Positions 1-33,994 of a DNA stretch of 33,994 bases are shown here, piece after piece. The notes under the pieces were generated by a model. The model searched no databases. It saw nothing but the letters and a program-made list of their open reading frames with translations, and was not told where the DNA came from. The DNA is taken from IMG/VR virus record IMGVR_UViG_2802429241_000004, one strand, 5' to 3'. The stretch's first letter is position 1. The number at the start of each line of letters is the position of its first letter. Made by a program: the position numbers and the translations under genes. The DNA comes from a virus. Taxonomy: Duplodnaviria; Heunggongvirae; Uroviricota; Caudoviricetes.

Positions 1-1362
1 ATGTTTAAACCGGAACTCCTTTCCCCGGCGGGAACGCTGAAAAATATGCGTTACGCTTTCGCTTATGGCGCAGATGCTGTTTATGCGGGGCAACCGCGTT
101 ACTCCCTGCGTGTGCGCAACAACGAATTTAACCACGAAAATCTCCAGCTCGGCATCAATGAAGCCCACGCGCTGGGGAAAAAGTTTTATGTCGTGGTCAA
201 CATTGCGCCACACAATGCCAAGCTAAAAACCTTTATCCGTGATCTGAAACCGGTGGTGGAAATGGGGCCGGACGCACTGATTATGTCCGATCCGGGGCTG
301 ATTATGCTGGTGCGTGAACACTTCCCTGAAATGCCGATCCACCTTTCCGTGCAGGCCAACGCCGTAAACTGGGCGACGGTGAAATTCTGGCAGCAAATGG
401 GGTTGACCCGCGTGATCCTCTCCCGCGAGCTGTCGCTGGAAGAGATTGAAGAGATCCGCAATCAGGTTCCGGATATGGAGCTTGAAATCTTCGTTCACGG
501 CGCGCTGTGCATGGCCTACTCCGGCCGCTGCCTGCTCTCTGGCTACATCAACAAACGCGATCCAAACCAGGGCACCTGCACCAACGCCTGCCGTTGGGAG
601 TACAACGTGCAGGAAGGGAAAGAAGATGACGTTGGCAACATCGTACACAAATACGAGCCGATTCCGGTGCAAAACGTCGAGCCGACGCTGGGTATCGGTG
701 CGCCAACCGACAAAGTGTTTATGATCGAAGAAGCCCAGCGCCCGGGCGAGTATATGACCGCGTTTGAAGATGAGCACGGCACTTACATCATGAACTCGAA
801 AGATCTGCGCGCCATCGCCCACGTTGAACGCCTGACCAAAATGGGCGTGCATTCGCTGAAAATCGAAGGCCGCACTAAATCTTTCTACTATTGTGCACGT
901 ACCGCGCAGGTTTATCGTAAAGCTATCGATGACGCCGCTGCGGGCAAACCGTTCGACACCAGCCTGCTGGAAACACTGGAAGGCCTGGCGCATCGTGGTT
1001 ACACCGAAGGTTTCCTGCGTCGTCATACTCACGACGATTACCAGAACTACGAATACGGTTATTCCGTTTCTGACCGCCAGCAGTTTGTTGGAGAGTTTAC
1101 CGGTGAGCGTAAAGGCTCTCTGGCAGCCGTAGCGGTGAAAAATAAATTCTCCGTTGGCGACAGCCTGGAACTGATGACGCCACAGGGCAATATCAACTTT
1201 ACCCTTGAGCACATGGAAAACGCCAAAGGTGAAGCGATGCCGGTCGCGCCTGGCGATGGCTATACCGTGTGGCTCCCGGTTCCGCAGGATCTCGAGCTGA
1301 ATTACGCACTGCTGATGCGTAATTTCTCCGGGGAAACCACGCGTAACCCGCACGGTAAGTGA
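1..1362 (+). CDS. yegQ: U32-family peptidase-like protein YegQ (tRNA hydroxylation protein TrhP), complete 453 aa
   Basis: ORF starts at window base 1 with MFKPELLSPAGTLKNMRYAFAYGADAVYAGQPRY, which I recognise as E. coli YegQ; contains the Cys-rich U32 signature (EIFVHGALCMAYSGRCLLSGY). Confidence 0.9.
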   Translation: MFKPELLSPAGTLKNMRYAFAYGADAVYAGQPRYSLRVRNNEFNHENLQLGINEAHALGKKFYVVVNIAPHNAKLKTFIRDLKPVVEMGPDALIMSDPGLIMLVREHFPEMPIHLSVQANAVNWATVKFWQQMGLTRVILSRELSLEEIEEIRNQVPDMELEIFVHGALCMAYSGRCLLSGYINKRDPNQGTCTNACRWEYNVQEGKEDDVGNIVHKYEPIPVQNVEPTLGIGAPTDKVFMIEEAQRPGEYMTAFEDEHGTYIMNSKDLRAIAHVERLTKMGVHSLKIEGRTKSFYYCARTAQVYRKAIDDAAAGKPFDTSLLETLEGLAHRGYTEGFLRRHTHDDYQNYEYGYSVSDRQQFVGEFTGERKGSLAAVAVKNKFSVGDSLELMTPQGNINFTLEHMENAKGEAMPVAPGDGYTVWLPVPQDLELNYALLMRNFSGETTRNPHGK

Positions 1363-1393
1363 TTCATTTCGATTATTTTTCCCGGATAGAAAA

Positions 1394-1439
1394 TTCTTAG
1401 AAACCGATCACATACGGCTGCATTTATTAAGGTTATTAT
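1394..1439 (+). promoter_or_regulatory. candidate CRP-dependent promoter of cyaR (CRP half-site TCACA at 1408-1412, -10-like TATTAT at 1434-1439)
   Basis: A 22-bp window centred about 42 bp upstream of the proposed cyaR 5' end has a good right half-site (TCACA) and a weaker left half (TTAGA); TATTAT hexamer lies at about -13 to -8. CyaR is known to be CRP-activated. Confidence 0.4.
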
Positions 1440-1446
1440 CTGTTTC

Positions 1447-1533
1447 GCTGAAAAACATAACCCATAAAATGCTAGCTGTACCAGGAACCACCTCCTTAGC
1501 CTGTGTAATCTCCCTTACACGGGCTTATTTTTT
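1447..1533 (+). ncRNA. cyaR: CyaR (RyeE) small regulatory RNA, about 87 nt, with intrinsic terminator (stem 1499-1524, U-tract 1528-1533)
   Basis: Sequence GCTGAAAAACATAACCCATAAAATGCTAGCTGTACCAGGAACCACCTCCTTAGCCTGTGTAATCTCCCTTACACGGGCTTATTTTTT matches my recollection of E. coli CyaR; it lies in the expected place downstream of yegQ and ends in a hairpin plus T6. Confidence 0.7.
1507..1533. other. P2-type attachment site core (attR copy), overlapping the cyaR terminator
   Basis: AATCTCCCTTACACGGGCTTATTTTTT is the reverse complement of the 27-nt P2 att core as I recall it (AAAAAATAAGCCCGTGTAAGGGAGATT); it sits exactly at the host/prophage junction next to ogr. Confidence 0.55.
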
Positions 1534-1597
1534 ACATACAACAAATTGAAATAAAAGGATTTATTTCTGGTCACGTCCACACATTGACCACATCGAC

Positions 1598-1621
1598 AAA
1601 AAAGCCCCTCGACTGAGGGGC
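1598..1621 (-). terminator. intrinsic terminator downstream of ogr (GCCCCTC-gact-GAGGGGC followed by T6 on the minus strand)
   Basis: Perfect 7-bp GC-rich stem at 1604-1621 with the A6 run at 1598-1603 (T6 on the minus strand) immediately after the ogr stop. Confidence 0.6.
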
Positions 1622-1634
1622 TTCCTGTTTGTAA

Positions 1635-1853
1635 TTACATCCACATAATTTGCTGCCCTGACGGCAACGGGTGCGGCCTTACGGCGTGGACTTCTCCCGG
1701 CTTCACGATGTATCGCTGTACCGACTCATAAGTGATGAACGTGGCGCTGCAATTCACGTTCTGGCACTGGTGATAACGCTCTTTTGTCGTGTCAGTGATA
1801 TAGCGGCTTGTACGCGCATGTGCGGCATGCTGGCATAAAGGACAATGAAACAT
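1635..1853 (-). CDS. ogr: late transcription activator Ogr (zinc-finger), 72 aa
   Basis: Internal Met of the 93-aa ORF gives MFHCPLCQHAAHARTSRYITDTTKERYHQCQNVNCSATF, the Ogr Cys4 zinc-finger protein; the longer N-terminal extension is unlikely. Confidence 0.85.
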   Translation of the reverse strand: MFHCPLCQHAAHARTSRYITDTTKERYHQCQNVNCSATFITYESVQRYIVKPGEVHAVRPHPLPSGQQIMWM

Positions 1854-1934
1854 CGCGAGCACCTCTTCCGGTTTTGTTGATGGTGCCATTTTAGTTAATT
1901 TATCCTTATAAAACAAACAGATAAAATAAAAACA

Positions 1935-3098
1935 TCACTCATTATCTTCTGTTTCGTACTCCACATCAGAAAGCCTGACCTCAAGCTCTAAGGACGTCGT
2001 GAAGCCGCTATTATTCAGAAAATGTGTCACCTTAGTGATTGTCCAGTCCTGCTCGTCTATGACGCGCTTAAAGCCTGACACTCTGACCGGTGTTTCCGTG
2101 TAAATATCTGCCCGACCGGTAGCCAGGCTGATGGAGAACTCCGCTACGCCCCGTTGCAGTTTATCCCACTTCGCCTGAGCGGCGCGCATGGCCTGCGCTT
2201 TCGTGGCATATACCGTAGTCAGGGCAAAAACGTTATCAGCCTCACCGGCCATGTATTCACCTTCGCGCGCTTCCGGTACTTTAGGCGCTTTCTTCTGCCT
2301 GACCGGTTTCGCTTTCGGGTGCTCCAGTGCGCGCAGGTGTTTTTCTTTCTTTTTGCGTTTCAGTTTTACCTTCTGCTTTTGCGGCTTCGGGTCTTTGGTG
2401 TGTAACCACTTTGCCGTTACGCCGGTGTAAGCTCCACGGTCAGCAATCGCAAAATGATGACGGTCGCCGTCGCTGCGGGTGATGGTAATCTGCGGGATTT
2501 TTTTACCGCTGGCCGTCACCCCCTGCCCCGCTTTGAGAAACAGCAGTTTTCCCATTTTTACCGACACCTCACCGCCGTTGCGTTCAGCAAGACGGGTCAG
2601 GAATTTCGCATCAGACTCCTGCGACTGGTCGATGTGCGGGACTTTAATTCCGGCCAGTGACGGAGCGACACTGGCCTCCAGCTTGTTACGGGAGGCTATC
2701 GCCTCAACAATCGCACCGAGTGTGGTGTCATGCCAGGAGCCTTCCCGGCGGGAATTGAGCGTCCCGCGAAAATCTGCACTCCGGGCGCGGATGGTGACCA
2801 CATCCGGCGCGCCCCGGTGTTCTACCTCATCAACGGTGAATTTCCCTTTGCATACCAGGGCAAAACCTTTCCAGCCGATATACACCGTCAGGACAGCGCC
2901 ACGAACCGGCAGCCCGACCTGCCCGTCGGCATCGTTCAGTTCAATATCAAGCTGGTCAGCCTCAAAGCCCCGGCTATCCGTCAGGGTCATACTCATCAGA
3001 CGGTCGCTGATATTGCCGGTAATATCCCTGCTGTCGAGCATCAGCATGTAATCCGGCGTCAGCGTACTGCCTGCATCAAATGTCAGTGCATCCAGCAT
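1935..3098 (-). CDS. D: tail protein D (387 aa)
   Basis: Position between U and ogr and size match P2 gpD. Confidence 0.8.
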   Translation of the reverse strand: MLDALTFDAGSTLTPDYMLMLDSRDITGNISDRLMSMTLTDSRGFEADQLDIELNDADGQVGLPVRGAVLTVYIGWKGFALVCKGKFTVDEVEHRGAPDVVTIRARSADFRGTLNSRREGSWHDTTLGAIVEAIASRNKLEASVAPSLAGIKVPHIDQSQESDAKFLTRLAERNGGEVSVKMGKLLFLKAGQGVTASGKKIPQITITRSDGDRHHFAIADRGAYTGVTAKWLHTKDPKPQKQKVKLKRKKKEKHLRALEHPKAKPVRQKKAPKVPEAREGEYMAGEADNVFALTTVYATKAQAMRAAQAKWDKLQRGVAEFSISLATGRADIYTETPVRVSGFKRVIDEQDWTITKVTHFLNNSGFTTSLELEVRLSDVEYETEDNE

Positions 3099-3577
3099 TA
3101 TCCCGCCCCCGTCATACCCGTGAATTTAGTCGCCATACTGCCAGCCTTACCGATGAGCGATTCCGCCTGTTTACCGATATCGCCATAAAGCGCGGCCAGT
3201 GATTCATCAACGCGGGTGAGCGACAGCGTAAAATCAATTTTTCGGGGTGTGCCGTCTGCAAAGAAAATACTCCCTGTTTCACTCACCCTGCTGATGACAT
3301 ACATGCCGTAAATCATGCCGGTGCCATCCAGCAACGGCCACGCCCGGCCTTCCTCAGCCATCAGCCTGAGCGTGGTCATCGTCAGCTTGCCGCCGGTCAG
3401 TTCGGGATAAAGCACACCGGCAAGCGTGATGTTTTCCTCACCCACACCGAGAAACTGGTAGGCCTCCTGTTTACCGATACGGGAATTTGACGGCCAGCGA
3501 TAATCTGATTCACGCTGCATGGTCTGGTGTGGCAGCGTCTGGCGCATAAAAACAAACATACCTAACGCGAGCATCAT
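3098..3577 (-). CDS. U: tail protein U (159 aa)
   Basis: Size and position match P2 gpU; stop overlaps the D start. Confidence 0.8.
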   Translation of the reverse strand: MMLALGMFVFMRQTLPHQTMQRESDYRWPSNSRIGKQEAYQFLGVGEENITLAGVLYPELTGGKLTMTTLRLMAEEGRAWPLLDGTGMIYGMYVISRVSETGSIFFADGTPRKIDFTLSLTRVDESLAALYGDIGKQAESLIGKAGSMATKFTGMTGAG

Positions 3578-3591
3578 TTTTCGTCACCTCC

Positions 3592-6039
3592 TTAACCGTC
3601 ATGCATCATGCTGGCACGGGCGCGCGCACGTTTATCCCGCTCGTATTTTTCGAGCGCATCCTGTAACTGGCGGTCAAGCTGTGTCCCCGGCGCAGTACCA
3701 CCCGTCAGGCTGATGTGATATTCGTTTTTACTCTGGTCTACATAAGAGCGGCCAGCCGGTGCCGTGACCGGCTGATAAGCCTGATAGCCTGCATAAGAGC
3801 TGGTCGCCGGAATATAACCACCGGTGCCATACGTGGCGGCATGAGTTCTGGCGGCGGTCTGGTCAAGTGTGTCTGACTCTTTGTTGATAACACCGAGTTT
3901 TTCCAGTACCCAGTCAATGCCGCTGCGCAGTTTGTTGAACGCATTAAGCGGCAGCATCAGCGCGTCAGCCAGTGCCAGCCCGAACAGGACGCCCGTGTCA
4001 CGGCAACGGTTCAGGGTGTCCTGGGTGGCTTTGACCGGGGCAATCAGGTTTTTAAACCACTGCCACGCGGCCTGTAACTTTTCGCCCAGCCAGTCAAACA
4101 CCGGCTTAAGTGGCGTGAACAGTTCCCCCACAGGCGCAAATGCCGCTTTCAGCCCTTCTACCACACCGCCAAAGAATGCGCTGACAGGCTCCCAGTATTT
4201 ACGGATAAGTAACGCCCCGGCGACAATGGCGGCCACCACGGCCACAACCGGCCAGCTAATCGCCCCGATGGCCGTCATAACAGCACTGCCAACCGTCGTG
4301 AAGATTGCACCCATTGCGCCTGCTGCCGCGATGATGGCATTGATGCCGGTGATAACCGGCCAGGCTACGAGGCCAATGGCACCGATGACACCAATCAGTG
4401 CCAGTGCACCACCGACAATGATGCCGATGGTTGACGCCAGTGATTTGTTTTTCTGGATCCAGCCGTCGAGTTTTAACACATACTTTGTGGCCGTCTGCGT
4501 GAGCTTACGCAGTGCGCCTTCCTGCTGGTCAAACAGGTCAGTCCCCACAGCCTCATAAGCGGACTGAAACTCCTTAAAGTCACCGCCGAGGTTGTCCTGC
4601 ATGATTTTAACCAGCTCTTCCGTTTTACCGTCCGAGGCTTTCAGCGTGGCGGTCAGCTTATCCAGTTTTCCGCTTGCTGCCGCTGCCAGTAAAACGTTCG
4701 CTGATTTCAGGGCTTCCTCACCAAAAATGGTTTTAAGGTATTCCCCCTTCTGAGACGTTCCCAGCTTGTGTTTATCAAAGCTGGCCTGAATCTCTTTCAG
4801 AATGGTGAACAACGGACGCATATTTCCCTTTTTGTCCGAGGTTTTAACGCCAAGCTCTTTGAGTGCATCCCATGCTTTTCCAGTCGGTGCCTGTAATCGG
4901 GTGACAACGGCACTACTACCCGTACCCGCCATTGACCCCCTGATGTTATTGTCATGCAGCACACCTGTCATGGCCGCTGCCTGCTCAAGACTTACGTCTG
5001 CCGTCCTCGCGACCGGCCCGAGGTAAGTCAGTGCATCACTGAGTCCCTGAAAATCAGCCGCCGACTTATTCATCGTTGCAGACAACACGTCGCCCACATG
5101 GCTGACATCATCATTTGACAGTTGAAAGGATGCCTTAGTCCCCAGCAACAGTTGCGCGTTTTCTTCCATCGACCGCTGATTCGCCAGTGCCATATTCAGC
5201 GTGACCGGCGTTGCCGCCTGAATAGCCGCAGCATCTCCACCCGCTTTCGCAATGATAATCTGCGCACCGGCCGCATCATCCGCCGAGGCGGCGGTATTAT
5301 CGCCGAGCTGGCGCGCCTGCTTGCGGAGCGCGGCCATTTCGGCAGAGTCTTTTGCCACTCCGAGCACGGCCTGTAATTCTGAGTTTTTCTGCGCAAACTC
5401 ATAACCGGGCATCAGCAGCTTAACACCGGCCATCGTTCCCGCCGCCGCAATCCCCACACCGGCAGCGCCCACTGAGGCCATATTTCCGGCCAGTTCCTTT
5501 CCGGCCTGATAACGCTGTTTTACTGCATTAAGTTTTGCCTGTTGCGCACTGACACGCGCCAGCGCGTCGCGCTGACGGTTAAGTTGTGCGGTGGTTTCAC
5601 TGATACGGTTTTTCAGTCCCTGCTCATCATGTGCAAGATTGCGGGTATTAATTCCCACAGCGGCCAGTTCCCGCTGCTGGCGTTTAACGGAGTCTGTCAG
5701 GCGGTTATATTTCGCCTGTAAGTCCTCCGCCGCACGCTTTGCGGATTCCAGCACTTTCGCCTGAGCACGGGTCGGACGTTCGGTGTTTTTAAACTGTGTG
5801 GCAAGGGCTTCGGCTTCCTGCCGAGCCTTTTCAAGTGCATGACCAGTCACGGCGAGCTGTGCACTGGTCTTGCGAAATCCCTCAATACGGGATGCCTGAC
5901 CGTTCAGCTCGCGCAGTGATTTTTGTGTTTCCCGGATATCCCCCGACAGCGATTTGCTCGCTGTACGGATGGATTTAAACGGGCGGGATGCCTGGTCAAC
6001 AGCCCTGAGCAATACCTGTAATTTTACATTGTTACTCAT
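3592..6039 (-). CDS. T: tail tape measure protein T (815 aa)
   Basis: Long Ala/Gly-rich coiled-coil protein with central hydrophobic glycine-zipper segments, located after E/E' as in P2. Confidence 0.85.
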   Translation of the reverse strand: MSNNVKLQVLLRAVDQASRPFKSIRTASKSLSGDIRETQKSLRELNGQASRIEGFRKTSAQLAVTGHALEKARQEAEALATQFKNTERPTRAQAKVLESAKRAAEDLQAKYNRLTDSVKRQQRELAAVGINTRNLAHDEQGLKNRISETTAQLNRQRDALARVSAQQAKLNAVKQRYQAGKELAGNMASVGAAGVGIAAAGTMAGVKLLMPGYEFAQKNSELQAVLGVAKDSAEMAALRKQARQLGDNTAASADDAAGAQIIIAKAGGDAAAIQAATPVTLNMALANQRSMEENAQLLLGTKASFQLSNDDVSHVGDVLSATMNKSAADFQGLSDALTYLGPVARTADVSLEQAAAMTGVLHDNNIRGSMAGTGSSAVVTRLQAPTGKAWDALKELGVKTSDKKGNMRPLFTILKEIQASFDKHKLGTSQKGEYLKTIFGEEALKSANVLLAAAASGKLDKLTATLKASDGKTEELVKIMQDNLGGDFKEFQSAYEAVGTDLFDQQEGALRKLTQTATKYVLKLDGWIQKNKSLASTIGIIVGGALALIGVIGAIGLVAWPVITGINAIIAAAGAMGAIFTTVGSAVMTAIGAISWPVVAVVAAIVAGALLIRKYWEPVSAFFGGVVEGLKAAFAPVGELFTPLKPVFDWLGEKLQAAWQWFKNLIAPVKATQDTLNRCRDTGVLFGLALADALMLPLNAFNKLRSGIDWVLEKLGVINKESDTLDQTAARTHAATYGTGGYIPATSSYAGYQAYQPVTAPAGRSYVDQSKNEYHISLTGGTAPGTQLDRQLQDALEKYERDKRARARASMMHDG

Positions 6040-6459
6040 TCGTGTTTCCGCTTCGCCGGAGCGCCTTTTCGCGCCATGTGATGAGTTCGGTCAGGCTCAT
6101 GGGATACAGTTCTGATGGCGGCCAGTGAAATACCACTGCCACATCCGCCATCAGGTCATCGACCGAGAGATTTTTCGGAAACGTTACTGCACCGAGTTCG
6201 GCGACAAAAAACCGACCACCTTACCGGCCAGCGCCACAAGGTCAGGCAGCTCCAGCGCGGCGACCTCCTGCTCAGTCAGCATCGGTGCCGTCATGCGCGG
6301 CAGCACTTTAATCAGTGCATCGACTTCGGAGTTTGCGACCGCAGCCAGACTGACACCGCGCAGCGTCCCGGCATTGGGTTTCATCAGCGTGACCTGTTCG
6401 ATAACCTGCTCACCACGCTTGACCGGATTGTCCAGGGTAATCACATTTTCTTTGTTCAT
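6032..6459 (-). CDS. tail assembly chaperone E+E' (programmed -1 frameshift product)
   Basis: Slippery heptamer T-TTT-TTG (minus strand, plus-strand coordinates 6205-6211) in the GFL codons of E; the -1 frame stays open to a TAA at 6032-6034 that overlaps the T start codon. Confidence 0.65.
6184..6459 (-). CDS. E: tail assembly chaperone E (91 aa)
   Basis: 91-aa ORF ending ...VVGFLSPNSVQ between FII and T, as in P2. Confidence 0.8.
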   Translation of the reverse strand: MNKENVITLDNPVKRGEQVIEQVTLMKPNAGTLRGVSLAAVANSEVDALIKVLPRMTAPMLTEQEVAALELPDLVALAGKVVGFLSPNSVQ

Positions 6460-6515
6460 GGTTTTCTCACTTCTGAATCGGGGTTAACCGGTCAGCCTGG
6501 CTGACCGGATGAAAA

Positions 6516-7034
6516 TCACAGGCCGATATTGCGGCGGTGTTGCTCCAGCCGGTCGACGCCGTTCACCTTCTCAATCATGTTGATGGTGTCAATTTCGACC
6601 AGCTCCTTACCGTCCATCGTCAGCCGGAAATAGGTGCAGACCACGGAGATTTTCGACTCGGTGTCTTCTCCCTGTTTACCCTCGCCGGTGTCGATTTCTT
6701 TCTGACGGCCACGCATGACCACTTCGACGGCCACCGTTTCGCCGGTATCGTCACGCTGGTAAGAGCCTGCAAAACGAATCGGCACGGCATCCACACCAGT
6801 TGCGGCGTAAAGTTCCCAGATAACCGAATCCGGGAAGCCCCCGAGCGACCACTCCATTGACAGAGCATCATCATCAAGGCCGAGGTCTACCGGTGCGCTA
6901 CCGTTCATCCCCGCACCGCGATAGTTTTCGAGCTTACGGGTCAGTTTTGGCAGCGTGACGGACTTCGCGACGCCCTGATAGCTGTAGCCGTTCAGAAAGA
7001 CGTTCATTAACTTGAGTTTGCGCGGCATTGCCAT
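6516..7034 (-). CDS. FII: tail tube protein FII (172 aa)
   Basis: Size and position after the sheath gene match P2 gpFII. Confidence 0.85.
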   Translation of the reverse strand: MAMPRKLKLMNVFLNGYSYQGVAKSVTLPKLTRKLENYRGAGMNGSAPVDLGLDDDALSMEWSLGGFPDSVIWELYAATGVDAVPIRFAGSYQRDDTGETVAVEVVMRGRQKEIDTGEGKQGEDTESKISVVCTYFRLTMDGKELVEIDTINMIEKVNGVDRLEQHRRNIGL

Positions 7035-7046
7035 CGGTCAGGCTCC

Positions 7047-8237
7047 TTAATTGCTGTTAACCGAGGTGACCAGACTTGCCAGGTATCTTGAAGTAATACG
7101 CTGGCGCAGGGTCAGGTTTTCGAGAGGAGGCACCGGGGTATAGTCGTAGTCGATATACAGTTTTCCGGCCTTGAGGGTTTCCGCATCATTGGCTTCTTCA
7201 CTGAACCAGCATGTGCCATCCACGATATAACCGTTGCTTTTCAGTTCACGGAATTTGGCATTGATGCCGTCAACGATGTCGCGAATCAGCGTTGCGGTGA
7301 TGGGCTTATCAATAGCCCACATGTGCGCCTCAGCCATCGTGTCAGCCAGTACCTGCGCGGTGCGTGTGTAGCTTTCAAAGAGGAACAGTGGGTCATCGGA
7401 GCAGGTACGGTTACCCCAGAAACGGAAACCGTCGCGGCGAACCAGCGTTGTGACGCCTGCCTCGTTCAGTAGGTCAGCATCAGTGCCGGACTTCTGCAAA
7501 TCCCAGAATACAGATGCGCTGATGCCGGTAACACCGTTTACCCCGACGTTGGACAGCGTTTTATGCCAGCCCTGCTCCTGGTCGATTTTAGCGCGCAGAC
7601 CCAGCGCACGGGCGGTGGCATACGCGGTGGCGGTGGTGCTGGTGACCGTATCCCATGCGAGGAAATCCGGCCAGATGACCATCAGCTCACGCTGGCTGAA
7701 ATTCTGGCGGTAGGCTTTCACCTCGGAAATGGTTTTACAGCCCCATGCGCTGATATACCCGAATGCATTCAGTTCCTGGCATACCGATGCCAGTGCGACG
7801 GCAACCTCTTTGGTGTCCAGTCCCGGTACGCCGAGAATGCGTGGTTTAACGCCGGTAACCGACTCAGCCCCCATCAGGGCTTTCAGTCCGGTGTACTGAC
7901 CGTTTTCGTCGGTGGTGCCGATGATATTGGAAACGGTCTGCGCGAGTTTCGTTTCTTCGTCTTCGCCGGTGCCGTCTTCCACACGTACGACAACGGTGAC
8001 CGGTTTTGACTGGTCAGCGATGGCCTGTAACGACGCCGCCAGCGTGCCTTTTTTACCGGCCTTTGCAATCGCGCTCTGCACATTGGTAATCAGCACCGGT
8101 TTATTGACGGGGAAGGTTTCCGCATCCGCATCGCTGGCTGTGCAGACCATGCCGACAATGGCGGTTGATACGGTGGAAATGACGCGGGTGCCGTCGTTAA
8201 TCTCCAGCACCTGCACGCCGTGATGATAATCACTCAT
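7047..8237 (-). CDS. FI: contractile tail sheath protein FI (396 aa)
   Basis: Size and position match P2 gpFI; begins MSDYHHGVQVLEINDGTRVI. Confidence 0.85.
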   Translation of the reverse strand: MSDYHHGVQVLEINDGTRVISTVSTAIVGMVCTASDADAETFPVNKPVLITNVQSAIAKAGKKGTLAASLQAIADQSKPVTVVVRVEDGTGEDEETKLAQTVSNIIGTTDENGQYTGLKALMGAESVTGVKPRILGVPGLDTKEVAVALASVCQELNAFGYISAWGCKTISEVKAYRQNFSQRELMVIWPDFLAWDTVTSTTATAYATARALGLRAKIDQEQGWHKTLSNVGVNGVTGISASVFWDLQKSGTDADLLNEAGVTTLVRRDGFRFWGNRTCSDDPLFLFESYTRTAQVLADTMAEAHMWAIDKPITATLIRDIVDGINAKFRELKSNGYIVDGTCWFSEEANDAETLKAGKLYIDYDYTPVPPLENLTLRQRITSRYLASLVTSVNSN

Positions 8238-8328
8238 CCGTTTAACTCCGTGGTTAATGGGTGCAACTATTTTCTGTTGGGCAGTGCATGAGACGCTATT
8301 TGACCTGACTGGTCAGTGGATGAAACAA

Positions 8329-8360
8329 CAGATAAAGAAAAGGCGGGCAATCAGCCCGCC
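8329..8360 (-). terminator. intrinsic terminator downstream of the Z/fun-position cargo gene (GGCGGGC-tgatt-GCCCGCC then TTTTCTTTAT on the minus strand)
   Basis: Perfect 7-bp GC stem at 8342-8360 followed on the minus strand by a T-rich run, between the cargo ORF and the FI operon. Confidence 0.6.
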
Positions 8361-8671
8361 AGTCTTGATTTGTACTCGCTCAGTTCCCAACTGACAATTT
8401 ACGTAGCCAAAACGCTATCAGCTCTGGCAGCCAGCTTTGAGCGAGTCGAAAAAGTTCATACCTTTCTGCTGGTGAAGGTTTAACTAACAGTTCAACCTAT
8501 CAATTAATTGATGAACAGGTTGAGGCGTTTTTAATATCTCTGCGTCATCTGAGACGATTTTGCGCTACAGGATTTACGGCTTATCTGGGGGCATTCTTGA
8601 GCCTTGACTCCTCTGAAAACATAATTAGGCCATACCTGTGACCTGCCCTTCGTTGGTAAGGTTAGCGAATA

Positions 8672-9751
8672 TTAATCTGAGTCCATTTTCCCAAACTCTG
8701 TCAGGCCGAAAACGGAGCTACCAGAAACATGAGCTTGTAAGCCCGCTTCCTGCATTTCACTCAATTCAACTTCCTGGCTATCCTCTAATCCGATAGAGAA
8801 CATGGGATAGGCCCAGTTCCAATTCGGATCAGGAACCAAACTATTATTCTCTATCTTGAAAAAGCTGACCATGAGATGATGCCTTCCCTGTATCGCCTCT
8901 TCATCATTGATGTTGACCAGTACACCAAAGTGCTTGTAGCCGGCTTGTCCATTCTCGAACATTTTTATCTTGGTGCCGTTTCTGAACATCCAAAAAGAAT
9001 GATTTCCAGTGGAATCAGCGACCTGCAAGTTATCTTCGTCAATTTCCCAATTAAGATATTGTTTGATATCAGACTTTGGTTTGAGTTTTTCGTCATTACT
9101 AAACCATTGTATTGCCGGAAGTGGAAGGTGAAGACCTTCCGGCTGGGGAGGCTGACCTGCAGCAATGGAATGCATGATCTCTGTCATTGATGGAAGCCCC
9201 ATCAAATGCCATACATCATGGATATCCTTTTTAAGTATAAGAAGCCCTTTGGATACACCATCCGCGTAAGTTGACTTTAAGCGGACTAGTATGTCCTTGT
9301 TACCATCTTTGTCGAGGTCTTCAATGTTTACTGAAGAAGCCACAACCTCGTCGTCCCCTGCGTCTGGGATGATTGCCCAATACCCAATATCGTAGAATCC
9401 AGGTCTGCCAACCACCTTATCTATCAAACTCTGTCCAGAGGGCTCGAAGACCATCAGGAAACGGCTAAGGGCACCATTTGTGCTCACAGCTCTTCCGTAG
9501 ACTACAACGGAGTTTGAGGTGCTTAGATCGAGAGACTCGCTAGCCACTGAGTCAAACGCCACTGAGTCCAAATGTGTGGCAAGCTGCTGCTGGATGCACT
9601 CCCGAGCCATTTCAACTAATTTTTCGCGAACATCAGCAGATCGTATTGGCTGTGAAGTGAAATGGAAAAGCCCTACTGTAGCCGCTATGCCTATTATTCC
9701 CGAAATAACGGTACTTAGAACCTGCTCCTTTACCACTTTCACAACTTTCAT
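8672..9751 (-). CDS. hypothetical membrane-anchored protein (N-terminal TM helix, large C-terminal domain) at the P2 Z/fun variable locus; candidate superinfection-exclusion or defence protein
   Basis: Long ORF in an AT-rich island between FI and G. ATG at 9749-9751 preceded by purine-rich GAAG..AAGAAG; the ORF track's upstream start at 9781 is a GTG. Basic N-terminus then hydrophobic helix VLSTVISGIIGIAATVGLF; DLDKDGNKD loop; no known catalytic motif recognised. Confidence 0.6.
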   Translation of the reverse strand: MKVVKVVKEQVLSTVISGIIGIAATVGLFHFTSQPIRSADVREKLVEMARECIQQQLATHLDSVAFDSVASESLDLSTSNSVVVYGRAVSTNGALSRFLMVFEPSGQSLIDKVVGRPGFYDIGYWAIIPDAGDDEVVASSVNIEDLDKDGNKDILVRLKSTYADGVSKGLLILKKDIHDVWHLMGLPSMTEIMHSIAAGQPPQPEGLHLPLPAIQWFSNDEKLKPKSDIKQYLNWEIDEDNLQVADSTGNHSFWMFRNGTKIKMFENGQAGYKHFGVLVNINDEEAIQGRHHLMVSFFKIENNSLVPDPNWNWAYPMFSIGLEDSQEVELSEMQEAGLQAHVSGSSVFGLTEFGKMDSD

Positions 9752-10079
9752 CAATAGCTTCTTCAACTTCACTTCAGGCACCTAAATACTATTAAACTTG
9801 TCATGGGAAAATCCGATTATTATTGTAGAGAACAACAAAAACTGGCCTCGATTTTAGAGTTTTTCCAGTATCTATTTTCCGACTCGTTCGGCGGTAATCC
9901 ACCGTTATATTCATGAGGCCGGGGTGCACTATAATATTCAACTATATACTCTGTTTGTAGTGGCACATTAAATTTGGTGACAGATATGCATCACGTCCGC
10001 TCCTAGCACAGAGCGGACAGTCAGATTAGGTTTTACTCTGTGCCATAGATGAGTAATCTCACACCAGAGCTAATACGAT

Positions 10080-10658
10080 TTATTGCGGCATTTCTGGCCA
10101 TTCAATATCCGGGGCATTTTCCGGCTGAACGCGATTCAGTAGCACACGGTATTTTTTCCAGTGTGTCAGGCTTAACTTTTCTTCCTCGGTAGCCATATCT
10201 AAATCGACAGCATCCTGCAGCGTGGCAATAATTTCACCTGCATATGCAATCAGCTCTTTCTTCTGAGAGTCAGCCGCTCTGACAAGCGCATCACGCTCTG
10301 CATTCTCATCATTCACCCACGCATTTCCGTTCCATTTCTGATAATCCCCCTCAGGGGAAATGGCTGTCACGTCTGGAGGTAATGCGCCAAGTTCAGAAAT
10401 ATAAATGGCTGCTCCCGTTTTCGTTTCATAGACGGTCTTTCCGCGATGGTCTTCCATCAGTTCCCATTTCATTTCATCTGCATTGAAAACGGCTGCATAA
10501 CCAGCAGGAATATCAGGTGGTGCAATATCTGTACTGTTTGCAGGCAGGCCAGTATACGGTGGGATATATGCGTCACTTTCGCCAATAAATTCATTGGTTC
10601 CATCAAGTAAATTGAAAACGCGGATAGTTTGTGCTTCTGCACTCATTCTGAAAGCCAT
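10080..10658 (-). CDS. G: tail fiber assembly protein G
   Basis: Immediately follows H with TAATG stop/start overlap; size and position as in P2. Confidence 0.75.
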
Positions 10659-13273
10659 TATGCAAGCCTCACAATATAGTTAAATGCGATGTTTTTGACG
10701 GTATTTTCGGTATTACCCGTAGCATTTACCGTGATGGTGTGTCCGTGCGCACCTAATGCTACAGTGTGTGCATGGGCACCGATCCCTACTGTGTGGTTAT
10801 GCTGACCAATATCCACCGTATGGGCGTGCGCTCCGGCTGTGCTGGACACCTGATTGTTTCCTGAAGCCTGTACACGCTGTTTTCCACCGACAGAGTCGCC
10901 GCCATAAACACCACCGACAGTGTGCGTATGATTTCCCGTATTGTTCGTTGATTTTGTGCCGTGGTTAAACGTACTGACCGTCTTCGTGCCGTAATCAAAT
11001 GAACTGGTCGTTTTCGTTCCTAAGTCCGTATTTGACGCACTGGCGCTGTGAGTATGCGATTTAATCCCGTCCTGTTCCTGTGACAATACGGCACGCCCAC
11101 TGGCGGGTTTGCCCTTGATTGTCCAGCCGCGCATATCTGGAATAACACCAGAAGGATAGGCTATAGCCAGTTTCGGATATGCTGCCTTATCAAACGTCTG
11201 CCCCTGCATAATTGCATAGCCCGCAGGTGGTGTATCTGATGGCCACGGCAACGGAACACCTGGCGGAAATGCTTCAATATTTGCCGAGCCGTCAAATTTT
11301 ACGCCGTTAATTGTCCTTGCCGTTTTCAGCTTTGTAGCTGTAGCCGCATTGCCGGACAGTTCACCAGAAAGACCACCGCTGAATGTCTGTTTCGCCGCCC
11401 ATGTCTGAGCTTCGTCGATAATTGGCACACGTCTTGTCGTGATCGTGCGGCTTCCCGGATTTCCTGAAATACGCACCATAAAAAAGCGGTAATTCGCTTT
11501 ACTTACAGTGCTGCGCCATACATGCATTGAGCGCCCCGTACCGGAATCATCACTCGGACCAACTGCGATGTTTATCAGGTTGCCATCAATGACGCCCCAG
11601 TCCATACCGTCGGGAATGTTGGTCATGTTATCAAGCCGAACGGTTATCAGACTGCCCGGCACAAAGTCGTGGGTCTGCCAGTCCAGGCTGGTGAGCTTTG
11701 CCACTGCACCGCCGATACCCAGATTCAGGGGAAGTGAATACGAGGTGTAGACTTCCCGCCATTCGCTCCATGAGCTGCCGGTAAAAACGCGCTCAAACGT
11801 GCGACCTTTAAGGGTTGTACCTGTTCCGGCAGTTGTATAACGCTGCCATACGTTAACACCATCAAAGCGCCTCAACACTTCCAGAATACCGAGGACTGTC
11901 ACGCCGTTTCCGTCCAGTATTGGACCATTGGTCGCTTTACCTGTAACGCTGTAAATACCCGGTGAAGTCACATCATTCAAATCCCCGTCGTAATAACGAC
12001 TCTCTGACTGATGACCGACTCTTAACCACGGTTCCCACTGCGGATTTGATGCATCCCAGCTTGCCGCAAGGCAGCGGACATACATATTTCCACGGCGAGT
12101 GGTATAACGTTGCGTTCTTCCATAATTCCCGCCTTCGAGGATCTCAAGCGTCCCCTGAGCAAAGCCGCCTTCCTCTGGATAATTGCGTTCATATGAAGCT
12201 ATAGCCGAGCTACTGTTACGCCATAAACCAAGATGCTCGGCGGCTCCAAGCGTATTCAGGTCTATAGTCGTACTCAAAGGGCGGGTAGCAGATTGAGTGT
12301 GACGCCATACGCCCCACGGACCATCAGTGCCATTCCACTTATTGGCGAGTTTACGCATGTATACATTGCCGTCTCTCGTGGTAAAGCGTTGAGTACCTGC
12401 AAAATTGCCGGCAGCAAAAACCTCAAGCACACCGACAGCATTATCTTCCGGGAAATTTTTCTCCAGTGTTGCGTTAGTTGAGGTAGCTTTAGACCAGATC
12501 CCCAGATAAGCCTTAACGGGACCAAATGTATTCAGGTCGGCATCAACCGGCATTTCGCCATTGTTTTTCATAAACGTCAGGCTGGTAACGCCAACATTGT
12601 CCAGAAAAGCTGATTTATCCTGGATATCTGCACCGTTCTGATTTTTCGCCAGACGTGAATTTGCGTTGTCATTTGCTGCCTTGACCGCTTTTGGCGTTGC
12701 TGCCAGCTTTTCACTGGTGCTGTTTGTTGCACTGCTTAACTGAGTAAAACCTTTTTCTGTCAGCGTGGCGTCAGGATGGCGGCGGGACTGCTCATGCTCT
12801 GCGATTTTGTCATCGACGTAATCCTGCGTCGCCATCACTGTGCTGGCATCAATACTCAGCTCAACAGACGCCACGTTACTGACAATAATAACCATGCGGC
12901 AGGTCTGCGCACGCCCGGAGCCTTCAGCGAGTTCAGGCTTATAGCTTTCCGCCATGTTGGCGACCGCAATCAGTGTTCCGGCATCGTCATACAGACCAAG
13001 CTCACGCATCCAGAAGCCGCCCACTTCGGGCGGAACAACCAGTTCAGCCACGATATAGTTTTTATTCTTATTATCCACGCTGACTTTATTCAGGGCGTGA
13101 CGCCAGACCTCATGCACCAGTTTCGTCTGACCGGCATCCGGCACCGGCAATTTGCCATTACCGTCACCCACGGCCATTGCAGACAGGGTTACTTTTTTCC
13201 CGCCGGGGACAGTGGCGGCTGCCAGCTTTGCGGCTCCGGCAGTAGTGATAACGGTTTTAAATTTCGTGCTCAT
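10658..13273 (-). CDS. H: tail fiber protein H (871 aa, enlarged and mosaic, His-rich repeat tip)
   Basis: Begins [27 protein letters not shown] (conserved P2 H N-terminus); C-terminal region carries repeated HTHTV/HAHTV/HNHTV units. Confidence 0.85.
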
Positions 13274-13283
13274 TGTTTCTCAC

Positions 13284-13814
13284 TTATCCGGGATAAACAG
13301 TAATAACATCACCATCACAGACCACACCGCCTGTATACAGATAGCCGGGAATGTCCTGGATAATGTTCAGACCGATAAGGTGGCGACTTGCGGGTTTGGC
13401 ATCGGCAATCAGCCGTTCCATTTCCAGATACATTTCCTCTGTGATACCGCTTTCCAGTACGCCGATATCAAGGCGAAAGGTGCCGGGCGGGTCGTTTGTC
13501 TCCCACCACTCCTTTACGTTAATGAGATAGCCGAGCGGCTCCACCACACGCCGGATTGCGCCTATAGTGCCCTTATGGCAGTGAATGAAATACGCATCGC
13601 GGATAACAGCGCGTTTTGTCGCTTCCGGCCACTTTTCATCCCATCTGTCGACCGAAAACGCCCACGCCAGCCACGGCAGCAGATTTGCCGGGCAGGTGTC
13701 CGGGTTCCACAGCTCACGAATACTGACCGGCGTTTTTTCAATTTCCGCACAGGCTTTTGCAGCGGCGACTTCAAGCGGTGATGAGCCGGTCGGCAGCAGG
13801 CGCGAATCACTCAT
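13284..13814 (-). CDS. I: baseplate assembly protein I
   Basis: Size (176 aa) and position match P2 gpI. Confidence 0.8.
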   Translation of the reverse strand: MSDSRLLPTGSSPLEVAAAKACAEIEKTPVSIRELWNPDTCPANLLPWLAWAFSVDRWDEKWPEATKRAVIRDAYFIHCHKGTIGAIRRVVEPLGYLINVKEWWETNDPPGTFRLDIGVLESGITEEMYLEMERLIADAKPASRHLIGLNIIQDIPGYLYTGGVVCDGDVITVYPG

Positions 13815-14715
13815 CCGAACCTCCGGTCACGACGCGGTATTCGGTACAGAAAGACGCCTGCGTACTGTTGAGCACGATGTCGGCCAGCGGTGCAGCCAGT
13901 TCGACACGCTGCACGCCTTCCACATGCAAAGCGGCATAAATGGCAGACAGACGGATGTCACGCCCCAGCCGGTGCTGTGCCGTGATATACGCTTCCAGTT
14001 TTTTTACGGCGGCAGCGCGGATGGGTTCGCTTTCGGGACCAGGGTAAAGGTAAAGCGTGGCGTTTATCTGGTATTCAACGATGGCGGCAGACTGCACGGT
14101 CACGCGGTCGGCCACCGGCCTGACGTCCTCGCCATTAAGAGCGTTACGCACCACCGCCAGCAGGTCTTCGGATGCGACACCGTTATTTTCACGTGACAGC
14201 ACAGAGATGGTGACGCAGGCCGGAGACGGACTGGTGACAGAGATATCCGCGACACGCCCGTCGGCACTGCGACCATGATACTGATAGGCACCCACCGACC
14301 CGGCAACGCTTAAACCTTCAAACGCCTGCTGAATACGCAGCCGATAATCGGTGTCAGACTCCATCACTGCCGGTGTCGGCGGGATGGTCGAATCATCTGC
14401 CGGGGTGATAATCAGGCGTGTGGTGTTGTAATTGGCACCAATCACATCAAGGTCATTACCGGCTGCACAGGCCAGCATCACCGCCCGTGCGGCCTCATTC
14501 ACACGCTGACGCCAGATAAGCTCACGATAAGCGTTTTCTTCCAGCAGTTTGACGAGAGGCTCGGATTCCAGTGTCAGGGTACGGGCGACCGCCTCCTGCT
14601 GGTCTTCCGGGTAAAGGGAAATCAGTGTCGCCTTGCGTTCGGCGAGAATGGTTTCAAAGTCCAGCTCCTCGACCACATCCGGTGCGGGTAGCTGGTTCAG
14701 GTCGATAATCGGCAT
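13807..14715 (-). CDS. J: baseplate assembly protein J
   Basis: Size (302 aa) and position match P2 gpJ. Confidence 0.8.
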   Translation of the reverse strand: MPIIDLNQLPAPDVVEELDFETILAERKATLISLYPEDQQEAVARTLTLESEPLVKLLEENAYRELIWRQRVNEAARAVMLACAAGNDLDVIGANYNTTRLIITPADDSTIPPTPAVMESDTDYRLRIQQAFEGLSVAGSVGAYQYHGRSADGRVADISVTSPSPACVTISVLSRENNGVASEDLLAVVRNALNGEDVRPVADRVTVQSAAIVEYQINATLYLYPGPESEPIRAAAVKKLEAYITAQHRLGRDIRLSAIYAALHVEGVQRVELAAPLADIVLNSTQASFCTEYRVVTGGSDE

Positions 14716-14719
14716 GGTT

Positions 14720-15067
14720 TCAACTCACAGGGATGGTTAACGAAAGTGGCTGGCCGGTGTCGTTGTGCTGGCCGGTTAACGTAACTGTCATTCGCCCGTC
14801 AAAACTGCGCGCCGTGGTGACGGATGACAGGGTGACGCGGGGCTCCCATTTCAGTACCGCCATGTAACAGGCGACCTTAATCTGCAACTCAAGCGCCGGG
14901 GTCTGCGGCTGGTCAATCATTGACGCCAGCAACGAGCCGTAATCACGACGCATCACCCGCGAGCCGACCGGTGTGCGCAGGATATCGCCGATACTCTGGC
15001 TGATATGCTCAAGGTCAGTGACAGTCAGGCCATCACTGCGATTCATTCCGAGATAACGCGCTGTCAT
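14720..15067 (-). CDS. W: baseplate wedge protein W (gp25-like)
   Basis: Size (115 aa) and position match P2 gpW. Confidence 0.8.
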   Translation of the reverse strand: MTARYLGMNRSDGLTVTDLEHISQSIGDILRTPVGSRVMRRDYGSLLASMIDQPQTPALELQIKVACYMAVLKWEPRVTLSSVTTARSFDGRMTVTLTGQHNDTGQPLSLTIPVS

Positions 15068-15705
15068 TTTGTCCCCTGTGTCCAGTTGTCTCCTGACTTA
15101 ACACCACCGTGACCGTGGTCATCCACCTGAACGCCGTTAGACGTGAATTTCCCATCGGTATGCTCGATGTTGCCGTGCATCTTCCCGCCCTTCTGCACTT
15201 CCAGCGTGCCGGTAGTCAGTTTGTTAGTGCAGACCACCTCTGGTGTGTCCAGGGTGACGCGGGTTGATGCTTTCACCATGACCACCGGCACCGTGGCAGT
15301 AACAGAATCAGAAGCCGTCACGCTGGCCGTTTTAATTCCGCTTACCGTGAGTGCACTGGTTTCAGGTTCATACTCAATCACCGCCCCGTCAGGGAAACGG
15401 ATATGCAGGGCATCCGCCGACGCAGACGGCGCGGGGTTATCACCGGAATAAATCCCCGGCAGAACGAACGCCGTGTCGAGTTCACCGCCCACGGCCAGAA
15501 TCAGCACCTGTTCCCCCACGGAAGGTGCCCACCATGTGCGCGAACGACCGGCGCGATGGGTCAGCCACTGCAGCCAGTCGGTACACATGCCGCCGGTCTG
15601 CACACGGCAGCGACCGGCGTTAAGGTCGGTTTCGACGATAACGCCGGTGCGAATCATGTTGCGCAGTGCGCGCGCGAGTTCCTGAATATTTGCGAGAGTG
15701 TTCAT
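15064..15705 (-). CDS. V: baseplate spike protein V
   Basis: Size (213 aa) and position match P2 gpV; HGHGG motif near the C-terminus. Confidence 0.8.
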   Translation of the reverse strand: MNTLANIQELARALRNMIRTGVIVETDLNAGRCRVQTGGMCTDWLQWLTHRAGRSRTWWAPSVGEQVLILAVGGELDTAFVLPGIYSGDNPAPSASADALHIRFPDGAVIEYEPETSALTVSGIKTASVTASDSVTATVPVVMVKASTRVTLDTPEVVCTNKLTTGTLEVQKGGKMHGNIEHTDGKFTSNGVQVDDHGHGGVKSGDNWTQGTK

Positions 15706-15771
15706 AACGGGAAGGATGCCGCCGGGTCATACCGGCGGCAATGTGACGATGAGGTGTCAGGAATGGCACAA

Positions 15772-16224
15772 CTAACGGTCGAGGTGAGCCAGGATAATCT
15801 CTTCAATCATCTGCACATCCTCACCGGTAAAGCCGAGCAGAGGACGCGCCGGATAATCAATTTTCTTACCGTCTTTTCGGTTTTCTTCCGACAGACCGAA
15901 CTGATGCACACTGGCAATTTTCGGCGACTTCCCGCCGTAAAACTCCATTGATGCCTGTTCCGGGCTGGCGCGGATATGCAAAAAACGACTGGTGATAAGT
16001 TTCGCAAACATTTTTCGCTTAACACGACCGGTCTTTTTTCTGGCGCTCTGCTGCTGGCGTGGCACGTAGGGTGTGCCGTCCGGGGCTTTCTGTGCCATCA
16101 CCCGGCGCTGCTGACTCTGCCGCAGGCGCTTCGCCAGTTCGGCACTCAGTCGCCGACGCCCTGACGGTGACAGCGACTCAATCAGTCCGGTCAGCCGGTC
16201 TTCAAAACGCTTAAACTCATTCAT
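15772..16224 (-). CDS. S: tail completion protein S
   Basis: Size (150 aa) and position match P2 gpS. Confidence 0.75.
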   Translation of the reverse strand: MNEFKRFEDRLTGLIESLSPSGRRRLSAELAKRLRQSQQRRVMAQKAPDGTPYVPRQQQSARKKTGRVKRKMFAKLITSRFLHIRASPEQASMEFYGGKSPKIASVHQFGLSEENRKDGKKIDYPARPLLGFTGEDVQMIEEIILAHLDR

Positions 16225-16684
16225 CCCACTTGCTCACCAGTTCGCGATTGATATACAGCTCCATCGGGCGGGTGACCGGCTCCGGCGGCGGAGGTTCCGG
16301 GATATTCTTCACATGCAGCGCACCGTCAACCTCACTGACCAGCGTGCGCTCGGTCAGCATCAGGCTGATACTGATATCAAAGCTGCTGTCATTGTTGATG
16401 TCTGCATAAAACGTGAAGCCCTTTTTCTGGCCTGCGTCGGTGGTCATGATGTCGGGCTGATTTTCCCGCAGCCACGCCAGCACCGGCACGATGAGCAGGT
16501 CAAAATCACCGGTAAAGTCGGTCACAATGACATTGAGCGTGTAACGCTTTTCGAATGACAACGACGCCGCCAGTGTGGAGGCAATACTCCCGTTATCCAC
16601 GAATATCCGCAGCATATCGGGGTTAGTTTTCAGCACCGTGACGGCATCAGTCAGCGCCCTGCGCAGGCTGTCGGGTTTGAGCAT
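16217..16684 (-). CDS. R: tail completion protein R
   Basis: Size (155 aa) and position match P2 gpR. Confidence 0.75.
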   Translation of the reverse strand: MLKPDSLRRALTDAVTVLKTNPDMLRIFVDNGSIASTLAASLSFEKRYTLNVIVTDFTGDFDLLIVPVLAWLRENQPDIMTTDAGQKKGFTFYADINNDSSFDISISLMLTERTLVSEVDGALHVKNIPEPPPPEPVTRPMELYINRELVSKWDE

Positions 16685-16939
16685 CGTTTTCGTCCTGACA
16701 GTGTTTAATCATTTTTACCTGGCTGGCACAGCGTGCCAGCGCGTTCTCAAGCTGCCGGATATCGGCACTTAAATCGCCGTTCGTCTCCGGGTCACTGCCC
16801 GGTATCGGGCAAAGACTCACTTTCGGGCAGGCGTTGTGGACAATCACTGGCGTCGGTGCAGGCGGGGCGCTGGTGCAACCGGCGCACAGCATCAGGCAGG
16901 TCAGCACCGTACCAGCGGCGAAAATCTTCGTTTTCATTA
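16647..16939 (-). CDS. lysC: LysC, Rz1-like outer-membrane lipoprotein spanin, embedded out of frame in lysB
   Basis: Internal Met gives MKTKIFAAGTVLTCLMLCAGCTSAPP (signal peptide plus lipobox LCAGC) followed by a Pro-rich segment; overlaps the lysB 3' end and R 5' end as in P2. Confidence 0.65.
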
Positions 16940-17226
16940 AGTAACCTCGTGATGGTTTTCTCGCGCTGTGCTTCACGCTTCGCGGCGTTCTCCAGTTCCT
17001 GACGCAGTGCCACCTGCGCCAGCTCGTTTTTGTCTGCCCTGGTGAGGGCAACATGAAGCTGATTTTTCAGCATGGTGATGGTCGCCTGCTGCCCACTGGC
17101 GACGTTGTTCGCCCTGTCCAGCGAGGCGCGCAGGCTGGCGTTTTCATGCTTCACCAGAAACAGCGCCGCTACCGCCAGTGATAACAACACAACCAGCACA
17201 ATCATCAGCTTTGACATGGTTCCCAC
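16792..17226 (-). CDS. lysB: LysB, Rz-like inner-membrane spanin
   Basis: N-terminal TM helix (LMIVLVVLLSLAVAALFLV) then coiled-coil; start may be the internal Met at 17217. Confidence 0.7.
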   Translation of the reverse strand: MGTMSKLMIVLVVLLSLAVAALFLVKHENASLRASLDRANNVASGQQATITMLKNQLHVALTRADKNELAQVALRQELENAAKREAQREKTITRLLNENEDFRRWYGADLPDAVRRLHQRPACTDASDCPQRLPESESLPDTGQ

Positions 17227-17630
17227 CCCTCAAGACGCTGACGGCAGGCCGTACGTATCAGCCGGAAGAACACCGATGCCACGAGATAAATCAGCGCGGT
17301 AAAAATCCACCCGGCGGCAACCAGCGAGATAAACGTCGCCACCATCACCACCAGAGCTACTGCCCGCCTGCGCCACGGCACCGGCTGCAAAAACAGCGAC
17401 GTGACAATCTTCACGGCCAGCGATTCCGGCGGCAGCTCCCGCCCGTAGCGTTCAAGTACATACTCAGTGGCATACACGCCGACACCACCGGCAACCACAC
17501 AGATAACCGTCGCCAGAATCGACCAGGCAGCGACAAAACTGACGTCCACGCTCTGCGGGTAAATCAGGGACAGTGCCAGCATCAGCGCCAGCGACACGTT
17601 CAGCATCAGTGAAAGGGATAATTTCTTCAT
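17205..17630 (-). CDS. lysA: LysA lysis-timing membrane protein
   Basis: 141-aa multi-TM protein following endolysin K, as in P2. Confidence 0.7.
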   Translation of the reverse strand: MKKLSLSLMLNVSLALMLALSLIYPQSVDVSFVAAWSILATVICVVAGGVGVYATEYVLERYGRELPPESLAVKIVTSLFLQPVPWRRRAVALVVMVATFISLVAAGWIFTALIYLVASVFFRLIRTACRQRLEGWEPCQS

Positions 17631-17644
17631 GGTGTTTACTCCGT

Positions 17645-18142
17645 TTAAGCCGGTACGCCGCCAGCGGTACGCCAGACGGTGACCAGTTTTTCCAGTGAAT
17701 GCTCACGCTGACCGTAACCGGCTCCCGGCAGGGACGCCCAGATATTGCGACAGCGTGAAATGGCGCGCTCAATGCGTCCCGCCCGGATGTCATCCAGTGC
17801 ACCGCGTTCGCGGATCAACTGAATGGCGAGTCTGTCCTGTGACAACGGACTGAAATCCGGCAGGGCAAGCTGTTTGCGGTAGTGCGGCCAGAACAGGTAA
17901 AGCTGCTGATAGCGACCGGAGGCCGTGGACTTTTCACCGCGACGGTTAAACACCTTCGCCGGTCGGCCATGCGCGAACGGGTGGTCACTGTAGTCGGTGA
18001 AAATTTCCGGCTTCCCGTCCAGTCCGGTGACTATCACGTCATAGCCCCGGTTTTTCGTCAGCGGATGATTCGCCGTCCCCTCGGACACGGCCAGCATGTC
18101 GAGAAAGGCGGCGATATTCTGATGCGTGTTAATTACCGGCAT
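17645..18142 (-). CDS. K: endolysin K (lysozyme-like)
   Basis: 165-aa protein starting MPVINTHQNIAAFLDMLAVSEGT, position after the holin as in P2. Confidence 0.8.
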   Translation of the reverse strand: MPVINTHQNIAAFLDMLAVSEGTANHPLTKNRGYDVIVTGLDGKPEIFTDYSDHPFAHGRPAKVFNRRGEKSTASGRYQQLYLFWPHYRKQLALPDFSPLSQDRLAIQLIRERGALDDIRAGRIERAISRCRNIWASLPGAGYGQREHSLEKLVTVWRTAGGVPA

Positions 18143-18423
18143 TACTGTTTCCCCCTGCCCTTAAAGCGGCGCTGAATGGCAATCTCAATCACCTGATAAC
18201 CGGCGATACCCAGCATGGAGCCGATGCCGCACACCGCAGGCAGTGACAGGTCAGGAAACTGCACCAGAACAACACCGGCAACCATCGAGACAAAACCACC
18301 GAGCAACATGCGCCCGATAAACAGACGCGGGGTGATGGGTTCACCACCGGCAAGCACCTTGCCGACAACAATCAGCACCCCAATCATGAAAAGCGACAGG
18401 ACGCTTTTTTCTTCTGCTGTCAT
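18142..18423 (-). CDS. Y: holin Y
   Basis: 93-aa protein with hydrophobic helices and charged C-terminus (RRFKGRGKQ), directly upstream of K. Confidence 0.75.
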   Translation of the reverse strand: MTAEEKSVLSLFMIGVLIVVGKVLAGGEPITPRLFIGRMLLGGFVSMVAGVVLVQFPDLSLPAVCGIGSMLGIAGYQVIEIAIQRRFKGRGKQ

Positions 18424-18426
18424 GCG

Positions 18427-18630
18427 TTACTCCCACAGATTGACAGTTTCAGCCACGGGCGCGGTCTGAACGTCGGGCAGTTCGACGGCGGTGCCGTGTG
18501 GCAGCACCGCCCCCAGTTCAGCCAGTCCCGGATTTGCGGCGAGCACGGCCTCGACCACGCCCTCAGTGCGCCCGTAATACCGGACACAAATGGCGTCGAG
18601 CGTGTCGCCCTGTAGCGCAAAGGTCTTCAT
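18427..18630 (-). CDS. X: tail protein X (67 aa)
   Basis: Internal Met start MKTFALQGDTLDAICVRYYGRTEG; the longer 90-aa ORF would overlap L. Confidence 0.7.
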   Translation of the reverse strand: MKTFALQGDTLDAICVRYYGRTEGVVEAVLAANPGLAELGAVLPHGTAVELPDVQTAPVAETVNLWE

Positions 18631-19139
18631 CAGATTTGACTCACGATGCAGCGCGGCTTGTCCTGGATGCGCGCCACTGCCCAGCGCATATCCCGCCACA
18701 GCTCATCAATGGTGCTGTCTATGCTGTCGGCCTTTTTGTCGCCTTTCGCACTGGCATCCACGCCGCGATAACGCTCATAAAGCGACGCGGTCGCCATCGC
18801 ACACACGGCGCGCTCGTAGTAAAAAACTTTGATGCTTTCACCGTCGATGTCGTCCGCCGGGACGTCCGCCAGACGCGTAAAACCGGCGGCAATTTTCTGT
18901 TCGCGGTACTCGTACAGCTCCGCATTTGTTTCCGCCATACCTGACTTGATGGCCTCACGCAGACGGGCGGGGGCGACGGTCTGCTCAAGGCGCATACGTT
19001 CCCGGACGCGCTTCGGGTCGATATCGGGAAAAAAGAACGTGTTTTTAATCACCGGCTCATCGCCTGCCGGTTGCGGGATGACCACCGTACCCTCACCGGA
19101 CACGGGAGCCTCCTTTCGCGGAATAATCAGCGTCATCAT
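18630..19139 (-). CDS. L: head completion protein L (169 aa)
   Basis: Start at the MMTLIIPRKEAPVSGEG internal Met pair (ATGATG at 19136-19141 on the minus strand). Confidence 0.75.
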   Translation of the reverse strand: MMTLIIPRKEAPVSGEGTVVIPQPAGDEPVIKNTFFFPDIDPKRVRERMRLEQTVAPARLREAIKSGMAETNAELYEYREQKIAAGFTRLADVPADDIDGESIKVFYYERAVCAMATASLYERYRGVDASAKGDKKADSIDSTIDELWRDMRWAVARIQDKPRCIVSQI

Positions 19140-19238
19140 GACTACCTCTGAAAAGTCGGGCGGTGGACGCCGGTGCAGTGTCAGGTGATTCACCCTCACT
19201 GACCGGCGTGCCGCCCTGGCGCGGGGCGCATTCGGTTG

Positions 19239-19982
19239 TTAACTGGCTTTCTTTTTCGGGCGTCCACGTTTTGCCGGTGTCGCACTCCGGGTCTTACGCG
19301 TGGCACGGGTGGCCGCTTTGGGTTGCGGCTCCGGCTTCGGTTTCAGCTCCCGCTCCAGTCGTTCAATCTCTTTTTTGACGCCTGCCTGACAGTCGAGCTG
19401 TGTCGCACGTTGCAGGTGCGCCAGCGCACCGGCGGCATCACCAGCGTCACGCAGAAACAGACCGGTGATTTTGTGCAGCTTTGCGCGCACTTCATCAGGC
19501 ATGTCAGCCGTGGCGGTCAGTTCAAGGGTCTCCGTCAGCAGGCGGGTATCCACGGACTCACCGGCAGCGTGAGCGCGCATGGCCGCAAGCGCCACCTCCT
19601 CGGTGAACATGTACGGCGGGGTACGGCGGTGTTTACCCGGCATGGTCAGACTGTACTTCAGGGCATAACGGGCAATCTCCAGCGCACCGCCAATATCGCC
19701 GGTATCCAGACGCCACAGCATGACTGTCATCAGAATGTCATCCTGTGCGCCTTTGCCCTGCTCCAGCACGCCGTTCACCCACGGCAACCAGAACGGCAGC
19801 AGTTCGCGTTTTTTCGCGGCCTTCAGCTCTTTTGAATAAATCGCTTTCAGTGTGCGCTGGTCTGCGGCCAGCTTGACCAGCATCTGCTCATAAACAGTTG
19901 CATGTCGCAGCGGGGCGGCTTCCCGCTGCGCGGTCATCGCTGCCGAGACCCGCATCATGTGGCGCTGTGCGGGACTCGTCAT
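19239..19982 (-). CDS. M: terminase small (endonuclease) subunit M
   Basis: 247-aa protein between N and L, as in P2. Confidence 0.8.
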   Translation of the reverse strand: MTSPAQRHMMRVSAAMTAQREAAPLRHATVYEQMLVKLAADQRTLKAIYSKELKAAKKRELLPFWLPWVNGVLEQGKGAQDDILMTVMLWRLDTGDIGGALEIARYALKYSLTMPGKHRRTPPYMFTEEVALAAMRAHAAGESVDTRLLTETLELTATADMPDEVRAKLHKITGLFLRDAGDAAGALAHLQRATQLDCQAGVKKEIERLERELKPKPEPQPKAATRATRKTRSATPAKRGRPKKKAS

Positions 19983-19985
19983 CGG

Positions 19986-21059
19986 TTACGCTCCCGGCTC
20001 TGCGGTCGCCTTAGCCGGTGTGGAGAAATCACCGACCTTAATTTTTTCCACCAGACAACCGGCGGCGTAGTCTTCCACCACGTAATCAATGTTCATTGAC
20101 TCGTAGTTCTCCACGCGGTCGAGTTTCGGGTTTTCCTCAATCACGCGGCGATGGCTGTCATCCATGTAGTAGATGGACAGGTTTTCCAGCTTCGTGATGA
20201 GCATCGCATCCGCCGGAAAGTACGGGACGCGTACCGCCGGCAGGTTACCGATGCGTTTCTGGCTGATAATGACGTCAGCGGCCAGCATTTCGCTGTTGTC
20301 CTGCTCCTTGTTGACGATGGGGAAATATTTGTCCGCCAGCAGCTGACGCCCCACAATCACCACAAGGTCAGGGTCTTCCTGATACCACGGCTCAATCAGG
20401 TTGTTGGTCGCATCCATCACCAGTGCATCGAGGCTGGCATAATCACCGCCCTTACCCACGCGGATGACCTCAGAGGTGGTGTGCCCTTCCTCGTCAGTGA
20501 CCTTGCTCATCACGCGCGCCGGGGCTTCATTGCGGTATTTCTGCAGCCAGCCGACCGCCACATCCTGCAGCATCGGATTGCTGCTGCGGTCAGAGGTTTC
20601 GGCACGCTTCACGCCGTTAAAACCGGCCATGATGAAATCAAGGGACTGGCGTTTGATAATGGCGTTACGGATACGGAGCTGGAAATCCTGATAACGCGCC
20701 CACAGGTCAAGCGTTTTGTAGCGGATATAAAAATCGAAGTTAATCTGGTCGCATTCGTACTTGTTAGACGCCAGCTTAGAGAAGTCCTTCGGCTGACGCT
20801 CGGTGCCACCGGCGGTGTCGGTGGTGCTGGCGATGGAGCCGGTGACACCGATACCAATTTTTTCCCCTTTCATTTCGCTGACCGGCACAATGTTGATGCG
20901 GGTCAGAAAGTCAGAAGACTCCTGCATGGTGTTCATCAGGGTCTGGGTGACCGACGGTTCAACGGTGAATTTTTTCGACACATCACCGGCGTCGATGCCG
21001 TTCAGTTCGGCAACACGGGACAGGTAGGCATTAAATTTAAAGCGGGTTTCCTGGCGCAT
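19986..21059 (-). CDS. N: major capsid protein N
   Basis: 357-aa protein between O and M, as in P2. Confidence 0.85.
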   Translation of the reverse strand: MRQETRFKFNAYLSRVAELNGIDAGDVSKKFTVEPSVTQTLMNTMQESSDFLTRINIVPVSEMKGEKIGIGVTGSIASTTDTAGGTERQPKDFSKLASNKYECDQINFDFYIRYKTLDLWARYQDFQLRIRNAIIKRQSLDFIMAGFNGVKRAETSDRSSNPMLQDVAVGWLQKYRNEAPARVMSKVTDEEGHTTSEVIRVGKGGDYASLDALVMDATNNLIEPWYQEDPDLVVIVGRQLLADKYFPIVNKEQDNSEMLAADVIISQKRIGNLPAVRVPYFPADAMLITKLENLSIYYMDDSHRRVIEENPKLDRVENYESMNIDYVVEDYAAGCLVEKIKVGDFSTPAKATAEPGA

Positions 21060-21117
21060 AGTTTTTCCTGAAATTAAGGGTTAATCGTGAAGGTTTTCCC
21101 GGACTGACTGACGCCGG

Positions 21118-21972
21118 TCAGCAGTTCGTCATCAGGGCGTCACCGCCACCACCGGTGGCCTTGCTGCGGCGCTGCTGGGTCAGACTTTCGGTGTGGTCGA
21201 GACTGTTTTTCAGGCGGGTGAATGCCTGGCTGGTTTCATCCGCCCTGTCAGTCACCTCCTGCTTAAGTGCGGAAAAGGCGGTTTCCACCTCAGCGAGGCG
21301 CTGCTCAGTGGCGCTCAGTTTTTCCTGCACATGTTCAGCAACAGCGGTCACCGCTTCATGCACGTCATTCAGACGGGCGTCATCGCTGGCCTGTTTGCGG
21401 CCAAAAATGGATTTCACCTTTTCGGTCAGGGCGGTGAACACGGTTTCAGGCAGGTCTTCAAATTCCAGCTCAACAGGCGTTGCCACTGAAATCAGGTTTT
21501 CAGGGCTTAATTTGAAGCGGTTCAGGGGGTTGAGTTTTGCCGTGCGGCAGAATTCCAGGTATTCCGTGCCGAGGCTTGCCGGGTCATCGGTGACGGCCAG
21601 ACCCACCAGATAACATTTGCCGGTGTTGGCAAAGTTCGGCTGAATTTCCATTGAGGTATAGACCTTCTGCGCGGCCTTGTTCATCGCGATAAGGTCATCG
21701 GTCGGGGTGATTTTCGCAAACAGCGCCCATTTGCCTTTCAGCGCCGAATCATCGTCAATCTTTTCGGCCTTCAGTTCGACCACATCGCCATAACGCTTAA
21801 AAATGCCGTCAGGCAGGATGCCGCGCAGATGTTCCAGGTTAATGCGGCAACCATAGACGCGCGGGTCAAAGGTTTCGGCCATTTCCTGAATATCCTGCGC
21901 ACTGATGACACGCCCGTCACAGGTGTCACCCTCAACGCCGATACGAAAGAATTTTGAGACTTTTTTTGCCAT
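21118..21972 (-). CDS. O: capsid scaffolding protein O (284 aa)
   Basis: Start at internal Met MAKKVSKFFRIGVEGDT (ATG at 21970-21972); divergent from P as in P2. Confidence 0.8.
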   Translation of the reverse strand: MAKKVSKFFRIGVEGDTCDGRVISAQDIQEMAETFDPRVYGCRINLEHLRGILPDGIFKRYGDVVELKAEKIDDDSALKGKWALFAKITPTDDLIAMNKAAQKVYTSMEIQPNFANTGKCYLVGLAVTDDPASLGTEYLEFCRTAKLNPLNRFKLSPENLISVATPVELEFEDLPETVFTALTEKVKSIFGRKQASDDARLNDVHEAVTAVAEHVQEKLSATEQRLAEVETAFSALKQEVTDRADETSQAFTRLKNSLDHTESLTQQRRSKATGGGGDALMTNC

Positions 21973-22145
21973 TGTCAGGAGTCCTGAATAGTGATTAGAG
22001 GAGTCACATGTCGGCATCAGTTTCCCGACGATACGCATCCTCCGCCATCAGTCCCGGATGGCTTATCACTGACACAACAGCACCTTAGCGAATCGCGGGG
22101 CGCGACTCAGTAGCCTTGCCGTGTATTCATCACGGCGAGGTATTC

Positions 22146-23918
22146 ATGACCATCACCACAGACACCACTCTTTTACACGACCCGCGTCGTCAGGCGGCGC
22201 TGCTGTACTGGCAGGGATTTTCCGTGCCGCAGATTGCCGCCATGTTGCAGATGAAACGCCCGACGGTGCAGAGCTGGAAACAGCGCGACGGCTGGGACAG
22301 CGTTGCCCCCATCAGCCGTGTCGAAATGAGTCTGGAAGCGCGACTGACCCAGCTCATCATCAAACCGCAGAAAACCGGCGGTGACTTCAAGGAAATTGAC
22401 CTGCTGGGACGCCAGATTGAACGACTGGCGCGGGTAAATCGTTACAGCCAGACCGGCAACGAGGCAGACCTTAATCCGAACGTCGCTAACCGCAACAAAG
22501 GCGGGCGGCGCAAACCGAAAAAAAATTTTTTCAGTGACGAGGCCATCGAAAAGCTGGAGCAGATTTTCTTTGAGCAGTCTTTCGACTATCAGTTGCACTG
22601 GTATCGCGCCGGGCTTGAGCACCGCATCCGCGATATCCTGAAATCCCGCCAGATTGGCGCGACGTTTTATTTTTCCCGCGAGGCGCTGCTGCGCGCCCTG
22701 AAAACCGGTCATAACCAGATTTTTCTGTCGGCCAGTAAAACGCAGGCGTATGTGTTCCGCGAATACATCATCGCCTTTGCCCGTCTGGTTGACGTTGACC
22801 TGACCGGTGACCCGATTGTCCTGGGCAATAACGGCGCAAAACTGATTTTTCTCGGCACCAACTCCAACACCGCACAGAGCCATAACGGCGACCTGTACGT
22901 CGACGAGATTTTCTGGATCCCGAATTTTCAGGTACTGCGTAAGGTGGCATCAGGTATGGCCTCACAGAGCCACCTGCGCTCGACCTATTTCTCCACCCCG
23001 TCCACGCTGGCGCACGACGCCTACCCGTTCTGGTCGGGTGAACTGTTTAACCGGGGACGCGCCAGCGCCGCCGAACGCGTGGAAATCGACGTCAGTCATA
23101 ACGCCCTTGCCGGTGGGCTTCTCTGTGCGGACGGCCAGTGGCGGCAGATTGTCACCATTGAGGACGCCCTGAAAGGCGGCTGCACGCTGTTCGACATTGA
23201 GCAGCTCAAACGTGAAAACAGCGCCGACGATTTTAAAAACCTGTTCATGTGTGAATTTGTTGACGACAAGGCGTCGGTGTTCCCGTTCGAGGAGCTGCAA
23301 CGCTGCATGGTCGACACGCTGGAAGAATGGGAAGACTATGCGCCGTTTGCCGCCAATCCGTTCGGCTCACGTCCGGTATGGATTGGTTACGACCCGTCAC
23401 ACCGTGGCGACAGCGCCGGATGCGTGGTGCTGGCACCGCCGGTGGTGGCCGGTGGCAAATTCAGAATACTTGAGCGTCACCAGTGGAAAGGCATGGACTT
23501 TGCCACTCAGGCTGAATCCATCCGCAAACTCACCGGAAAATACAACGTCGAATACATCGGTATTGATGCCACCGGCCTCGGTGTCGGCGTGTTCCAGCTC
23601 GTGCGCTCGTTCTATCCCGCCGCGCGCGACATCCGCTACACGCCGGAAATGAAAACCGCAATGGTGCTCAAGGCAAAAGACGTTATCCGCCGTGGCTGTC
23701 TGGAATATGACGTCAGCGCCACCGACATCACCAGCTCGTTTATGGCTATCCGCAAGACCATGACCAGCAGCGGACGCAGCGCCACCTATGAGGCCAGCCG
23801 CAGCGAGGAAGCCAGCCACGCCGACCTCGCCTGGGCAACCATGCACGCCCTGTTAAATGAGCCACTCACCGCCGGTATCAGCACTCCGCTGACATCCACC
23901 ATTCTGGAGTTTTACTGA
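22146..23918 (+). CDS. P: terminase large (ATPase) subunit P (590 aa)
   Basis: Start at MTITTDTTLLHDPRRQAALLYWQG (ATG at 22146); plus-strand, divergent from O as in P2. Confidence 0.85.
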   Translation: MTITTDTTLLHDPRRQAALLYWQGFSVPQIAAMLQMKRPTVQSWKQRDGWDSVAPISRVEMSLEARLTQLIIKPQKTGGDFKEIDLLGRQIERLARVNRYSQTGNEADLNPNVANRNKGGRRKPKKNFFSDEAIEKLEQIFFEQSFDYQLHWYRAGLEHRIRDILKSRQIGATFYFSREALLRALKTGHNQIFLSASKTQAYVFREYIIAFARLVDVDLTGDPIVLGNNGAKLIFLGTNSNTAQSHNGDLYVDEIFWIPNFQVLRKVASGMASQSHLRSTYFSTPSTLAHDAYPFWSGELFNRGRASAAERVEIDVSHNALAGGLLCADGQWRQIVTIEDALKGGCTLFDIEQLKRENSADDFKNLFMCEFVDDKASVFPFEELQRCMVDTLEEWEDYAPFAANPFGSRPVWIGYDPSHRGDSAGCVVLAPPVVAGGKFRILERHQWKGMDFATQAESIRKLTGKYNVEYIGIDATGLGVGVFQLVRSFYPAARDIRYTPEMKTAMVLKAKDVIRRGCLEYDVSATDITSSFMAIRKTMTSSGRSATYEASRSEEASHADLAWATMHALLNEPLTAGISTPLTSTILEFY

Positions 23919-24952
23919 TGAGCAAGAAAAAAGGGAAAACACCGCGACCTGCGGCAAAAACAATCACCGCCAGCGCCCCGAAAATGGAGGCATTCACCTT
24001 TGGCGAGCCGGTGCCGGTACTCGACCGCCGTGACATTCTGGATTATGTCGAGTGCATCAGTAACGGCAGATGGTATGAGCCACCGGTCAGCTTTACCGGT
24101 CTGGCAAAAAGCCTGCGTGCTGCCGTGCATCACAGCTCACCGATTTACGTCAAACGTAATATTCTGGCCTCGACATTTATCCCGCATCCGTGGCTTTCCC
24201 AGCAGGATTTCAGCCGCTTTGTGCTGGATTTTCTGGTGTTCGGTAATGCGTTTCTGGAAAAGCGTTACAGCACCACCGGTAAGGTCATCAGACTGGAAAC
24301 CTCACCGGCAAAATATACCCGCCGTGGCGTGGAGGAGGATGTTTACTGGTGGGTGCCGTCCTTCAACGAGCCGACAGCCTTCACGCCCGGCTCCGTGTTT
24401 CACCTGCTGGAGCCGGATATTAATCAGGAGCTGTACGGCCTGCCGGAATATCTCAGCGCCCTTAACTCTGCCTGGCTGAATGAGTCGGCCACGCTGTTCC
24501 GCCGCAAGTATTACGAAAACGGCGCTCATGCCGGATACATTATGTACGTCACCGATGCCGTGCAGGATCGCAACGATATCGAAATGCTTCGCGAAAACAT
24601 GGTCAAGTCGAAAGGCCGCAACAACTTTAAAAATCTGTTTCTCTATGCCCCACAGGGGAAAGCCGACGGTATTAAAATTATCCCCCTCAGTGAAGTGGCA
24701 ACGAAGGACGATTTTTTTAATATCAAAAAAGCCAGCGCCGCTGACCTGCTGGACGCGCACCGCATCCCCTTTCAGTTGATGGGCGGCAAGCCGGAGAACG
24801 TCGGATCGCTGGGTGATATTGAGAAAGTGGCAAAGGTCTTTGTCCGCAATGAGCTTATCCCGTTACAGGACAGGATTCGGGAAATAAACGACTGGCTCGG
24901 TCAGGAGGTCATCCGCTTTAAAAACTACTCACTGGACACTGACAACGGCTGA
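23918..24952 (+). CDS. Q: portal protein Q
   Basis: 344-aa protein starting MSKKKGKTPRPAAKT, overlapping the P stop (ATGA), last gene before cos. Confidence 0.85.
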   Translation: MSKKKGKTPRPAAKTITASAPKMEAFTFGEPVPVLDRRDILDYVECISNGRWYEPPVSFTGLAKSLRAAVHHSSPIYVKRNILASTFIPHPWLSQQDFSRFVLDFLVFGNAFLEKRYSTTGKVIRLETSPAKYTRRGVEEDVYWWVPSFNEPTAFTPGSVFHLLEPDINQELYGLPEYLSALNSAWLNESATLFRRKYYENGAHAGYIMYVTDAVQDRNDIEMLRENMVKSKGRNNFKNLFLYAPQGKADGIKIIPLSEVATKDDFFNIKKASAADLLDAHRIPFQLMGGKPENVGSLGDIEKVAKVFVRNELIPLQDRIREINDWLGQEVIRFKNYSLDTDNG

Positions 24953-24957
24953 ACATC

Positions 24958-24979
24958 GCCGCCTGCGGGCGGCTTTTTT
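24958..24979 (+). terminator. intrinsic terminator after Q (GCCGCC-tgcg-GGCGGC followed by T6)
   Basis: Perfect GC stem 24958-24973 followed by TTTTTT at 24974-24979, 6 bp after the Q stop. Confidence 0.7.
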
Positions 24980-25121
24980 ACACCCCGTCATCACGCCCTC
25001 ACACGCTCACCTCCACGCAAAACAGCCCGCAGACAAACCAACGCCCCGGCACACAATCTAAACGCCATCACGACGCGCTCAGACGCTGAAAAAATAAAAT
25101 CAGCACCACCGCCAGCGCGCA

Positions 25122-25140
25122 GTGCTTTCCCCGCCTCGCC
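25122..25140. other. cos cohesive-end site (19 nt)
   Basis: GTGCTTTCCCCGCCTCGCC is the reverse complement of the P2 cohesive end as I recall it (GGCGAGGCGGGGAAAGCAC); located just after Q as expected. Confidence 0.6.
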
Positions 25141-25289
25141 CGCCCGCTTCATGAAGCGGTTTGAATGCAGTTGTATACCGACGCAGACTTCCTGCCAGTT
25201 CTAGCTACTCATAACAAAAAAAAACATTACAGATGAATGCAAAATCATGCAACTAATGAAGGCGTACAGGCTAGGTGAGAAAATAAATG

Positions 25290-26090
25290 CTATTTCATCA
25301 GTCCTATAAAAGCTGCTGTCATGCTACCCAATGCACCAATAGCAGCAAATAACGTTGCCCAAAACATGCTTTTTTGGCTACGAATATTCTCATTATATCG
25401 TTGTTCTTCATTATTGAAGTGATTTAACGTATTAATTGCTTTTCCAGTGGGCTTATAACCATCTCGAGTCTTTGAAATGTCCCCACTCTCTACAAGGGAA
25501 TCCAGACATAAGCGAAGTTCTTTTATGAGTCGAGAATAATCATCATGGTAGATCCATAAACGTCCTGCCACATCATTCATAATTAGAGTCTCACTGAATG
25601 GTTTTTCCCCTTGCTGCTCTCGATAAATTCTGACAATTGCAGCCAATACCGTCATTACATCGGTTATCTCCTGCTTGCGTTGTCGATACAAATACTTCTC
25701 ACGACTTAGCTTTTTATTTTGACGATTCGCTATTCTTCTAAATCTAAGCACATTAAAAAAAGATAAGTCGTCCAATGAGTCAAACTTCAATTCATGCGCA
25801 TGATAATAATAAATTCCAGAAAAGGAATTTGATGTAAGTCGTTCTGGTTTAAGAATTGTATCAATATTGAAAGTTTTATTCTGATGATTCCACTTCTTAA
25901 CCTTTATAATTCCGTTTGAATAACTATCAAAAAGATAGTCATTACCCTCGTCATCCTTAATGTAAACGGAATACATATCGTAATGAATGGCACTCTCATA
26001 CATTAAACTAATTTTGCCATTTTCAGGAGTCTTCTTTGACTCAAAAACTTTTAGAAACTTTACAACATCAACTTTATTTTTATACCTCAT
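25290..26090 (-). CDS. hypothetical tail-anchored membrane protein (266 aa, single C-terminal TM helix); candidate effector of the RT system
   Basis: AT-rich ORF directly downstream of the RT gene on the same strand; C-terminus MFWATLFAAIGALGSMTAAFIGLMK is a predicted TM helix; N-terminal domain has no motif I recognise. Confidence 0.6.
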   Translation of the reverse strand: MRYKNKVDVVKFLKVFESKKTPENGKISLMYESAIHYDMYSVYIKDDEGNDYLFDSYSNGIIKVKKWNHQNKTFNIDTILKPERLTSNSFSGIYYYHAHELKFDSLDDLSFFNVLRFRRIANRQNKKLSREKYLYRQRKQEITDVMTVLAAIVRIYREQQGEKPFSETLIMNDVAGRLWIYHDDYSRLIKELRLCLDSLVESGDISKTRDGYKPTGKAINTLNHFNNEEQRYNENIRSQKSMFWATLFAAIGALGSMTAAFIGLMK

Positions 26091-26255
26091 ACATTCAGCC
26101 TTGACTGTAAACCACCATATTAAATTATTGCACTAACGACTCGTACCACTTATTGTTCAACCCAGTCAGAATTGAAAGCAAACTTCTGCACTAACTGGGT
26201 TACCATCATAATATATCGATACTAATAAAATCCGATATCATTATATTTTAGTGTA

Positions 26256-27206
26256 TTAAACCGATGTATTTGCTTTCAACGTCAATACTTTCGATCTGTA
26301 ACGTTTTTCAATAACCCCCATTGAATATAAACGACCAAATAATTTCTTTGCTGTTCTTGTATCTTTAGCTTGTTCTACATCTTTTATTATTTTCCAAAGC
26401 TCTATTTCTCTAGCCATAAGATAATGCTGTTCGTTCCTAACCTTTAAGCTATCCCCAAATACTATAACTCCTGTCACCAGTTTAGGCTTATCCCCAGCAT
26501 ATAATTTCGTTTTAGTTGGATGCATCACGTGTCCATGCTTATTAATAATCTTACGAATCACGCTGCAAAACAATCGATTTACATTATCTCCAGAAAAAGT
26601 AAGATCATCGACATAAACTGTCATTTTCACACGAAACTTCTCACAAAGTTGATTCATTTCATCAAACATTCTGGAATTTGCAAAATATGCTAATGGCATA
26701 CTAATCCGACTACCCGTTGGCAATCGTTCATGACAGGTACATATATGAGATAAAATATCAGCCACATCTGGCGACATTTTCATTATTGAGAAAAAGAAAG
26801 AAAATATCATTTCTCTTGTTGTTGACGGAAAAAAAGATTTAATATCTGTAGTCATCAACTTCTGATGATTGAGATGTGCTTTAGCATTTGTTATGTTAGA
26901 GCAACTTTTTTTACCAGAGTGCAAATACTCTGGCATAGCTATACGCAATAATAAACTCGCAATACGTGTATGCACTACATCTAATTTTTCTAAAGGCTTT
27001 TGTATTTTCCGTATTTTATTTTTTTTAGAAAGCTGTTCAAAAATAGAGTAATTACCCTCATCCCTCTTCAAAGCTGATAGATCATTGATACTAACGCAGA
27101 GCAAGCTAGCCAACTTTTTTTTACTTTTAAGTTTATAAAGTGGCGAATCCGTAATAGGATAAGATTTATTTTTAGTTGAAACCTTCAGTTTAATCCTTTT
27201 TTTCAT
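26256..27206 (-). CDS. retron-type reverse transcriptase (316 aa)
   Basis: RT motifs read directly from the translation: NAKAH (NAxxH), DIKSFFPS, LPTGSRISMPLAYFA (QG..SP block), YVDD catalytic box, LVTGVIV (retron VTG). Block order parallels the Ec86 RT as I recall it. Confidence 0.8.
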   Translation of the reverse strand: MKKRIKLKVSTKNKSYPITDSPLYKLKSKKKLASLLCVSINDLSALKRDEGNYSIFEQLSKKNKIRKIQKPLEKLDVVHTRIASLLLRIAMPEYLHSGKKSCSNITNAKAHLNHQKLMTTDIKSFFPSTTREMIFSFFFSIMKMSPDVADILSHICTCHERLPTGSRISMPLAYFANSRMFDEMNQLCEKFRVKMTVYVDDLTFSGDNVNRLFCSVIRKIINKHGHVMHPTKTKLYAGDKPKLVTGVIVFGDSLKVRNEQHYLMAREIELWKIIKDVEQAKDTRTAKKLFGRLYSMGVIEKRYRSKVLTLKANTSV

Positions 27207-27504
27207 TTCTTTTACTTACCCACTCTAGTATATCCAGAACTTTCCCTGCCAGTTTTAAACGTAAACTTTTGGATAACCGTCCTTGTGTCCCTAATGATTC
27301 TGAAAAAAAGACTAAAGAGGATACTGGCATGTCGAAATGGGAAGCATAACGCTGTAAAATATCAATCGACGGCACCCATAGTCCGCTTTCAATCTCTACT
27401 ATTCTGCTTTTTGGAATACCTAAAGATGATGATAAGTCAACTATTGATTCTTTATGGTATTGCCTTATTAAACGAAGGGCTTTATGCAACATAGGCAACT
27501 CCAT
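27190..27504 (-). CDS. XRE/Cro-type helix-turn-helix protein (104 aa)
   Basis: Classic HTH segment ESIVDLSSSLGIPKSRIVEIESGLWVPSIDILQRYASHFDMP; its stop overlaps the RT start by 17 nt. Confidence 0.65.
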   Translation of the reverse strand: MELPMLHKALRLIRQYHKESIVDLSSSLGIPKSRIVEIESGLWVPSIDILQRYASHFDMPVSSLVFFSESLGTQGRLSKSLRLKLAGKVLDILEWVSKRNEKKD

Positions 27505-27528
27505 CTTGTTGAAACTAGGGAGGACGCA

Positions 27529-27684
27529 TTACTCATCTCCCCCTTCAAAGAAGTCAACTGCGCGAGTGATCCAATAAAGTAGTCTAATAAGCCACTTAAT
27601 TACACCCCAAGCGTTAGGAGTCTTCTTTTTCCGGTTTAACTTGTTTTGCGCCTGCTGTTCGTTGGTTACTTTATCATTTTTCAT
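27529..27684 (-). CDS. small hypothetical protein (51 aa) with amphipathic or hydrophobic core
   Basis: Internal ATG at 27682-27684 preceded by a consensus AAGGAG Shine-Dalgarno with 6-nt spacer; product MKNDKVTNEQQAQNKLNRKKKTPNAWGVIKWLIRLLYWITRAVDFFEGGDE. The 97-aa upstream extension is less likely. Confidence 0.4.
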   Translation of the reverse strand: MKNDKVTNEQQAQNKLNRKKKTPNAWGVIKWLIRLLYWITRAVDFFEGGDE

Positions 27685-27786
27685 GACCTGCTCCTTATGT
27701 CCACGGTGTGCAAACGATATGTCTGCTCCAACACCATGGCTCGCCCTCATAAGGATGAGATTGAACAGCACCAGCTCCCTGCTCCA

Positions 27787-27813
27787 CGAACCCTTTGTCG
27801 CCCAAAGGGTTCG
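27787..27813 (-). other. stable hairpin (11-bp perfect stem CGAACCCTTTG / CAAAGGGTTCG, 5-nt loop) within a locally GC-richer structured segment; possible ncRNA element
   Basis: Perfect inverted repeat read directly from the sequence; no flanking T-tract on either strand, so it is not a simple terminator. Confidence 0.35.
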
Positions 27814-28126
27814 AATACCCATACGCTATACCGCTTGAATCAGAGACTCCTGTCGCTGACAGAGGCGTTGCGCGGGGTAAATGTTAGAAAGCATTAGCTT
27901 TCCACGGGCAATAAATACCCAATTGATGGCGATTTATCTCACTAACTAACCAATGATTGAATCATACCAAGTAAACCGTTGTATTTGATCTCTCCTTATA
28001 TAATTTTTTGTTATTAATCAATATAAATAAATAACAAAAAGAAATATAGCTAATTTTCATCCGTCTCATCACAATAAATATCAACAAATCAAGAATATCG
28101 TTTGATTATCTAGTCTTTCCAATTCA

Positions 28127-30415
28127 TTAAAATAAAAACAATGCTTCATCTTCAATTCCCGGCCAAACATCAGCAACCGGATACATGAATTTTTTCCCGT
28201 CATAATTTACGGTCGCGCCACGCGCCAGCGCCTCAAGCTCCCATCGCTGAGGGCTGATACCGTTCTGAGCAAGGTCAACGCGGATACGGGTAATTTGCAT
28301 TCGTTCCGACCTGGTCAGCCTGGCTGATGGCGCTATTTCATGCGGTTTTAACGGGCTTCCGTCTCTTTGCTGACGGTTTGGTGTTCTCAGTCCGTGTTTT
28401 AATGCACCCCTGAGCGCCCTCACGACCTCCGGGTCACTCCATTCGATGACACCGTCATCAACCAGATTAAGCACTGCTGCGGCGTGTTCAGAAGGCGTGG
28501 GAGCCGGTGACGAAGTATCACCACCGGTGAGCTTTCCACAGTTATTGACAGGACTCCGAGGCGCGGCGATGCCGCTTTTTAAAGTCAAAGGCTCAACGAC
28601 CGGAACTTTCGGCACAATGCGCCAGTCCGTCGTTCTGGTGATATGAATATGACGCGCGCCGAGATGCGGCGCGTAAATGCCGACCACTCTCTCGACTTCT
28701 TCCTCGTACTCGTTCACGTCATCCGACGGGCTACGGGCGACCCTGACAGTCTGACAATCGCGCGGGACATTTGCCCCACCCTGCGCGCTGATATACAGCG
28801 CAAAATCGCCACTGTCTGCGGCGGCGCGTGCAGCCTCCACGCGTTCGTCAAATTCATCAGCAATGCTGACGCCGCGAGGCAATTTACGTAGCTCACGGTA
28901 AGCTCCCATTGTCGGCAGGCCAACCGTTTTAAATTGCGGGATGCGCCACGTTGACGCCCATGCGGTAACAGCCGCCGCAGTATCTTTCAGCGGTCTGCCG
29001 GTATCGTTATCGAGCTGACCATCCAGTGCATAGCCGTCGATATTTTTTGAAATGTATTTCGCGATATATCCCGCAGCACCGCCCCGGTTAAGGTGTTTTG
29101 CCTGAAAACGGTTTCGCGCGGCTCCTCTTTCGTCGCCATCCTCTTTGAGCGCATAGCGACGCATGATTTCGATAATCTGGTTACGCTGGCGTGGATTACA
29201 AAAAAGCATCATATGCCAGTGCGGCGTTCCGTCGTGGTGTGGCTCGACGACTCGCAAACCGTAGACCTGTAAATCATTATCCTTGAATGCCGTGCGCATC
29301 AGGCTCCAGATACGGCAGAGATAACGCTGCGCATCCTTTGGATTAAATGCCTCATCATTCCAGCCGTGATTAAGCTGGACGGTTTTATTTTCGCCTTTTC
29401 CAACCTGACGTGTCGGGTGATACTTTGACGGCGCGGTAAGAGTGATAAACATCCCCACATCACCCTCTGAGGCGGCGTAACGCTCAATACCGGCAATGGT
29501 GTTCATCAGCTCCATCCGGCGAATTTCAGGATTAGAAATACTGCCCATCACCTTACTGATAAGGTCGATGCGCTCGCCGGTTTCCCTGTTTTCAAGGTCA
29601 CACGATTTAAGAAACTCCAGATTTGCCTGGCGGCGCGCACGCACATCACGAATGGCATGTTTACTGGCATAAGGAGAACGGTCTTTATTGACCTCCCCGA
29701 CAGCAATCAGTAACGCCTCATGCCAGCGCATACGCTGGCCTTTAAGCTGATGAGTCCACCACTCATCGTTAAACAGACGGGCAATGGCAGAATATGCCTG
29801 CCTCGTGGTTATCTGTCCTTTACGGTATTTTTTCCAGTAGAGCGGGGAAATATTGAAAGCACGTGCAGCGCCAGCAACATGACCATAGAGGTGAGCCTGC
29901 GCCTCATCCGTAAACAGCGATTCTTTTTCGCCATGCGCATCCACCCAGGCATCGCTGAGTTCCTCATACATCATGAAAAGCTGCGATGAGATACGGGCGG
30001 CAAACTTTTTCAGCTCCTTGTCATTCATTCCCGGCAGGCGCGCATACTGGTCGCGCTCTGCCAGAAACAGCAACGACGCGTCGGTGTTCATTTCATGGCG
30101 CTGATTCACGCGCTCAATGCGCGGCCATAAACGACGCTGAAAAGTGGATGTGAGGAAATAAAACCCGTGCACCGGGCTTTTATTGCGCCGGATGTAGTCA
30201 TAGCGTGAAGTAAACAGCGAACGCAAAAAGTAAGGCAGGCGGTTAATCGTGGATAAAACACCTTGCACCTGACGCATCTCGTCACGTGTAAGGGGTCTTT
30301 CGCGCCCGACGGCCTCGCGTGGCGCGTTCCATGCATAAGCACCGGTAAACGTCTTACCGGTGCCTGCGGCAAATGCTGACGGAGGGACAAAATGCCCGGA
30401 GGCTTTAACGGCCAT
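28127..30415 (-). CDS. A: replication initiation protein A (rolling-circle nickase)
   Basis: Large protein matching P2 gpA in size and position; preferred start MAVKASGHFVPP at 30413-30415 (alternative upstream start 30457). Confidence 0.85.
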   Translation of the reverse strand: MAVKASGHFVPPSAFAAGTGKTFTGAYAWNAPREAVGRERPLTRDEMRQVQGVLSTINRLPYFLRSLFTSRYDYIRRNKSPVHGFYFLTSTFQRRLWPRIERVNQRHEMNTDASLLFLAERDQYARLPGMNDKELKKFAARISSQLFMMYEELSDAWVDAHGEKESLFTDEAQAHLYGHVAGAARAFNISPLYWKKYRKGQITTRQAYSAIARLFNDEWWTHQLKGQRMRWHEALLIAVGEVNKDRSPYASKHAIRDVRARRQANLEFLKSCDLENRETGERIDLISKVMGSISNPEIRRMELMNTIAGIERYAASEGDVGMFITLTAPSKYHPTRQVGKGENKTVQLNHGWNDEAFNPKDAQRYLCRIWSLMRTAFKDNDLQVYGLRVVEPHHDGTPHWHMMLFCNPRQRNQIIEIMRRYALKEDGDERGAARNRFQAKHLNRGGAAGYIAKYISKNIDGYALDGQLDNDTGRPLKDTAAAVTAWASTWRIPQFKTVGLPTMGAYRELRKLPRGVSIADEFDERVEAARAAADSGDFALYISAQGGANVPRDCQTVRVARSPSDDVNEYEEEVERVVGIYAPHLGARHIHITRTTDWRIVPKVPVVEPLTLKSGIAAPRSPVNNCGKLTGGDTSSPAPTPSEHAAAVLNLVDDGVIEWSDPEVVRALRGALKHGLRTPNRQQRDGSPLKPHEIAPSARLTRSERMQITRIRVDLAQNGISPQRWELEALARGATVNYDGKKFMYPVADVWPGIEDEALFLF

Positions 30416-30680
30416 GTGAGCCAAAAGCCTCTGAACAACGCTTGCTGAGTTGCTCAACCTGAGCGTTTAAATCAGCAAAAGATTTTGCGTTTCCGGTCAG
30501 AATATCGTGATGCATCATGCCGGAAACGAGCTGGCTTAATTTCGGGTAATAACCAACCACCGCCAGCCATTCCTGACCGGCGTTTTTACCGCTTTCCGCT
30601 CTTTTTTTCTCGTGGAGAATAAACTGAAAGCTGTCACTGGTAACGACATAACGTTCGCCAATTTCGATACGAATACTCAT
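30405..30680 (-). CDS. P2 orf83-like hypothetical protein (91 aa)
   Basis: Small ORF immediately upstream of A in the early operon. Confidence 0.6.
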   Translation of the reverse strand: MSIRIEIGERYVVTSDSFQFILHEKKRAESGKNAGQEWLAVVGYYPKLSQLVSGMMHHDILTGNAKSFADLNAQVEQLSKRCSEAFGSHGR

Positions 30681-30901
30681 GCCATTCTCCGGTAATGCTT
30701 GTTTTTTGCTTCAAAGACTGACTGGCAGGAAACACAACGCGTGGCTGACGGATAAGCCGCACGACGGGCAGCAGGTATTGGCGCATCACACTCTTCGCAA
30801 ACCAGTGCAGAAGCACAGCAATGTTTTACCCTTGCCGCGTTAATCTGGCGCTCCAGTAATTCAGCCTGTTGTTCCTGAATAAAATCTACGTTGTCCGGCA
30901 T
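30677..30901 (-). CDS. TraR/DksA-type C4 zinc-finger protein (P2 orf82-like)
   Basis: CxxC...CxxC arrangement (CEECDAPIPAARRAAYPSATRCVSCQ). Confidence 0.65.
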   Translation of the reverse strand: MPDNVDFIQEQQAELLERQINAARVKHCCASALVCEECDAPIPAARRAAYPSATRCVSCQSVFEAKNKHYRRMA

Positions 30902-30903
30902 TA

Positions 30904-31206
30904 TCAGCTCCTTTTATCGTTAAGTTTCCTGGATACCTCAGCGCAATAACTGGCGAGTTCTGTCGTTAATTTTGTCAGTTCATCCACTGAGGAAATTTGC
31001 TTGTGGAACACAGCGCGTTTAACAAGTAAATTGACCACATCAGACAGGAGGTTTAATTCATTCTGATAAATCGCGATAACAGATTCAGTTATGTCGCGTT
31101 TTTCTTTATCAAGACAAAGTTGAATAAGAGACAAATCACCATTTTCCATAACGGCGATTTTTAAGGCGTTATTCAGTAATACAACTGAATGAGAACAGGA
31201 CATCAA
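30904..31206 (-). CDS. P2 orf81-like hypothetical protein (100 aa)
   Basis: Small ORF in the early operon between B and A; stop/start overlaps with neighbours. Confidence 0.55.
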
Positions 31207-31460
31207 AGTACCTCCCCGCGAGACAATCCGATATTGTGAAATTTTTCCGACTCCTGACTGAGCAGCTCGACTATCTCCACGCGGGATAACTCCGCCTTTG
31301 TGATGTGGCGAATCATGGCGTCAAGATGAGAAGAAAAGCGCGTCGCTGCATCGGCCTGTGCTTCGGTTCTGGCCTGTTGCAGCAGTAATTCGTATTTACC
31401 ACACTGATTTTCAGAAACTGTATGCATGACTTTCTCCAGGCAAAAAGAAGCCCCGCACAA
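31203..31460 (-). CDS. P2 orf80-like hypothetical protein (85 aa)
   Basis: Small ORF in the early operon downstream of B. Confidence 0.55.
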
Positions 31461-31490
31461 TTAAGTGCGTTAAAAACTCTGGTTAATTAC

Positions 31491-31991
31491 TTAATGCAGA
31501 TATTGCTCTGGTTTTACCGACGTCAGAATTGTCGGTGCATACTCAAACAGACTGAATAATTCACGTAATGCACGGAATAAAGCATCACGCCAGTAACATG
31601 ATTCTTCATTAATTCGCCAGTACGGCTGATTAAATTCTTTTTCTGTCAATCCGGCGTGCATAAATAAAGTACGACGCTGACTGACTGTTAAAAAACTAAT
31701 ATATGCATACTCACTTGCGCCAACCTGACGGCGTTTTGAGAATGCGCCACGCAATTCATCAATTGCACAAACCAGTCGTTCACGTTCGACGTCGTTCATT
31801 TCTTCAAAACGCATCGTTGCGTGACGCTGTTTTAACTGTGCATGAAAGCAAACCGTTAGCCGTTCGCGCTCCATCATCTGATTATAATAATCACATGTAT
31901 CCTGCCAGCGAGGGACGGCAAGATGCTTGCCAATTATCCGGCGCATAGCTGCTGGCTGTTTTTCAACGAGATTGAGCGTCATCACTGTCAT
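31491..31991 (-). CDS. B: replication protein B (helicase-loader-like), 166 aa
   Basis: Size and position match P2 gpB. Confidence 0.8.
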   Translation of the reverse strand: MTVMTLNLVEKQPAAMRRIIGKHLAVPRWQDTCDYYNQMMERERLTVCFHAQLKQRHATMRFEEMNDVERERLVCAIDELRGAFSKRRQVGASEYAYISFLTVSQRRTLFMHAGLTEKEFNQPYWRINEESCYWRDALFRALRELFSLFEYAPTILTSVKPEQYLH

Positions 31992-32158
31992 TTCCAGACC
32001 CTCCGGCTTTTCAGAAAGGTCAGAGCCTTTTTTAACGGACTCTGTTTTTTGGTGCGGATAATGATTCCCTTGCGTCCCTTCCCGTGGGTGATGGTGAAGT
32101 CAATCGCCCTGGGGCTTTCGTTACGCAATAACTGAGCAATACAACGAGGCTCATTCAT
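31988..32158 (-). CDS. P2 orf78-like small protein (56 aa)
   Basis: ATG at 32156-32158 preceded by an AAGGAG Shine-Dalgarno; lies between cox and B. Confidence 0.5.
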   Translation of the reverse strand: MNEPRCIAQLLRNESPRAIDFTITHGKGRKGIIIRTKKQSPLKKALTFLKSRRVWK

Positions 32159-32168
32159 ACGGTTCTCC

Positions 32169-32444
32169 TTAACGTGGTTCACCGAGACCTAACCACATCA
32201 ACCAGCCGTCACGAATCTCTTTAGGACGGCTTTCATAAGCCAGTTTTAGTCCGTTATTCCATGCCGGAAGGTATACCCAATATTCACCAGCACGCCCCGA
32301 TACTGACTGAGGGTCAGTAATCTCAATAACTGGTAATTTCCCTTTCTCAATCATGCCCCTTACAGCTCTTGGAGTTTTACCAATGAGTTTTGCAAACTCC
32401 TGATAAGGCACAGCATCAGTCACGCTTACAAGCTGTCTATTCAT
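32169..32444 (-). CDS. cox: Cox (excisionase-like regulator, represses Pc), 91 aa
   Basis: 91-aa protein starting MNRQLVSVTDAVPYQEFAKLIGKTPRAVRGMIEKGKLPV, first gene of the early operon divergent from C. Confidence 0.8.
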   Translation of the reverse strand: MNRQLVSVTDAVPYQEFAKLIGKTPRAVRGMIEKGKLPVIEITDPQSVSGRAGEYWVYLPAWNNGLKLAYESRPKEIRDGWLMWLGLGEPR

Positions 32445-32565
32445 CTGCTACGATTCTCCCTTAGTGCTTCTAATGGCTCCTAATGGCTAATTATTGCCTA
32501 AAAGGATAACTCCAGAAGCACAACATTTCACACTATCAGCAAGAAATTACGCAATCGGAGTAATT
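32445..32565. promoter_or_regulatory. divergent Pe/Pc promoter-operator region with tandem direct repeats TAATGGCT (32471-32478 and 32481-32488)
   Basis: Two identical 8-mers spaced 10 bp apart between cox and C; P2-family C repressors bind direct repeats flanking the early promoter -10. Confidence 0.5.
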
Positions 32566-32865
32566 ATGTCAATAGACGTTTCGGAGAAGTTGAAGCTAAT
32601 CCGTGAATCTGAAAGGTTAAACCGTAAAGAATTCAGTGAATTAACTGGTGTAGCCTACAGCTCACTTTCGAGCTATGAGAGCCGGTCAAAAAACGCTGGA
32701 GTTGAAGCCATAATGAAGGTCTTACAACATCCTAGATTTACTAAATATACTTTGTGGTTCATGACTGATCAGGTAGCTCCAGAAGCCGGGCAAATTGCGC
32801 CCGCTCTCGCACACTTTGGGCAAAACGAAACAACGTCGCCCCACTCCGGTCAAAAGACTGGTTAA
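32566..32865 (+). CDS. C: immunity repressor C (99 aa)
   Basis: Start at MSIDVSEKLKLIRESE (ATG 32566, GGAG SD upstream); C-terminal half FTKYTLWFMTDQVAPEAGQIAPALAHFGQNETTSPHSGQKTG resembles the P2 C repressor. Confidence 0.8.
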   Translation: MSIDVSEKLKLIRESERLNRKEFSELTGVAYSSLSSYESRSKNAGVEAIMKVLQHPRFTKYTLWFMTDQVAPEAGQIAPALAHFGQNETTSPHSGQKTG

Positions 32866-32980
32866 CAATTTATCGTGAATATATTCATCACAAGTGCCTA
32901 CTATTGGTGGCTAAATTTCAGCCACCACGAAAAAAGCGATTAGTAGTAGCAAAAAAAAGTACCACTCGGAGGGTTTTCTG

Positions 32981-33994
32981 ATGGCAATCAAAAAACTCGA
33001 TGATGGTCGATATGAAGTGGACATCCGCCCTACTGGACGTAATGGAAAACGCATCCGTAGGAAGTTTGATAAGAAAAGCGAAGCTGTCGCTTTCGAAAAA
33101 TACACGTTGTACAACCACCACAATAAAGAATGGCTATCAAAACCAACAGACAAACGACGTCTGTCGGAACTGACACAGATCTGGTGGGATTTAAAGGGTA
33201 AACACGAAGAGCATGGGAAATCTAATCTTGGAAAAATTGAAATCTTCACAAAAATAACGAATGACCCATGCGCATTTCAAATCACGAAATCCCTTATCAG
33301 CCAGTACTGCGCCACCCGAAGAAGTCAGGGTATTAAACCTTCGAGTATCAATCGTGATTTAACATGTATTAGCGGCATGTTTACAGCCCTGATTGAAGCG
33401 GAGTTATTCTTTGGTGAGCACCCTATCAGAGGGACAAAGAGGCTTAAGGAGGAAAAACCAGAAACAGGCTATCTCACACAGGAAGAAATTGCCTTACTGC
33501 TTGCAGCACTTGACGGCGACAATAAAAAGATTGCGATTCTTTGCCTGAGTACAGGAGCACGTTGGGGAGAAGCAGCTCGTTTGAAAGCAGAAAATATCAT
33601 CCATAACCGCGTCACGTTTGTTAAAACGAAAACAAACAAACCACGCACCGTCCCGATCTCAGAGGCTGTTGCCAAAATGATCGCGGATAACAAACGAGGT
33701 TTTTTATTCCCTGATGCTGATTACCCTCGCTTCAGACGAACAATGAAAGCAATAAAACCGGATTTGCCAACGGGGCAAGCCACACATGCACTAAGGCACA
33801 GCTTCGCCACTCATTTCATGATTAATGGAGGAAGTATTATCACGCTACAACGGATACTAGGTCACACGCGGATTGAGCAAACTATGGTTTACGCTCATTT
33901 TGCGCCAGAGTACCTTCAGGACGCCATTTCTCTTAATCCGCTAAGAGGTGGTACTGAGGCCGAGAGTGTCCACACAGTGTCCACAGTAGAGTAA
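32981..33994 (+). CDS. int: tyrosine integrase (337 aa)
   Basis: Begins MAIKKLDDGRYEVDIRPTGRNGKRIRRKF as P2 Int; catalytic motifs HALRHSFATH and MVYAHF; stop codon is the last triplet of the window. Confidence 0.9.
   Translation: MAIKKLDDGRYEVDIRPTGRNGKRIRRKFDKKSEAVAFEKYTLYNHHNKEWLSKPTDKRRLSELTQIWWDLKGKHEEHGKSNLGKIEIFTKITNDPCAFQITKSLISQYCATRRSQGIKPSSINRDLTCISGMFTALIEAELFFGEHPIRGTKRLKEEKPETGYLTQEEIALLLAALDGDNKKIAILCLSTGARWGEAARLKAENIIHNRVTFVKTKTNKPRTVPISEAVAKMIADNKRGFLFPDADYPRFRRTMKAIKPDLPTGQATHALRHSFATHFMINGGSIITLQRILGHTRIEQTMVYAHFAPEYLQDAISLNPLRGGTEAESVHTVSTVE

Follow-up and report, generated by a model that had tools for sequence, protein, structure and literature searches.

The window examined here, a stretch of 33,994 nucleotides analysed as a whole, opens with the host gene yegQ (trhP), which occupies positions 1..1362 on the plus strand, was recognized as an ORF with an annotated E. 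coli homologue, and is present as its E. marmotae allele. It lies 5' of cyaR (ryeE), an sRNA gene found intact at 1447..1533 on the plus strand from its Rfam match, its mapping to K-12 and its fold. A preliminary description of this DNA had read the sequence at 1447-1533 as CyaR, and that reading holds. A cmscan search of the whole window at the gathering threshold returned a single Rfam match, RF00112 (CyaR_RyeE) at 1445-1530 on the plus strand, which spans the full model (1-85 of 85) with 100.7 bits against a cut-off of 47 (E = 3.3e-19). K-12 cyaR (b4438, NC_000913.3 2167114-2167200) maps base for base onto 1447-1533, and the alignment over the RNA is 100% identical to E. coli cyaR. CyaR RNAs are typically transcribed under cAMP-CRP control and act on targets such as ompX. 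The promoter region of the gene carries five differences from E. coli (window positions 1365, 1388, 1416, 1437 and 1441), although the RNA is identical; the putative -10 hexamer would be TATCAT in E. coli and TATTAT in the window.

The 3' end of cyaR is an intrinsic terminator at 1498..1533 on the plus strand, with an 11-bp stem (1498-1508 paired with 1515-1525), a 6-nt loop (1509-1514) and the tail UAUUUUUU at 1526-1533, a U-tailed 3' end of the Hfq-binding type. On its own the hairpin has a folding energy of -15.9 kcal/mol (z -7.05), and a pattern scan calls a terminator here as well. Within this terminator, at 1507-1533, lies the 27-bp P2 att core AATCTCCCTTACACGGGCTTATTTTTT, which matches the core of the P2 record AF063097 (24356-24382, annotated 'attP' and 'Int attP core') at 27 of 27 positions and marks the cyaR/ogr-side junction, attR in the P2 convention. 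The core occurs once in the window, and none of 100 shuffles matches it even at three mismatches. It begins with the last 2 nt of the terminator's 5' stem and continues through the loop and the complete 3' stem to the end of the U tract. The statements that the terminator hairpin and U tract coincide with the core, and that the core at 1507-1533 forms the 3' end of the sRNA, are thus borne out by its position inside 1498-1533 and by its identity to the annotated P2 attP. The resemblance between P2 attP and cyaR does not extend leftward beyond the core, where 2557 of 5000 shuffled sequences scored at least as high, and we therefore reject the idea that attP carries additional cyaR sequence, as occurs in some phages that target tRNA genes.

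Downstream of the core, the window and P2 are collinear without gaps in an alignment to AF063097, and the elements of the P arm could be placed by correspondence with that record. An IHF binding region is assigned to 1532..1565 (AF063097 protein_bind IHF 24324-24357), and an Int arm-type binding region to 1569..1596 (protein_bind Int 'P arm' 24293-24320), where the P2 and window sequences are the same. The latter contains the direct repeats GTCCACA (1575-1581) and GACCACA (1586-1592), spaced 11 bp apart, which had been proposed as Int arm-type sites (at 1574-1593); their location inside the annotated Int P-arm site of P2 agrees with that proposal. Next to the P arm is the Rho-independent terminator of ogr and the F operon (1601..1624, minus strand; AF063097 terminator 24265-24288), whose hairpin folds at -19.4 kcal/mol (z -4.3) and which gives a scan match at 1602-1623. 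At the other end of the window, a second Int arm-type binding region, that of the P' arm, falls within the 3' end of int at 33960..33986 (protein_bind Int 'P' arm' 24470-24496). It contains two exact 10-nt direct repeats of AGTGTCCACA at 33965-33974 and 33976-33985, again 11 bp apart. The assignments of the arm-type Int sites and the IHF site are predictions from sequence identity to the protein_bind stretches of AF063097.

Between these two arms the window holds a run of P2-type genes. The first prophage gene is ogr (1635..1853, minus strand), which encodes the late-gene activator (Pfam Ogr_Delta, 2e-21) and corresponds to P2 ogr. The last is int (32981..33994, plus strand), which encodes a tyrosine integrase with Pfam Int_N and Phage_integrase matches and whose stop codon ends at the final base of the window; the protein is identical to P2 Int at 336 of 337 positions (99.7%). 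The ORFs are full length and follow each other in the uninterrupted order ogr, D, U, T ... Q, P, then A, cox, C and int, with cox recognized by its Phage_Cox match. The late region has 96.7% identity over 88% of its length to Peduovirus genomes and is collinear with isolated phages. A type VI retron (26256-27504, minus strand) lies in the variable region that separates the portal/terminase genes from gene A; it consists of a reverse transcriptase (26256-27206, minus strand; PADLOC RT_VI, 353 bits) and the partner protein HTH_VI (27190-27504, minus strand; 106 bits). Neither Pfam nor PADLOC recognizes the ORFs beside it at 25290-26090 and 27529-27822. The same is true of a 369-aa ORF between the tail sheath and tail fibre genes (8672-9781, minus strand), which presumably occupies the position of the Z/fun variable region of P2.

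The host of this prophage is E. marmotae, since the YegQ protein of the window is found unchanged in E. marmotae CP025979.1 (and in other genomes) and the yegQ-cyaR DNA has at most 94.9% nucleotide identity to any of 5424 E. coli genomes. We conclude that the window almost certainly contains a complete prophage of the P2 type (Peduovirus), about 32.6 kb long and integrated by Int in the 3' end of cyaR in an E. marmotae chromosome through a 27-bp shared core, and no evidence contradicting P2-type integration in cyaR was met in the analysis.

The window stops at the stop codon of int, and a second core was not found inside it even at three mismatches. The int-side junction was observed outside the window itself, in a public contig (PTSM01000001.1, here L038) that was located through an exact look-up of the rarer retron reverse transcriptase of the prophage and matches the final 17,739 bases of the window with 0 mismatches. 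In this contig int is followed by 77 nt of P' arm, then by the core AATCTCCCTTACACGGGCTTATTTTTT at 78-104 nt beyond int, and then by TGTACCACGCTTTCATCC... and yegS. A second core copy beyond the integrase, which the preliminary description had called for, is therefore present in DNA identical to that of the window, with the yegS flank after it. The P' arm of the same contig also contains, 8-62 nt past the int stop and beyond the end of the window (L038 about 3130-3205, minus strand), a hairpin with a 15-bp stem, GGGCTTTCAGTGGTA...TACCGTTGAAAGCCC; it lies within the annotated Cox-binding region, and no T-run stands behind it.

Unoccupied yegQ-cyaR loci, the other comparison that had been suggested, were found at six E. 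marmotae sites (L020-L023, L025 and L027). Each has the order yegQ, cyaR, a single core, TGTACCACGCTTTCATCC... and yegS, so that the same DNA follows cyaR in the empty sites and the int-side core in the lysogen. Homology of the window to these sites stops at the core (1507-1533). In a four-way alignment of the empty site, P2 attP, the window junction and the int-side junction, the 27-bp core is identical in all four, the junctions are clean, and the flanks match the pattern produced by recombination of attP with attB; the E. coli equivalents agree. One of the empty sites (L023, about 4515-4525) has a natural variant of the core in which TTACGCAGGC replaces TTACACGGGC. The variant swaps U-G and U-A pairs in the terminator stem with pairing kept, and differs from the P2 attP core by two mismatches.

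The integrase is widespread. The exact Int protein is found in 19,988 blocks, and all ten of the contexts listed are from E. coli; in those ten the core starts 78 nt past the int stop and is followed by yegR and yegS, and none of the ten is identical to the window. A search of species-representative genomes with the 3' end of int gave one match, in E. ruysiae (L009), whose prophage is 98.5% identical to the window; the stretch available there begins 10 nt past the int stop and yielded no junction.

As a tyrosine recombinase, P2 Int recognizes both core-type and arm-type sites, IHF bends the P arm, and Cox directs excision. Based on this biology, integration would proceed as follows. The phage attP and the bacterial attB would have in common the 27-bp core, which in CyaR forms the terminator's loop, 3' stem and U tract. 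Int would bind the core together with the arm-type repeats, GTCCACA and GACCACA in the P arm by ogr and the two copies of TGTCCACA in the P' arm within int, and, aided by IHF, would swap strands inside the core. The cyaR-side junction would thereby remake an unchanged cyaR, with a terminator predicted to work, and this regeneration is explained by the identity of the core in phage and host. The other copy of the core would be moved beyond int, away from its 5' stem partner. In agreement with this, the terminator hairpin does not fold at the int-side core copy, because P' arm sequence replaces the 5' partner of the stem. The action of Int and IHF at these particular sites, the excision directed by Cox and the phage origin of the 3' part of the terminator are all inferred from established P2 biology.

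How much of the lysogen's terminator would be phage-derived depends on the points of strand exchange, which cannot be read from two identical cores. The bases that follow the core differ between the two junctions. On the cyaR side the core ends in the phage type, 6 T followed by A as in P2 attP, and on the int side in the host type, 7 T followed by G as in the empty E. marmotae sites. The shift from 7 T to 6 T is the sole change beside the RNA, and on comparison of the sequences a functional effect is not expected, since CyaR of E. coli K-12 also has a U tract of 6 T, as in the lysogen.

This uncertainty leaves room for a reading in which the exchange occurs at the very 3' border of the core. 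The insertion would then be effectively 3' of cyaR, the terminator of the lysogen would consist entirely of host DNA, and the phage would contribute nothing to the RNA. Two identical cores give no crossover position, and the only junction-specific difference is the base after the core (6 T/A versus 7 T/G); these two points speak for such an exchange. Tyrosine recombinases, however, swap strands across a short overlap flanked by two inverted core-type sites, and this overlap falls within a core of this size rather than at its border. A natural variant in E. coli REL606 also speaks against the 3' edge, since its int-side core has AATAT, confined to the int-proximal end, whereas its cyaR-side core is standard, a pattern consistent with a crossover to the right of core position 4. 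Wherever the exchange takes place, the core is part of the annotated RNA, and we regard an exchange at the 3' edge as quite unlikely. Alternatively, the gene might belong to the phage, in that cyaR would be a phage-carried sRNA rather than the host target. The direct abutment of cyaR on the prophage end would be compatible with this, but the region was found in 5424 of the 5426 E. coli genomes, mostly without an adjoining P arm and ogr, P2 attP has only the 27-bp core in common with cyaR, and the gene is found in the empty E. marmotae sites, which refute a phage-borne cyaR; we give this reading virtually no credence.

It could also be argued that the element is a decayed remnant like ogr-D' of K-12 and not a complete prophage, given that remnants are common at this site, as illustrated by K-12 itself, by REL606 (which has truncated D and tail-tube genes) and by E. 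coli 30EVA2 (which has an IS1-mediated deletion). Such decay is hard to reconcile with the unbroken P2 gene order from ogr to int and its full-length ORFs, with two intact cores and an Int that is 99.7% identical to that of P2, or with a late region collinear with isolated Peduovirus phages, and a remnant is accordingly an unlikely description of this element. The preferred reading remains a complete P2-type prophage that entered the cyaR terminator of its host through the shared core.

The comparison of flanks disclosed a feature of E. coli that is separate from the integration itself. Past the core, E. coli has the flank ATGCATAAGCCCTATCCCTGGTCACCGTCTTCCATTGACCACATCGA, both in empty sites and at the int-side junction, or a longer allele, (A/G)T(A/G)CATAAACCATAG(A/G)GACGGATTGATCCCAGGTGACCGTCTTCCATTGACCACATCGA. 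Both alleles align with the phage P arm ...GGATTTATTTCTGGTCACGTCCACACATTGACCACATCGA at scores of 16-21.5, compared with shuffle means of 2.2-2.7, and none of 2000 shuffles scored as well. The E. marmotae flank has no similarity to the phage P arm by the same comparison (395 of 2000 shuffles score as well). When the E. coli flank (L002 3236-3300; L005 and L006 about 3297-3360) is set against window positions 1534-1596, CTGGTCAC and CATTGACCACATCGA are common to both at equal spacing, and the longer allele also has GGATTGAT in common with the P arm. Right behind the arm-like stretch (L002 3284-3293) there is a second AATCTCCCTT, identical to the core's first 10 nt and to the conserved loop of the CyaR terminator, and after it a hairpin with an 11-bp stem, AGCACGATGCC...GGCATCGTGCT.

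Starting with the arm-like stretch, E. coli has an AT-rich island of about 810 bp in which yegR is encoded on the minus strand (L002 3236-4045). This island lies exactly between the cyaR core and the yegS promoter (the E. marmotae counterpart is L020 4534-4620), and homology to the yegS flank of E. marmotae resumes after a degenerate T-run, GACTTTTTATCCTCCGA in E. coli versus GGCTTATTTTTTTGTACCACG. Of 5426 E. coli genomes, 5334 have the island, whereas E. marmotae and one further yegR-less lineage (L032) are without it. Identity to the reference copy is only 90-95% for most of the E. coli copies, an unusual degree of diversity for this species.

A reading that we hold tentatively, and to which we would give not quite even weight, is that the 'empty' site of E. 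coli is not pristine: the 47-59 nt past its core may be the decayed P arm of a P2-type phage, left by an older P2-like element that inserted in cyaR in an ancestor of E. coli and then decayed, and leading into the yegR island, with present-day P2 re-using the surviving core beside the arm of its predecessor. The transfer may instead have run the other way, with the phage acquiring its arm from the host flank. If the fossil arm is real, its surviving arm-type repeat GACCACA could still bind Int and thus influence integration and excision in E. coli, but not in E. marmotae. The process would be the one seen in ogr-D' of K-12, where it is at an earlier stage, and this side observation may be new; our literature search found no discussion of yegR as a prophage relic. 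That yegR is itself a phage gene was considered and is unsupported, as a tblastn search of 50,697 phage records gave two records only, both of which include host flank. Strain 30EVA2, which is without most of the yegR island, was considered as an ancestral empty state and ruled out, because its condition reflects an IS1-mediated deletion from inside a P2-type prophage. In this strain (L042) IS1 joins a truncated P2-type portal gene to the region upstream of yegS, and int, the int-side core and yegR are deleted.

The insertion described here uses the classical attachment site of P2, which has already been described, and the E. marmotae host makes it a new instance rather than a new kind. The 27-bp core and the K-12 remnant were reportedly described by the laboratory of Haggard-Ljungquist in 1989-1992, and locI of E. 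coli C in the P2 literature of those years is, we assume, the cyaR/ryeE site. The window agrees with P2 and its locI site in the core, the integrase (336 of 337 residues), the P arm with its IHF site and two arm-type repeats, the ogr terminator, the P' arm in int and the neighbouring yegQ. It differs in that the host is E. marmotae and not E. coli, in that the core is followed by the promoter region of yegS, the yegR island being absent, and in that the empty site of E. marmotae has 7 T where cyaR of the lysogen has 6 T. What the case leaves unchanged is the present knowledge of P2 and of CyaR; what it offers is a clean textbook example of a temperate phage that lands in the terminator of a regulatory RNA without damaging the gene, together with an unusually clean empty site in E. 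marmotae.

The site also explains why P2 DNA is frequently found behind cyaR. A P arm and ogr adjoin cyaR in 1167 of 5426 E. coli genomes, and 763 of the 5426 carry an int of the window type. Table 2 of Archer et al. (PMC3032704) lists three P2-type elements as inserted in 'cyaR RNA', namely Wphi2 (P2) of E. coli W, ogr-D' of K-12 and P2*B of E. coli B, and a passage in Bobay et al. (PMC3603311), which cites Wassarman et al. 2001, refers to ryeE in E. coli as 'previously known to be targeted by phages'. In K-12 the order is cyaR, ogrK and yegZ (a D' pseudogene), annotated as 'cryptic prophage PR-X', with the same core, which confirms the earlier remark that K-12 has a P2 remnant (ogrK) at this yegQ-proximal site. 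The cyaR-side junction of this remnant is that of the window, namely cyaR, core, P arm, ogr and the start of D. The difference is that in K-12 all sequence between a point in D and a point in the int-side core is gone, so that only 'TACACGGGCTTATTTTTTT' of that core remains, while the window has the whole prophage. REL606 (L005 3277-3304, L041) and K-12 (L004 2812-2830) have in common the post-core P-arm allele ACGCGTAATACAATG and a 7-T int-side core, and by virtue of these shared features ogr-D' of K-12 and the defective P2*B of E. coli B appear to represent stages of a single ancestral prophage. The int-side core of REL606 has AATAT in place of AATCT.

In a wider context, the arrangement resembles that of prophages in the 3' ends of tRNA, tmRNA and sRNA genes, such as P4 in leuX and the Salmonella phages at ryeB/sdsR, in which attP copies the 3' end of the target and the gene stays intact. 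Genes for hairpin-forming RNAs have been discussed as phage targets (PMC3603311), and the sdsR case has been reported (PMC3333887). The present site differs from targets of the tRNA type in the nature of the shared segment, which here is 27 bp long and belongs to the terminator of an Hfq-dependent sRNA rather than to the acceptor or T arm of a tRNA.

Follow-up and report, generated by a model that had tools for sequence, protein, structure and literature searches.

The question raised by this locus is whether a tail-fibre gene that starts like that of phage P2 and ends in a series of histidine-rich HxHTV units carries a foreign tip, and where such a tip would begin. The window, by which we mean the whole 33,994-nucleotide stretch of viral DNA analyzed, holds this gene, H, in an otherwise P2-like setting. 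On the observed homology, conservation, module boundaries and co-inheritance, we consider it very probable that H serves an intact P2-like prophage of E. coli as its tail fibre, and that the needle of H, of the type of T4 gp37 and lambda Stf, was acquired with gene G as one module; trimer fold, metal, receptor and host range are predicted.

The prophage and its tail-fibre gene

A tblastn comparison with all P2 proteins identified the whole window as a complete P2-like prophage. The P2 gene order is kept (ogr, D, U, T, E, FII, FI, G, H, I, J, W, V, S, R, followed by the lysis and head genes, A, B, cox, C and int), and in the same comparison most genes are 97-100% identical to P2. The departures from P2 cluster at four sites: the distal part of H; G; the fun(Z) and old/tin cargo loci; and the repressor C, which is 65% identical to that of P2. 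No retron RNA was found near the type VI reverse transcriptase with Rfam at the gathering threshold. The CyaR sRNA gene at 1445-1530 represents host DNA at the left end.

Gene H occupies 10658..13273 on the minus strand, as do all of the H and G features described below, and the open reading frame list and the sequence give it 871 amino acids plus a stop codon. It lies between I and G in the V-W-J-I-H-G operon, and the neighbouring genes are 94-100% identical to those of P2. Pfam recognizes three domains in H: PF12571 (residues 1-151, 9.9e-58), PF03406 (residues 170-211) and PF07484. Nothing was found by Pfam in residues 212-671, and NCBIfam gave no match for H or G. By its PF12571 N-terminus and its place in the I-H-G order, the locus is identified as the peduovirus (P2) tail fibre gpH.

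H is a mosaic of at least three sources, which raises the possibility that the prophage is decaying and H a chimera without function, or that H is an artefact of assembly. We regard this as highly improbable. H has an intact reading frame and is coupled to G in translation, and the P2 gene set around them is essentially complete. The protein is identical over all 871 residues to the RefSeq entry WP_105265720.1, encoded in an independent genome (NZ_AP045810.1), and of 5426 complete E. coli genomes, 97 carry full-length H and G together, one of them with a 100% identical H. The same architecture is seen in an isolated phage, P24A7b, whose H has 874 residues and whose G is 97% identical. The object is an ordinary and already catalogued exchange of a tail-fibre module, and the identical protein is already public.

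Layers of H and the boundaries of the exchanged module

The H protein has 871 residues and P2 H has 669, in agreement with an initial annotation that had called H enlarged against a length of about 670 for P2. Their likeness is limited to residues 1-207 (12653..13273), which comprise the P2-type N-terminal baseplate-attachment domain and the first fibre repeat and are 85% identical to residues 1-207 of P2 H. No colinear alignment of the two proteins was obtained, with no detectable similarity past residue 207, and the proposal of a conserved N-terminus joined to a different distal part is therefore upheld. The P2-type C-terminal receptor-binding region, which ends in ...KYINGTWYNVAQV and is accompanied by a 175-residue P2-type G, is absent here. 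H can instead be divided into three layers: the P2-like residues 1-207, pyocin-type knobs in residues 208-652, and a needle from about residue 654 to 871.

The junction between the second and third layers lies in a conserved motif, ATKLKTAR/TINGV, at H residues ~648-660 (11293..11331), and the likeness to peduovirus H genes with the P2-type tip ends at 11307. In megablast and blastn searches, the match to 10W, P24C9, 11W and other peduoviruses is about 95% over the first 1952-1967 nucleotides and then stops. The 919-residue H of 10W is 95% identical to ours up to residue ~655 and continues with the P2-type C-terminus (…KYINGTWYNVAQV). This end of 10W H lacks HxH motifs, and the next gene is a P2-type G of 175 residues. 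The C-terminus that P2 and 10W carry is unrelated to the one found here, and comparison with 10W, in which a shared H leads to the needle in one case and to the P2-type end in the other, supports the earlier suggestion of a swapped tip. The needle module, at 219 residues, is shorter than the 266-residue P2-type tip that it replaces in 10W, so that the additional length over P2 H must come from the middle region, residues 208-652. The initial annotation had presented H as a fibre enlarged with a His-box array; the size and the array are both real, but the array and its module are not the source of the extra length.

The other end of the module lies about 85 nucleotides past G, near 9993, and the cargo region beyond differs in every relative compared. 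G (10080..10658) encodes a protein of 192 residues that by homology is a tail-fibre assembly chaperone of the lambda Tfa/T4 gp38 type (Caudo_TAP, PF02413, 1e-40). It is 65% identical to lambda Tfa over the full length and 29% identical to T4 gp38, also over the full length (E=1e-19), while its similarity to P2 G is confined to the C-terminal ~99 residues (40%). In the modular model of Tfa, the fibre tip is bound through a variable N-domain, and trimerization is driven by a conserved C-domain (PMC9608196); the restriction of the likeness with P2 G to the C-terminus fits this model. The stop codon of H and the start codon of G share one base (TAATG). The same one-base overlap is found in lambda stf/tfa, whereas H and G of P2 are three bases apart.

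Since G is closest in type to Tfa and gp38, the tip and the chaperone appear to have come as one module, and the sequence comparisons indicate that the swap takes in gene G with the needle tip. Both would have been acquired as a single recombination module, joined at ATKLKTAR. The variable N-terminal part of G would suit the type of needle tip, and G would be needed to fold the trimer. Other peduovirus alleles (WP_105265720.1, WP_094248818.1, and those of P24A7b and STYP1) have the same gene position, N-terminus and needle type as H, and are accompanied by the same 192-residue G (89-99% identical). The STYP1 H, at 605 residues, is without the knob region, and its tip matches that of H at 19 of 22 positions. 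At E<=1e-10, the needle module as a whole is related to 1353 database entries, and tblastn matched it in 621 phage records.

The locus illustrates cleanly how modules can be nested in a natural tail fibre: an N-terminal anchor is followed by a knob shaft and then by a needle that comes with its chaperone, and within the needle lies a cassette of 31 residues. Its exact junctions, at ATKLKTAR and at the HxH frames that border the tip, could be of help in retargeting P2/P4-based delivery particles or tailocins. In practical terms the locus is of modest value, and the picture of HxH metal sites and of fibre evolution is unchanged.

The needle and its HxH motifs

A phmmer search of the PDB with H residues 653-871 aligned the last 206 residues of H end to end with 2XGF, the receptor-binding tip of T4 gp37 (residues 785-1026), with E=2.7e-78; query positions 14-219 fall on positions 26-242 of chain A. 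Lambda Stf (orf-314) is 60% identical to H over 256 residues. These two matches confirm the assignment of the His-box region to the gp37 type of tip. Using the published limits of the gp37 subdomains (D10 collar, 811-881 and 1010-1026; stem, 882-931 and 960-1009; tip, 932-959; PMC6957217), identity to T4 gp37 is 71/88 in the collar, 63/91 in the stem and 7/22 in the tip.

The first part of the collar, H residues 667-738 (11060..11275), corresponds to 811-881 of D10 and contains the above-cut-off match to the Pfam Collar domain (PF07484, residues 672-719, 7.2e-10). In the 2XGF alignment it is followed by an ascending stem strand, residues 739-784 (10922..11059), which carries GTK repeats and the first two HxH motifs, at residues 740-742 and 782-784. 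After the tip segment comes a descending strand, residues 816-854 (10712..10828), which has four HxH motifs at a spacing of nine residues and is aligned to T4 gp37 966-1009 and to lambda Stf. The protein ends with a strand that returns into the collar, residues 855-871 (10661..10711), and the last 17-18 residues of H are the same as those of T4 gp37 and lambda Stf.

H resembles T4 gp37 in the order collar-stem-tip-stem-collar, in having HxH motifs on both strands, and in having a chaperone gene immediately 3'. The two differ in that H has six HxH motifs rather than seven, along with two short stem deletions, and in that the needle of H is mounted on a P2-type fibre, whereas that of T4 is mounted on the gp34-37 long fibre. 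Also in contrast to T4, no gp57A is encoded within the window. The choice of the T4 rung that H lacks varies with the alignment used: the pairwise alignments point to H915/H917, and the three-way alignment is ambiguous. Lambda Stf has eight HxH motifs, with 47 residues between the central ones, as compared with six and 31 in H. In its siphovirus, Stf serves as an accessory side fibre, while the module in H is part of the sole tail fibre of a P2-type myovirus.

The six HxH motifs start at residues 740, 782, 816, 825, 834 and 843, two on the outgoing strand and four on the returning strand. The initial annotation had quoted a C-terminal peptide of HxHTV units, and this is present in H exactly. 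The interval that it gave for the array, 10690-10960, corresponds to H residues ~772-862 and takes in five of the six motifs; the motif within SHTHS at residues 740-742 (11048-11056) lies outside it, as does the collar at residues 667-738. The last four motifs have an exact nine-residue period (GAHAHTVDI, GQHNHTVGI, GAHAHTVAL and GAHGHTITV, or GxHxHTVx[IL]).

Four units at an exact period might be taken for the product of chance or of a recent tandem duplication, a low-complexity stretch without a role in metal binding. This explanation is scarcely credible. Shuffles of the whole protein contained a mean of 0.53 HxH motifs and never reached six in 20,000 trials; when only the last 137 residues were shuffled, the mean was 1.1, and 1 of 20,000 trials reached six. 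The 27-nucleotide units that encode the four motifs are only 52-67% identical to each other. In an alignment of 30 homologues, each of the 12 histidines of the motifs is either invariant or at least 90% conserved, and the array aligns end to end with a crystal structure whose motifs bind iron. A recent duplication or a slippage array in particular is ruled out, since Tandem Repeats Finder detected no repeat at the DNA level in the His-box region. The periodicity is old and exists at the protein level only.

The iron of gp37 bears on the further claim of the initial annotation, that HxH units coordinate metal in tips of this type. For the known proteins the claim is correct: three chains together supply the HxH motifs that coordinate iron octahedrally (PMC6957217, PMC6116203, PMC11705849). 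In the gp37 needle, which has seven irons along its length, H929/H931 are indispensable (PMC6957217). Three copies of an HxH motif make up an octahedral Fe site in gp37, in R-pyocin fibres and in P2 gpV, and crystals of T4 gp12 have Zn at the HxH site (PMC6116203).

By homology, three H chains would trimerize. Each chain would pass from a gp12-like collar (667-738) out along the axis (739-784) to the distal tip (785-815), return interdigitated with its partners (816-854), and re-enter the collar (855-871). Each HxH motif, present three times, would then form one octahedral six-histidine metal site on the axis, giving six predicted sites per fibre as against the seven irons of T4 gp37, and these buried sites may rivet the thin stem. 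An AF2 monomer model of residues 653-871, made with a 30-sequence alignment, had a pLDDT of 54 and a pTM of 0.20, a low score that is expected for an interdigitated trimer.

Middle knobs, tip cassette and host recognition

The middle shaft, H residues 208-652 (11318..12652), is absent from P2 H and consists of three tandem knob-like repeats (residues ~237-512) and a further beta-rich domain. The first two repeats are 44% identical to each other (E=1e-24). A phmmer search of the PDB with this region found only a short Mu/P1 fibre repeat, and the knobs emerged by fold search. In the AF2 model of residues 208-652, the knob blocks have pLDDT values of ~70-87 (mean for the model 65, pTM 0.31), and the best PDB matches to the model by Foldseek are the R1 and R2 pyocin fibres 6CL5 and 6CL6 (E=3e-7 and 1.4e-6, probability 1.00). 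Homologues of the region are named "pyocin knob domain-containing" at NCBI. With moderate confidence, the middle region can be described as a tandem array of pyocin-type beta-sheet knobs of ~85 residues.

The resemblance to R-type pyocin fibres is in the tandem knobs, at H residues ~237-510, with a sequence identity of about 20%. The pyocin shaft also has an HxH motif that forms a buried octahedral iron site. The pyocin fibres differ in having two knobs and only one HxH site, and they end in a lectin-like C-terminal foot, with no collar and needle of the kind present in H.

The hypervariable tip segment consists of the 31 residues between the second and third HxH motifs, H residues 785-815 (10829..10921), which correspond to T4 gp37 ~932-965 and are presumed to form the receptor-contact loops. 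In the alignment of 30 homologues there is no consensus in this segment. With 7 of 22 positions (~30%) shared with T4, the OmpC/LPS specificity of T4 cannot be transferred to H. We found no receptor or host-range data in the literature for this allele of H or for its closest phage relatives. We expect these loops to contact the host receptor and to set the specificity of adsorption, and the altered host range suggested in the initial annotation is, like the metal sites, a prediction from homology.

The needle could instead be mainly structural, with the three middle knobs setting host specificity largely or jointly by binding glycans along the side of the fibre. The match of the middle region to the R1 and R2 pyocin knobs lends this some weight, since Knob2, the most variable part of pyocin fibres, is believed to set their killing spectrum, and saccharides are bound by knob-like domains of K1F (PMC6116203). 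The middle region also differs among peduoviruses, the P24A7b protein matching H at 275 of 445 positions. We nevertheless think this reading unlikely. Between H and the ST131 allele (WP_094248818.1, 872 residues), the knobs are 98% identical (435/445), as are, approximately, all other segments except residues 785-815, in which only 9 of 31 residues match. In T4, essentially all surface residues of the tip are required for binding of LPS and OmpC (PMC6957217). Roles for the knobs and for the tip in host recognition could also coexist, as they are not mutually exclusive.

A tip that contacts the receptor remains our preferred reading, and the distribution of tip types indicates a finer scale of exchange, at which the 31-residue cassette would be exchanged between conserved His-box frames. 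P24A7b has a collar and stem nearly identical to those of H and a cassette that matches in only 8 of 31 positions. The tip type of H (18-19 of 22 positions) also occurs on gp37 of the T-even phage PTE-Eco15 and on H of the Salmonella P2-like phage STYP1. The variation of the cassette, together with the occurrence of one tip type in T-even and P2-like phages, points to a hypervariable cassette in a conserved His-box frame that is common to unrelated phage groups. The pattern of a hypervariable cassette was described for the fibres of T-even phages in the 1990s.

More tentatively, this rare cassette on a six-rung needle may bind a receptor other than the OmpC/LPS-glucose of T4. The His-box frames may serve as anchors for recombination, so that cassettes could pass among E. 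coli prophages, lambdoid phages and T-even phages without the remainder of the fibre. If its three knobs bind glycans, H might then act as a two-site adhesin. We put this forward as a possibility that is less likely than not. A near-identical 31-residue cassette is present in 7 of the 5426 complete E. coli genomes.

Shaft and tip of the tail fibre

The shaft of the tail fibre H (the middle region, aa 208-652 of 871) carries three tandem knob-like repeats at H aa ~237-512 (window 11738-12565). The first two are 44% identical to each other, and this pair is clearly an internal duplication. The entire middle region also matches, with 58% identity over 96% coverage, a protein of the T-even Shigella phage JK23 named "large distal tail fiber subunit"; from this match, shaft exchange evidently extends to the T-even phages as well.

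The DNA of the tip cassette, the hypervariable segment between the second and third HxH motifs of H (window 10826-10921), is near-identical in only four of 5426 complete E. coli genomes and approximately 87% identical in three more, whereas the backbone of H and its downstream chaperone gene G was found in 97 of the 5426. The matching places number eight, one of them on a plasmid record.

Cargo at the P2 hotspots

The position corresponding to the P2 old/tin hotspot is occupied by what its protein matches identify as a type VI retron (window 26256-27504, minus strand), and none of P2 old, tin and orf91 is present in the window. The 316-aa reverse transcriptase of the retron matches PADLOC RT_VI (2.4e-106) and also Pfam RVT_1, and the 104-aa HTH protein that overlaps it matches HTH_VI (2.5e-31). 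No msr/msd RNA was detected with Rfam at the gathering threshold. Adjoining the retron on the minus strand are ORFs of 266 aa (window 25290-26090) and 97 aa (27529-27822), which belong to PHROG 7611 and PHROG 5826, respectively, both families of unknown function, and are without Pfam or PADLOC matches.

Between G and FI, at the fun(Z) hotspot (window 8445-9993, minus strand), lies a 369-aa ORF (8672-9781) with a hydrophobic helix at its N-terminus. Pfam and PADLOC searches with this ORF were both empty, its sole match being PHROG 15038 (unknown function; 8.5e-259). The cargo of about 1.5 kb differs in all of the related prophages and phages compared, including the genome with an identical H (NZ_AP045810.1). 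The ORF is a candidate for an accessory or defence role.

Immunity region and left end

The immunity repressor C (window 32566-32862) shares only 65% identity with its P2 counterpart, an indication that the prophage differs from P2 in immunity type. P2 orf30 is absent from the corresponding region between S and V. At the left end of the prophage, ogr adjoins a CyaR/RyeE sRNA gene (window 1445-1530, plus strand; Rfam RF00112, 100.7 bits), and the window therefore begins within the host chromosome. P2 is known to have an attachment site at cyaR, with which this position agrees.

Follow-up and report, generated by a model that had tools for sequence, protein, structure and literature searches.

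The cargo region of this P2-like E. coli prophage probably carries, at approximately 26256-28030 on the minus strand, a complete Type VI retron that belongs to the RNA and small protein (SP) sub-lineage of Retron-Vpa2 and works in a Vpa2-like manner, with the neighbouring gene for a 266-aa protein forming a separate cassette. The window analysed here is the whole stretch of 33,994 nucleotides, and all features described below lie on its minus strand. The Type VI retron found here is a further example of a recently described anti-phage system.

Cargo island between cos and replication gene A

The cargo lies between the cos site (25122-25140) and the stop codon of replication gene A (28127) and amounts to about 2.9 kb, with a GC content of 0.31-0.38 over 25200-27400 and of 0.35-0.46 up to 28200, as against 0.55-0.59 in both flanks. 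The P2-type cos site, a 19-nt cohesive end, was located through an exact match (25140 to 25122, unique in the window) to GGCGAGGCGGGGAAAGCAC, which we take to be the P2 cos sequence. It is a landmark of the cos-proximal hotspot and is situated outside the retron. As DNA homology to the P2-family backbone continues for ~40 nt beyond cos, the start of the cargo was placed at ~25180. An identical E. coli locus is annotated with a replication endonuclease on one side and with portal and terminase on the other, and the cargo sits adjacent to cos between replication gene A and portal gene Q of a P2-like prophage, which is the position of the gpA-gpQ hotspot. Retrons are already among the cargo recorded at this hotspot of P2-like phages (Rousset et al. 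2022, PMC9122126).

Four intact ORFs were present at 25290-26090 (266 aa), 26256-27206 (316 aa), 27190-27504 (104 aa) and 27529-27684 (51 aa). A sequence-only reading of this DNA had described about 3 kb of AT-rich cargo with four minus-strand ORFs at the position where P2 carries tin and old, and the GC profile, the coordinates, the hotspot context and the cos site all agree with it. The region 27995-28030 was delineated as the upstream boundary of the mobile retron module and as the probable promoter region of the retron, since homology with the retron locus of E. coli O157:H7 stops at ~28030 and conservation among four loci starts directly 3' of a TATA(T/A)A stretch. A scan of the retron upstream region found no good sigma-70 consensus promoter.

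Proteins and structured RNA of the retron

The 316-aa protein (26256-27206) is a Type VI retron reverse transcriptase (RT). It covered profile positions 1-278 of 279 in the PADLOC model RT_VI (353 bits, E-value 2.4e-106), the second-best PADLOC model being RT_III-A (7.2e-45, 151 bits), and its score against Pfam RVT_1 (33.1 bits) exceeded the gathering score (29.6). Retron RTs are marked by the motifs NAxxH and YxDD and by VTG further downstream, and the protein carries NAKAH at 107, YVDD at residues 198-201 and VTG at 244. [quoted passage not shown] Such a protein is encoded here at 27190-27492; it matched PADLOC HTH_VI (2.5e-31) and, weakly, Pfam HTH_3 (21.7 bits, cut-off 23), and the last 17 nt of its reading frame (27190-27206) are shared with the start of the RT gene. 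The longest ORF starts at 27504 (104 aa) and the second ATG at 27492 (100 aa); the latter is more likely to be the start on account of a GGAG 6 nt upstream, the choice made by PGAP and the alignment with homologues. From this ATG the N-terminus MLHKALRLIRQYH aligns with MIHRALRLIRQYH of a Vpa2-like locus, and R7 is kept.

The SP of 51 aa, MKNDKVTNEQQAQNKLNRKKKTPNAWGVIKWLIRLLYWITRAVDFFEGGDE, is a predicted toxic effector encoded at 27529-27684 directly upstream of the HTH gene, in the canonical order SP-HTH-RT. It begins at an internal start within a 97-aa ORF (27529-27822), with AAGGAG 7 nt upstream of its ATG; the longer reading was not conserved among the Type VI loci examined. Of the ~40 Type VI loci examined, nearly all have an ORF of 47-55 aa with a Shine-Dalgarno (SD) sequence immediately before the HTH gene. 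These ORFs share a layout of polar N-terminus, K/R cluster, W-rich amphipathic helix and acidic tail, and the window SP matched phrog_15287 (1.1e-34). As the other Type VI SP clusters (cl2075/2760/3272) comprise proteins of 75-79 aa and the window SP lies outside them, it was assigned to the heterogeneous 'Large' lineage, of which Vpa2 is a member. The sequence-only reading had already named the RT, the XRE-HTH protein, the 17-nt overlap between them and the 51-aa ORF with its consensus SD, and the PADLOC and RT-family searches proposed with it bear out the identities of the RT and the HTH protein.

The closest published counterpart is represented by a Vibrio parahaemolyticus locus (L054), whose RT is 53% identical to that of the window and which encodes a 55-aa SP with K15, I39, F43 and F45 and an HTH protein with R7. 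The Vpa2 preprint (bioRxiv 10.1101/2025.10.22.683967) reports mutations at precisely these positions; the catalytic motif of Vpa2 is given there as YADD, as against YVDD in L054. The window SP keeps K15, I39 and F45. As the RNA, SP, HTH protein and RT of the window are all homologous to those of this Vpa2-matching locus, the effector is most likely the SP rather than the 266-aa membrane protein.

The sequence-only reading had overlooked a conserved structured RNA that precedes the 51-aa ORF and extends over it, an indispensable component of the system. This hybrid RNA (hyRNA) of ~490 nt (27505-27990, ends approximate) has an msr/msd-like domain on its 5' side, joined directly to the SP coding sequence, and carries an inverted-repeat arm on its 3' side; its 5' end was placed at the onset of conservation, right after the TATA-rich stretch. 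Its minimum free energy was -165.7 kcal/mol (z = -4.74), and its non-coding part was better conserved than the SP coding sequence. The RNAalifold consensus, predicted from the same alignment of 10 sequences (four of them close relatives) on which covariation was scored, comprised 75 pairs, 26 of them with compensatory changes, as compared with 13.8±2.3 in shuffles (0 of 500 reached it) and 3-9 in slid controls. Paired cells amounted to 96.2% as against 88.0% in shuffles, and all five measures were above every one of the 500 shuffles. The hyRNA aligned block by block with that of L054, and four RNA motifs at fixed distances were common to L054 and nearly all loci with at least 53% RT identity but were not found in the more distant Type VI loci sampled, such as a Yersinia locus.

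The msr/msd-like domain occupies 27816-27921 (fold of 27935-27815, -41.9 kcal/mol, z = -3.66). It begins with hairpin H1 (27921-27905), where 4 of the 6 stem pairs covary, and hairpin H2 (27903-27886) with invariant GGAAAG...CUUUCU. These are followed by a hairpin of variable length closed by conserved CCC/GGG (27879-27816), for which relatives show indels of 18 to >50 nt; from its position, its variability and the analogy with Vpa2 it is the candidate msd, or template of reverse transcription. Hairpin H3 (27787-27813), CGAACCCUUUG-GGCGA-CAAAGGGUUCG, has a covarying stem (helix 4) with 3 pairs changed on both sides; its loop GGGCGAC is invariant in alignment A5 except for the first G, which is C in one sequence, and a variant loop, GGGACGAA, occurs in the Vpa2-like locus (alignment A6).

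The 5' arm of a long-range inverted repeat, UGGAGCAGGGAG (27775-27786), pairs with the 3' arm, CUCCCUAGUUUCA (27510-27522), which is located between the SP stop and the HTH SD. This helix 5 has 12 pairs, 2 of which show compensatory changes, and 94% of its cells are paired. Among the loci with at least 53% RT identity, 17 have a CCCU.GUUUC motif at 21-38 nt upstream of the HTH start, the exceptions being L037 and L064. The SP SD region CAUAAGGA (27692-27699) is predicted to be sequestered by the anti-SD segment UCCUUAUG (27748-27755), and this helix 7 has 7 pairs with 100% of cells paired, 3 of the pairs being changed on both sides. Within the SP coding sequence, GAACAGCA (27653-27660, codons E9-Q10-Q11) pairs with UGCUGUUC (27770-27763), and the adjacent GGCGCA (27652-27647) pairs with UGCGUC (27528-27523) past the SP stop; in these helices 6 and 11, 100% of cells were paired, with 2 and 4 pairs, respectively, showing compensatory changes.

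The 266-aa gene and competing readings

The 266-aa protein (25290-26090, phrog_7611) has a β-rich domain (~38-103) in its N-terminal part and, after a long helix (111-138), a winged-helix domain (~145-214) and a TM-like helix (~242-265) at the C-terminal end. Its C-terminus holds the uncharged stretch MFWATLFAAIGALGSMTAAFIGLM, which falls within a long helix (216-265) of the AlphaFold2 model, in keeping with the single C-terminal TM helix assigned to it earlier. Upstream of its gene lies a conserved element (26131-26200) made of a hairpin (ACCCAGU...ACUGGGU around GCUUUCA) followed by TTGAACAA-N-CGAG-N-CGTTAGT. This element is common to the window, the Enterobacter and Cronobacter loci and the E. 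coli locus L047 (alignment A4), and its upstream neighbour is a 243-aa gene in Enterobacter and Cronobacter and gene A in L047, so that it accompanies the 266-aa gene regardless of what adjoins on that side. A homologue of the 266-aa protein was found beside a retron in 2 of ~14 distinct contexts (the window and Acerihabitans arboris), and the gene occurred without a retron in at least five contexts in P2/186-like prophages; in the Serratia prophage L057 the retron is the sole cargo of the hotspot. The phrog_7611 family comprised 402 representatives at E <= 1e-3; no Pfam match was found for it, its single match in PADLOC was a marginal one, and the 266-aa protein matched none of the PADLOC retron effector models. 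Our reading is that the 266-aa gene is a separate cargo cassette and not a component of the retron.

The sequence-only reading had instead proposed a four-gene operon with an RT plus a membrane protein as its defining architecture. On such a view, the 266-aa protein would act as the effector or as a partner that the RT requires, comparable to the 2TM protein of Type IV retrons or the partner in Abi-type systems. The gene is indeed on the same strand, 165 nt past the RT stop, a scan between the two detected no terminator- or promoter-like site, and the arrangement recurs in 10 E. coli genomes with conservation of >=98%; in A. arboris a retron with 74% RT identity, in a T4SS rather than a P2 context, has a 37%-identical homologue of the 266-aa protein 460 nt on, and a distant family member weakly matches PADLOC WH_III-A (E = 0.0038). 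However, the gene is lacking at ~12 other contexts of closely related retrons and is not co-conserved with the RT across related loci. It does not follow the retron in E. coli O157:H7, Klebsiella phage ST147-VIM1phi7.1, P2_2H1, Dickeya, two Serratia loci, the Vibrio loci (the Vpa2-like one among them) or the phages of Yersinia, Shewanella and Pasteurella. Elsewhere it is present without a retron, paired with the 243-aa gene in Enterobacter, Cronobacter, E. coli IHE3034 and APEC O78 or alone after gene A in L047, and in each of these settings the conserved element lies upstream of it. At 37% identity, the homologue in A. arboris has diverged much further than the retron proteins have (66-74%), a difference that speaks against co-inheritance of the two, and Vpa2 defends without any gene of the 266-aa type. 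The canonical unit is ncRNA-SP-HTH-RT, with the SP as the effector in the characterised relatives, and a four-gene operon appears improbable to us; neither it nor the defining architecture drawn from it was upheld.

Two further readings concern the retron itself. The same Type VI retron may work in the manner of Retron-Sen3, with SP and ssDNA made constitutively and the HTH protein as a post-translational antitoxin, such that inhibition of RecBCD by a phage would free the SP at an unchanged level of ssDNA. Sen3 is likewise an enterobacterial Type VI retron of SP-HTH-RT order with the SP coding sequence embedded in its RNA, the HTH protein and SP of the window are both well conserved, and the window cargo occupies the slot of P2 old, a lambda-exclusion gene linked to RecBCD status. 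Yet Sen3 belongs to the cl2075 lineage and has a 79-aa SP with an N-terminal extension against 51 aa here, the window RNA has all four Vpa2-like motifs that are absent from more distant Type VI loci, and its SD lies in a covarying helix, which fits translational control; we therefore regard a purely Sen3-like working as rather unlikely, although the retron could follow the Vpa2 model, the Sen3 model or a mix of the two. The other reading takes the RT as an Abi-P2 or DRT-type defence RT whose DNA synthesis is untemplated or uses a different template. The RT known historically from the same variable locus of P2-like coliphages is Abi-P2, reportedly the RT first described at the P2 locus, by Odegrip and colleagues in 2006, and the window RT has a weak match to NCBIfam Drt3a (23.8 bits, cut-off 200). 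All strong matches, however, were to retron models: RT_VI scored 353 bits, the best 25 PADLOC matches consisted solely of retron RT models, Abi and DRT models being absent, the best NCBIfam matches were retron families and the PDB sequence matches were exclusively retron RTs. With the NAxxH and VTG motifs and a retron-type ncRNA also present, this reading has a negligible probability, and of the earlier 'retron- or Abi-type' assignment the retron half stands and the Abi half falls.

The phrog_7611 gene, observed alone, with its 243-aa partner (phrog_3403) or beside a Type VI retron, is only tentatively put forward as an undescribed anti-phage or superinfection-exclusion gene that is regularly housed at the cos-proximal end of the P2/186 hotspot. 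Two mobile elements that are unrelated to each other have it beside a Type VI retron. In that context the 266-aa protein may cooperate with the retron, for instance as a second, membrane-tethered DNA-binding layer.

Proposed mechanism and comparison with known systems

Under the preferred Vpa2-like reading, the gene identities, the synteny, the covarying RNA structure, the homology with the Vpa2-like locus and the separability of the 266-aa gene come from the present analysis, and we infer from the published relatives that msDNA is made, what triggers the system, that the SP is toxic and what the HTH protein does. A promoter near 28000 would give the hybrid RNA of ~490 nt, its 5' half holding two msr-like hairpins and the variable msd-like hairpin and its 3' half serving as the SP mRNA. 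In a resting lysogen, the SP SD would be paired with the upstream anti-SD, SP codons 9-13 with another upstream segment, and the 13-nt arm past the SP stop would pair back to the non-coding domain; it is proposed that the SP is therefore poorly translated. The HTH protein and RT, made from overlapping reading frames, would by homology both bind the hybrid RNA, with the HTH protein restraining reverse transcription and/or the SP. A superinfecting phage expressing recombination or RecBCD-inhibiting functions, such as lambda Red, may act as the trigger, upon which msDNA copied from the msd hairpin would accumulate and open the RNA, and the SP would be made. With its basic N-terminal half and aromatic amphipathic C-terminal helix, the SP would then arrest the cell and abort the infection, protecting the lysogen population.

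Among the known systems, Retron-Vpa2 has the same operon order, hyRNA (msr-msd and SP coding sequence)-HTH-RT. Its SP is of 55 aa as against 51 aa, with K15, I39, F45 and R7 of the HTH protein conserved; its RNA is alignable over all conserved blocks, and in both the SD is sequestered and the 3' arm pairs back to the non-coding domain. It differs in the 53% RT identity and in the candidate msd hairpin, which is shorter in the window (~64 nt), and the Vpa2-like locus is a Vibrio chromosomal island adjoining rpoD, whereas the window is an E. coli P2-like prophage. In Vpa2 the SP is the toxin and msDNA derepresses its translation, and both Vpa2 and Retron-Eco12 defend against lambda-vir, msDNA of Eco12 being undetectable at rest (Zhang et al., bioRxiv 10.1101/2025.10.22.683967). 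Anti-phage defence, toxicity of the SP and its neutralisation by the HTH protein are known in Type VI retrons only from Vpa2, Eco12 and Sen3. Eco12 comes from E. coli and is likewise of Type VI, with a stated phylogenetic relationship to Vpa2 (bioRxiv 10.1101/2025.10.22.683967), and the retron of O157:H7 is an 82% identical relative of the window locus.

Retron-Sen3 of Salmonella (cl2075 lineage) shares the SP-HTH-RT order, and its HTH protein associates with the RT; its ssDNA and SP are constitutive, the HTH protein is a post-translational antitoxin and inhibition of RecBCD is the trigger (Garcia-Rodriguez et al., bioRxiv 10.64898/2026.04.27.721009). It differs in its 79-aa SP with an N-terminal extension, and the RNA motifs of the window are of the Vpa2 sub-lineage type, unlike the more distant Type VI loci sampled. 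The RTs of Types IV, V and VI are sister clades that form clade 3, and the Type IV retron Retron-Eco6/Ec48 resembles the window in combining a sister-clade RT with a membrane protein, its 2TM effector. In contrast, the window RT is RT_VI, and the 266-aa protein has one C-terminal helix and a winged-helix domain and is not co-conserved with the RT. P2 old/tin shares its genomic slot with the window cargo (Rousset et al. 2022, PMC9122126) and is alike in presumably shielding the lysogen from other phages, but the OLD nuclease and Tin are unrelated in proteins and mechanism to the RT, RNA and small toxin system of the window.

Position and gene content of the island

The island occupies, on the minus strand, the region between the replication gene A and a cos-type 19-nt sequence (25140..25122, minus strand), which occurs once in the window and which we take to be the P2-type cos. 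The P2-family backbone homology ends at ~25180 and the GC content is 0.31-0.38 over 25200-27400 against 0.55-0.59 outside, remaining below 0.46 as far as gene A, a drop that bears out the AT-rich DNA noticed here from the sequence alone. ORF calling returned exactly the four minus-strand ORFs of that sequence-only reading: a 266-aa ORF (25290-26090), a 316-aa reverse transcriptase (RT; 26256-27206), a 104-aa Cro/C1-type helix-turn-helix protein (HTH; 27190-27504) and a 51-aa reading (27529-27684) inside a 97-aa ORF. Two finer claims were also recovered, namely the 17-nt overlap of the HTH stop with the RT start and a consensus Shine-Dalgarno (SD) for the 51-aa reading, AAGGAG at 7 nt before its ATG.

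A 100%-identical island was found in E. coli 65COLEC (L001), flanked by portal and terminase genes and by a replication endonuclease gene. The 65COLEC prophage carries a gene for a 'phosphoadenosine phosphosulfate reductase family protein' just upstream of gene A (L001:11278-12285) which the window lacks, a 91-aa ORF (30405-30680) being present there directly after gene A; the island is therefore common to prophages that differ elsewhere. In both, a short ORF runs across cos (window 24991-25152, minus strand; L001:5866-6012); RefSeq names it 'vacuolating cytotoxin domain-containing protein' (48 aa) in the corresponding record, probably a spurious gene call over the GC-rich cos region.

The 316-aa protein matched the PADLOC model RT_VI at 2.4e-106 over the entire profile, the next retron type reaching 151 bits, and passed the gathering score of Pfam RVT_1. 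Retron families ranked best in NCBIfam, the PDB sequence matches were retron RTs without exception, and the motifs NAKAH, YVDD and VTG were found; the HTH protein matched HTH_VI of PADLOC at 2.5e-31. These profiles identify the 316-aa protein as the RT of a Type VI retron. Of the earlier proposal of a retron- or Abi-type system the retron part thus stands, and an Abi or DRT identity of the RT was ruled out by the HMM results. The PGAP labels of the retron genes are only 'reverse transcriptase family protein', 'helix-turn-helix' and 'hypothetical protein'. Loci in other species were found by a genome-contig scan (one genome per species) with a 7-sequence RT alignment as query; the same scan with a single RT sequence gave no match.

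The old and tin genes of P2 are classical lambda-exclusion genes, and their slot is now occupied by a system related to retrons that detect phage recombination or the inhibition of RecBCD. Published work already counts retrons as cargo of the gpA-gpQ hotspot in P2-like phages, the place of old and tin in P2 itself (PMC9122126). As this location and the architecture of Type VI are both on record in the literature, nothing here would surprise specialists, and the potentially new element of the island is the neighbouring 266-aa gene only. Distant SP-HTH-RT retrons, SP being the small protein of these systems, were observed between the tail-completion gene S and the baseplate gene V of the peduovirus Yersinia phage vB_YenM_56.17 (L011:2001-3421) and amid morphogenesis genes of the Mu-like Shewanella phage MuM16-1 (L012:2016-3451), which shows Type VI retrons to be phage cargo beyond the cos hotspot. 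In Dickeya (L062:3022-7951) a retron with a 64% identical RT adjoins a QatABCD-like system (KAP NTPase, QatB, QueC-like, TatD), a context that is a chromosomal defence island and not a prophage hotspot.

The 266-aa gene and its relation to the retron

The sequence-only reading had joined all four ORFs into one RT-based operon. The RT and the 266-aa gene share a strand across a 165-nt gap with no terminator detected between them, and retron and 266-aa homologue co-occur a second time in Acerihabitans, but such an operon is unlikely, as the 266-aa gene is missing beside most homologous retrons and present elsewhere without a retron. Downstream of homologous retrons lies other cargo or none, as in E. 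coli O157:H7 and the Klebsiella phage ST147-VIM1phi7.1, whose retron copies are not followed by the 266-aa gene, in P2_2H1, Serratia, Dickeya and Vibrio, and in Yersinia, Shewanella and Pasteurella phages. In Serratia L057 no cargo besides the retron is present, and the megablast match to the O157:H7 copies spans window 26266-28030 only. At the same cos-proximal position, but without a retron, the 266-aa protein has homologues that follow a 243-aa protein (phrog_3403) in Enterobacter, Cronobacter, E. coli IHE3034 and APEC O78, and one that stands alone after gene A (L047). Among 5426 complete E. coli genomes the gene was found in only 16, and 10 of these have the window's arrangement. A conserved element of ~70 nt (26200-26131, minus strand), comprising a hairpin and TTGAACAA...CGTTAGT, is kept across contexts ~40-110 nt 5' of the 266-aa gene despite differing upstream neighbours. 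Acerihabitans arboris (L014:2168-5162) is the single other retron-adjacent case, with a Type VI retron (RT 74% and SP 66% identical to those of the window) and a 37%-identical 266-aa homologue. This pair sits between virB8/virB9-like and virB6-like genes of a T4SS cluster, and hence not in a P2 prophage but in a conjugative element; the pairing looks like an independent juxtaposition rather than co-inheritance. We read the 266-aa gene as a cassette separate from the retron.

In the hairpin stem of the conserved element an apparent compensatory change was seen between the window and Enterobacter. The pair of the 243-aa protein followed by the 266-aa homologue (phrog_7611) recurs without a retron at the cos-proximal end of the P2/186 hotspot, at L051:3999-5624 (E. 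coli IHE3034), L052, L003:5138-6801 (Enterobacter), L007:5151-6798 (Cronobacter) and L044:2823-4448, and E. coli P0022-type loci have a classic GC-hairpin and T-run terminator between the two genes. The 243-aa protein matched nothing in Pfam or PADLOC, and sequence comparison detected no similarity with either the RT or a 210-aa neighbour in metagenomic loci; the pair may be an undescribed cargo system.

The 266-aa protein itself belongs to phrog_7611 (PHROG category: unknown function) and had no match in Pfam, NCBIfam or PADLOC, nor by tblastn in the phage collection. Its wider family of 402 representatives at E <= 1e-3 likewise hit no Pfam or PADLOC model, its profile matched no PDB sequence, and the contigs of its distant members were too short for informative context. 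AlphaFold2 gave an unusable model from the single sequence (pLDDT 43.9) and, with an alignment (pLDDT 82.5), predicted, in this order, a β-rich domain, an extended helix, a winged-helix domain and, at the C-terminus, a second long helix whose end is the hydrophobic anchor. Foldseek against the PDB returned nothing for this model at E <= 1e-3, and the CRP/PrfA-like matches (E ~3e-3, TM ~0.23) were set aside as a weak resemblance in domain order only. One of 42 diverse family members marginally matched PADLOC WH_III-A, the winged-helix protein of Type III-A retrons, at E = 0.0038, about chance level over 42 queries. As a neighbour of the retron, the 266-aa gene can reasonably be regarded as a candidate defence gene.

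The structured RNA and the small protein

The inventory of four ORFs had omitted a structured RNA, which extends from ~27990 to 27505 and folds at -165.7 kcal/mol (z = -4.74 against shuffles). In a comparison of four close relatives, the non-coding part of this RNA varies less than the SP coding sequence, apart from one segment with an 18-nt insertion. From an alignment of 10 sequences (E. coli, Klebsiella phage, Acerihabitans, an Enterobacteriaceae MAG, two Vibrio and two Xenorhabdus among its sources), four of them close relatives, RNAalifold predicted a consensus structure with 75 pairs, and on this same alignment 26 of them show compensatory changes. Shuffles gave 13.8±2.3 compensatory pairs and 88.0% paired cells as compared to the observed 96.2%, none of 500 reaching the observed value on any measure, and sliding the partners by 1-3 columns left 3-9 compensatory pairs.

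The elements, all on the minus strand, are the msr-like hairpins H1 (27921-27905) and H2 (27903-27886), a variable msd-like hairpin (27879-27816) and hairpin H3 (27813-27787), whose GGGCGAC loop motif is kept in all aligned relatives but two. A long-range helix joins 27786-27775 to 27522-27510 just past the SP stop, an anti-SD (27755-27748) pairs with the SP Shine-Dalgarno (27699-27692), an upstream segment (27770-27763) pairs with SP codons E9-Q11 (27660-27653), and a further SP coding segment (27652-27647) pairs with a post-stop segment (27528-27523). The minimum free energy fold paired CGGUUUACUUG at the 5' end with CAAGUUAAACCG of the SP coding sequence; this pairing was discarded, since the Klebsiella and O157 relatives do not keep it. 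A search of 24500-28700 with Rfam at permissive E-values gave chance-level matches only and no retron msr family, and a sigma-70 scan found no convincing promoter for the retron and none for the 266-aa gene.

A 47-55-aa ORF with a Shine-Dalgarno lies directly upstream of HTH in nearly all of ~40 related loci, drawn from phage records, E. coli genomes and the one-genome-per-species scan. These ORFs have one layout in common, in which a polar N-terminus is followed by a K/R cluster, an amphipathic helix rich in tryptophan and an acidic tail, and on this comparison the 51-aa ORF is a real gene and the SP of Type VI retrons. Its product had no match in Pfam, NCBIfam or PADLOC and falls in phrog_15287 (PHROG category: unknown function). 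The 97-aa ORF (27529-27822, minus strand) was rejected as the actual gene: it is not conserved, its initial 46 codons overlie the conserved non-coding RNA, and this N-terminal part is in another frame in the Klebsiella phage. The PHROG family phrog_5826 and the P2_2H1 phage annotation, which match the 97-aa ORF, are like it an over-extended call of the SP gene.

Control of the retron and comparison with Retron-Vpa2

Type VI retrons, first characterised in 2025-2026, have the order ncRNA(msr-msd)-SP-HTH-RT and two differing control mechanisms (10.1101/2025.10.22.683967; 10.64898/2026.04.27.721009). In Retron-Vpa2 a ~470-nt 'hybrid RNA' (hyRNA) holds msr-msd and the SP coding sequence; the toxin is SP, whose RBS is sequestered in an RNA bound by HTH and RT, and msDNA builds up only on triggering by lambda Red Beta and Exo, which derepresses SP translation (10.1101/2025.10.22.683967). 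Its E. coli relative, Retron-Eco12, also defends against lambda-vir (10.1101/2025.10.22.683967). Retron-Sen3 makes ssDNA and SP constitutively; its HTH acts as a post-translational antitoxin, and inhibition of RecBCD is the trigger (10.64898/2026.04.27.721009).

The SP of the V. parahaemolyticus locus L054 is 55 aa long and has K15, I39, F43 and F45, and the HTH of the locus has R7; the mutants described for Vpa2 were made at exactly these positions (10.1101/2025.10.22.683967), so that L054 is almost certainly Retron-Vpa2. The catalytic motif of its RT (L054:2501-3460) reads YVDD, and the preprint describes a YADD to YAAA mutant (10.1101/2025.10.22.683967); either the preprint used a generic label or the tested allele was different.

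The main value of the finding lies in annotation and in the choice of experimental material. The P2-borne E. coli copy has a compact RNA, in which the SD/anti-SD helix and the long-range helices are now mapped, and is a convenient system for asking which control mechanism operates in the natural host and prophage. The main rival here is the Sen3 mode of control, which belongs to the same Type VI family. Best supported is control by the Vpa2 mechanism, carried over by the homology of all four parts and supported by the covarying fold that sequesters the SD. Four RNA motifs, each at a constant distance from the start of HTH, recur in nearly all loci with an RT identity of at least 53%, L054 included, and none was found in more distant Type VI loci. 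The window holds a Type VI retron that is complete and belongs to the Vpa2 RNA lineage, with E. coli as its natural host: its RNA elements are the hyRNA architecture described for Vpa2 and align with the RNA of L054 across every conserved block, its RT is 53% identical to that of L054, its HTH (start 27492) retains R7 of Vpa2, and its SP retains K15, I39 and F45.

Follow-up and report, generated by a model that had tools for sequence, protein, structure and literature searches.

The window analyzed here, a 33,994-nucleotide stretch of viral DNA (Caudoviricetes; IMG/VR record IMGVR_UViG_2802429241_000004), probably carries a Type VI anti-phage retron with all of its parts, of the lineage that includes Retron-Vpa2 and Retron-Eco12, with a short SP (the predicted toxic effector), located as cargo in a P2 hotspot and working like Retron-Vpa2. 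The complete retron spans 26256..~27969 on the minus strand and comprises a structured RNA, the SP gene, a helix-turn-helix (HTH) gene, and a reverse transcriptase (RT) gene. Along this strand the order is promoter, a hybrid RNA (hyRNA) of about 450 nt that holds the SP gene, HTH, and RT. The first-pass annotation was confined to the RT gene. Its description of that part stands, but as an account of the whole retron its extent was too small, since the HTH gene, a 51-aa predicted toxin gene, and the structured RNA also belong. The kind of retron, the locus, and the mechanism have already been published, and nothing is changed on retrons generally.

The RT gene (26256..27206, minus strand) starts with ATG, has no internal stop codons, and encodes 316 aa. 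The retron motifs reported in the first-pass annotation were recomputed, and the residue and nucleotide positions all agree: NAKAH at aa 107-111 (nt 26874-26888), DIKSFFPS at aa 121-128 (nt 26823-26846), LPTGSRISMPLAYFA at aa 162-176 (nt 26679-26723), YVDD at aa 198-201 (nt 26604-26615), and LVTGVIV at aa 243-249 (nt 26460-26480), with VTG at aa 244-246. The presence of these motifs is not due to chance. Among 31 homologs with identity down to 47%, residues N107, A108, H111, D121, Y198, V199, D200, D201, T245, and G246 are invariant. In addition, the best PADLOC family for this protein is RT_VI (353.1 bits, E = 2.4e-106), with residues 21-306 covering profile positions 1-278 of 279, and the second-best model is RT_III-A (151.3 bits). 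The earlier use of NAxxH and VTG as signatures of retron RTs is the same as in Mestre et al. (2020; PMC7736814), who place NAXXH between RT2 and RT3 (region X) and VTG in RT7 (region Y). The window RT has the general retron RT motifs NAXXH, VTG in RT7, and YxDD, and, as judged by profile score, it belongs to the Type VI clade (RT clade 3 of Mestre et al., 2020). The NCBIfam retron models (St85, TIR, and Ec67) match the RT with scores below their own cut-offs, and therefore no typing was based on them.

The closest solved structure is that of Retron-Eco1/Ec86 (Type II-A; 7v9u, 7xjg, and 8qbk). The alignment with the Ec86 RT is collinear (query 57-262 vs. chain 54-261, E = 1.2e-12), such that the parallel in block order noted previously holds. 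The two proteins share the core order NAxxH, DxxxFFPS, LPxG, YxDD, and VTG, and the aligned blocks are NAKAH/NATPH, DIKSFFPS/DLEDFFPS, YVDD/YADD, and VTG/VTG. Eco1/Ec86 is an anti-phage retron that responds to RecBCD interference (Millman 2020, as cited in PMC9122126). However, it relies on a separate effector protein that resembles nucleoside deoxyribosyltransferases, and its abundant msDNA serves as the antitoxin; in Vpa2-like Type VI systems, by contrast, msDNA is an activator.

Abi-P2 RTs (P2-EC30 orf570 and P2-EC58 orf544) are also RT-family defense genes of the same AT-rich, variable P2-like locus, and in the window RT Pfam detects nothing more specific than RVT_1 (E = 6e-8). These points could favor a non-retron defense RT, such as Abi-P2, DRT/UG, a group II intron, or a DGR, but the probability of such an assignment is negligible. 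The statement in the first-pass annotation that Abi-P2 RTs are much longer is borne out by orf570, orf544, and the protein of 546 aa as purified (PMC9508834; PMC8632793). Abi-P2 RTs have 544-570 aa, a C-terminal helical domain, no thumb, and the active site YRDD, whereas the window RT has 316 aa and YVDD and lacks the C-terminal helical domain. Furthermore, Abi-P2 enzymes perform protein-primed, template-independent DNA synthesis and are accompanied by no ncRNA, HTH, or SP, whereas the window RT has a cognate structured RNA with covariation. All of the 25 best PADLOC families for the window RT are retron RTs, with no Abi model among them, and the only DRT match, to the NCBIfam model Drt3a, has 23.8 bits, below the cut-off of 200. 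Similarly, a sequence search of the PDB gave 11 matches at E <= 1e-3, all of them to retron RTs and none to an Abi chain, even though structures of Abi-P2 and AbiK have been solved (PMC9508834). Together with the RT_VI match and the invariant NAxxH and VTG motifs, these results support the earlier interpretation. The window RT is a genuine retron enzyme and not an Abi-P2, DRT, group II intron, or DGR enzyme.

The HTH gene (27190..27504, minus strand) encodes a Cro/C1-type protein of 100-104 aa (RefSeq WP_016233352.1), with the ATG at 27492 as the likely start (100 aa), and 17 nt of its 3' end are shared with the start of the RT gene. The protein matches PADLOC HTH_VI over 91 of 92 profile positions (E = 2.5e-31) and Pfam HTH_3 (E = 2.2e-4). 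Type VI retrons have a Cro/C1-type HTH of 91-110 aa upstream of or overlapping the RT (Mestre et al., 2020; PMC7736814), and the window HTH has this size and arrangement. Counted from the ATG at 27492, its R7 is the residue mutated (R7D) in Vpa2.

The SP gene (27529..27684, minus strand) encodes 51 aa (MKNDKVTNEQQ...FFEGGDE; RefSeq WP_016233353.1) and has the ribosome-binding site (RBS) AAGGAG. The protein matches phrog_15287 (E = 1.1e-34), homologs are found at the same position in 20 or more loci, and the positions of K15, I39, and F45 are among those at which the Vpa2 SP was mutated. By analogy with that system, SP is the putative toxin. A 97-aa ORF (27529..27822) was considered as the upstream gene and rejected as an over-extension across the RNA; the homologs conserve the 51-aa ORF with its strong RBS. 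In at least one phage record, an ORF has been annotated that runs right through the hybrid RNA. In RefSeq, the products of the RT, HTH, and SP genes are named 'reverse transcriptase family protein', 'helix-turn-helix', and 'hypothetical', respectively.

Upstream of the SP gene, a putative extended -10 element (TGgTATGAT; 27961..27969, minus strand) was read from the sequence, with a predicted transcription start near 27954. The pattern TGnTATGAT is conserved in the enterobacterial homologs of alignment A2. Scans for sigma-70 promoters and terminators found nothing above shuffle expectation and did not list the extended -10, and this promoter element is therefore regarded as putative. The predicted hyRNA (27505..27954, minus strand; about 450 nt, with ends estimated from fold, covariation, and profile evidence) appears to consist of an msr-msd-like non-coding part and the embedded SP coding sequence. 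Its minimum free energy has a z-score of -4.64 relative to shuffled sequences. Among 16 homologs, the RNAalifold consensus contains 83 pairs, 36 of which have compensatory changes, and 97.1% of the helix cells are paired. For comparison, slid controls had 7-14 compensatory pairs, and 0 of 500 shuffles reached the observed values. In the window sequence, all 83 consensus pairs are canonical, as are all 85 pairs of the structure that includes the anti-Shine-Dalgarno (anti-SD) helix described below. The core helices persist in 21 diverse sequences, in which 28 of 38 pairs are compensatory.

A profile of the hyRNA region matches Type VI loci of V. parahaemolyticus end to end, and nhmmer recovered the distant RNAs. 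A search of positions 24900-28300 against Rfam 15 (evalue mode) returned no family; the Type VI RNA is absent from Rfam 15. As in retrons in general, the RT is thus adjacent to a structured ncRNA with a variable long hairpin, which probably serves as a template.

The individual RNA elements, all on the minus strand, begin with two 5' hairpins (27886..27921). P1 (27921..27905) and P2 (27903..27886, GGAAAGC/GCUUUCU) are 100% paired in A2 and have two-sided changes in 4/6 and 5/7 pairs, respectively, among the 21 diverse sequences. Helix P3 (UACCC/GGGUA; 27816..27879) encloses a hypervariable hairpin (27874..27821). In 16 of 16 homologs, this interval folds as a single long hairpin of 61-115 nt with sequences that are unrelated between lineages, and the window version is short, with 54 nt between the P3 arms. 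Because the Vpa2 msDNA has been mapped to arm 1, in its long stem-loop, this hairpin is a candidate msd stem-loop and reverse transcription template. Hairpin P4 (27787..27813; 5/7 pairs compensatory) follows and presents in its loop the repeat GGGCGAC (27803..27797). This first direct-repeat copy corresponds to the repeat in the msd loop of the Vpa2 model.

Three further helices involve the SP gene or the segment just after it. The 5' arm of a long-range helix (UGGAGCAGGGAG; 27775..27786) pairs with 27522..27510, just past the SP stop codon. This helix has 11 pairs, 99.4% of cells paired, and 4 compensatory pairs, and it is kept in the 21-sequence set. The same post-stop segment (27510..27528) contains 27528..27523, which pairs with SP codons 27652..27647 to form P8, with two-sided changes in 6/6 pairs of the 21-sequence set. 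Helix P5, of which the 5' arm is UGCUGUUC (27763..27770), is formed with SP codons 27660..27653 (GAACAGCA) and closes the arm that contains the RBS and AUG. All of its 8 pairs are 100% paired and five are compensatory; one pair in alignment A3 occurs as GC in 8 sequences, UA in 7, and AU in 6.

Within the arm closed by P5, the anti-SD sequence UCCUUAUG (27755..27748) and a second repeat GGGCGA (27746..27741) lie side by side (27741..27755), and the anti-SD sequesters the SP Shine-Dalgarno (SD) region (CAUAAGGA; 27692..27699). An anti-SD:SD duplex of 8-12 bp is found in 21 of 21 homologs with lineage-specific complementary changes, and the mean energy is -11.6 kcal/mol with a sequence's own partner compared to -8.05 kcal/mol across lineages. 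The evidence for this helix is the duplex analysis of 21 lineages rather than covariation in A2, where both strands are nearly invariant among enterobacterial sequences and therefore unscorable. The anti-SD:SD helix was substituted for the P6 hairpin proposed by RNAalifold. The window sequence can form either, and thus the two may alternate. The two GGGCGA copies lie in the P4 loop (27803..27798) and beside the anti-SD (27746..27741), and GG[C/U]GA is invariant at both sites among the 21 sequences. With all proposed riboregulator RNA elements present and supported by covariation, this locus offers a convenient native test system for the Vpa2 model.

The retron block is rare, with this allele found in 10 of 5426 complete E. 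coli genomes, which may raise the question of whether it is a decaying, inactive retron that hitch-hikes in a prophage. This explanation is very unlikely. All three ORFs are full length, the catalytic and family-invariant residues are intact, and every predicted RNA pair in the window is canonical. Moreover, the allele is kept at no less than 98% identity across isolates from unrelated hosts or sources, including human, poultry, frog, and wastewater.

Among characterized systems, the window retron most resembles Retron-Vpa2, a Type VI retron of Vibrio parahaemolyticus (Zhang et al., bioRxiv 10.1101/2025.10.22.683967). Systems of this lineage are characterized by msDNA that builds up only after a trigger and relieves the block on SP translation, and by a need for RT activity in defense. 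The authors' riboregulator model uses 7-nt direct repeats; Retron-Eco12 of E. coli was described as phylogenetically related to Vpa2 and had no basal msDNA (bioRxiv 10.1101/2025.10.22.683967). The window system has the same order of hyRNA(SP), HTH, and RT, with SP upstream of HTH in the hybrid RNA and the RBS and AUG within a stem. The shared features also include a short SP (51 aa vs. 55 aa in Vpa2) with K15, I39, F45, and a C-terminal xGGD(E/T) end, R7 of the HTH, three RNA arms with post-stop back-pairing, direct repeats of 6-7 nt (GGGCGA) in both the msd loop and the riboregulator loop, and a hairpin at the msDNA position that is long and variable. The differences are that the window RT is only 53% (locus L167) to 58% (locus L168) identical to V. 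parahaemolyticus RTs, that the SP sequence has largely diverged, that the variable hairpin is shorter in the window, and that the window retron is located in a P2-like prophage hotspot whereas the Vibrio loci are in chromosomal contexts. BLAST of the window SP against the 55-aa Vibrio SP found no detectable similarity. The hyRNA profile matches a V. parahaemolyticus locus with E = 1.5e-25, and the 55-aa SP there has K15, I39, F43, and F45, in keeping with the residues that were mutated in the Vpa2 preprint. The catalytic motif of Vpa2 is YADD in the preprint and that of the compared Vibrio locus reads YVDD; this locus may be a close relative of Vpa2 rather than Vpa2 itself.

In the mechanism proposed for the window retron by analogy with Retron-Vpa2, which has been studied experimentally, RT, HTH, and the hybrid RNA would form a complex in which HTH restrains reverse transcription, and host nucleases (RecBCD) would clear the little msDNA formed. 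The anti-SD:SD helix would lock the SP ribosome-binding site such that no toxin is produced. The putative trigger is an infecting phage that makes proteins which promote recombination or counteract RecBCD (lambda Red Beta/Exo, Gam, or analogs). The msDNA, with presumptive boundaries that take in the variable hairpin and the P4 hairpin as template, would then build up. Its 5' hairpin would bear the complement of GGGCGA and pair with the second GGGCGA beside the anti-SD, thereby releasing the RBS and allowing SP translation, and growth arrest would follow before phage completion. The locus would be a natural, prophage-borne E. coli example of an inverted retron logic, in which msDNA turns the toxin on. 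For such retrons, the refuting test suggested in the first-pass annotation, namely the absence of msDNA on expression with the flanking sequences, is invalid because Retron-Vpa2 and Retron-Eco12 show no detectable msDNA until triggered (bioRxiv 10.1101/2025.10.22.683967). Basal msDNA is expected to be undetectable in this type, and its absence therefore does not refute a retron.

Retron-Sen3 of Salmonella enterica (Type VI, cl2075 lineage; Garcia-Rodriguez et al., bioRxiv 10.64898/2026.04.27.721009) provides a second point of comparison. It shares with the window system the Type VI assignment, the SP-HTH-RT order, an HTH gene that overlaps or abuts the RT gene, an enterobacterial host, and an SP gene that lies inside a structured, conserved transcript and is spanned by long-range pairing. 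However, the Sen3 SP has 79 aa with an N-terminal extension, the RT belongs to a separate subclade, the ssDNA is constitutive, and control is post-translational. Given that Sen3 behaves unlike Vpa2, the mechanism varies within Type VI, and sequence alone cannot decide which one applies. The window retron might be regulated like Sen3, with ssDNA and SP both constitutive and HTH acting as an antitoxin that neutralizes SP post-translationally, in which case phage inhibition of the host RecBCD would free the toxin independently of ssDNA levels. The identical gene order and embedding of SP in a structured transcript, the enterobacterial source of Sen3, and the fact that HTH keeps SP harmless in both published systems are all compatible with such regulation. 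Nevertheless, it seems rather unlikely here. The cl2075 SPs are about 75-79 aa long, with an N-terminal extension of about 25 residues in those of 79 aa, whereas the window SP has 51 aa, lacks the extension, and resembles the SP of Vpa2 (55 aa), which belongs to the 'Large' lineage. The homology of the window hyRNA with Vibrio Type VI loci, among them the Vpa2-like one, extends over its full length, and both the anti-SD:SD lock and the GGGCGA repeats of the Vpa2 model are retained. Finally, the Vpa2-related Retron-Eco12, which also comes from E. coli, had no basal msDNA. These patterns favor regulation like that of Vpa2 for the window retron.

The retron is located between gpA and the portal/terminase genes, which is the P2 defense hotspot (gpA-cos-gpQ) of a P2-like E. 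coli prophage. In P2 itself, this locus is occupied by the old gene, which excludes lambda via Red and Gam (Spi phenotype). The phage trigger proposed for the retron would parallel this classical gene in that the same phage functions, Red and Gam, are involved. The presence of Type VI retrons at the P2 hotspot has been cataloged by Rousset et al. (2022; PMC9122126), in which 'Type-VI retron' is system 26 (HTH_37/RVT_1; 132 occurrences; Table S5B) and the O157:H7 RT WP_000746343, of the same RT family as that of the window, is included in Table S5A. The window system is therefore of a known kind. The cataloged system occupies the same gpA-gpQ locus next to cos, and its HTH is clearly of the same family (MLHKALRLIRQYHKESIV...). 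However, it is a commoner allele with about 82% DNA identity to the window, and it was cataloged as two proteins with SP and the RNA unmentioned. The window allele with its 266-aa neighbor (see below) was not found in the available portion of Table S5B (PMC9122126). Among sequenced genomes, a prophage of E. coli 65COLEC has a retron block that is 100% identical, with flanks that are 96-99% identical. The window lacks a PAPS-reductase gene of about 1 kb found in the 65COLEC prophage, and by this comparison it is a prophage related to that of 65COLEC and not the same one.

The gene next to the RT (25290..26090, minus strand) starts 165 nt downstream of the RT stop codon on the same strand and encodes a 266-aa protein with a beta domain, a winged-helix-like unit, and a C-terminal TM helix. 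Family searches returned no match except phrog_7611 (function unknown). Structure prediction produced a confident model (pLDDT 82.5), for which Foldseek against the PDB returned weak CRP/PrfA-like matches, none of which is at E <= 1e-3. The position and strand of this gene, together with the conservation of the retron + 266-aa block at 98% or higher in 10 E. coli genomes and four IMG/VR contigs, could indicate a four-protein Type VI variant in which the membrane-anchored protein is an extra effector or accessory. A 37%-identical homolog directly downstream of a Type VI RT in Acerihabitans arboris, where the mobile element is instead a VirB8/CagX/TrbL conjugation cluster, points in the same direction.

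Even so, such a functional association is doubtful. The retron occurs without the 266-aa gene in about 90 E. coli genomes, in Klebsiella phages, and in Peduovirus P22H1, with homology that stops at the RT stop codon. Conversely, the 266-aa family is also found in retron-free P2-like hotspots, either with a 243-aa partner or alone. Of the 36 phage loci with this family, about 22 pair it with the unrelated 243-aa protein and five have it alone after gpA, and it is always the last gene before cos. In addition, the window copy is 72% identical to the retron-free copies but only 37% identical to the Acerihabitans copy, and published Type VI systems require only hyRNA/SP, HTH, and RT. There is a slim chance that the 266-aa protein is a modular effector or accessory that is coupled to the retron here and driven elsewhere by the 243-aa partner. 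If so, a four-protein Type VI sub-variant would have arisen twice, once in the P2 prophage hotspot and once in the Acerihabitans conjugative element.

The reverse transcriptase (RT) ORF lies at 26256..27206 (-); it opens with ATG and runs through 316 codons uninterrupted by a stop. Every motif position claimed in the first-pass annotation agrees with recomputation from the translation: NAKAH (aa 107-111, nt 26874-26888), DIKSFFPS (aa 121-128), LPTGSRISMPLAYFA (aa 162-176), YVDD (aa 198-201, nt 26604-26615) and LVTGVIV (aa 243-249, nt 26460-26480). Chance does not account for these motifs: across 31 aligned homologues with identities down to 47%, N107, A108, H111, D121, Y198-D201, T245 and G246 never vary. 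The signatures given for retron RTs are NAXXH in region X and VTG in region Y, or RT7 (Mestre et al., 2020; PMC7736814). The PADLOC RT_VI model matches residues 21-306 over 278 of 279 profile positions (E=2.4e-106, 353 bits), followed by RT_III-A (151 bits), and all of the best 25 PADLOC families listed are retron RT models. The NCBIfam retron models matched are of other types and score under their cut-offs, NCBIfam Drt3a reaches 23.8 bits (cut-off 200), and the Pfam match is the generic RVT_1. A PDB sequence search gives 11 matches at E<=1e-3, every one a retron RT. The best is Ec86 (E=1.2e-12), which is collinear with the window RT (NATPH for NAKAH, DLEDFFPS for DIKSFFPS, YADD for YVDD, and VTG in both). 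Abi-P2 RTs, which are known to occupy the same P2 locus, are 544-570 aa long, carry a helical domain at the C-terminus and read YRDD at the active site (PMC9508834, PMC8632793); the window RT has 316 aa and YVDD. The profiles, PDB matches, signatures, and Abi-P2 size and active site therefore support the earlier interpretation of a retron RT distinct from Abi-P2, and sequence similarity assigns it to Type VI.

As a whole, the block in the P2 hotspot is a Type VI retron of the Vpa2/Eco12-like lineage, complete and apparently intact, and the RT is one of its four components. A Cro/C1-type HTH gene (27190..27492/27504, -; 100-104 aa; PADLOC HTH_VI, E=2.5e-31) overlaps the RT start by 17 nt. Upstream of it, a small-protein (SP) ORF of 51 aa (27529..27684, -; MKNDKVTNEQQ...FFEGGDE) is preceded by an AAGGAG site. 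This SP belongs to its own PHROG of unknown function, and where RefSeq annotates an identical copy of the block, the SP is called a hypothetical protein. The SP-HTH-RT order is kept in >20 related loci from Escherichia, Klebsiella, Serratia-like bacteria, Acerihabitans, Vibrio, Xenorhabdus, Shewanella, Alteromonadaceae and others.

The fourth component is a structured RNA in which the SP gene is embedded. The ~300 nt upstream of SP have a GC content of 48%, compared with 23-40% in the surroundings, and the 486-nt region folds far better than its shuffles (z=-4.64). Many non-coding columns are invariant among 16 homologous regions, for which the RNAalifold consensus has 83 pairs (36 with compensatory changes) and 97.1% of the pairing cells are paired. 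When the partners are slid by 1-3 columns, 41-51% of cells pair and 7-14 pairs are compensatory, and none of 500 shuffles reached the observed pairing values. All consensus pairs are canonical in the window sequence itself. Furthermore, the profile of the region recovers full-length counterparts in 13 more distant loci, and the core helices are kept in a 21-sequence alignment (28 of 38 pairs compensatory).

In the consensus structure (all on the minus strand), the 5' hairpins P1 (27921..27905) and P2 (27903..27886) precede helix P3 (27879..27875 with 27820..27816). The segment enclosed by P3 is hypervariable, in its sequence as well as in its length (61-115 nt), yet always folds into one long hairpin; this is the signature of an msd stem-loop and makes the segment a candidate msDNA template. 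Hairpin P4 (27813..27787), with GGGCGAC in its loop, is followed by a long-range helix (27786..27775 with 27522..27510), the 3' arm of which lies directly after the SP stop codon. P5 (27770..27763 with SP codons 27660..27653) closes an arm containing the ribosome-binding site and AUG, and P8 pairs SP codons 27652..27647 with 27528..27523. Within the P5 arm, an anti-Shine-Dalgarno (anti-SD) element UCCUUAUG (27755..27748) is complementary to the SD region CAUAAGGA (27699..27692). This duplex has 8-12 bp in all 21 homologues, with matching changes specific to lineages; its mean energy is -11.6 kcal/mol with own partners versus -8.05 in cross-lineage combinations. A second GGGCGA (27746..27741) lies 3' of the anti-SD, and both repeat sites keep GG[C/U]GA without exception in the 21-sequence alignment. 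Point for point, this RNA matches the three-arm 'hybrid RNA' of Retron-Vpa2, with its sequestered ribosome-binding site and 7-nt direct repeats, one in the msd loop and one in the riboregulator (bioRxiv 10.1101/2025.10.22.683967).

Mechanical ORF calling stretches the SP frame upstream across the structured RNA (27529..27822, -; 97 aa), and in Peduovirus P22H1 the RefSeq record likewise covers this stretch with a 393-nt 'hypothetical protein' (gp41, L124:3116-3508). Both long ORFs are likely mis-annotated non-coding RNA plus SP.

A V. parahaemolyticus locus (L167) has a 55-aa SP with K15, I39, F43 and F45 and an HTH with R7, exactly the residues mutated, and the SP length reported, for Vpa2 (bioRxiv 10.1101/2025.10.22.683967). 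Of these, the window retron shares K15, I39 and F45 in its SP and, with numbering from the RefSeq start, R7 in its HTH. The window hybrid RNA profile aligns with L167 over its whole length (E=1.5e-25), and the RT is 53-58% identical to Vibrio RTs. In contrast, SPs of the cl2075 lineage (Sen3) have 79 aa with an N-terminal extension that the window SP lacks. On these shared residues, the RNA match and the missing extension, the window retron belongs with Vpa2 and Eco12 rather than Sen3.

By homology to characterized relatives, we infer that the hybrid RNA, RT and HTH would form a complex in which the HTH restrains reverse transcription. RecBCD would clear stray product, leaving msDNA undetectable, and the paired ribosome-binding site would keep SP untranslated. 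Phage recombination or anti-RecBCD proteins (lambda Beta/Exo, Gam) would let msDNA accumulate. Its template is predicted from the window anatomy at about 27787..27879 (roughly 90 nt); Vpa2 msDNA has 86 nt (bioRxiv 10.1101/2025.10.22.683967). The P4 hairpin copy would start the full-length msDNA, its loop being complementary to the second GGGCGA beside the anti-SD, where hybridization would open the SD, allowing SP synthesis and thereby growth arrest. As the main rival, control could be of the Sen3 type, in which ssDNA is constitutive, the HTH serves as post-translational antitoxin, and there is RecBCD surveillance. However, lineage and RNA features point to the Vpa2 mode, which is favored, although sequence cannot settle the choice. 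The first-pass annotation had held that absence of msDNA from the RT expressed with its flanks would refute a retron. This would wrongly reject the window retron, because neither Vpa2 nor Eco12 gives basal msDNA (bioRxiv 10.1101/2025.10.22.683967). The retron kind, P2 locus and probable mechanism are already published; the value of the window retron is as a native E. coli model for an msDNA-activated riboregulator.

The block (33-40% GC versus 52% for the whole window) is flanked on one side by the replication gene gpA (28127..30457, -) and on the other by the portal/terminase genes (23918..24952 and 22116..23918, +), a position that is the cos-proximal hotspot of P2-like phages. E. coli 65COLEC carries the same 2931 nt at 100% identity, and nine further complete genomes carry them at >=98%. 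An RNA-SP-HTH-RT allele of ~79-82% identity occurs in ~90 more genomes (many O157:H7), Klebsiella phages and Peduovirus P22H1; in these records, homology ends at the RT stop codon. This commoner allele (~82% DNA identity in E. coli O157:H7 FRIK944, L002, and ~90 other E. coli genomes) is widespread in O157:H7 P2-like prophages, where different small genes follow on the opposite strand; RefSeq names the allele's genes only generically. In their catalogue of P2 hotspot systems, Rousset et al. (2022; PMC9122126) include a 'Type-VI retron' with 132 occurrences, its HTH clearly of the same family as the window HTH, and their table contains the O157 RT accession.

The flanks are 96-99% identical to those of the 65COLEC prophage, but a ~1-kb gene of the phosphoadenosine-phosphosulfate-reductase family immediately upstream of gpA in 65COLEC (L001:688-1745) is missing from the window (30418..30424). 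This site is a second variable spot, located in the early region. A small GC-rich ORF (24991..25152, -) of the cos region, with the portal gene on one side and the hotspot on the other, is probably spurious; RefSeq names its 147-nt 65COLEC counterpart 'vacuolating cytotoxin domain-containing protein'.

Directly downstream of the RT is a 266-aa ORF (25290..26090, -; phrog_7611, function unknown), with no informative family match in Pfam, NCBIfam or PADLOC. Its confident model (pLDDT 82.5) has a beta domain, a winged-helix-like unit and a long C-terminal helix, and fold searches gave weak CRP/PrfA-like matches only. The hydrophobic end of the translation is read as a C-terminal transmembrane segment. 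Across 36 phage loci, a member of this family invariably occupies the last gene position before cos. About 22 of these loci pair it with a 243-aa protein of unknown function and lack a retron; in five it directly follows gpA, and in four, which all belong to the window lineage, it follows the retron. The gene is therefore treated as separate cargo. The 243-aa partner (phrog_3403) is conserved, has an N-terminal TM helix and precedes the 266-aa family (L083:4138-4869, L125:2823-3554 and L128:3151-3882 among the compared loci), and the two look like an uncharacterized two-gene module. In the window, the retron stands where this partner sits elsewhere. A Type VI retron with hybrid RNA, SP and HTH in Acerihabitans arboris (NZ_WUBS01000011.1, L003:2738-5662; RT 75% identical) is also followed by a 37%-identical 266-aa homologue, within a type IV secretion/conjugation cluster (VirB8, CagX, TrbL) and not a phage. 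These two independent adjacencies could reflect function or mere clustering of defense genes, and a functional link with the retron is considered quite improbable. The 165-nt spacer (26091..26255, -) contains imperfect inverted repeats (e.g., CCCAGTTAG...CTGACTGGG) and no T-rich terminator. Its segment 26222..26133 is 70% identical to the RT-downstream sequence of Klebsiella phage ST147-VIM1phi7.1, which places the module junction close to the 266-aa start codon.

Follow-up and report, generated by a model that had tools for sequence, protein, structure and literature searches.

Gene content and affiliation of the locus

The locus lies on the minus strand of the window, the whole stretch of 33,994 nucleotides analysed here (IMG/VR record IMGVR_UViG_2802429241_000004, a virus of the Caudoviricetes). 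Its genes are arranged in the order 51-aa ORF, XRE-type helix-turn-helix (HTH) gene and 316-aa reverse transcriptase (RT) gene. The ORF, which we call SP for small protein, spans 27529-27684, with its ATG at 27684-27682 and a TAA stop at 27531-27529, and is predicted to encode a toxic effector. The HTH gene occupies 27190-27504 (stop 27192-27190) and the RT gene 26256-27206. The RT carries a YVDD active site and a Pfam RVT_1 domain, and its start at 27206 overlaps the HTH stop by 17 nt, in agreement with the translational coupling of HTH and RT noted in a first-pass annotation of the sequence.

Two starts are available to the HTH gene, the first in-frame ATG at 27504, giving 104 aa, and a second at 27492, giving 100 aa. 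A GGAG lies 6 nt upstream of ATG 27492, PGAP places the start there in an identical E. coli record, the HTH homologues all begin with MLHKAL or MINKAL, and residue 5 is where the match to the HTH_VI profile starts. On these sequence grounds use of the second ATG is the more probable, and the gap between SP and HTH would then be 36 nt. The first-pass annotation was right that the HTH gene follows the small ORF, but the 25-nt gap that it gave measures 24 nt even to the first ATG.

PADLOC profiles matched both larger proteins, RT_VI the RT (2.4e-106, full length) and HTH_VI the HTH (2.5e-31, positions 1-91 of 92), and from these two matches the locus is identified as a Type VI retron; the next best PADLOC profile for the RT was RT_III-A at 7e-45. 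The features of Type VI (classification of Mestre et al. 2020) that can be read from sequence are present here, and RT-dependent msDNA synthesis and defence by abortive infection would be expected of it. The RT falls in the Type VI clade, a small Cro/C1-type HTH lies directly upstream of it and overlaps it, the order is SP-HTH-RT with SP ending 24-36 nt before the HTH start, and SP is covered by a structured non-coding RNA (ncRNA) which, as computed over 21 homologues, has a candidate template hairpin and is flanked by inverted repeats. No Rfam 15 family, a curated retron msr included, matched positions 25000-29000 at E <= 1. It is highly probable that the locus is a Type VI retron in which SP is the effector and the HTH a negative regulator of SP or of the retron. 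The architecture has already been described by Zhang et al. 2025 (bioRxiv 10.1101/2025.10.22.683967) and García-Rodríguez et al. 2026 (bioRxiv 10.64898/2026.04.27.721009), and the locus is no new kind of system.

Within Type VI, the close relatives of the RT (81% and 65% identical) both belong to the 'Large' lineage, the lineage of Retron-Vpa2. The 81%-identical protein, WP_000746343.1, is placed there in the published Type VI tree, and WP_001461245.1 is also labelled 'Large'. RTs from two Vibrio species other than V. parahaemolyticus are 59-60% identical to this one. A P2-like prophage harbours the retron in its gpA-gpQ cargo hotspot. The best explanation is a retron of the 'Large', Vpa2-like lineage that this prophage carries as anti-phage cargo. 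Related copies occur in about 100 of 5,426 complete E. coli genomes, O157:H7 strains among them, the O157:H7 variant having 82% nucleotide identity to the locus. A 266-aa ORF downstream was considered as a fourth retron component and rejected, since a 72%-identical homologue occupies this prophage hotspot where no retron is present. The hotspot is a known site of P2 defence genes, a context consistent with the predicted abortive-infection defence.

A predicted structured RNA that contains the SP gene

A candidate promoter at 27961-27989 was identified by alignment. It comprises a -35 element, ATCAAA, at 27989-27984 and an extended -10, TGgTATGAT, at 27969-27961, and would place the transcript start near 27954. 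These positions align with TTGAC(A/T)-17/18 nt-TAnnnT in Vibrio, Xenorhabdus, Colwellia and Cellvibrio loci. A consensus promoter and terminator scan returned no convincing promoter upstream of the hybrid RNA and no terminator; the candidate was missed because its -35 is weak. A TATATA -10 near 28000, considered at first, gave way to the extended -10, which aligns with the -35/-10 boxes of the distant loci.

From this start a hybrid RNA (hyRNA) of about 450 nt, with putative ends at 27954 and 27505, would contain the SP gene. A 496-nt fold of the region has a z-score of -5.1, and nhmmer retrieved 39 sequences homologous to the RNA (38 loci and the window). Among 21 sequences, 56 consensus pairs were 95.5% paired, as against 45-52% in slid controls, and 35 of the 56 showed compensatory changes; none of 500 shuffles reached the observed pairing values. 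The codons of SP thus form part of an RNA with a conserved structure. The first-pass annotation had suspected ncRNA beneath the ORF, and this is correct, though not as an alternative to a real gene.

The non-coding part opens with two small hairpins at 27886-27921, H1 (27921-27916 with 27910-27905) and H2 (GGAAAGC, 27903-27897, with GCUUUCU, 27892-27886), which are 98-99% paired with four covarying pairs each. Next, at 27814-27885, comes our candidate msd, a long and imperfect hairpin that varies in length and has a conserved UACCC...GGGUA at its closing end. A column-wise MAFFT search for this helix was too noisy because of the length variation and was replaced by per-sequence folding, which yielded one long hairpin of 62-123 nt at this position in every homologue. 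The hairpin is variable in its middle; its base is conserved and shows covariation (GCGC/GCGU versus CAUG/CAUG). The position matches that of the msDNA-yielding stem-loop of Retron-Vpa2, and by this analogy the hairpin is the probable template for reverse transcription.

Hairpin H3 (CGAACCCUUUG-GGCGAC-CAAAGGGUUCG, 27787-27813) is 94.7% paired, with eight of its ten pairs covarying, and holds in its loop the first copy of a direct repeat, GGGCGA (27803-27798), which is invariant or nearly so across the 21 sequences. This copy corresponds to the conserved msd-loop repeat described for Type VI hyRNAs.

The SP gene itself is bracketed by a long-range inverted repeat. The 5' arm, IR1 (UGGAGCAGGGAG, 27775-27786), pairs with IR2 (CUCCCUAGUUUCA, 27522-27510) at 97.8%, with five compensatory pairs; one position, for example, is A-U in nine sequences, G-C in seven and G-U in five. 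Inside this repeat, the 5' strand of helix H5 (UGCUGUUC, 27763-27770) pairs with GAACAGCA in the SP ORF and closes a 'riboregulator' arm that holds the Shine-Dalgarno (SD) sequence and the AUG. H5 is 100% paired with five of eight pairs covarying, and H6 is likewise 100% paired and covarying. The 3' strand of H6 (UGCGUC, 27528-27523) and IR2 together form the segment 27510-27528 directly 3' of the SP stop, which is conserved though non-coding and shows compensatory changes with the 5' strand of H6 and with IR1. A variable stem-loop, B (27700-27739), is seen in the minimum free energy (MFE) fold between the anti-SD and second repeat on one side and the SD on the other; its sequence and length differ by lineage. 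The outermost pairing of the MFE fold, CCAUC/GAUGG, which includes the first HTH ATG, was rejected as it is not conserved in homologues.

The SP reading frame

The SD of SP, AAGGAG at 27691-27696, can be read directly and is separated from the ATG by 6 nt, as the first-pass annotation had stated. An SD-like AAGGA or GGAG precedes the SP start in nearly all homologues. The protein, MKNDKVTNEQQAQNKLNRKKKTPNAWGVIKWLIRLLYWITRAVDFFEGGDE, has a net charge of +5 over residues 1-24 and -4 over residues 44-51, which bears out the basic N-terminus and acidic C-terminus noted earlier. Residues 25-43 have a hydrophobic moment of 0.6-0.78 and positive Kyte-Doolittle hydropathy. This segment is broken by K30, R34 and R41, with no uncharged run exceeding 8 residues, and is therefore better regarded as an amphipathic helix than as a classical transmembrane span. 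The amphipathic core described in the first-pass annotation thus stands, whereas its membrane-peptide reading is not established, since SP has no uncharged stretch of transmembrane length. AlphaFold2 predicts two helices, 3-21 and 23-49 (pLDDT 72, and 74-89 over residues 21-40). The model and the hydropathy agree with a Vpa2-type SP, a helical protein of about 50 aa with a hydrophobic C-terminal helix.

SP is poorly covered by annotation resources. No match was found in Pfam, NCBIfam or PADLOC, phrog_15287 matches it at 1e-34 under the PHROGs label 'unknown function', and PGAP lists it as WP_016233353.1, 'hypothetical'. A word-indexed protein search gave only three matches because the query is short; an exhaustive profile search gave twelve, and profile searching also recovered further SP-like proteins of 47-55 aa. 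Scanning of contigs with a single RT query confirmed no loci, and scanning with an alignment of eight RT sequences gave 30. In about 30 other loci, two of which list solely a longer, ATG-extended frame, HTH-RT is immediately preceded by an SD-led ORF of 45-55 aa. The SP-HTH-RT arrangement occurs in Escherichia, Klebsiella, Vibrio, Xenorhabdus, Shewanella, Colwellia, Pasteurella, Acerihabitans, Cellvibrio and other genera. A tiny gene that most profile libraries miss is the predicted killing component of a retron defence system.

It could be argued that the 51-codon frame is a chance opening over non-coding retron RNA and is not translated, and the first-pass annotation had raised such a coincidence. 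In its favour, the ORF is situated within a structured RNA, and part of its conservation falls on helices of that RNA: codons 9-11, a conserved E/D-Q-Q (GAACAGCA, 27660-27653), double as the 3' strand of H5, and codons 12-13 (GGCGCA, 27652-27647) as the 5' strand of H6. The silence of the three protein libraries would also fit, as would a 97-aa in-frame extension that is open in some E. coli loci through conservation of the ncRNA alone. We nevertheless find this reading scarcely credible. Homologues that keep the RNA structure and lose the frame were looked for, as had been suggested, and in each of the 37 related loci with the upstream RNA the frame is unbroken, with dN/dS of 0.1-0.45, indicating purifying selection on the frame. 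Frame, length (47-55 aa), SD and the pattern of charge and hydrophobicity are retained even where RT identity has fallen to 37-48% and the nucleotides can no longer be aligned. Moreover, homologous ORFs are experimentally toxic, and their stop and frameshift mutants lose function. SP is a real, conserved gene and, by homology, that of the retron's small toxic effector. The 97-aa extension was rejected as the true gene, its upstream frame being lost in E. coli C5, UBA5654 and Acerihabitans and the SD preceding the internal ATG.

Control of SP and relation to known systems

The closest studied system is Retron-Vpa2 of Vibrio parahaemolyticus, of the Type VI 'Large' lineage (Zhang et al., bioRxiv 10.1101/2025.10.22.683967). 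In Retron-Vpa2, SP alone is toxic and K15* abolishes the toxicity; the HTH mutation R7D and deletion of the non-coding RNA are each toxic; RT, HTH and hyRNA co-purify, and the HTH represses reverse transcription; and msDNA is required for SP translation and sufficient in trans (Zhang et al. 2025). The published Type VI hyRNA has three arms, a sequestered ribosome-binding site (RBS) and AUG, inverted repeats and direct repeats (Zhang et al. 2025). A profile of 17 SPs aligned to the Vpa2 SP with an hhalign probability of 92% (E 5.5e-7), and BLASTP of SP alone gave E 5e-7 and 27% identity; the Vpa2 sequence in both comparisons was rebuilt from a supplementary table that had been read by machine, so that an error of one residue is possible. 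The two proteins are colinear, with DQQ in register and coinciding numbering of K15, I39 and F45.

Other features too are shared with Retron-Vpa2. The order ncRNA, SP, HTH, RT is the same, and the SPs are of similar size (51 aa here, 55 aa in Vpa2) and share the D/E-Q-Q motif, K15, a basic patch, an aromatic/hydrophobic C-terminal helix and an F-D/E-G-G-D tail. Counted from the 27492 start, R7 of the HTH is the residue whose R7D change is toxic in Vpa2. The hybrid RNA is about 450-470 nt long in both, with a long msd hairpin, an inverted repeat around SP, a sequestered RBS and direct repeats. The present locus differs in an SP identity of only 19-27%, in its E. coli host and P2-like prophage carrier, and in an RT active site of YVDD instead of the YADD of Vpa2. 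Retron-Eco12, an E. coli Type VI retron of the same operon type, is reported to defend against lambda vir without detectable msDNA (Zhang et al. 2025).

Sequestration of the SP ribosome-binding site is supported by covariation. An anti-Shine-Dalgarno sequence, UCCUUAUG (27748-27755), is the perfect complement of CAUAAGGA at this site, and RNAduplex recovered the pairing in all 21 homologues, with both sides changing by lineage (UUCCUUAUA/UAUAAGGAA, UCUCUUAUUG/CAAUAGGAGA, CCUAUAUUUG/UAAAUAUGGG and ACCUUUAAUUA/UAAUUAAAGGU). Column-based counting put the helix at 81% paired, a figure lowered by indels. Several of the per-sequence duplex energies beat shuffles modestly, with 0-36 of 200 shuffles being as good. 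The MFE fold of the single sequence leaves the SD unpaired and places the anti-SD in a local hairpin; the sequestering helix is for this reason taken as one of at least two competing conformations. Directly 3' of the anti-SD is the second direct repeat, GGGCGA (27741-27746), in invariant columns. For Type VI hyRNAs it has been proposed that msDNA, through its copy of the first conserved repeat, binds the second (Zhang et al. 2025), and a similar function may be supposed here. These covariation-supported nucleotides of SD sequestration can be tested in a native E. coli system, as can the two GGGCGA repeats and SP codons 9-13, which are constrained both as coding sequence and as structure.

The first-pass annotation had proposed to test binding of the HTH to the promoter region at 27.7-28.1 kb, and had suggested that the small ORF and the HTH could be a regulatory or toxin-antitoxin-like module controlling the RT system. 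The HTH would on that account be a conventional XRE repressor of the operon's promoter, and the small ORF would control RT expression, either as a regulatory or leader peptide or as a toxin-antitoxin partner in its own right. The HTH does match XRE-type profiles, among them Pfam PF01381 (HTH_3), where its E of 2e-4 falls short of the Pfam cut-off, and it matches PHROGs labelled as phage 'transcriptional regulator'; no sizeable gene precedes it in the operon; and loss of the Vpa2 HTH raises msDNA about fivefold, which is in principle explicable transcriptionally. We consider such a role very unlikely nonetheless. The segment 27.7-28.0 kb is structured RNA conserved with covariation, not free promoter DNA, the Vpa2 HTH co-immunoprecipitates with RT and hyRNA, and the HTH of Retron-Sen3 neutralises SP expressed from a foreign promoter, and does so without RNA or RT. 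Nor has a repeated operator-like motif come to light here. In the two systems studied, defence and toxicity both require SP, which is an effector there and not a regulator of the RT. By analogy, the HTH is more probably a repressor or antitoxin bound to RT and RNA than a promoter-binding regulator. Of the proposed module, the toxin-antitoxin-like character survives, given that in homologues SP is toxic and loss of the HTH is toxic or lethal. The direction of control appears to be the reverse of that proposed, with SP as the output of the retron and the RT product controlling SP.

The model that we favour starts from what was computed for the locus, namely its gene content and families, the conservation of the SP frame, the covarying RNA including the SD sequestration, and the homology of SP to the Vpa2 SP. 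One hybrid RNA of about 450 nt would carry the structured non-coding part (the two small hairpins, the long variable hairpin as probable template and the GGGCGA-loop hairpin) and then the 51-aa SP gene, bracketed by IR1 and IR2. In the resting state the SP ribosome-binding site would be paired with the conserved anti-SD, so that little SP is made, and the HTH, the product of the following gene, whose translation is coupled to that of the RT, would sit with the RT on the hybrid RNA and restrain reverse transcription, SP, or both. During infection, phage recombination or anti-RecBCD functions may lead to accumulation of the single-stranded DNA product of the RT. This product could open the riboregulator, perhaps through pairing of its copy of the GGGCGA loop with the second GGGCGA beside the anti-SD. 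SP would then be translated and its amphipathic C-terminal helix would arrest the cell, resulting in abortive infection. The toxicity of SP, the role of the HTH, the dependence on msDNA, the triggers and the defence would be as in the homologues of the two preprints. The central step, an msDNA-triggered translational switch, we hold to be an evenly balanced proposition.

Retron-Sen3 of Salmonella enterica, from the Type VI cl2075 lineage, makes ssDNA constitutively and is controlled post-translationally (García-Rodríguez et al., bioRxiv 10.64898/2026.04.27.721009). The Sen3 SP is longer, at 79 aa, through an extension at its N-terminus, and its sequence identity to SPs of the Vpa2 type is negligible (García-Rodríguez et al. 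2026). As Retron-Sen3 uses a different control, the control point cannot be transferred by homology alone, and the E. coli P2-prophage variant belongs to a class whose mechanism is disputed between msDNA-triggered translation and a protein antitoxin. Were the Sen3 type of control to apply, SP would be made constitutively, the HTH would bind and neutralise it as a protein antitoxin, loss of RecBCD activity in infection would free it, and RNA structure and msDNA would not gate its translation. We regard this as possible, though rather doubtful. The two loci share the SP-HTH-RT order and an SP gene within a structured transcript flanked by IR1-IR2, and by homology they share a toxic SP and a protective, RT-associated HTH. 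In Retron-Sen3, SP is detected without phage, and a frameshift in the HTH cannot be maintained. SP and HTH are always co-inherited in related loci, two Xenorhabdus hominickii loci with a frameshifted RT retain both genes intact, as expected of an addictive toxin-antitoxin pair, and the SD is exposed in the MFE fold. Against this, the present locus falls in the Vpa2 ('Large') lineage and not in cl2075, with another RT sublineage and SP cluster. At 51 aa its SP is Vpa2-like and lacks the polar N-terminal extension of about 25 residues of cl2075 SPs, and the cl2075 amphipathic helix R-I-x-D-I-x-L/I is missing, a RITDIAIRAV-type motif being absent from SP. The anti-SD/SD pairing and the GGGCGA repeats are, furthermore, conserved with compensatory change. 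The two types of control are not mutually exclusive.

The RNA offers a further alternative pairing. The 3' tail of the hybrid RNA, GUUUCA (27515-27510), can pair with UGGAGC of IR1 (27786-27781) or with the 5'-terminal UGAGAU (27941-27936). Each of these alternatives is preserved to 97% or more across the 21 homologues, and UGAGAU is conserved. That these pairings constitute a true two-state switch seems improbable to us. If they did, the switch would couple the priming of reverse transcription mechanically to the opening of the anti-SD/SD helix, and the RNA itself, and not the msDNA product or the HTH alone, would decide when the toxin is translated; translational control of the Vpa2 type and protein-antitoxin control of the Sen3 type could then both act in this lineage.

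Canonical retrons, such as Retron-Eco1/Ec86, Eco6 and Sen2, defend by abortive infection and respond to recombination or anti-RecBCD functions of phages, which they monitor; their abundant msDNA is an antitoxin and their effector a separate, larger protein. The present locus resembles them in its RT, its structured ncRNA, its long template hairpin and its terminal inverted repeats. It differs in having the effector ORF inside the retron RNA, and by homology its msDNA would activate the effector instead of restraining it. In the type I toxin-antitoxin system hok/sok, a toxic protein of about 50 aa with a hydrophobic helix is encoded by an mRNA whose long-range folding sequesters the SD and blocks translation. 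A small, here predicted, toxic protein and an SD sequestered by its own mRNA are found in both, a resemblance in logic and not in membership. Unlike hok/sok, no antisense RNA antitoxin is evident at this locus, the proposed activator is a reverse-transcribed ssDNA, the partner is an HTH protein, and the SP helix is amphipathic and not a transmembrane segment.

Gene layout and likeness to known Type VI retrons

The retron genes lie on the minus strand, and the elements named in the first-pass annotation, an SD-led 51-aa ORF followed by an HTH gene and an overlapping RT, all read as it had stated. The small protein (SP) ORF runs from ATG 27684 to TAA 27531-27529 (51 codons, read directly; product MKNDKVTNEQQAQNKLNRKKKTPNAWGVIKWLIRLLYWITRAVDFFEGGDE), and its Shine-Dalgarno (SD) sequence AAGGAG (27696-27691) stands 6 nt before the ATG. 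The XRE-type HTH ORF, with a first ATG at 27504 and an alternative at 27492, is located 3' of SP and 5' of the reverse transcriptase (RT; 27206-26256, 316 aa); the HTH and RT genes share 17 nt, from the RT start to the HTH stop. The HTH gene does follow SP, but the spacing, previously put at 25 nt, is 24 nt from the SP stop to the first ATG. The HTH start is probably ATG 27492, since GGAG stands 6 nt before it, PGAP uses it in an identical E. coli record, all homologues open with MLHKAL/MINKAL, and the PADLOC profile match sets in only at residue 5 when HTH is read from 27504. In PADLOC the RT matched the RT_VI profile (2.4e-106) and the HTH protein matched HTH_VI (2.5e-31), and on these matches we therefore assign the locus to the Type VI retrons; Pfam gave only RVT_1 and HTH_3 for the two proteins, HTH_3 being below threshold.

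Two preprints already describe such an SP-HTH-RT/hybrid RNA architecture (10.1101/2025.10.22.683967; 10.64898/2026.04.27.721009). The hybrid RNA of Retron-Vpa2 is ~470 nt long, with three arms that comprise msr-msd and the SP ORF, the RBS and AUG within stem-loops, a 3'-terminal inverted repeat, and conserved 7-nt direct repeats, located in the riboregulator and an msd loop (Zhang et al., 10.1101/2025.10.22.683967). Vpa2 SP is toxic alone, and its toxicity is abolished by K15* and hydrophobic-core mutants; toxicity also results from HTH R7D or from deleting the non-coding part (10.1101/2025.10.22.683967). The Vpa2 RT, HTH and hybrid RNA co-purify, reverse transcription is repressed by HTH, msDNA accumulation is triggered by lambda Red functions, and SP translation requires msDNA, which is sufficient in trans (10.1101/2025.10.22.683967). 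Retron-Sen3, of the cl2075 lineage, has the order SP-HTH-RT with IR1-IR2 flanking SP; its ssDNA and SP are constitutive, HTH is a protein antitoxin, and the trigger is RecBCD inhibition (García-Rodríguez et al., 10.64898/2026.04.27.721009).

The window locus resembles Retron-Vpa2. The residues tested in Vpa2 SP (K15, I39, F45) recur unchanged, with the same numbering, in the window SP, and HTH R7 is conserved when counted from ATG 27492, whereas the cl2075 features (a 79-aa SP, an N-terminal extension) are absent from the window SP. With a Vpa2 SP sequence reconstructed from Table S3 of 10.64898/2026.04.27.721009, BLASTP against the window SP gave E 5e-7, and a 17-member SP profile matched it colinearly (probability 92%, E 5.5e-7). 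The published RT tree places WP_000746343.1 and WP_001461245.1 in the 'Large' lineage, to which Retron-Vpa2 is also assigned (10.64898/2026.04.27.721009); the former, from O157, shares 81% identity with the window RT, and the latter comes from E. coli C5. The locus adds an uncharacterised E. coli/P2 example to a class described only recently, and is no new kind of system; it is possibly identical or close to Retron-Eco12.

SP as a conserved coding sequence

Related loci were collected from phage records, from one genome per species (30 loci) and from IMG/VR (46 loci). Essentially every locus with an HTH-RT pair carried an SD-led ORF of ~45-55 aa directly 5' of it; two loci had the ATG-extended frame alone listed, at 63 and 85 aa. 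An SP-type ORF persisted even at only 37-48% RT identity, beyond the reach of DNA alignment (Shewanella, Colwellia, Cellvibrio, Pasteurella, Yersinia and others). The common pattern is a polar N-terminus (often D/E-Q-Q), a basic patch, an aromatic/hydrophobic amphipathic helix and an acidic tail. The suggestion that the ORF might be a coincidental frame is refuted: the frame was intact in 37/37 loci sharing the upstream RNA, none of which kept the RNA structure with the frame lost, and dN/dS among seven 51-codon enterobacterial copies was 0.1-0.45. When 1.84 billion representatives were searched exhaustively with a profile, 12 matched: ten were SP-like (47-55 aa, with one 99-aa extended form among the ten), one was the remains of a frameshifted SP, and one, a repetitive protein of 828 aa, matched by chance. 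In PHROGs the SP family is phrog_15287, function unknown.

The 'hydrophobic core' described earlier is present as a hydrophobic stretch, but K30, R34 and R41 break it, leaving no uncharged run longer than 8 residues, and residues 25-43 form a strongly amphipathic helix (hydrophobic moment 0.6-0.78). AlphaFold2 predicts helices at 3-21 and 23-49 (pLDDT 72); on sequence and model, the helix is not a classical transmembrane segment.

The SP frame is also open upstream to ATG 27822, giving a 97-aa ORF (27529-27822, minus strand); such extended frames are stored as a family of their own (phrog_5826) and as the cluster representatives P0001 (80 aa) and P0034 (99 aa). We rejected the extension as a gene, the upstream frame being lost in E. 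coli C5, UBA5654 and Acerihabitans, and regard it as an annotation artefact because it overlies conserved ncRNA. The sole disrupted SP seen, a 50-aa cluster representative that the profile search turned up (P0041), matches SP up to residue 21 (MKNDKLTNEQQAQNKSNLKK...), differs beyond that point, and looks like a frameshifted copy. ORF scans upstream of the RT found neither SP nor HTH in Xenorhabdus koppenhoeferi, where the region appears replaced or truncated, and no SP or recognisable HTH ORF in Endozoicomonas arenosclerae; both loci could be decayed or variant forms of Type VI.

Structured RNA and control of SP

SP does overlie structured RNA, as the first-pass annotation had considered. A 496-nt stretch covering SP and its upstream region folds far more stably than shuffled sequences (z = -5.1), and nhmmer retrieved 39 sequences (38 loci and the window). 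The RNAalifold consensus of 21 non-redundant homologues contains 56 pairs, 95.5% paired against 45-52% in slid controls (partners moved 1-3 columns), with compensatory changes at 35 pairs against 8-15; 0/500 shuffles came up to these figures. On the minus strand, two small hairpins (27921-27886) are followed by a long hairpin (27885-27814; 62-123 nt in homologues), the probable reverse-transcription template, and by a hairpin with a GGGCGA loop (27813-27787). The inverted repeat IR1 (27786-27775) pairs with IR2 (27522-27510), just past the SP stop. Helix H5 joins UGCUGUUC (27770-27763) to GAACAGCA (27660-27653, SP codons 9-11), and helix H6 joins 27652-27647 (codons 12-13) to UGCGUC (27528-27523). 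IR1/IR2, H5 and H6 meet in a three-way junction, with the SD and AUG in one arm and the remaining coding sequence in another. Since H5 pairs codons 9-11, part of the E/D-Q-Q conservation is an RNA constraint. The 3' GUUUCA (27515-27510), which belongs to the outer end of the IR1-IR2 helix, has two possible partners, IR1 or the conserved 5'-terminal UGAGAU (27941-27936); the latter pairing is maintained at 97.6% in the 21 homologues with weak covariation, a hint of a possible alternative pairing of the a1/a2 type or of a conformational switch.

Within the SD arm, UCCUUAUG (27755-27748) is complementary at every base to CAUAAGGA in the SP ribosome-binding site (27699-27692), and is directly followed by a second, invariant GGGCGA (27746-27741). 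An equivalent anti-SD/SD duplex was predicted in 21/21 homologues, both strands varying by lineage (UUCCUUAUA/UAUAAGGAA, UCUCUUAUUG/CAAUAGGAGA, CCUAUAUUUG/UAAAUAUGGG, ACCUUUAAUUA/UAAUUAAAGGU); individual duplex energies were only moderately better than shuffles. The single-sequence MFE fold places the anti-SD in a local hairpin and leaves the SD free, so alternative conformations are likely.

By homology and conserved RNA features, we regard SP as the retron's toxic effector; confidence in the identity of the parts is high. The earlier toxin/antitoxin-like idea was right, while the proposal that the module controls the RT system inverts the relation, SP being the output; promoter binding by HTH found no support. 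SP would be held silent mainly in two ways, by sequestration of its SD in the hybrid RNA and through joint action of HTH and RT upon that RNA. Accumulation of msDNA, permitted by phage recombination or anti-RecBCD functions, would open the riboregulator, and SP would then be made and arrest the cell. The chances that this Vpa2-type control point operates in the window locus are about even. Neutralisation of SP by HTH protein to some extent, as in Retron-Sen3, is a more doubtful proposition, and may coexist with Vpa2-type control. An addictive SP-HTH pair would fit two Xenorhabdus hominickii loci (L029 and L030, ~2013-3453), where RT is split by an apparent frameshift (152-aa and 184-aa parts) and nothing in SP, HTH or the hybrid RNA is disrupted; tolerated RT decay would also account for the pattern.

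Prophage setting

On one side of the retron is P2 replication gene A (30457-28127, minus strand) and on the other the portal gene (23918-24952); this is the gpA-gpQ interval, which Rousset et al. 2022 (PMC9122126) describe as a hotspot for cargo in P2-like phages. Over 2.9 kb (25200-28130), the module matches E. coli 65COLEC at 100% identity; in that record PGAP labels SP a hypothetical protein. Modules of ~82-85% nucleotide identity occur in 100/5,426 complete E. coli genomes, O157:H7 among these, and related modules in Klebsiella and Escherichia peduoviruses. Upstream of gene A (window 30405-30700 against 8219-8931 of the 65COLEC locus, L001), 65COLEC has a PAPS-reductase-family gene and the window P2-type DUF5405/TraR-like ORFs; the prophage backbone is therefore mosaic, and the window probably comes from a strain other than 65COLEC.

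Downstream of RT by 165 nt, a 266-aa ORF (25290-26090, minus strand) with a C-terminal hydrophobic segment (MFWATLFAAIGALGSMTAAFIGLM) had no Pfam, PADLOC or NCBIfam match and matched phrog_7611 (function unknown; 2.5e-147). We rejected it as a retron component and consider it separate hotspot cargo, because a 72% identical Enterobacter homologue stands in the same gpA-portal hotspot without a retron, beside a 243-aa unknown protein. It is possibly another defence gene.

Follow-up and report, generated by a model that had tools for sequence, protein, structure and literature searches.

The window, that is, the whole 33,994-nucleotide (34-kb) stretch of DNA analysed here, is a P2-like prophage of E. 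coli and is identical to E. coli 65COLEC (NZ_CP070914.1). An AT-rich island, bounded by the portal/cos end on one side and replication gene A on the other, forms a cargo hotspot, to the left of which lie the capsid, terminase and portal genes. On the minus strand the order within this island is ncRNA, small protein (SP, 51 aa), HTH, RT and a 266-aa ORF. The genes are as follows.

28127-30457: phage replication gene A (Pfam Phage_GPA, 1.4e-123)
27529-27684, minus strand: SP gene, 51 aa (RefSeq WP_016233353.1; phrog_15287, E = 1.1e-34)
27190-27492, minus strand: HTH gene, 100 aa (PADLOC HTH_VI, E = 2.5e-31; same start in RefSeq)
26256-27206, minus strand: RT gene, 316 aa (PADLOC RT_VI, E = 2.4e-106; Pfam RVT_1)
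25290-26090, minus strand: 266-aa ORF, within the island and 3' of the RT gene

Given that PADLOC places the RT in RT_VI (the next best model being RT_III-A, 7e-45) and the HTH protein in HTH_VI, the retron is, as judged from its sequence, of Type VI. The catalytic YxDD of the RT is present as YVDD and is invariant across the alignment. As in Type VI retrons, a Cro/C1-type HTH gene lies directly upstream of the RT gene and overlaps it, the two genes sharing 17 nt where HTH ends and RT begins. The longest HTH ORF begins at 27504, and the ATG used is that at 27492, 6 nt ahead of which is a ribosome site (GGAG, 27502-27499); the product is a predicted repressor or antitoxin partner. SP, for its part, is a predicted toxic effector whose gene is embedded in the RNA described below, and SP homologues were found in the same place in about 150 loci. 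The 266-aa ORF was rejected as a retron component, as other P2-like prophages have it at this hotspot, where it is accompanied by a 243-aa partner but not by an RT. In a sister E. coli lineage, other genes lie downstream of the RT gene.

The initial annotation had proposed that the retron ncRNA lies not beside the RT gene but upstream of the small ORF, in a GC-richer segment at 27685-27905. Two covariance models were trained only on loci whose RT is ≤61% identical to that of the window, drawn from Vibrio (including Retron-Vpa2), Xenorhabdus, Shewanella and marine metagenomes. Model R1, describing the core, gave a single match in the 34-kb window, at 27682-27822 on the minus strand (60.5 bits, E = 1.1e-11), and model R2, describing the 5' domain, likewise gave a single match, at 27863-27944 on the minus strand (65.3 bits, E = 2.6e-13). 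Both custom models thus place the ncRNA upstream of the small ORF and nowhere else. No Rfam retron family reached its gathering score anywhere in the window, and at a permissive threshold only chance-level matches were returned from 24900-28300 at E values up to 10. The GC content is indeed raised, at 52.5% in 27700-27899 versus 28-39% in the rest of the island. The proposed span proved correct for the core of the RNA but too short, the predicted RNA extending from about 27956 to about 27499 and including the SP gene. Nor is its position exceptional, a location upstream of SP being the standard Type VI layout (10.1101/2025.10.22.683967; 10.64898/2026.04.27.721009).

The closest studied relative is Retron-Vpa2 of Vibrio parahaemolyticus, in which a hybrid RNA (hyRNA) of about 470 nt joins msr-msd to the coding sequence of a toxic SP (Zhang et al., 10.1101/2025.10.22.683967). 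There, stems enclose both the Shine-Dalgarno sequence (SD) and the start codon, an a1/a2-like repeat brings the 3' end back onto the fold, and a conserved 7-nt direct repeat has one copy in the msd loop and one in the riboregulator. The Vpa2 msDNA, of 86 nt (truncated form, 63 nt), appears only upon triggering and is required for SP translation (10.1101/2025.10.22.683967). The predicted RNA of the window agrees with this layout, and its elements are listed here in the order of transcription.

27961-27969, minus strand: candidate extended -10 promoter TGgTATGAT (a TGnTAxxAT-like box is kept in relatives)
27499-27956, minus strand: predicted hyRNA, about 460 nt, ending at the HTH ribosome site (from conservation, minimum free energy (MFE) folding and pairs in 36 loci)
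27936-27956, minus strand: leader, comprising arms a and b
27953-27944, minus strand: leader arm a, pairing with SP codons 5-8 (27671-27662) as helix a:f
27941-27936, minus strand: leader arm b, pairing with ATCTCA (27761-27756) as helix b:d
27906-27920, minus strand: P1, msr-like hairpin, GGGTA / TGCCC, covarying and within the R2 match
27885-27904, minus strand: P2, msr-like hairpin, TGGAAAGC / GCTTTCTA
27787-27881, minus strand: predicted msd (reverse-transcription template), comprising P3 and P4, by homology to Vpa2
27817-27878, minus strand: P3, long stem, conserved at its base and freely varying at its tip
27787-27813, minus strand: P4, perfect 11-bp hairpin; GGGCGAC occupies the loop and the positions next to it
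27775-27786, minus strand: IR1, a1-like arm directly 3' of the msd, pairing with IR2
27763-27770, minus strand: conserved motif TGCTGTTC, arm c, pairing with SP codons GAACAGCA (27660-27653, the Glu-Gln-Gln region) as helix c:g
27691-27761, minus strand: riboregulator, with the anti-SD/SD pairing, the second repeat copy and P6, within the R1 match
27755-27748, minus strand: anti-SD arm TCCTTATG, forming an 8-bp pairing with CATAAGGA (27699-27692) as helix P5
27739-27731 : 27709-27701, minus strand: hairpin P6, within the riboregulator
27510-27522, minus strand: IR2, a2-like arm CTCCCTaGTTTCA, just past the SP stop codon in a strongly conserved intergenic stretch

Presumably the hyRNA is a single continuous transcript, and its sequence suggests a start at about 27957-27953. 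Nucleotide similarity with more distant relatives sets in at 27957-27941. The candidate promoter at 27969-27961 was missed by a simple sigma-70 -35/-10 scan, because its -35 element is poor.

Several small elements noticed by eye in the initial annotation were recovered within this architecture. The perfect 11-bp hairpin (arms 27787-27797 / 27803-27813, 5-nt loop) is P4, and the GAAAGC-atta-GCTTTC hairpin at 27887-27902 is the core of helix P2; the 5-bp hairpin CTGTC/GACAG is also present, at 27850-27862. Direct repeats of TCCACGG do occur at 27700 and 27901, as does AATACCCA at 27814, the second copy of the latter beginning at 27914 rather than at 27913 as given. Neither repeat is kept in relatives; both look accidental and were set aside. 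A different repeat, absent from that list, is conserved: one copy, GGGCGAC, lies in the P4 loop (27803-27797) and the other, GGGCGAG, between P5 and P6 (27746-27740), with both GGGCGA(C/G) columns conserved across 32-36 loci. No a1/a2 pair had been found by eye. An a1/a2-like pair nevertheless exists, 27786-27775 with 27522-27510 (IR1:IR2, 12 bp with one bulge), and it was overlooked because its second arm sits beyond the small ORF, so that the pairing spans the SP gene.

Folding of the minus strand gave structures more stable than expected by chance. Measured against dinucleotide shuffles, z-scores were -4.6 for 27505-27990, -4.2 for 27685-27834 and -5.2 for 27787-27881, the last with an MFE of -42.6 kcal/mol.

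Conservation was assessed with ∼200 loci gathered from genomes, viral contigs and metagenomes, in nearly all of which an SP-like ORF directly precedes the HTH gene. Sequence profiles of the 5' domain and core matched 73 and 62, respectively, of 131 distinct loci, at a fixed distance from the SP start. Within the Enterobacterales, the non-coding stretch upstream of SP shows 70-86% nucleotide identity, the similarity extending from about 27975-27941 to the HTH start, and is thus conserved to the same degree as the retron genes.

For pair counting, 36 full-length loci were aligned by plain MAFFT without fitting to any structure, and 86 pairs in 12 helices were scored. Paired states were observed in 82.4% of cases, compared with 72.1% for shuffled partners and 41-53% for slid partners; there were 343 double changes versus 136 in the shuffles, and the covariation score was 0.337 versus 0.177, with 0 of 500 shuffles as high. 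The shuffle controls ignore phylogeny, whereas the slid-partner control retains relatedness and comes out clearly lower. P1 and P2 were counted on a model-fitted alignment of 61 distinct sequences. Here, 97% of positions were paired versus 39-59% with slid partners, and 159 cells were changed on both sides versus 46 in shuffles. Individually, P1 was 97.4% paired, with both sides changed in 4 of its 5 pairs, and P2 96.7% paired, with both sides changed in 5 of 7.

P4 occurs in 25 distinct arm combinations, all of which pair (both sides changed in 8 of 11 pairs), the mean energy of its own arms being -14.7 kcal/mol versus -6.0 kcal/mol for swapped arms (0/500). IR1:IR2 was 91.1% paired in the 36 loci, with both sides changed in 8 of 12 pairs and no partner permutation in 500 as good, and c:g (helix 9) was 100% paired in the same loci, with both sides changed in 7 of 8 pairs and 0 of 1000 permutations as good. 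On the unfitted alignment, a:f (helix 1) was 71.8% paired (0/1000), b:d (helix 2) 91.2% (0/500) and the riboregulator helices 10-12 70-78%. For P5 and P6, the native arms gave -7.8 kcal/mol in each case, against -4.1 and -2.7 kcal/mol, respectively, when swapped (both 0/500). Partner-permutation duplex tests therefore returned 0/500 or 0/1000 for a:f, b:d, P1, P2, P4, IR1:IR2, c:g, P5 and P6. The base of P3 did not pass, a permuted partner being as good in 106/500 and 43/500 trials, probably because this variable region aligns poorly. RNAalifold applied to the unfitted MAFFT alignment of distant loci recovered P4 alone. Also discarded was a hairpin formed locally around the SP stop codon (GGGGGAG / CCTCCC), a potential competitor of IR2, which showed no covariation (92/1000).

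To relate the fold to the msDNA of Vpa2, locus L206, one of the relatives of the window RT, was used. Its 55-aa SP has K15, I39, F43 and F45 and its HTH protein has R7, the residues mutated in the Vpa2 paper, and the SP sequence is the one that Table S3 of the Sen3 paper gives for Vpa2; given this agreement, L206 is the Vpa2 locus. P3 and P4 of L206 cover 1817-1902, which is 86 nt, and removal of 23 nt at the P4 end leaves 63 nt, matching the truncated Vpa2 msDNA. Purely by homology, the msd of the window would map to 27787-27881, and the msDNA predicted from P3 and P4 has a length of about 92-95 nt. The P3 tip is the sole hypervariable, indel-rich segment, and sister lineages have about 17 nt more in it. 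With the msd placed in this way, IR1 would act as an a1-like arm and IR2 as its a2-like counterpart, in line with the suggestion of the Vpa2 authors for their element.

Canonical retrons have a branching G at the a1/a2 junction. A search for such a residue at the IR1:IR2 junction did not find one, the residue opposite the first template base being A (27509); an invariant G lies in the leader at 27930, away from any helix junction. The RNA nonetheless resembles canonical msr-msd (Ec86 / Retron-Eco1) in having small msr-type hairpins followed by a long msd stem, an inverted repeat that adjoins the 3' end of the template, and an RT with a YxDD core. It differs in that HTH and SP genes intervene between ncRNA and RT, in that a toxin gene is embedded ahead of the a2-like arm, which is thereby 3' of it and not at the 5' end, with no branching G seen at the junction, and in that the msDNA of relatives activates the toxin instead of restraining it.

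The likeness to Retron-Vpa2 is closer. The order ncRNA, SP, HTH, RT is the same, with identities of 53% for RT, 47% for HTH and 27% for SP; the HTH proteins align from residue 1 with Arg7 kept, and the two SPs share a layout of basic N terminus, hydrophobic part and GGD ending. Common to both RNAs are a pair of small hairpins towards the 5' end, a variable long stem, and a further hairpin whose loop holds the GGGCGA-type repeat. Both also have the GTGCTGnTC motif, another copy of the repeat within the SD-sequestering fold, and a 3' arm past SP that pairs beside the msd. As in Vpa2, the SD is held in a stem: CATAAGGA at 27699-27692 overlaps the SD AAGGAG (27696-27691), and its 8-bp pairing with the anti-SD arm shows compensatory changes. 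By contrast, the nucleotides of the two elements align only in patches, the SP has 51 aa against 55 in Vpa2, and the window element resides in E. coli, where a P2-like prophage hotspot carries it.

These data are best explained if 27685-27905 forms the middle, non-coding portion of a Type VI retron hyRNA, and the probability of this reading is put at roughly 85%. That the segment belongs to a Type VI hyRNA appears, on the sequence, highly probable. Counting against the reading are the lack of detectable msDNA from the E. coli relative Retron-Eco12, the junction without a branching G, the permutation result for the P3 base, the absence of P5 from the unconstrained fold, and the different, post-translational route by which the Type VI Retron-Sen3 works.

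Given that Vpa2 is the closest studied relative, translational derepression of the kind described for it is preferred on balance to a Sen3-like mode of control. In such a model, RT and HTH would bind the hyRNA, and in the absence of phage, reverse transcription would be held down and SP would go untranslated. Phage recombination or anti-RecBCD functions would lead to accumulation of the msDNA (about 92-95 nt, from P3 and P4). The loop of the msDNA 5' hairpin, complementary to GGGCGA, could then dock on the second repeat in the riboregulator and free the SD, whereupon SP would be produced and the infected cell would stop growing.

The most serious alternative, though an unlikely one, is that the same RNA works as in Retron-Sen3, with ssDNA and SP made constitutively, the HTH protein neutralising SP, loss of RecBCD releasing the toxin and the fold serving as template or scaffold. 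In the Sen3 lineage the ncRNA lies within about 280 nt upstream of SP (Garcia-Rodriguez et al., 10.64898/2026.04.27.721009), a repeat flanks SP, control is post-translational and ssDNA is constitutive (10.64898/2026.04.27.721009). Sen3 is itself of Type VI, its genes run SP-HTH-RT as they do here, its ncRNA precedes SP, and SP is flanked by a long-range repeat. The resemblance to Sen3/cl2075 extends to a transcript that runs over SP, an IR1 by the long stem with an IR2 after the SP stop, and covariation inside the SP coding sequence; moreover, P5 lies outside the lowest-energy fold of the window RNA. Against this, the 51-aa SP resembles that of Vpa2 (55 aa) and has no sequence relationship with the SP of Sen3/cl2075, a 79-aa protein with an N-terminal extension: it lacks the length of about 79 aa and the 25-residue N-terminal extension that define the cl2075 / Retron-Sen3 subgroup, and it showed no resemblance to the Sen3, Yersinia and Xenorhabdus sequences of Table S3 of the Sen3 paper. 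In addition, the RNA matches Vpa2 element by element, including both GGGCGA repeats and the SD-pairing arm with its compensatory changes, and neither Retron-Eco12 nor Vpa2 shows basal msDNA.

It is improbable that 27685-27905 is solely a structured 5' UTR, that is, a riboregulator of the small ORF, with the template located elsewhere or absent. The absence of any Rfam retron family match in the window and of an evident branching G would fit such a reading, as would the fact that Mestre 2020 found no ncRNA for Type VI and that six Type VI retrons in a census gave no ssDNA. On the other hand, P3 and P4 are homologous to the segment mapped as Vpa2 msDNA by Spacer-seq and sequencing, with which the 86-nt length agrees; the conserved base and free-varying tip of P3 are typical of msd stems; and the other non-coding gaps in the operon are without structure or conservation.

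Still less probable is a protein-coding region in which a 97-aa ORF (27529-27822) is the real gene and the hairpins are incidental. This ORF is open in the present strain, and phrog_5826 (97 aa) matches its C-terminal half, but the extension is in another frame in sister lineages (a 1-nt indel) and carries stops in others while its nucleotides are still conserved, the changes within it are compensatory for RNA pairing, and the 51-aa protein called by RefSeq has its AAGGAG SD with a 6-nt spacing before the ATG at 27684. Finally, the sites given as alternatives in the initial annotation, 26091-26255 and 25141-25289, are non-coding gaps on the operon strand, the former with a 12-bp stem, and can be dismissed, given that neither covariance model matches them, that they give no fold signal (z = -0.37 and +0.96), that their similarity is confined to near-identical copies of the island and that, 3' of the RT gene, the sister E. 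coli lineage has different genes.

The topology of the RNA merits separate consideration. Helices P1, P2, P4, P6, IR1:IR2 and c:g are all complete in the unconstrained MFE structure of 27956-27493 (-164.5 kcal/mol), where the SD is taken up by pairing to SP codons and P5, the anti-SD helix, is absent. When a:f and b:d were forced, the energy was -155.2 kcal/mol and P5 appeared, this conformer being 9 kcal/mol less stable. Helices a:f and b:d (set A) cross IR1:IR2 and c:g (set B), and compensatory changes were observed in both sets. Given this crossing, the hyRNA would be either pseudoknotted or switching between two states. The proposal of a conserved pseudoknot or two-state switch, as opposed to a simple three-armed fold, is nevertheless advanced tentatively, as a possibility with the odds against it. 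If true, RNA pairing dictates part of a conserved N-terminal peptide motif of SP (Glu/Asp-Gln-Gln), and a shift between sets A and B, for example on copying of the msd or on docking of the msDNA loop at the second GGGCGA, could expose the SD. The crossing helix sets are the one point at which the present analysis could add to the published picture.

In other respects, the hyRNA of the window is a known kind of element correctly placed in a new locus. Because elements of this kind were described in preprints of 2025-2026, the result confirms and extends existing work and opens no new question. The missing ncRNA of this E. coli prophage retron is now placed, and its template, riboregulator and long-range pairings have been given coordinates to the base, which opens the locus to annotation and testing.

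Among 5426 complete E. coli genomes, the hyRNA was found in 100: 10 at ≥99% identity, 89 at 80-90% and 1 at about 72%. Retron-Eco12, an E. coli Type VI retron assayed together with Vpa2, whose full operon with its own promoter defends against lambda vir with no detectable basal msDNA, may belong to the lineage of the window or to a sister lineage (83-87% identical, 89 complete E. coli genomes). In the complete E. coli genomes the location was always chromosomal, and under the hyRNA only SP is annotated, as a "hypothetical protein". Some gene calls take the hyRNA for the N terminus of a 97-aa protein. Several P2-like phages of E. coli and Klebsiella also carry the hyRNA unannotated; it is present in Peduovirus P22H1 and in Klebsiella P2-like phages.

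Directly 3' of the retron RT, on the minus strand, lie an open reading frame and an intervening gap:

25290-26090 (-): 266-aa ORF, downstream of the RT
within 26091-26255 (-): long-looped 12-bp stem (AACCCAGTTAGT...ACTGACTGGGTT) in the gap that separates the 266-aa ORF from the RT

The 266-aa ORF returned no matches in Pfam, PADLOC or NCBIfam. In PHROG it matched phrog_7611, a family of unknown function, and its product carries a hydrophobic C-terminal tail. Homologues with 56-72% identity were found in other P2-like prophages at the same hotspot, the cargo site between the portal/cos end and replication gene A, where they adjoin the portal gene and are partnered by a 243-aa protein of unknown function in the absence of a retron. 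In Acerihabitans (relative locus L004), a 37% homologue comes after a Type VI retron. The 266-aa ORF looks like hotspot cargo that is separate from the retron, and it may be half of an uncharacterised module of two genes.

A sister E. coli retron lineage, represented by E. coli O157:H7 FRIK944 (L002, 2566-3496), has an RT that is 81-82% identical and occupies the same P2 hotspot. Comparison of this locus with the window shows that cargo beside the retron undergoes exchange, because three different small ORFs replace the 266-aa gene 3' of the retron. As a whole, the 26091-26255 (-) gap folded no better than shuffled sequences, and its conservation was limited to copies of the same island. For the 266-aa gene downstream, this segment may act as a boundary or a regulatory element.

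Within the predicted hyRNA, one further feature differs between lineages:

27836-27862 (-): tip of P3, the long msd stem

Compared with other lineages from Enterobacterales, the window lineage and the O157-type lineage have a tip that is ∼17 nt shorter. The base of the P3 stem is kept, while the tip sequence is almost completely different from lineage to lineage. The leader segment that separates arm b from the msr-like hairpin P1 has a G at 27930 (-) that was invariant (36 of 36 aligned loci) and sits inside a nearly invariant UCGCCA. A pairing partner for this G and its motif was sought in vain; the residue could serve as a protein contact or in priming.

The longest ORF across the SP gene comprises 97 aa (27529-27822, -). 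The C-terminal half of phrog_5826, which has 97 positions, matches SP, and this family seems to have been founded on over-extended gene calls running into the ncRNA. For HTH, the longest ORF begins at 27504 (-); a start at ATG 27492 (100 aa) is favoured by RefSeq, by alignment with the HTH protein of Retron-Vpa2 (Vibrio parahaemolyticus) and by a GGAG 6 nt upstream, a ribosome site that the earlier ATG overlaps.

Two features were recorded outside the retron:

25006-25152 (-): 48-aa "vacuolating cytotoxin domain-containing protein" (RefSeq annotation)
1445-1530 (+): full-length CyaR/RyeE sRNA gene (Rfam RF00112, 100.7 bits)

The 48-aa call is probably spurious. It has a weak match in Pfam (E = 0.004, below cut-off) and falls within a GC-rich stretch directly beyond the portal gene, at the place expected for a P2-like phage's cos end. 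Close to the window's left end, the CyaR/RyeE gene falls outside the late genes of the prophage.
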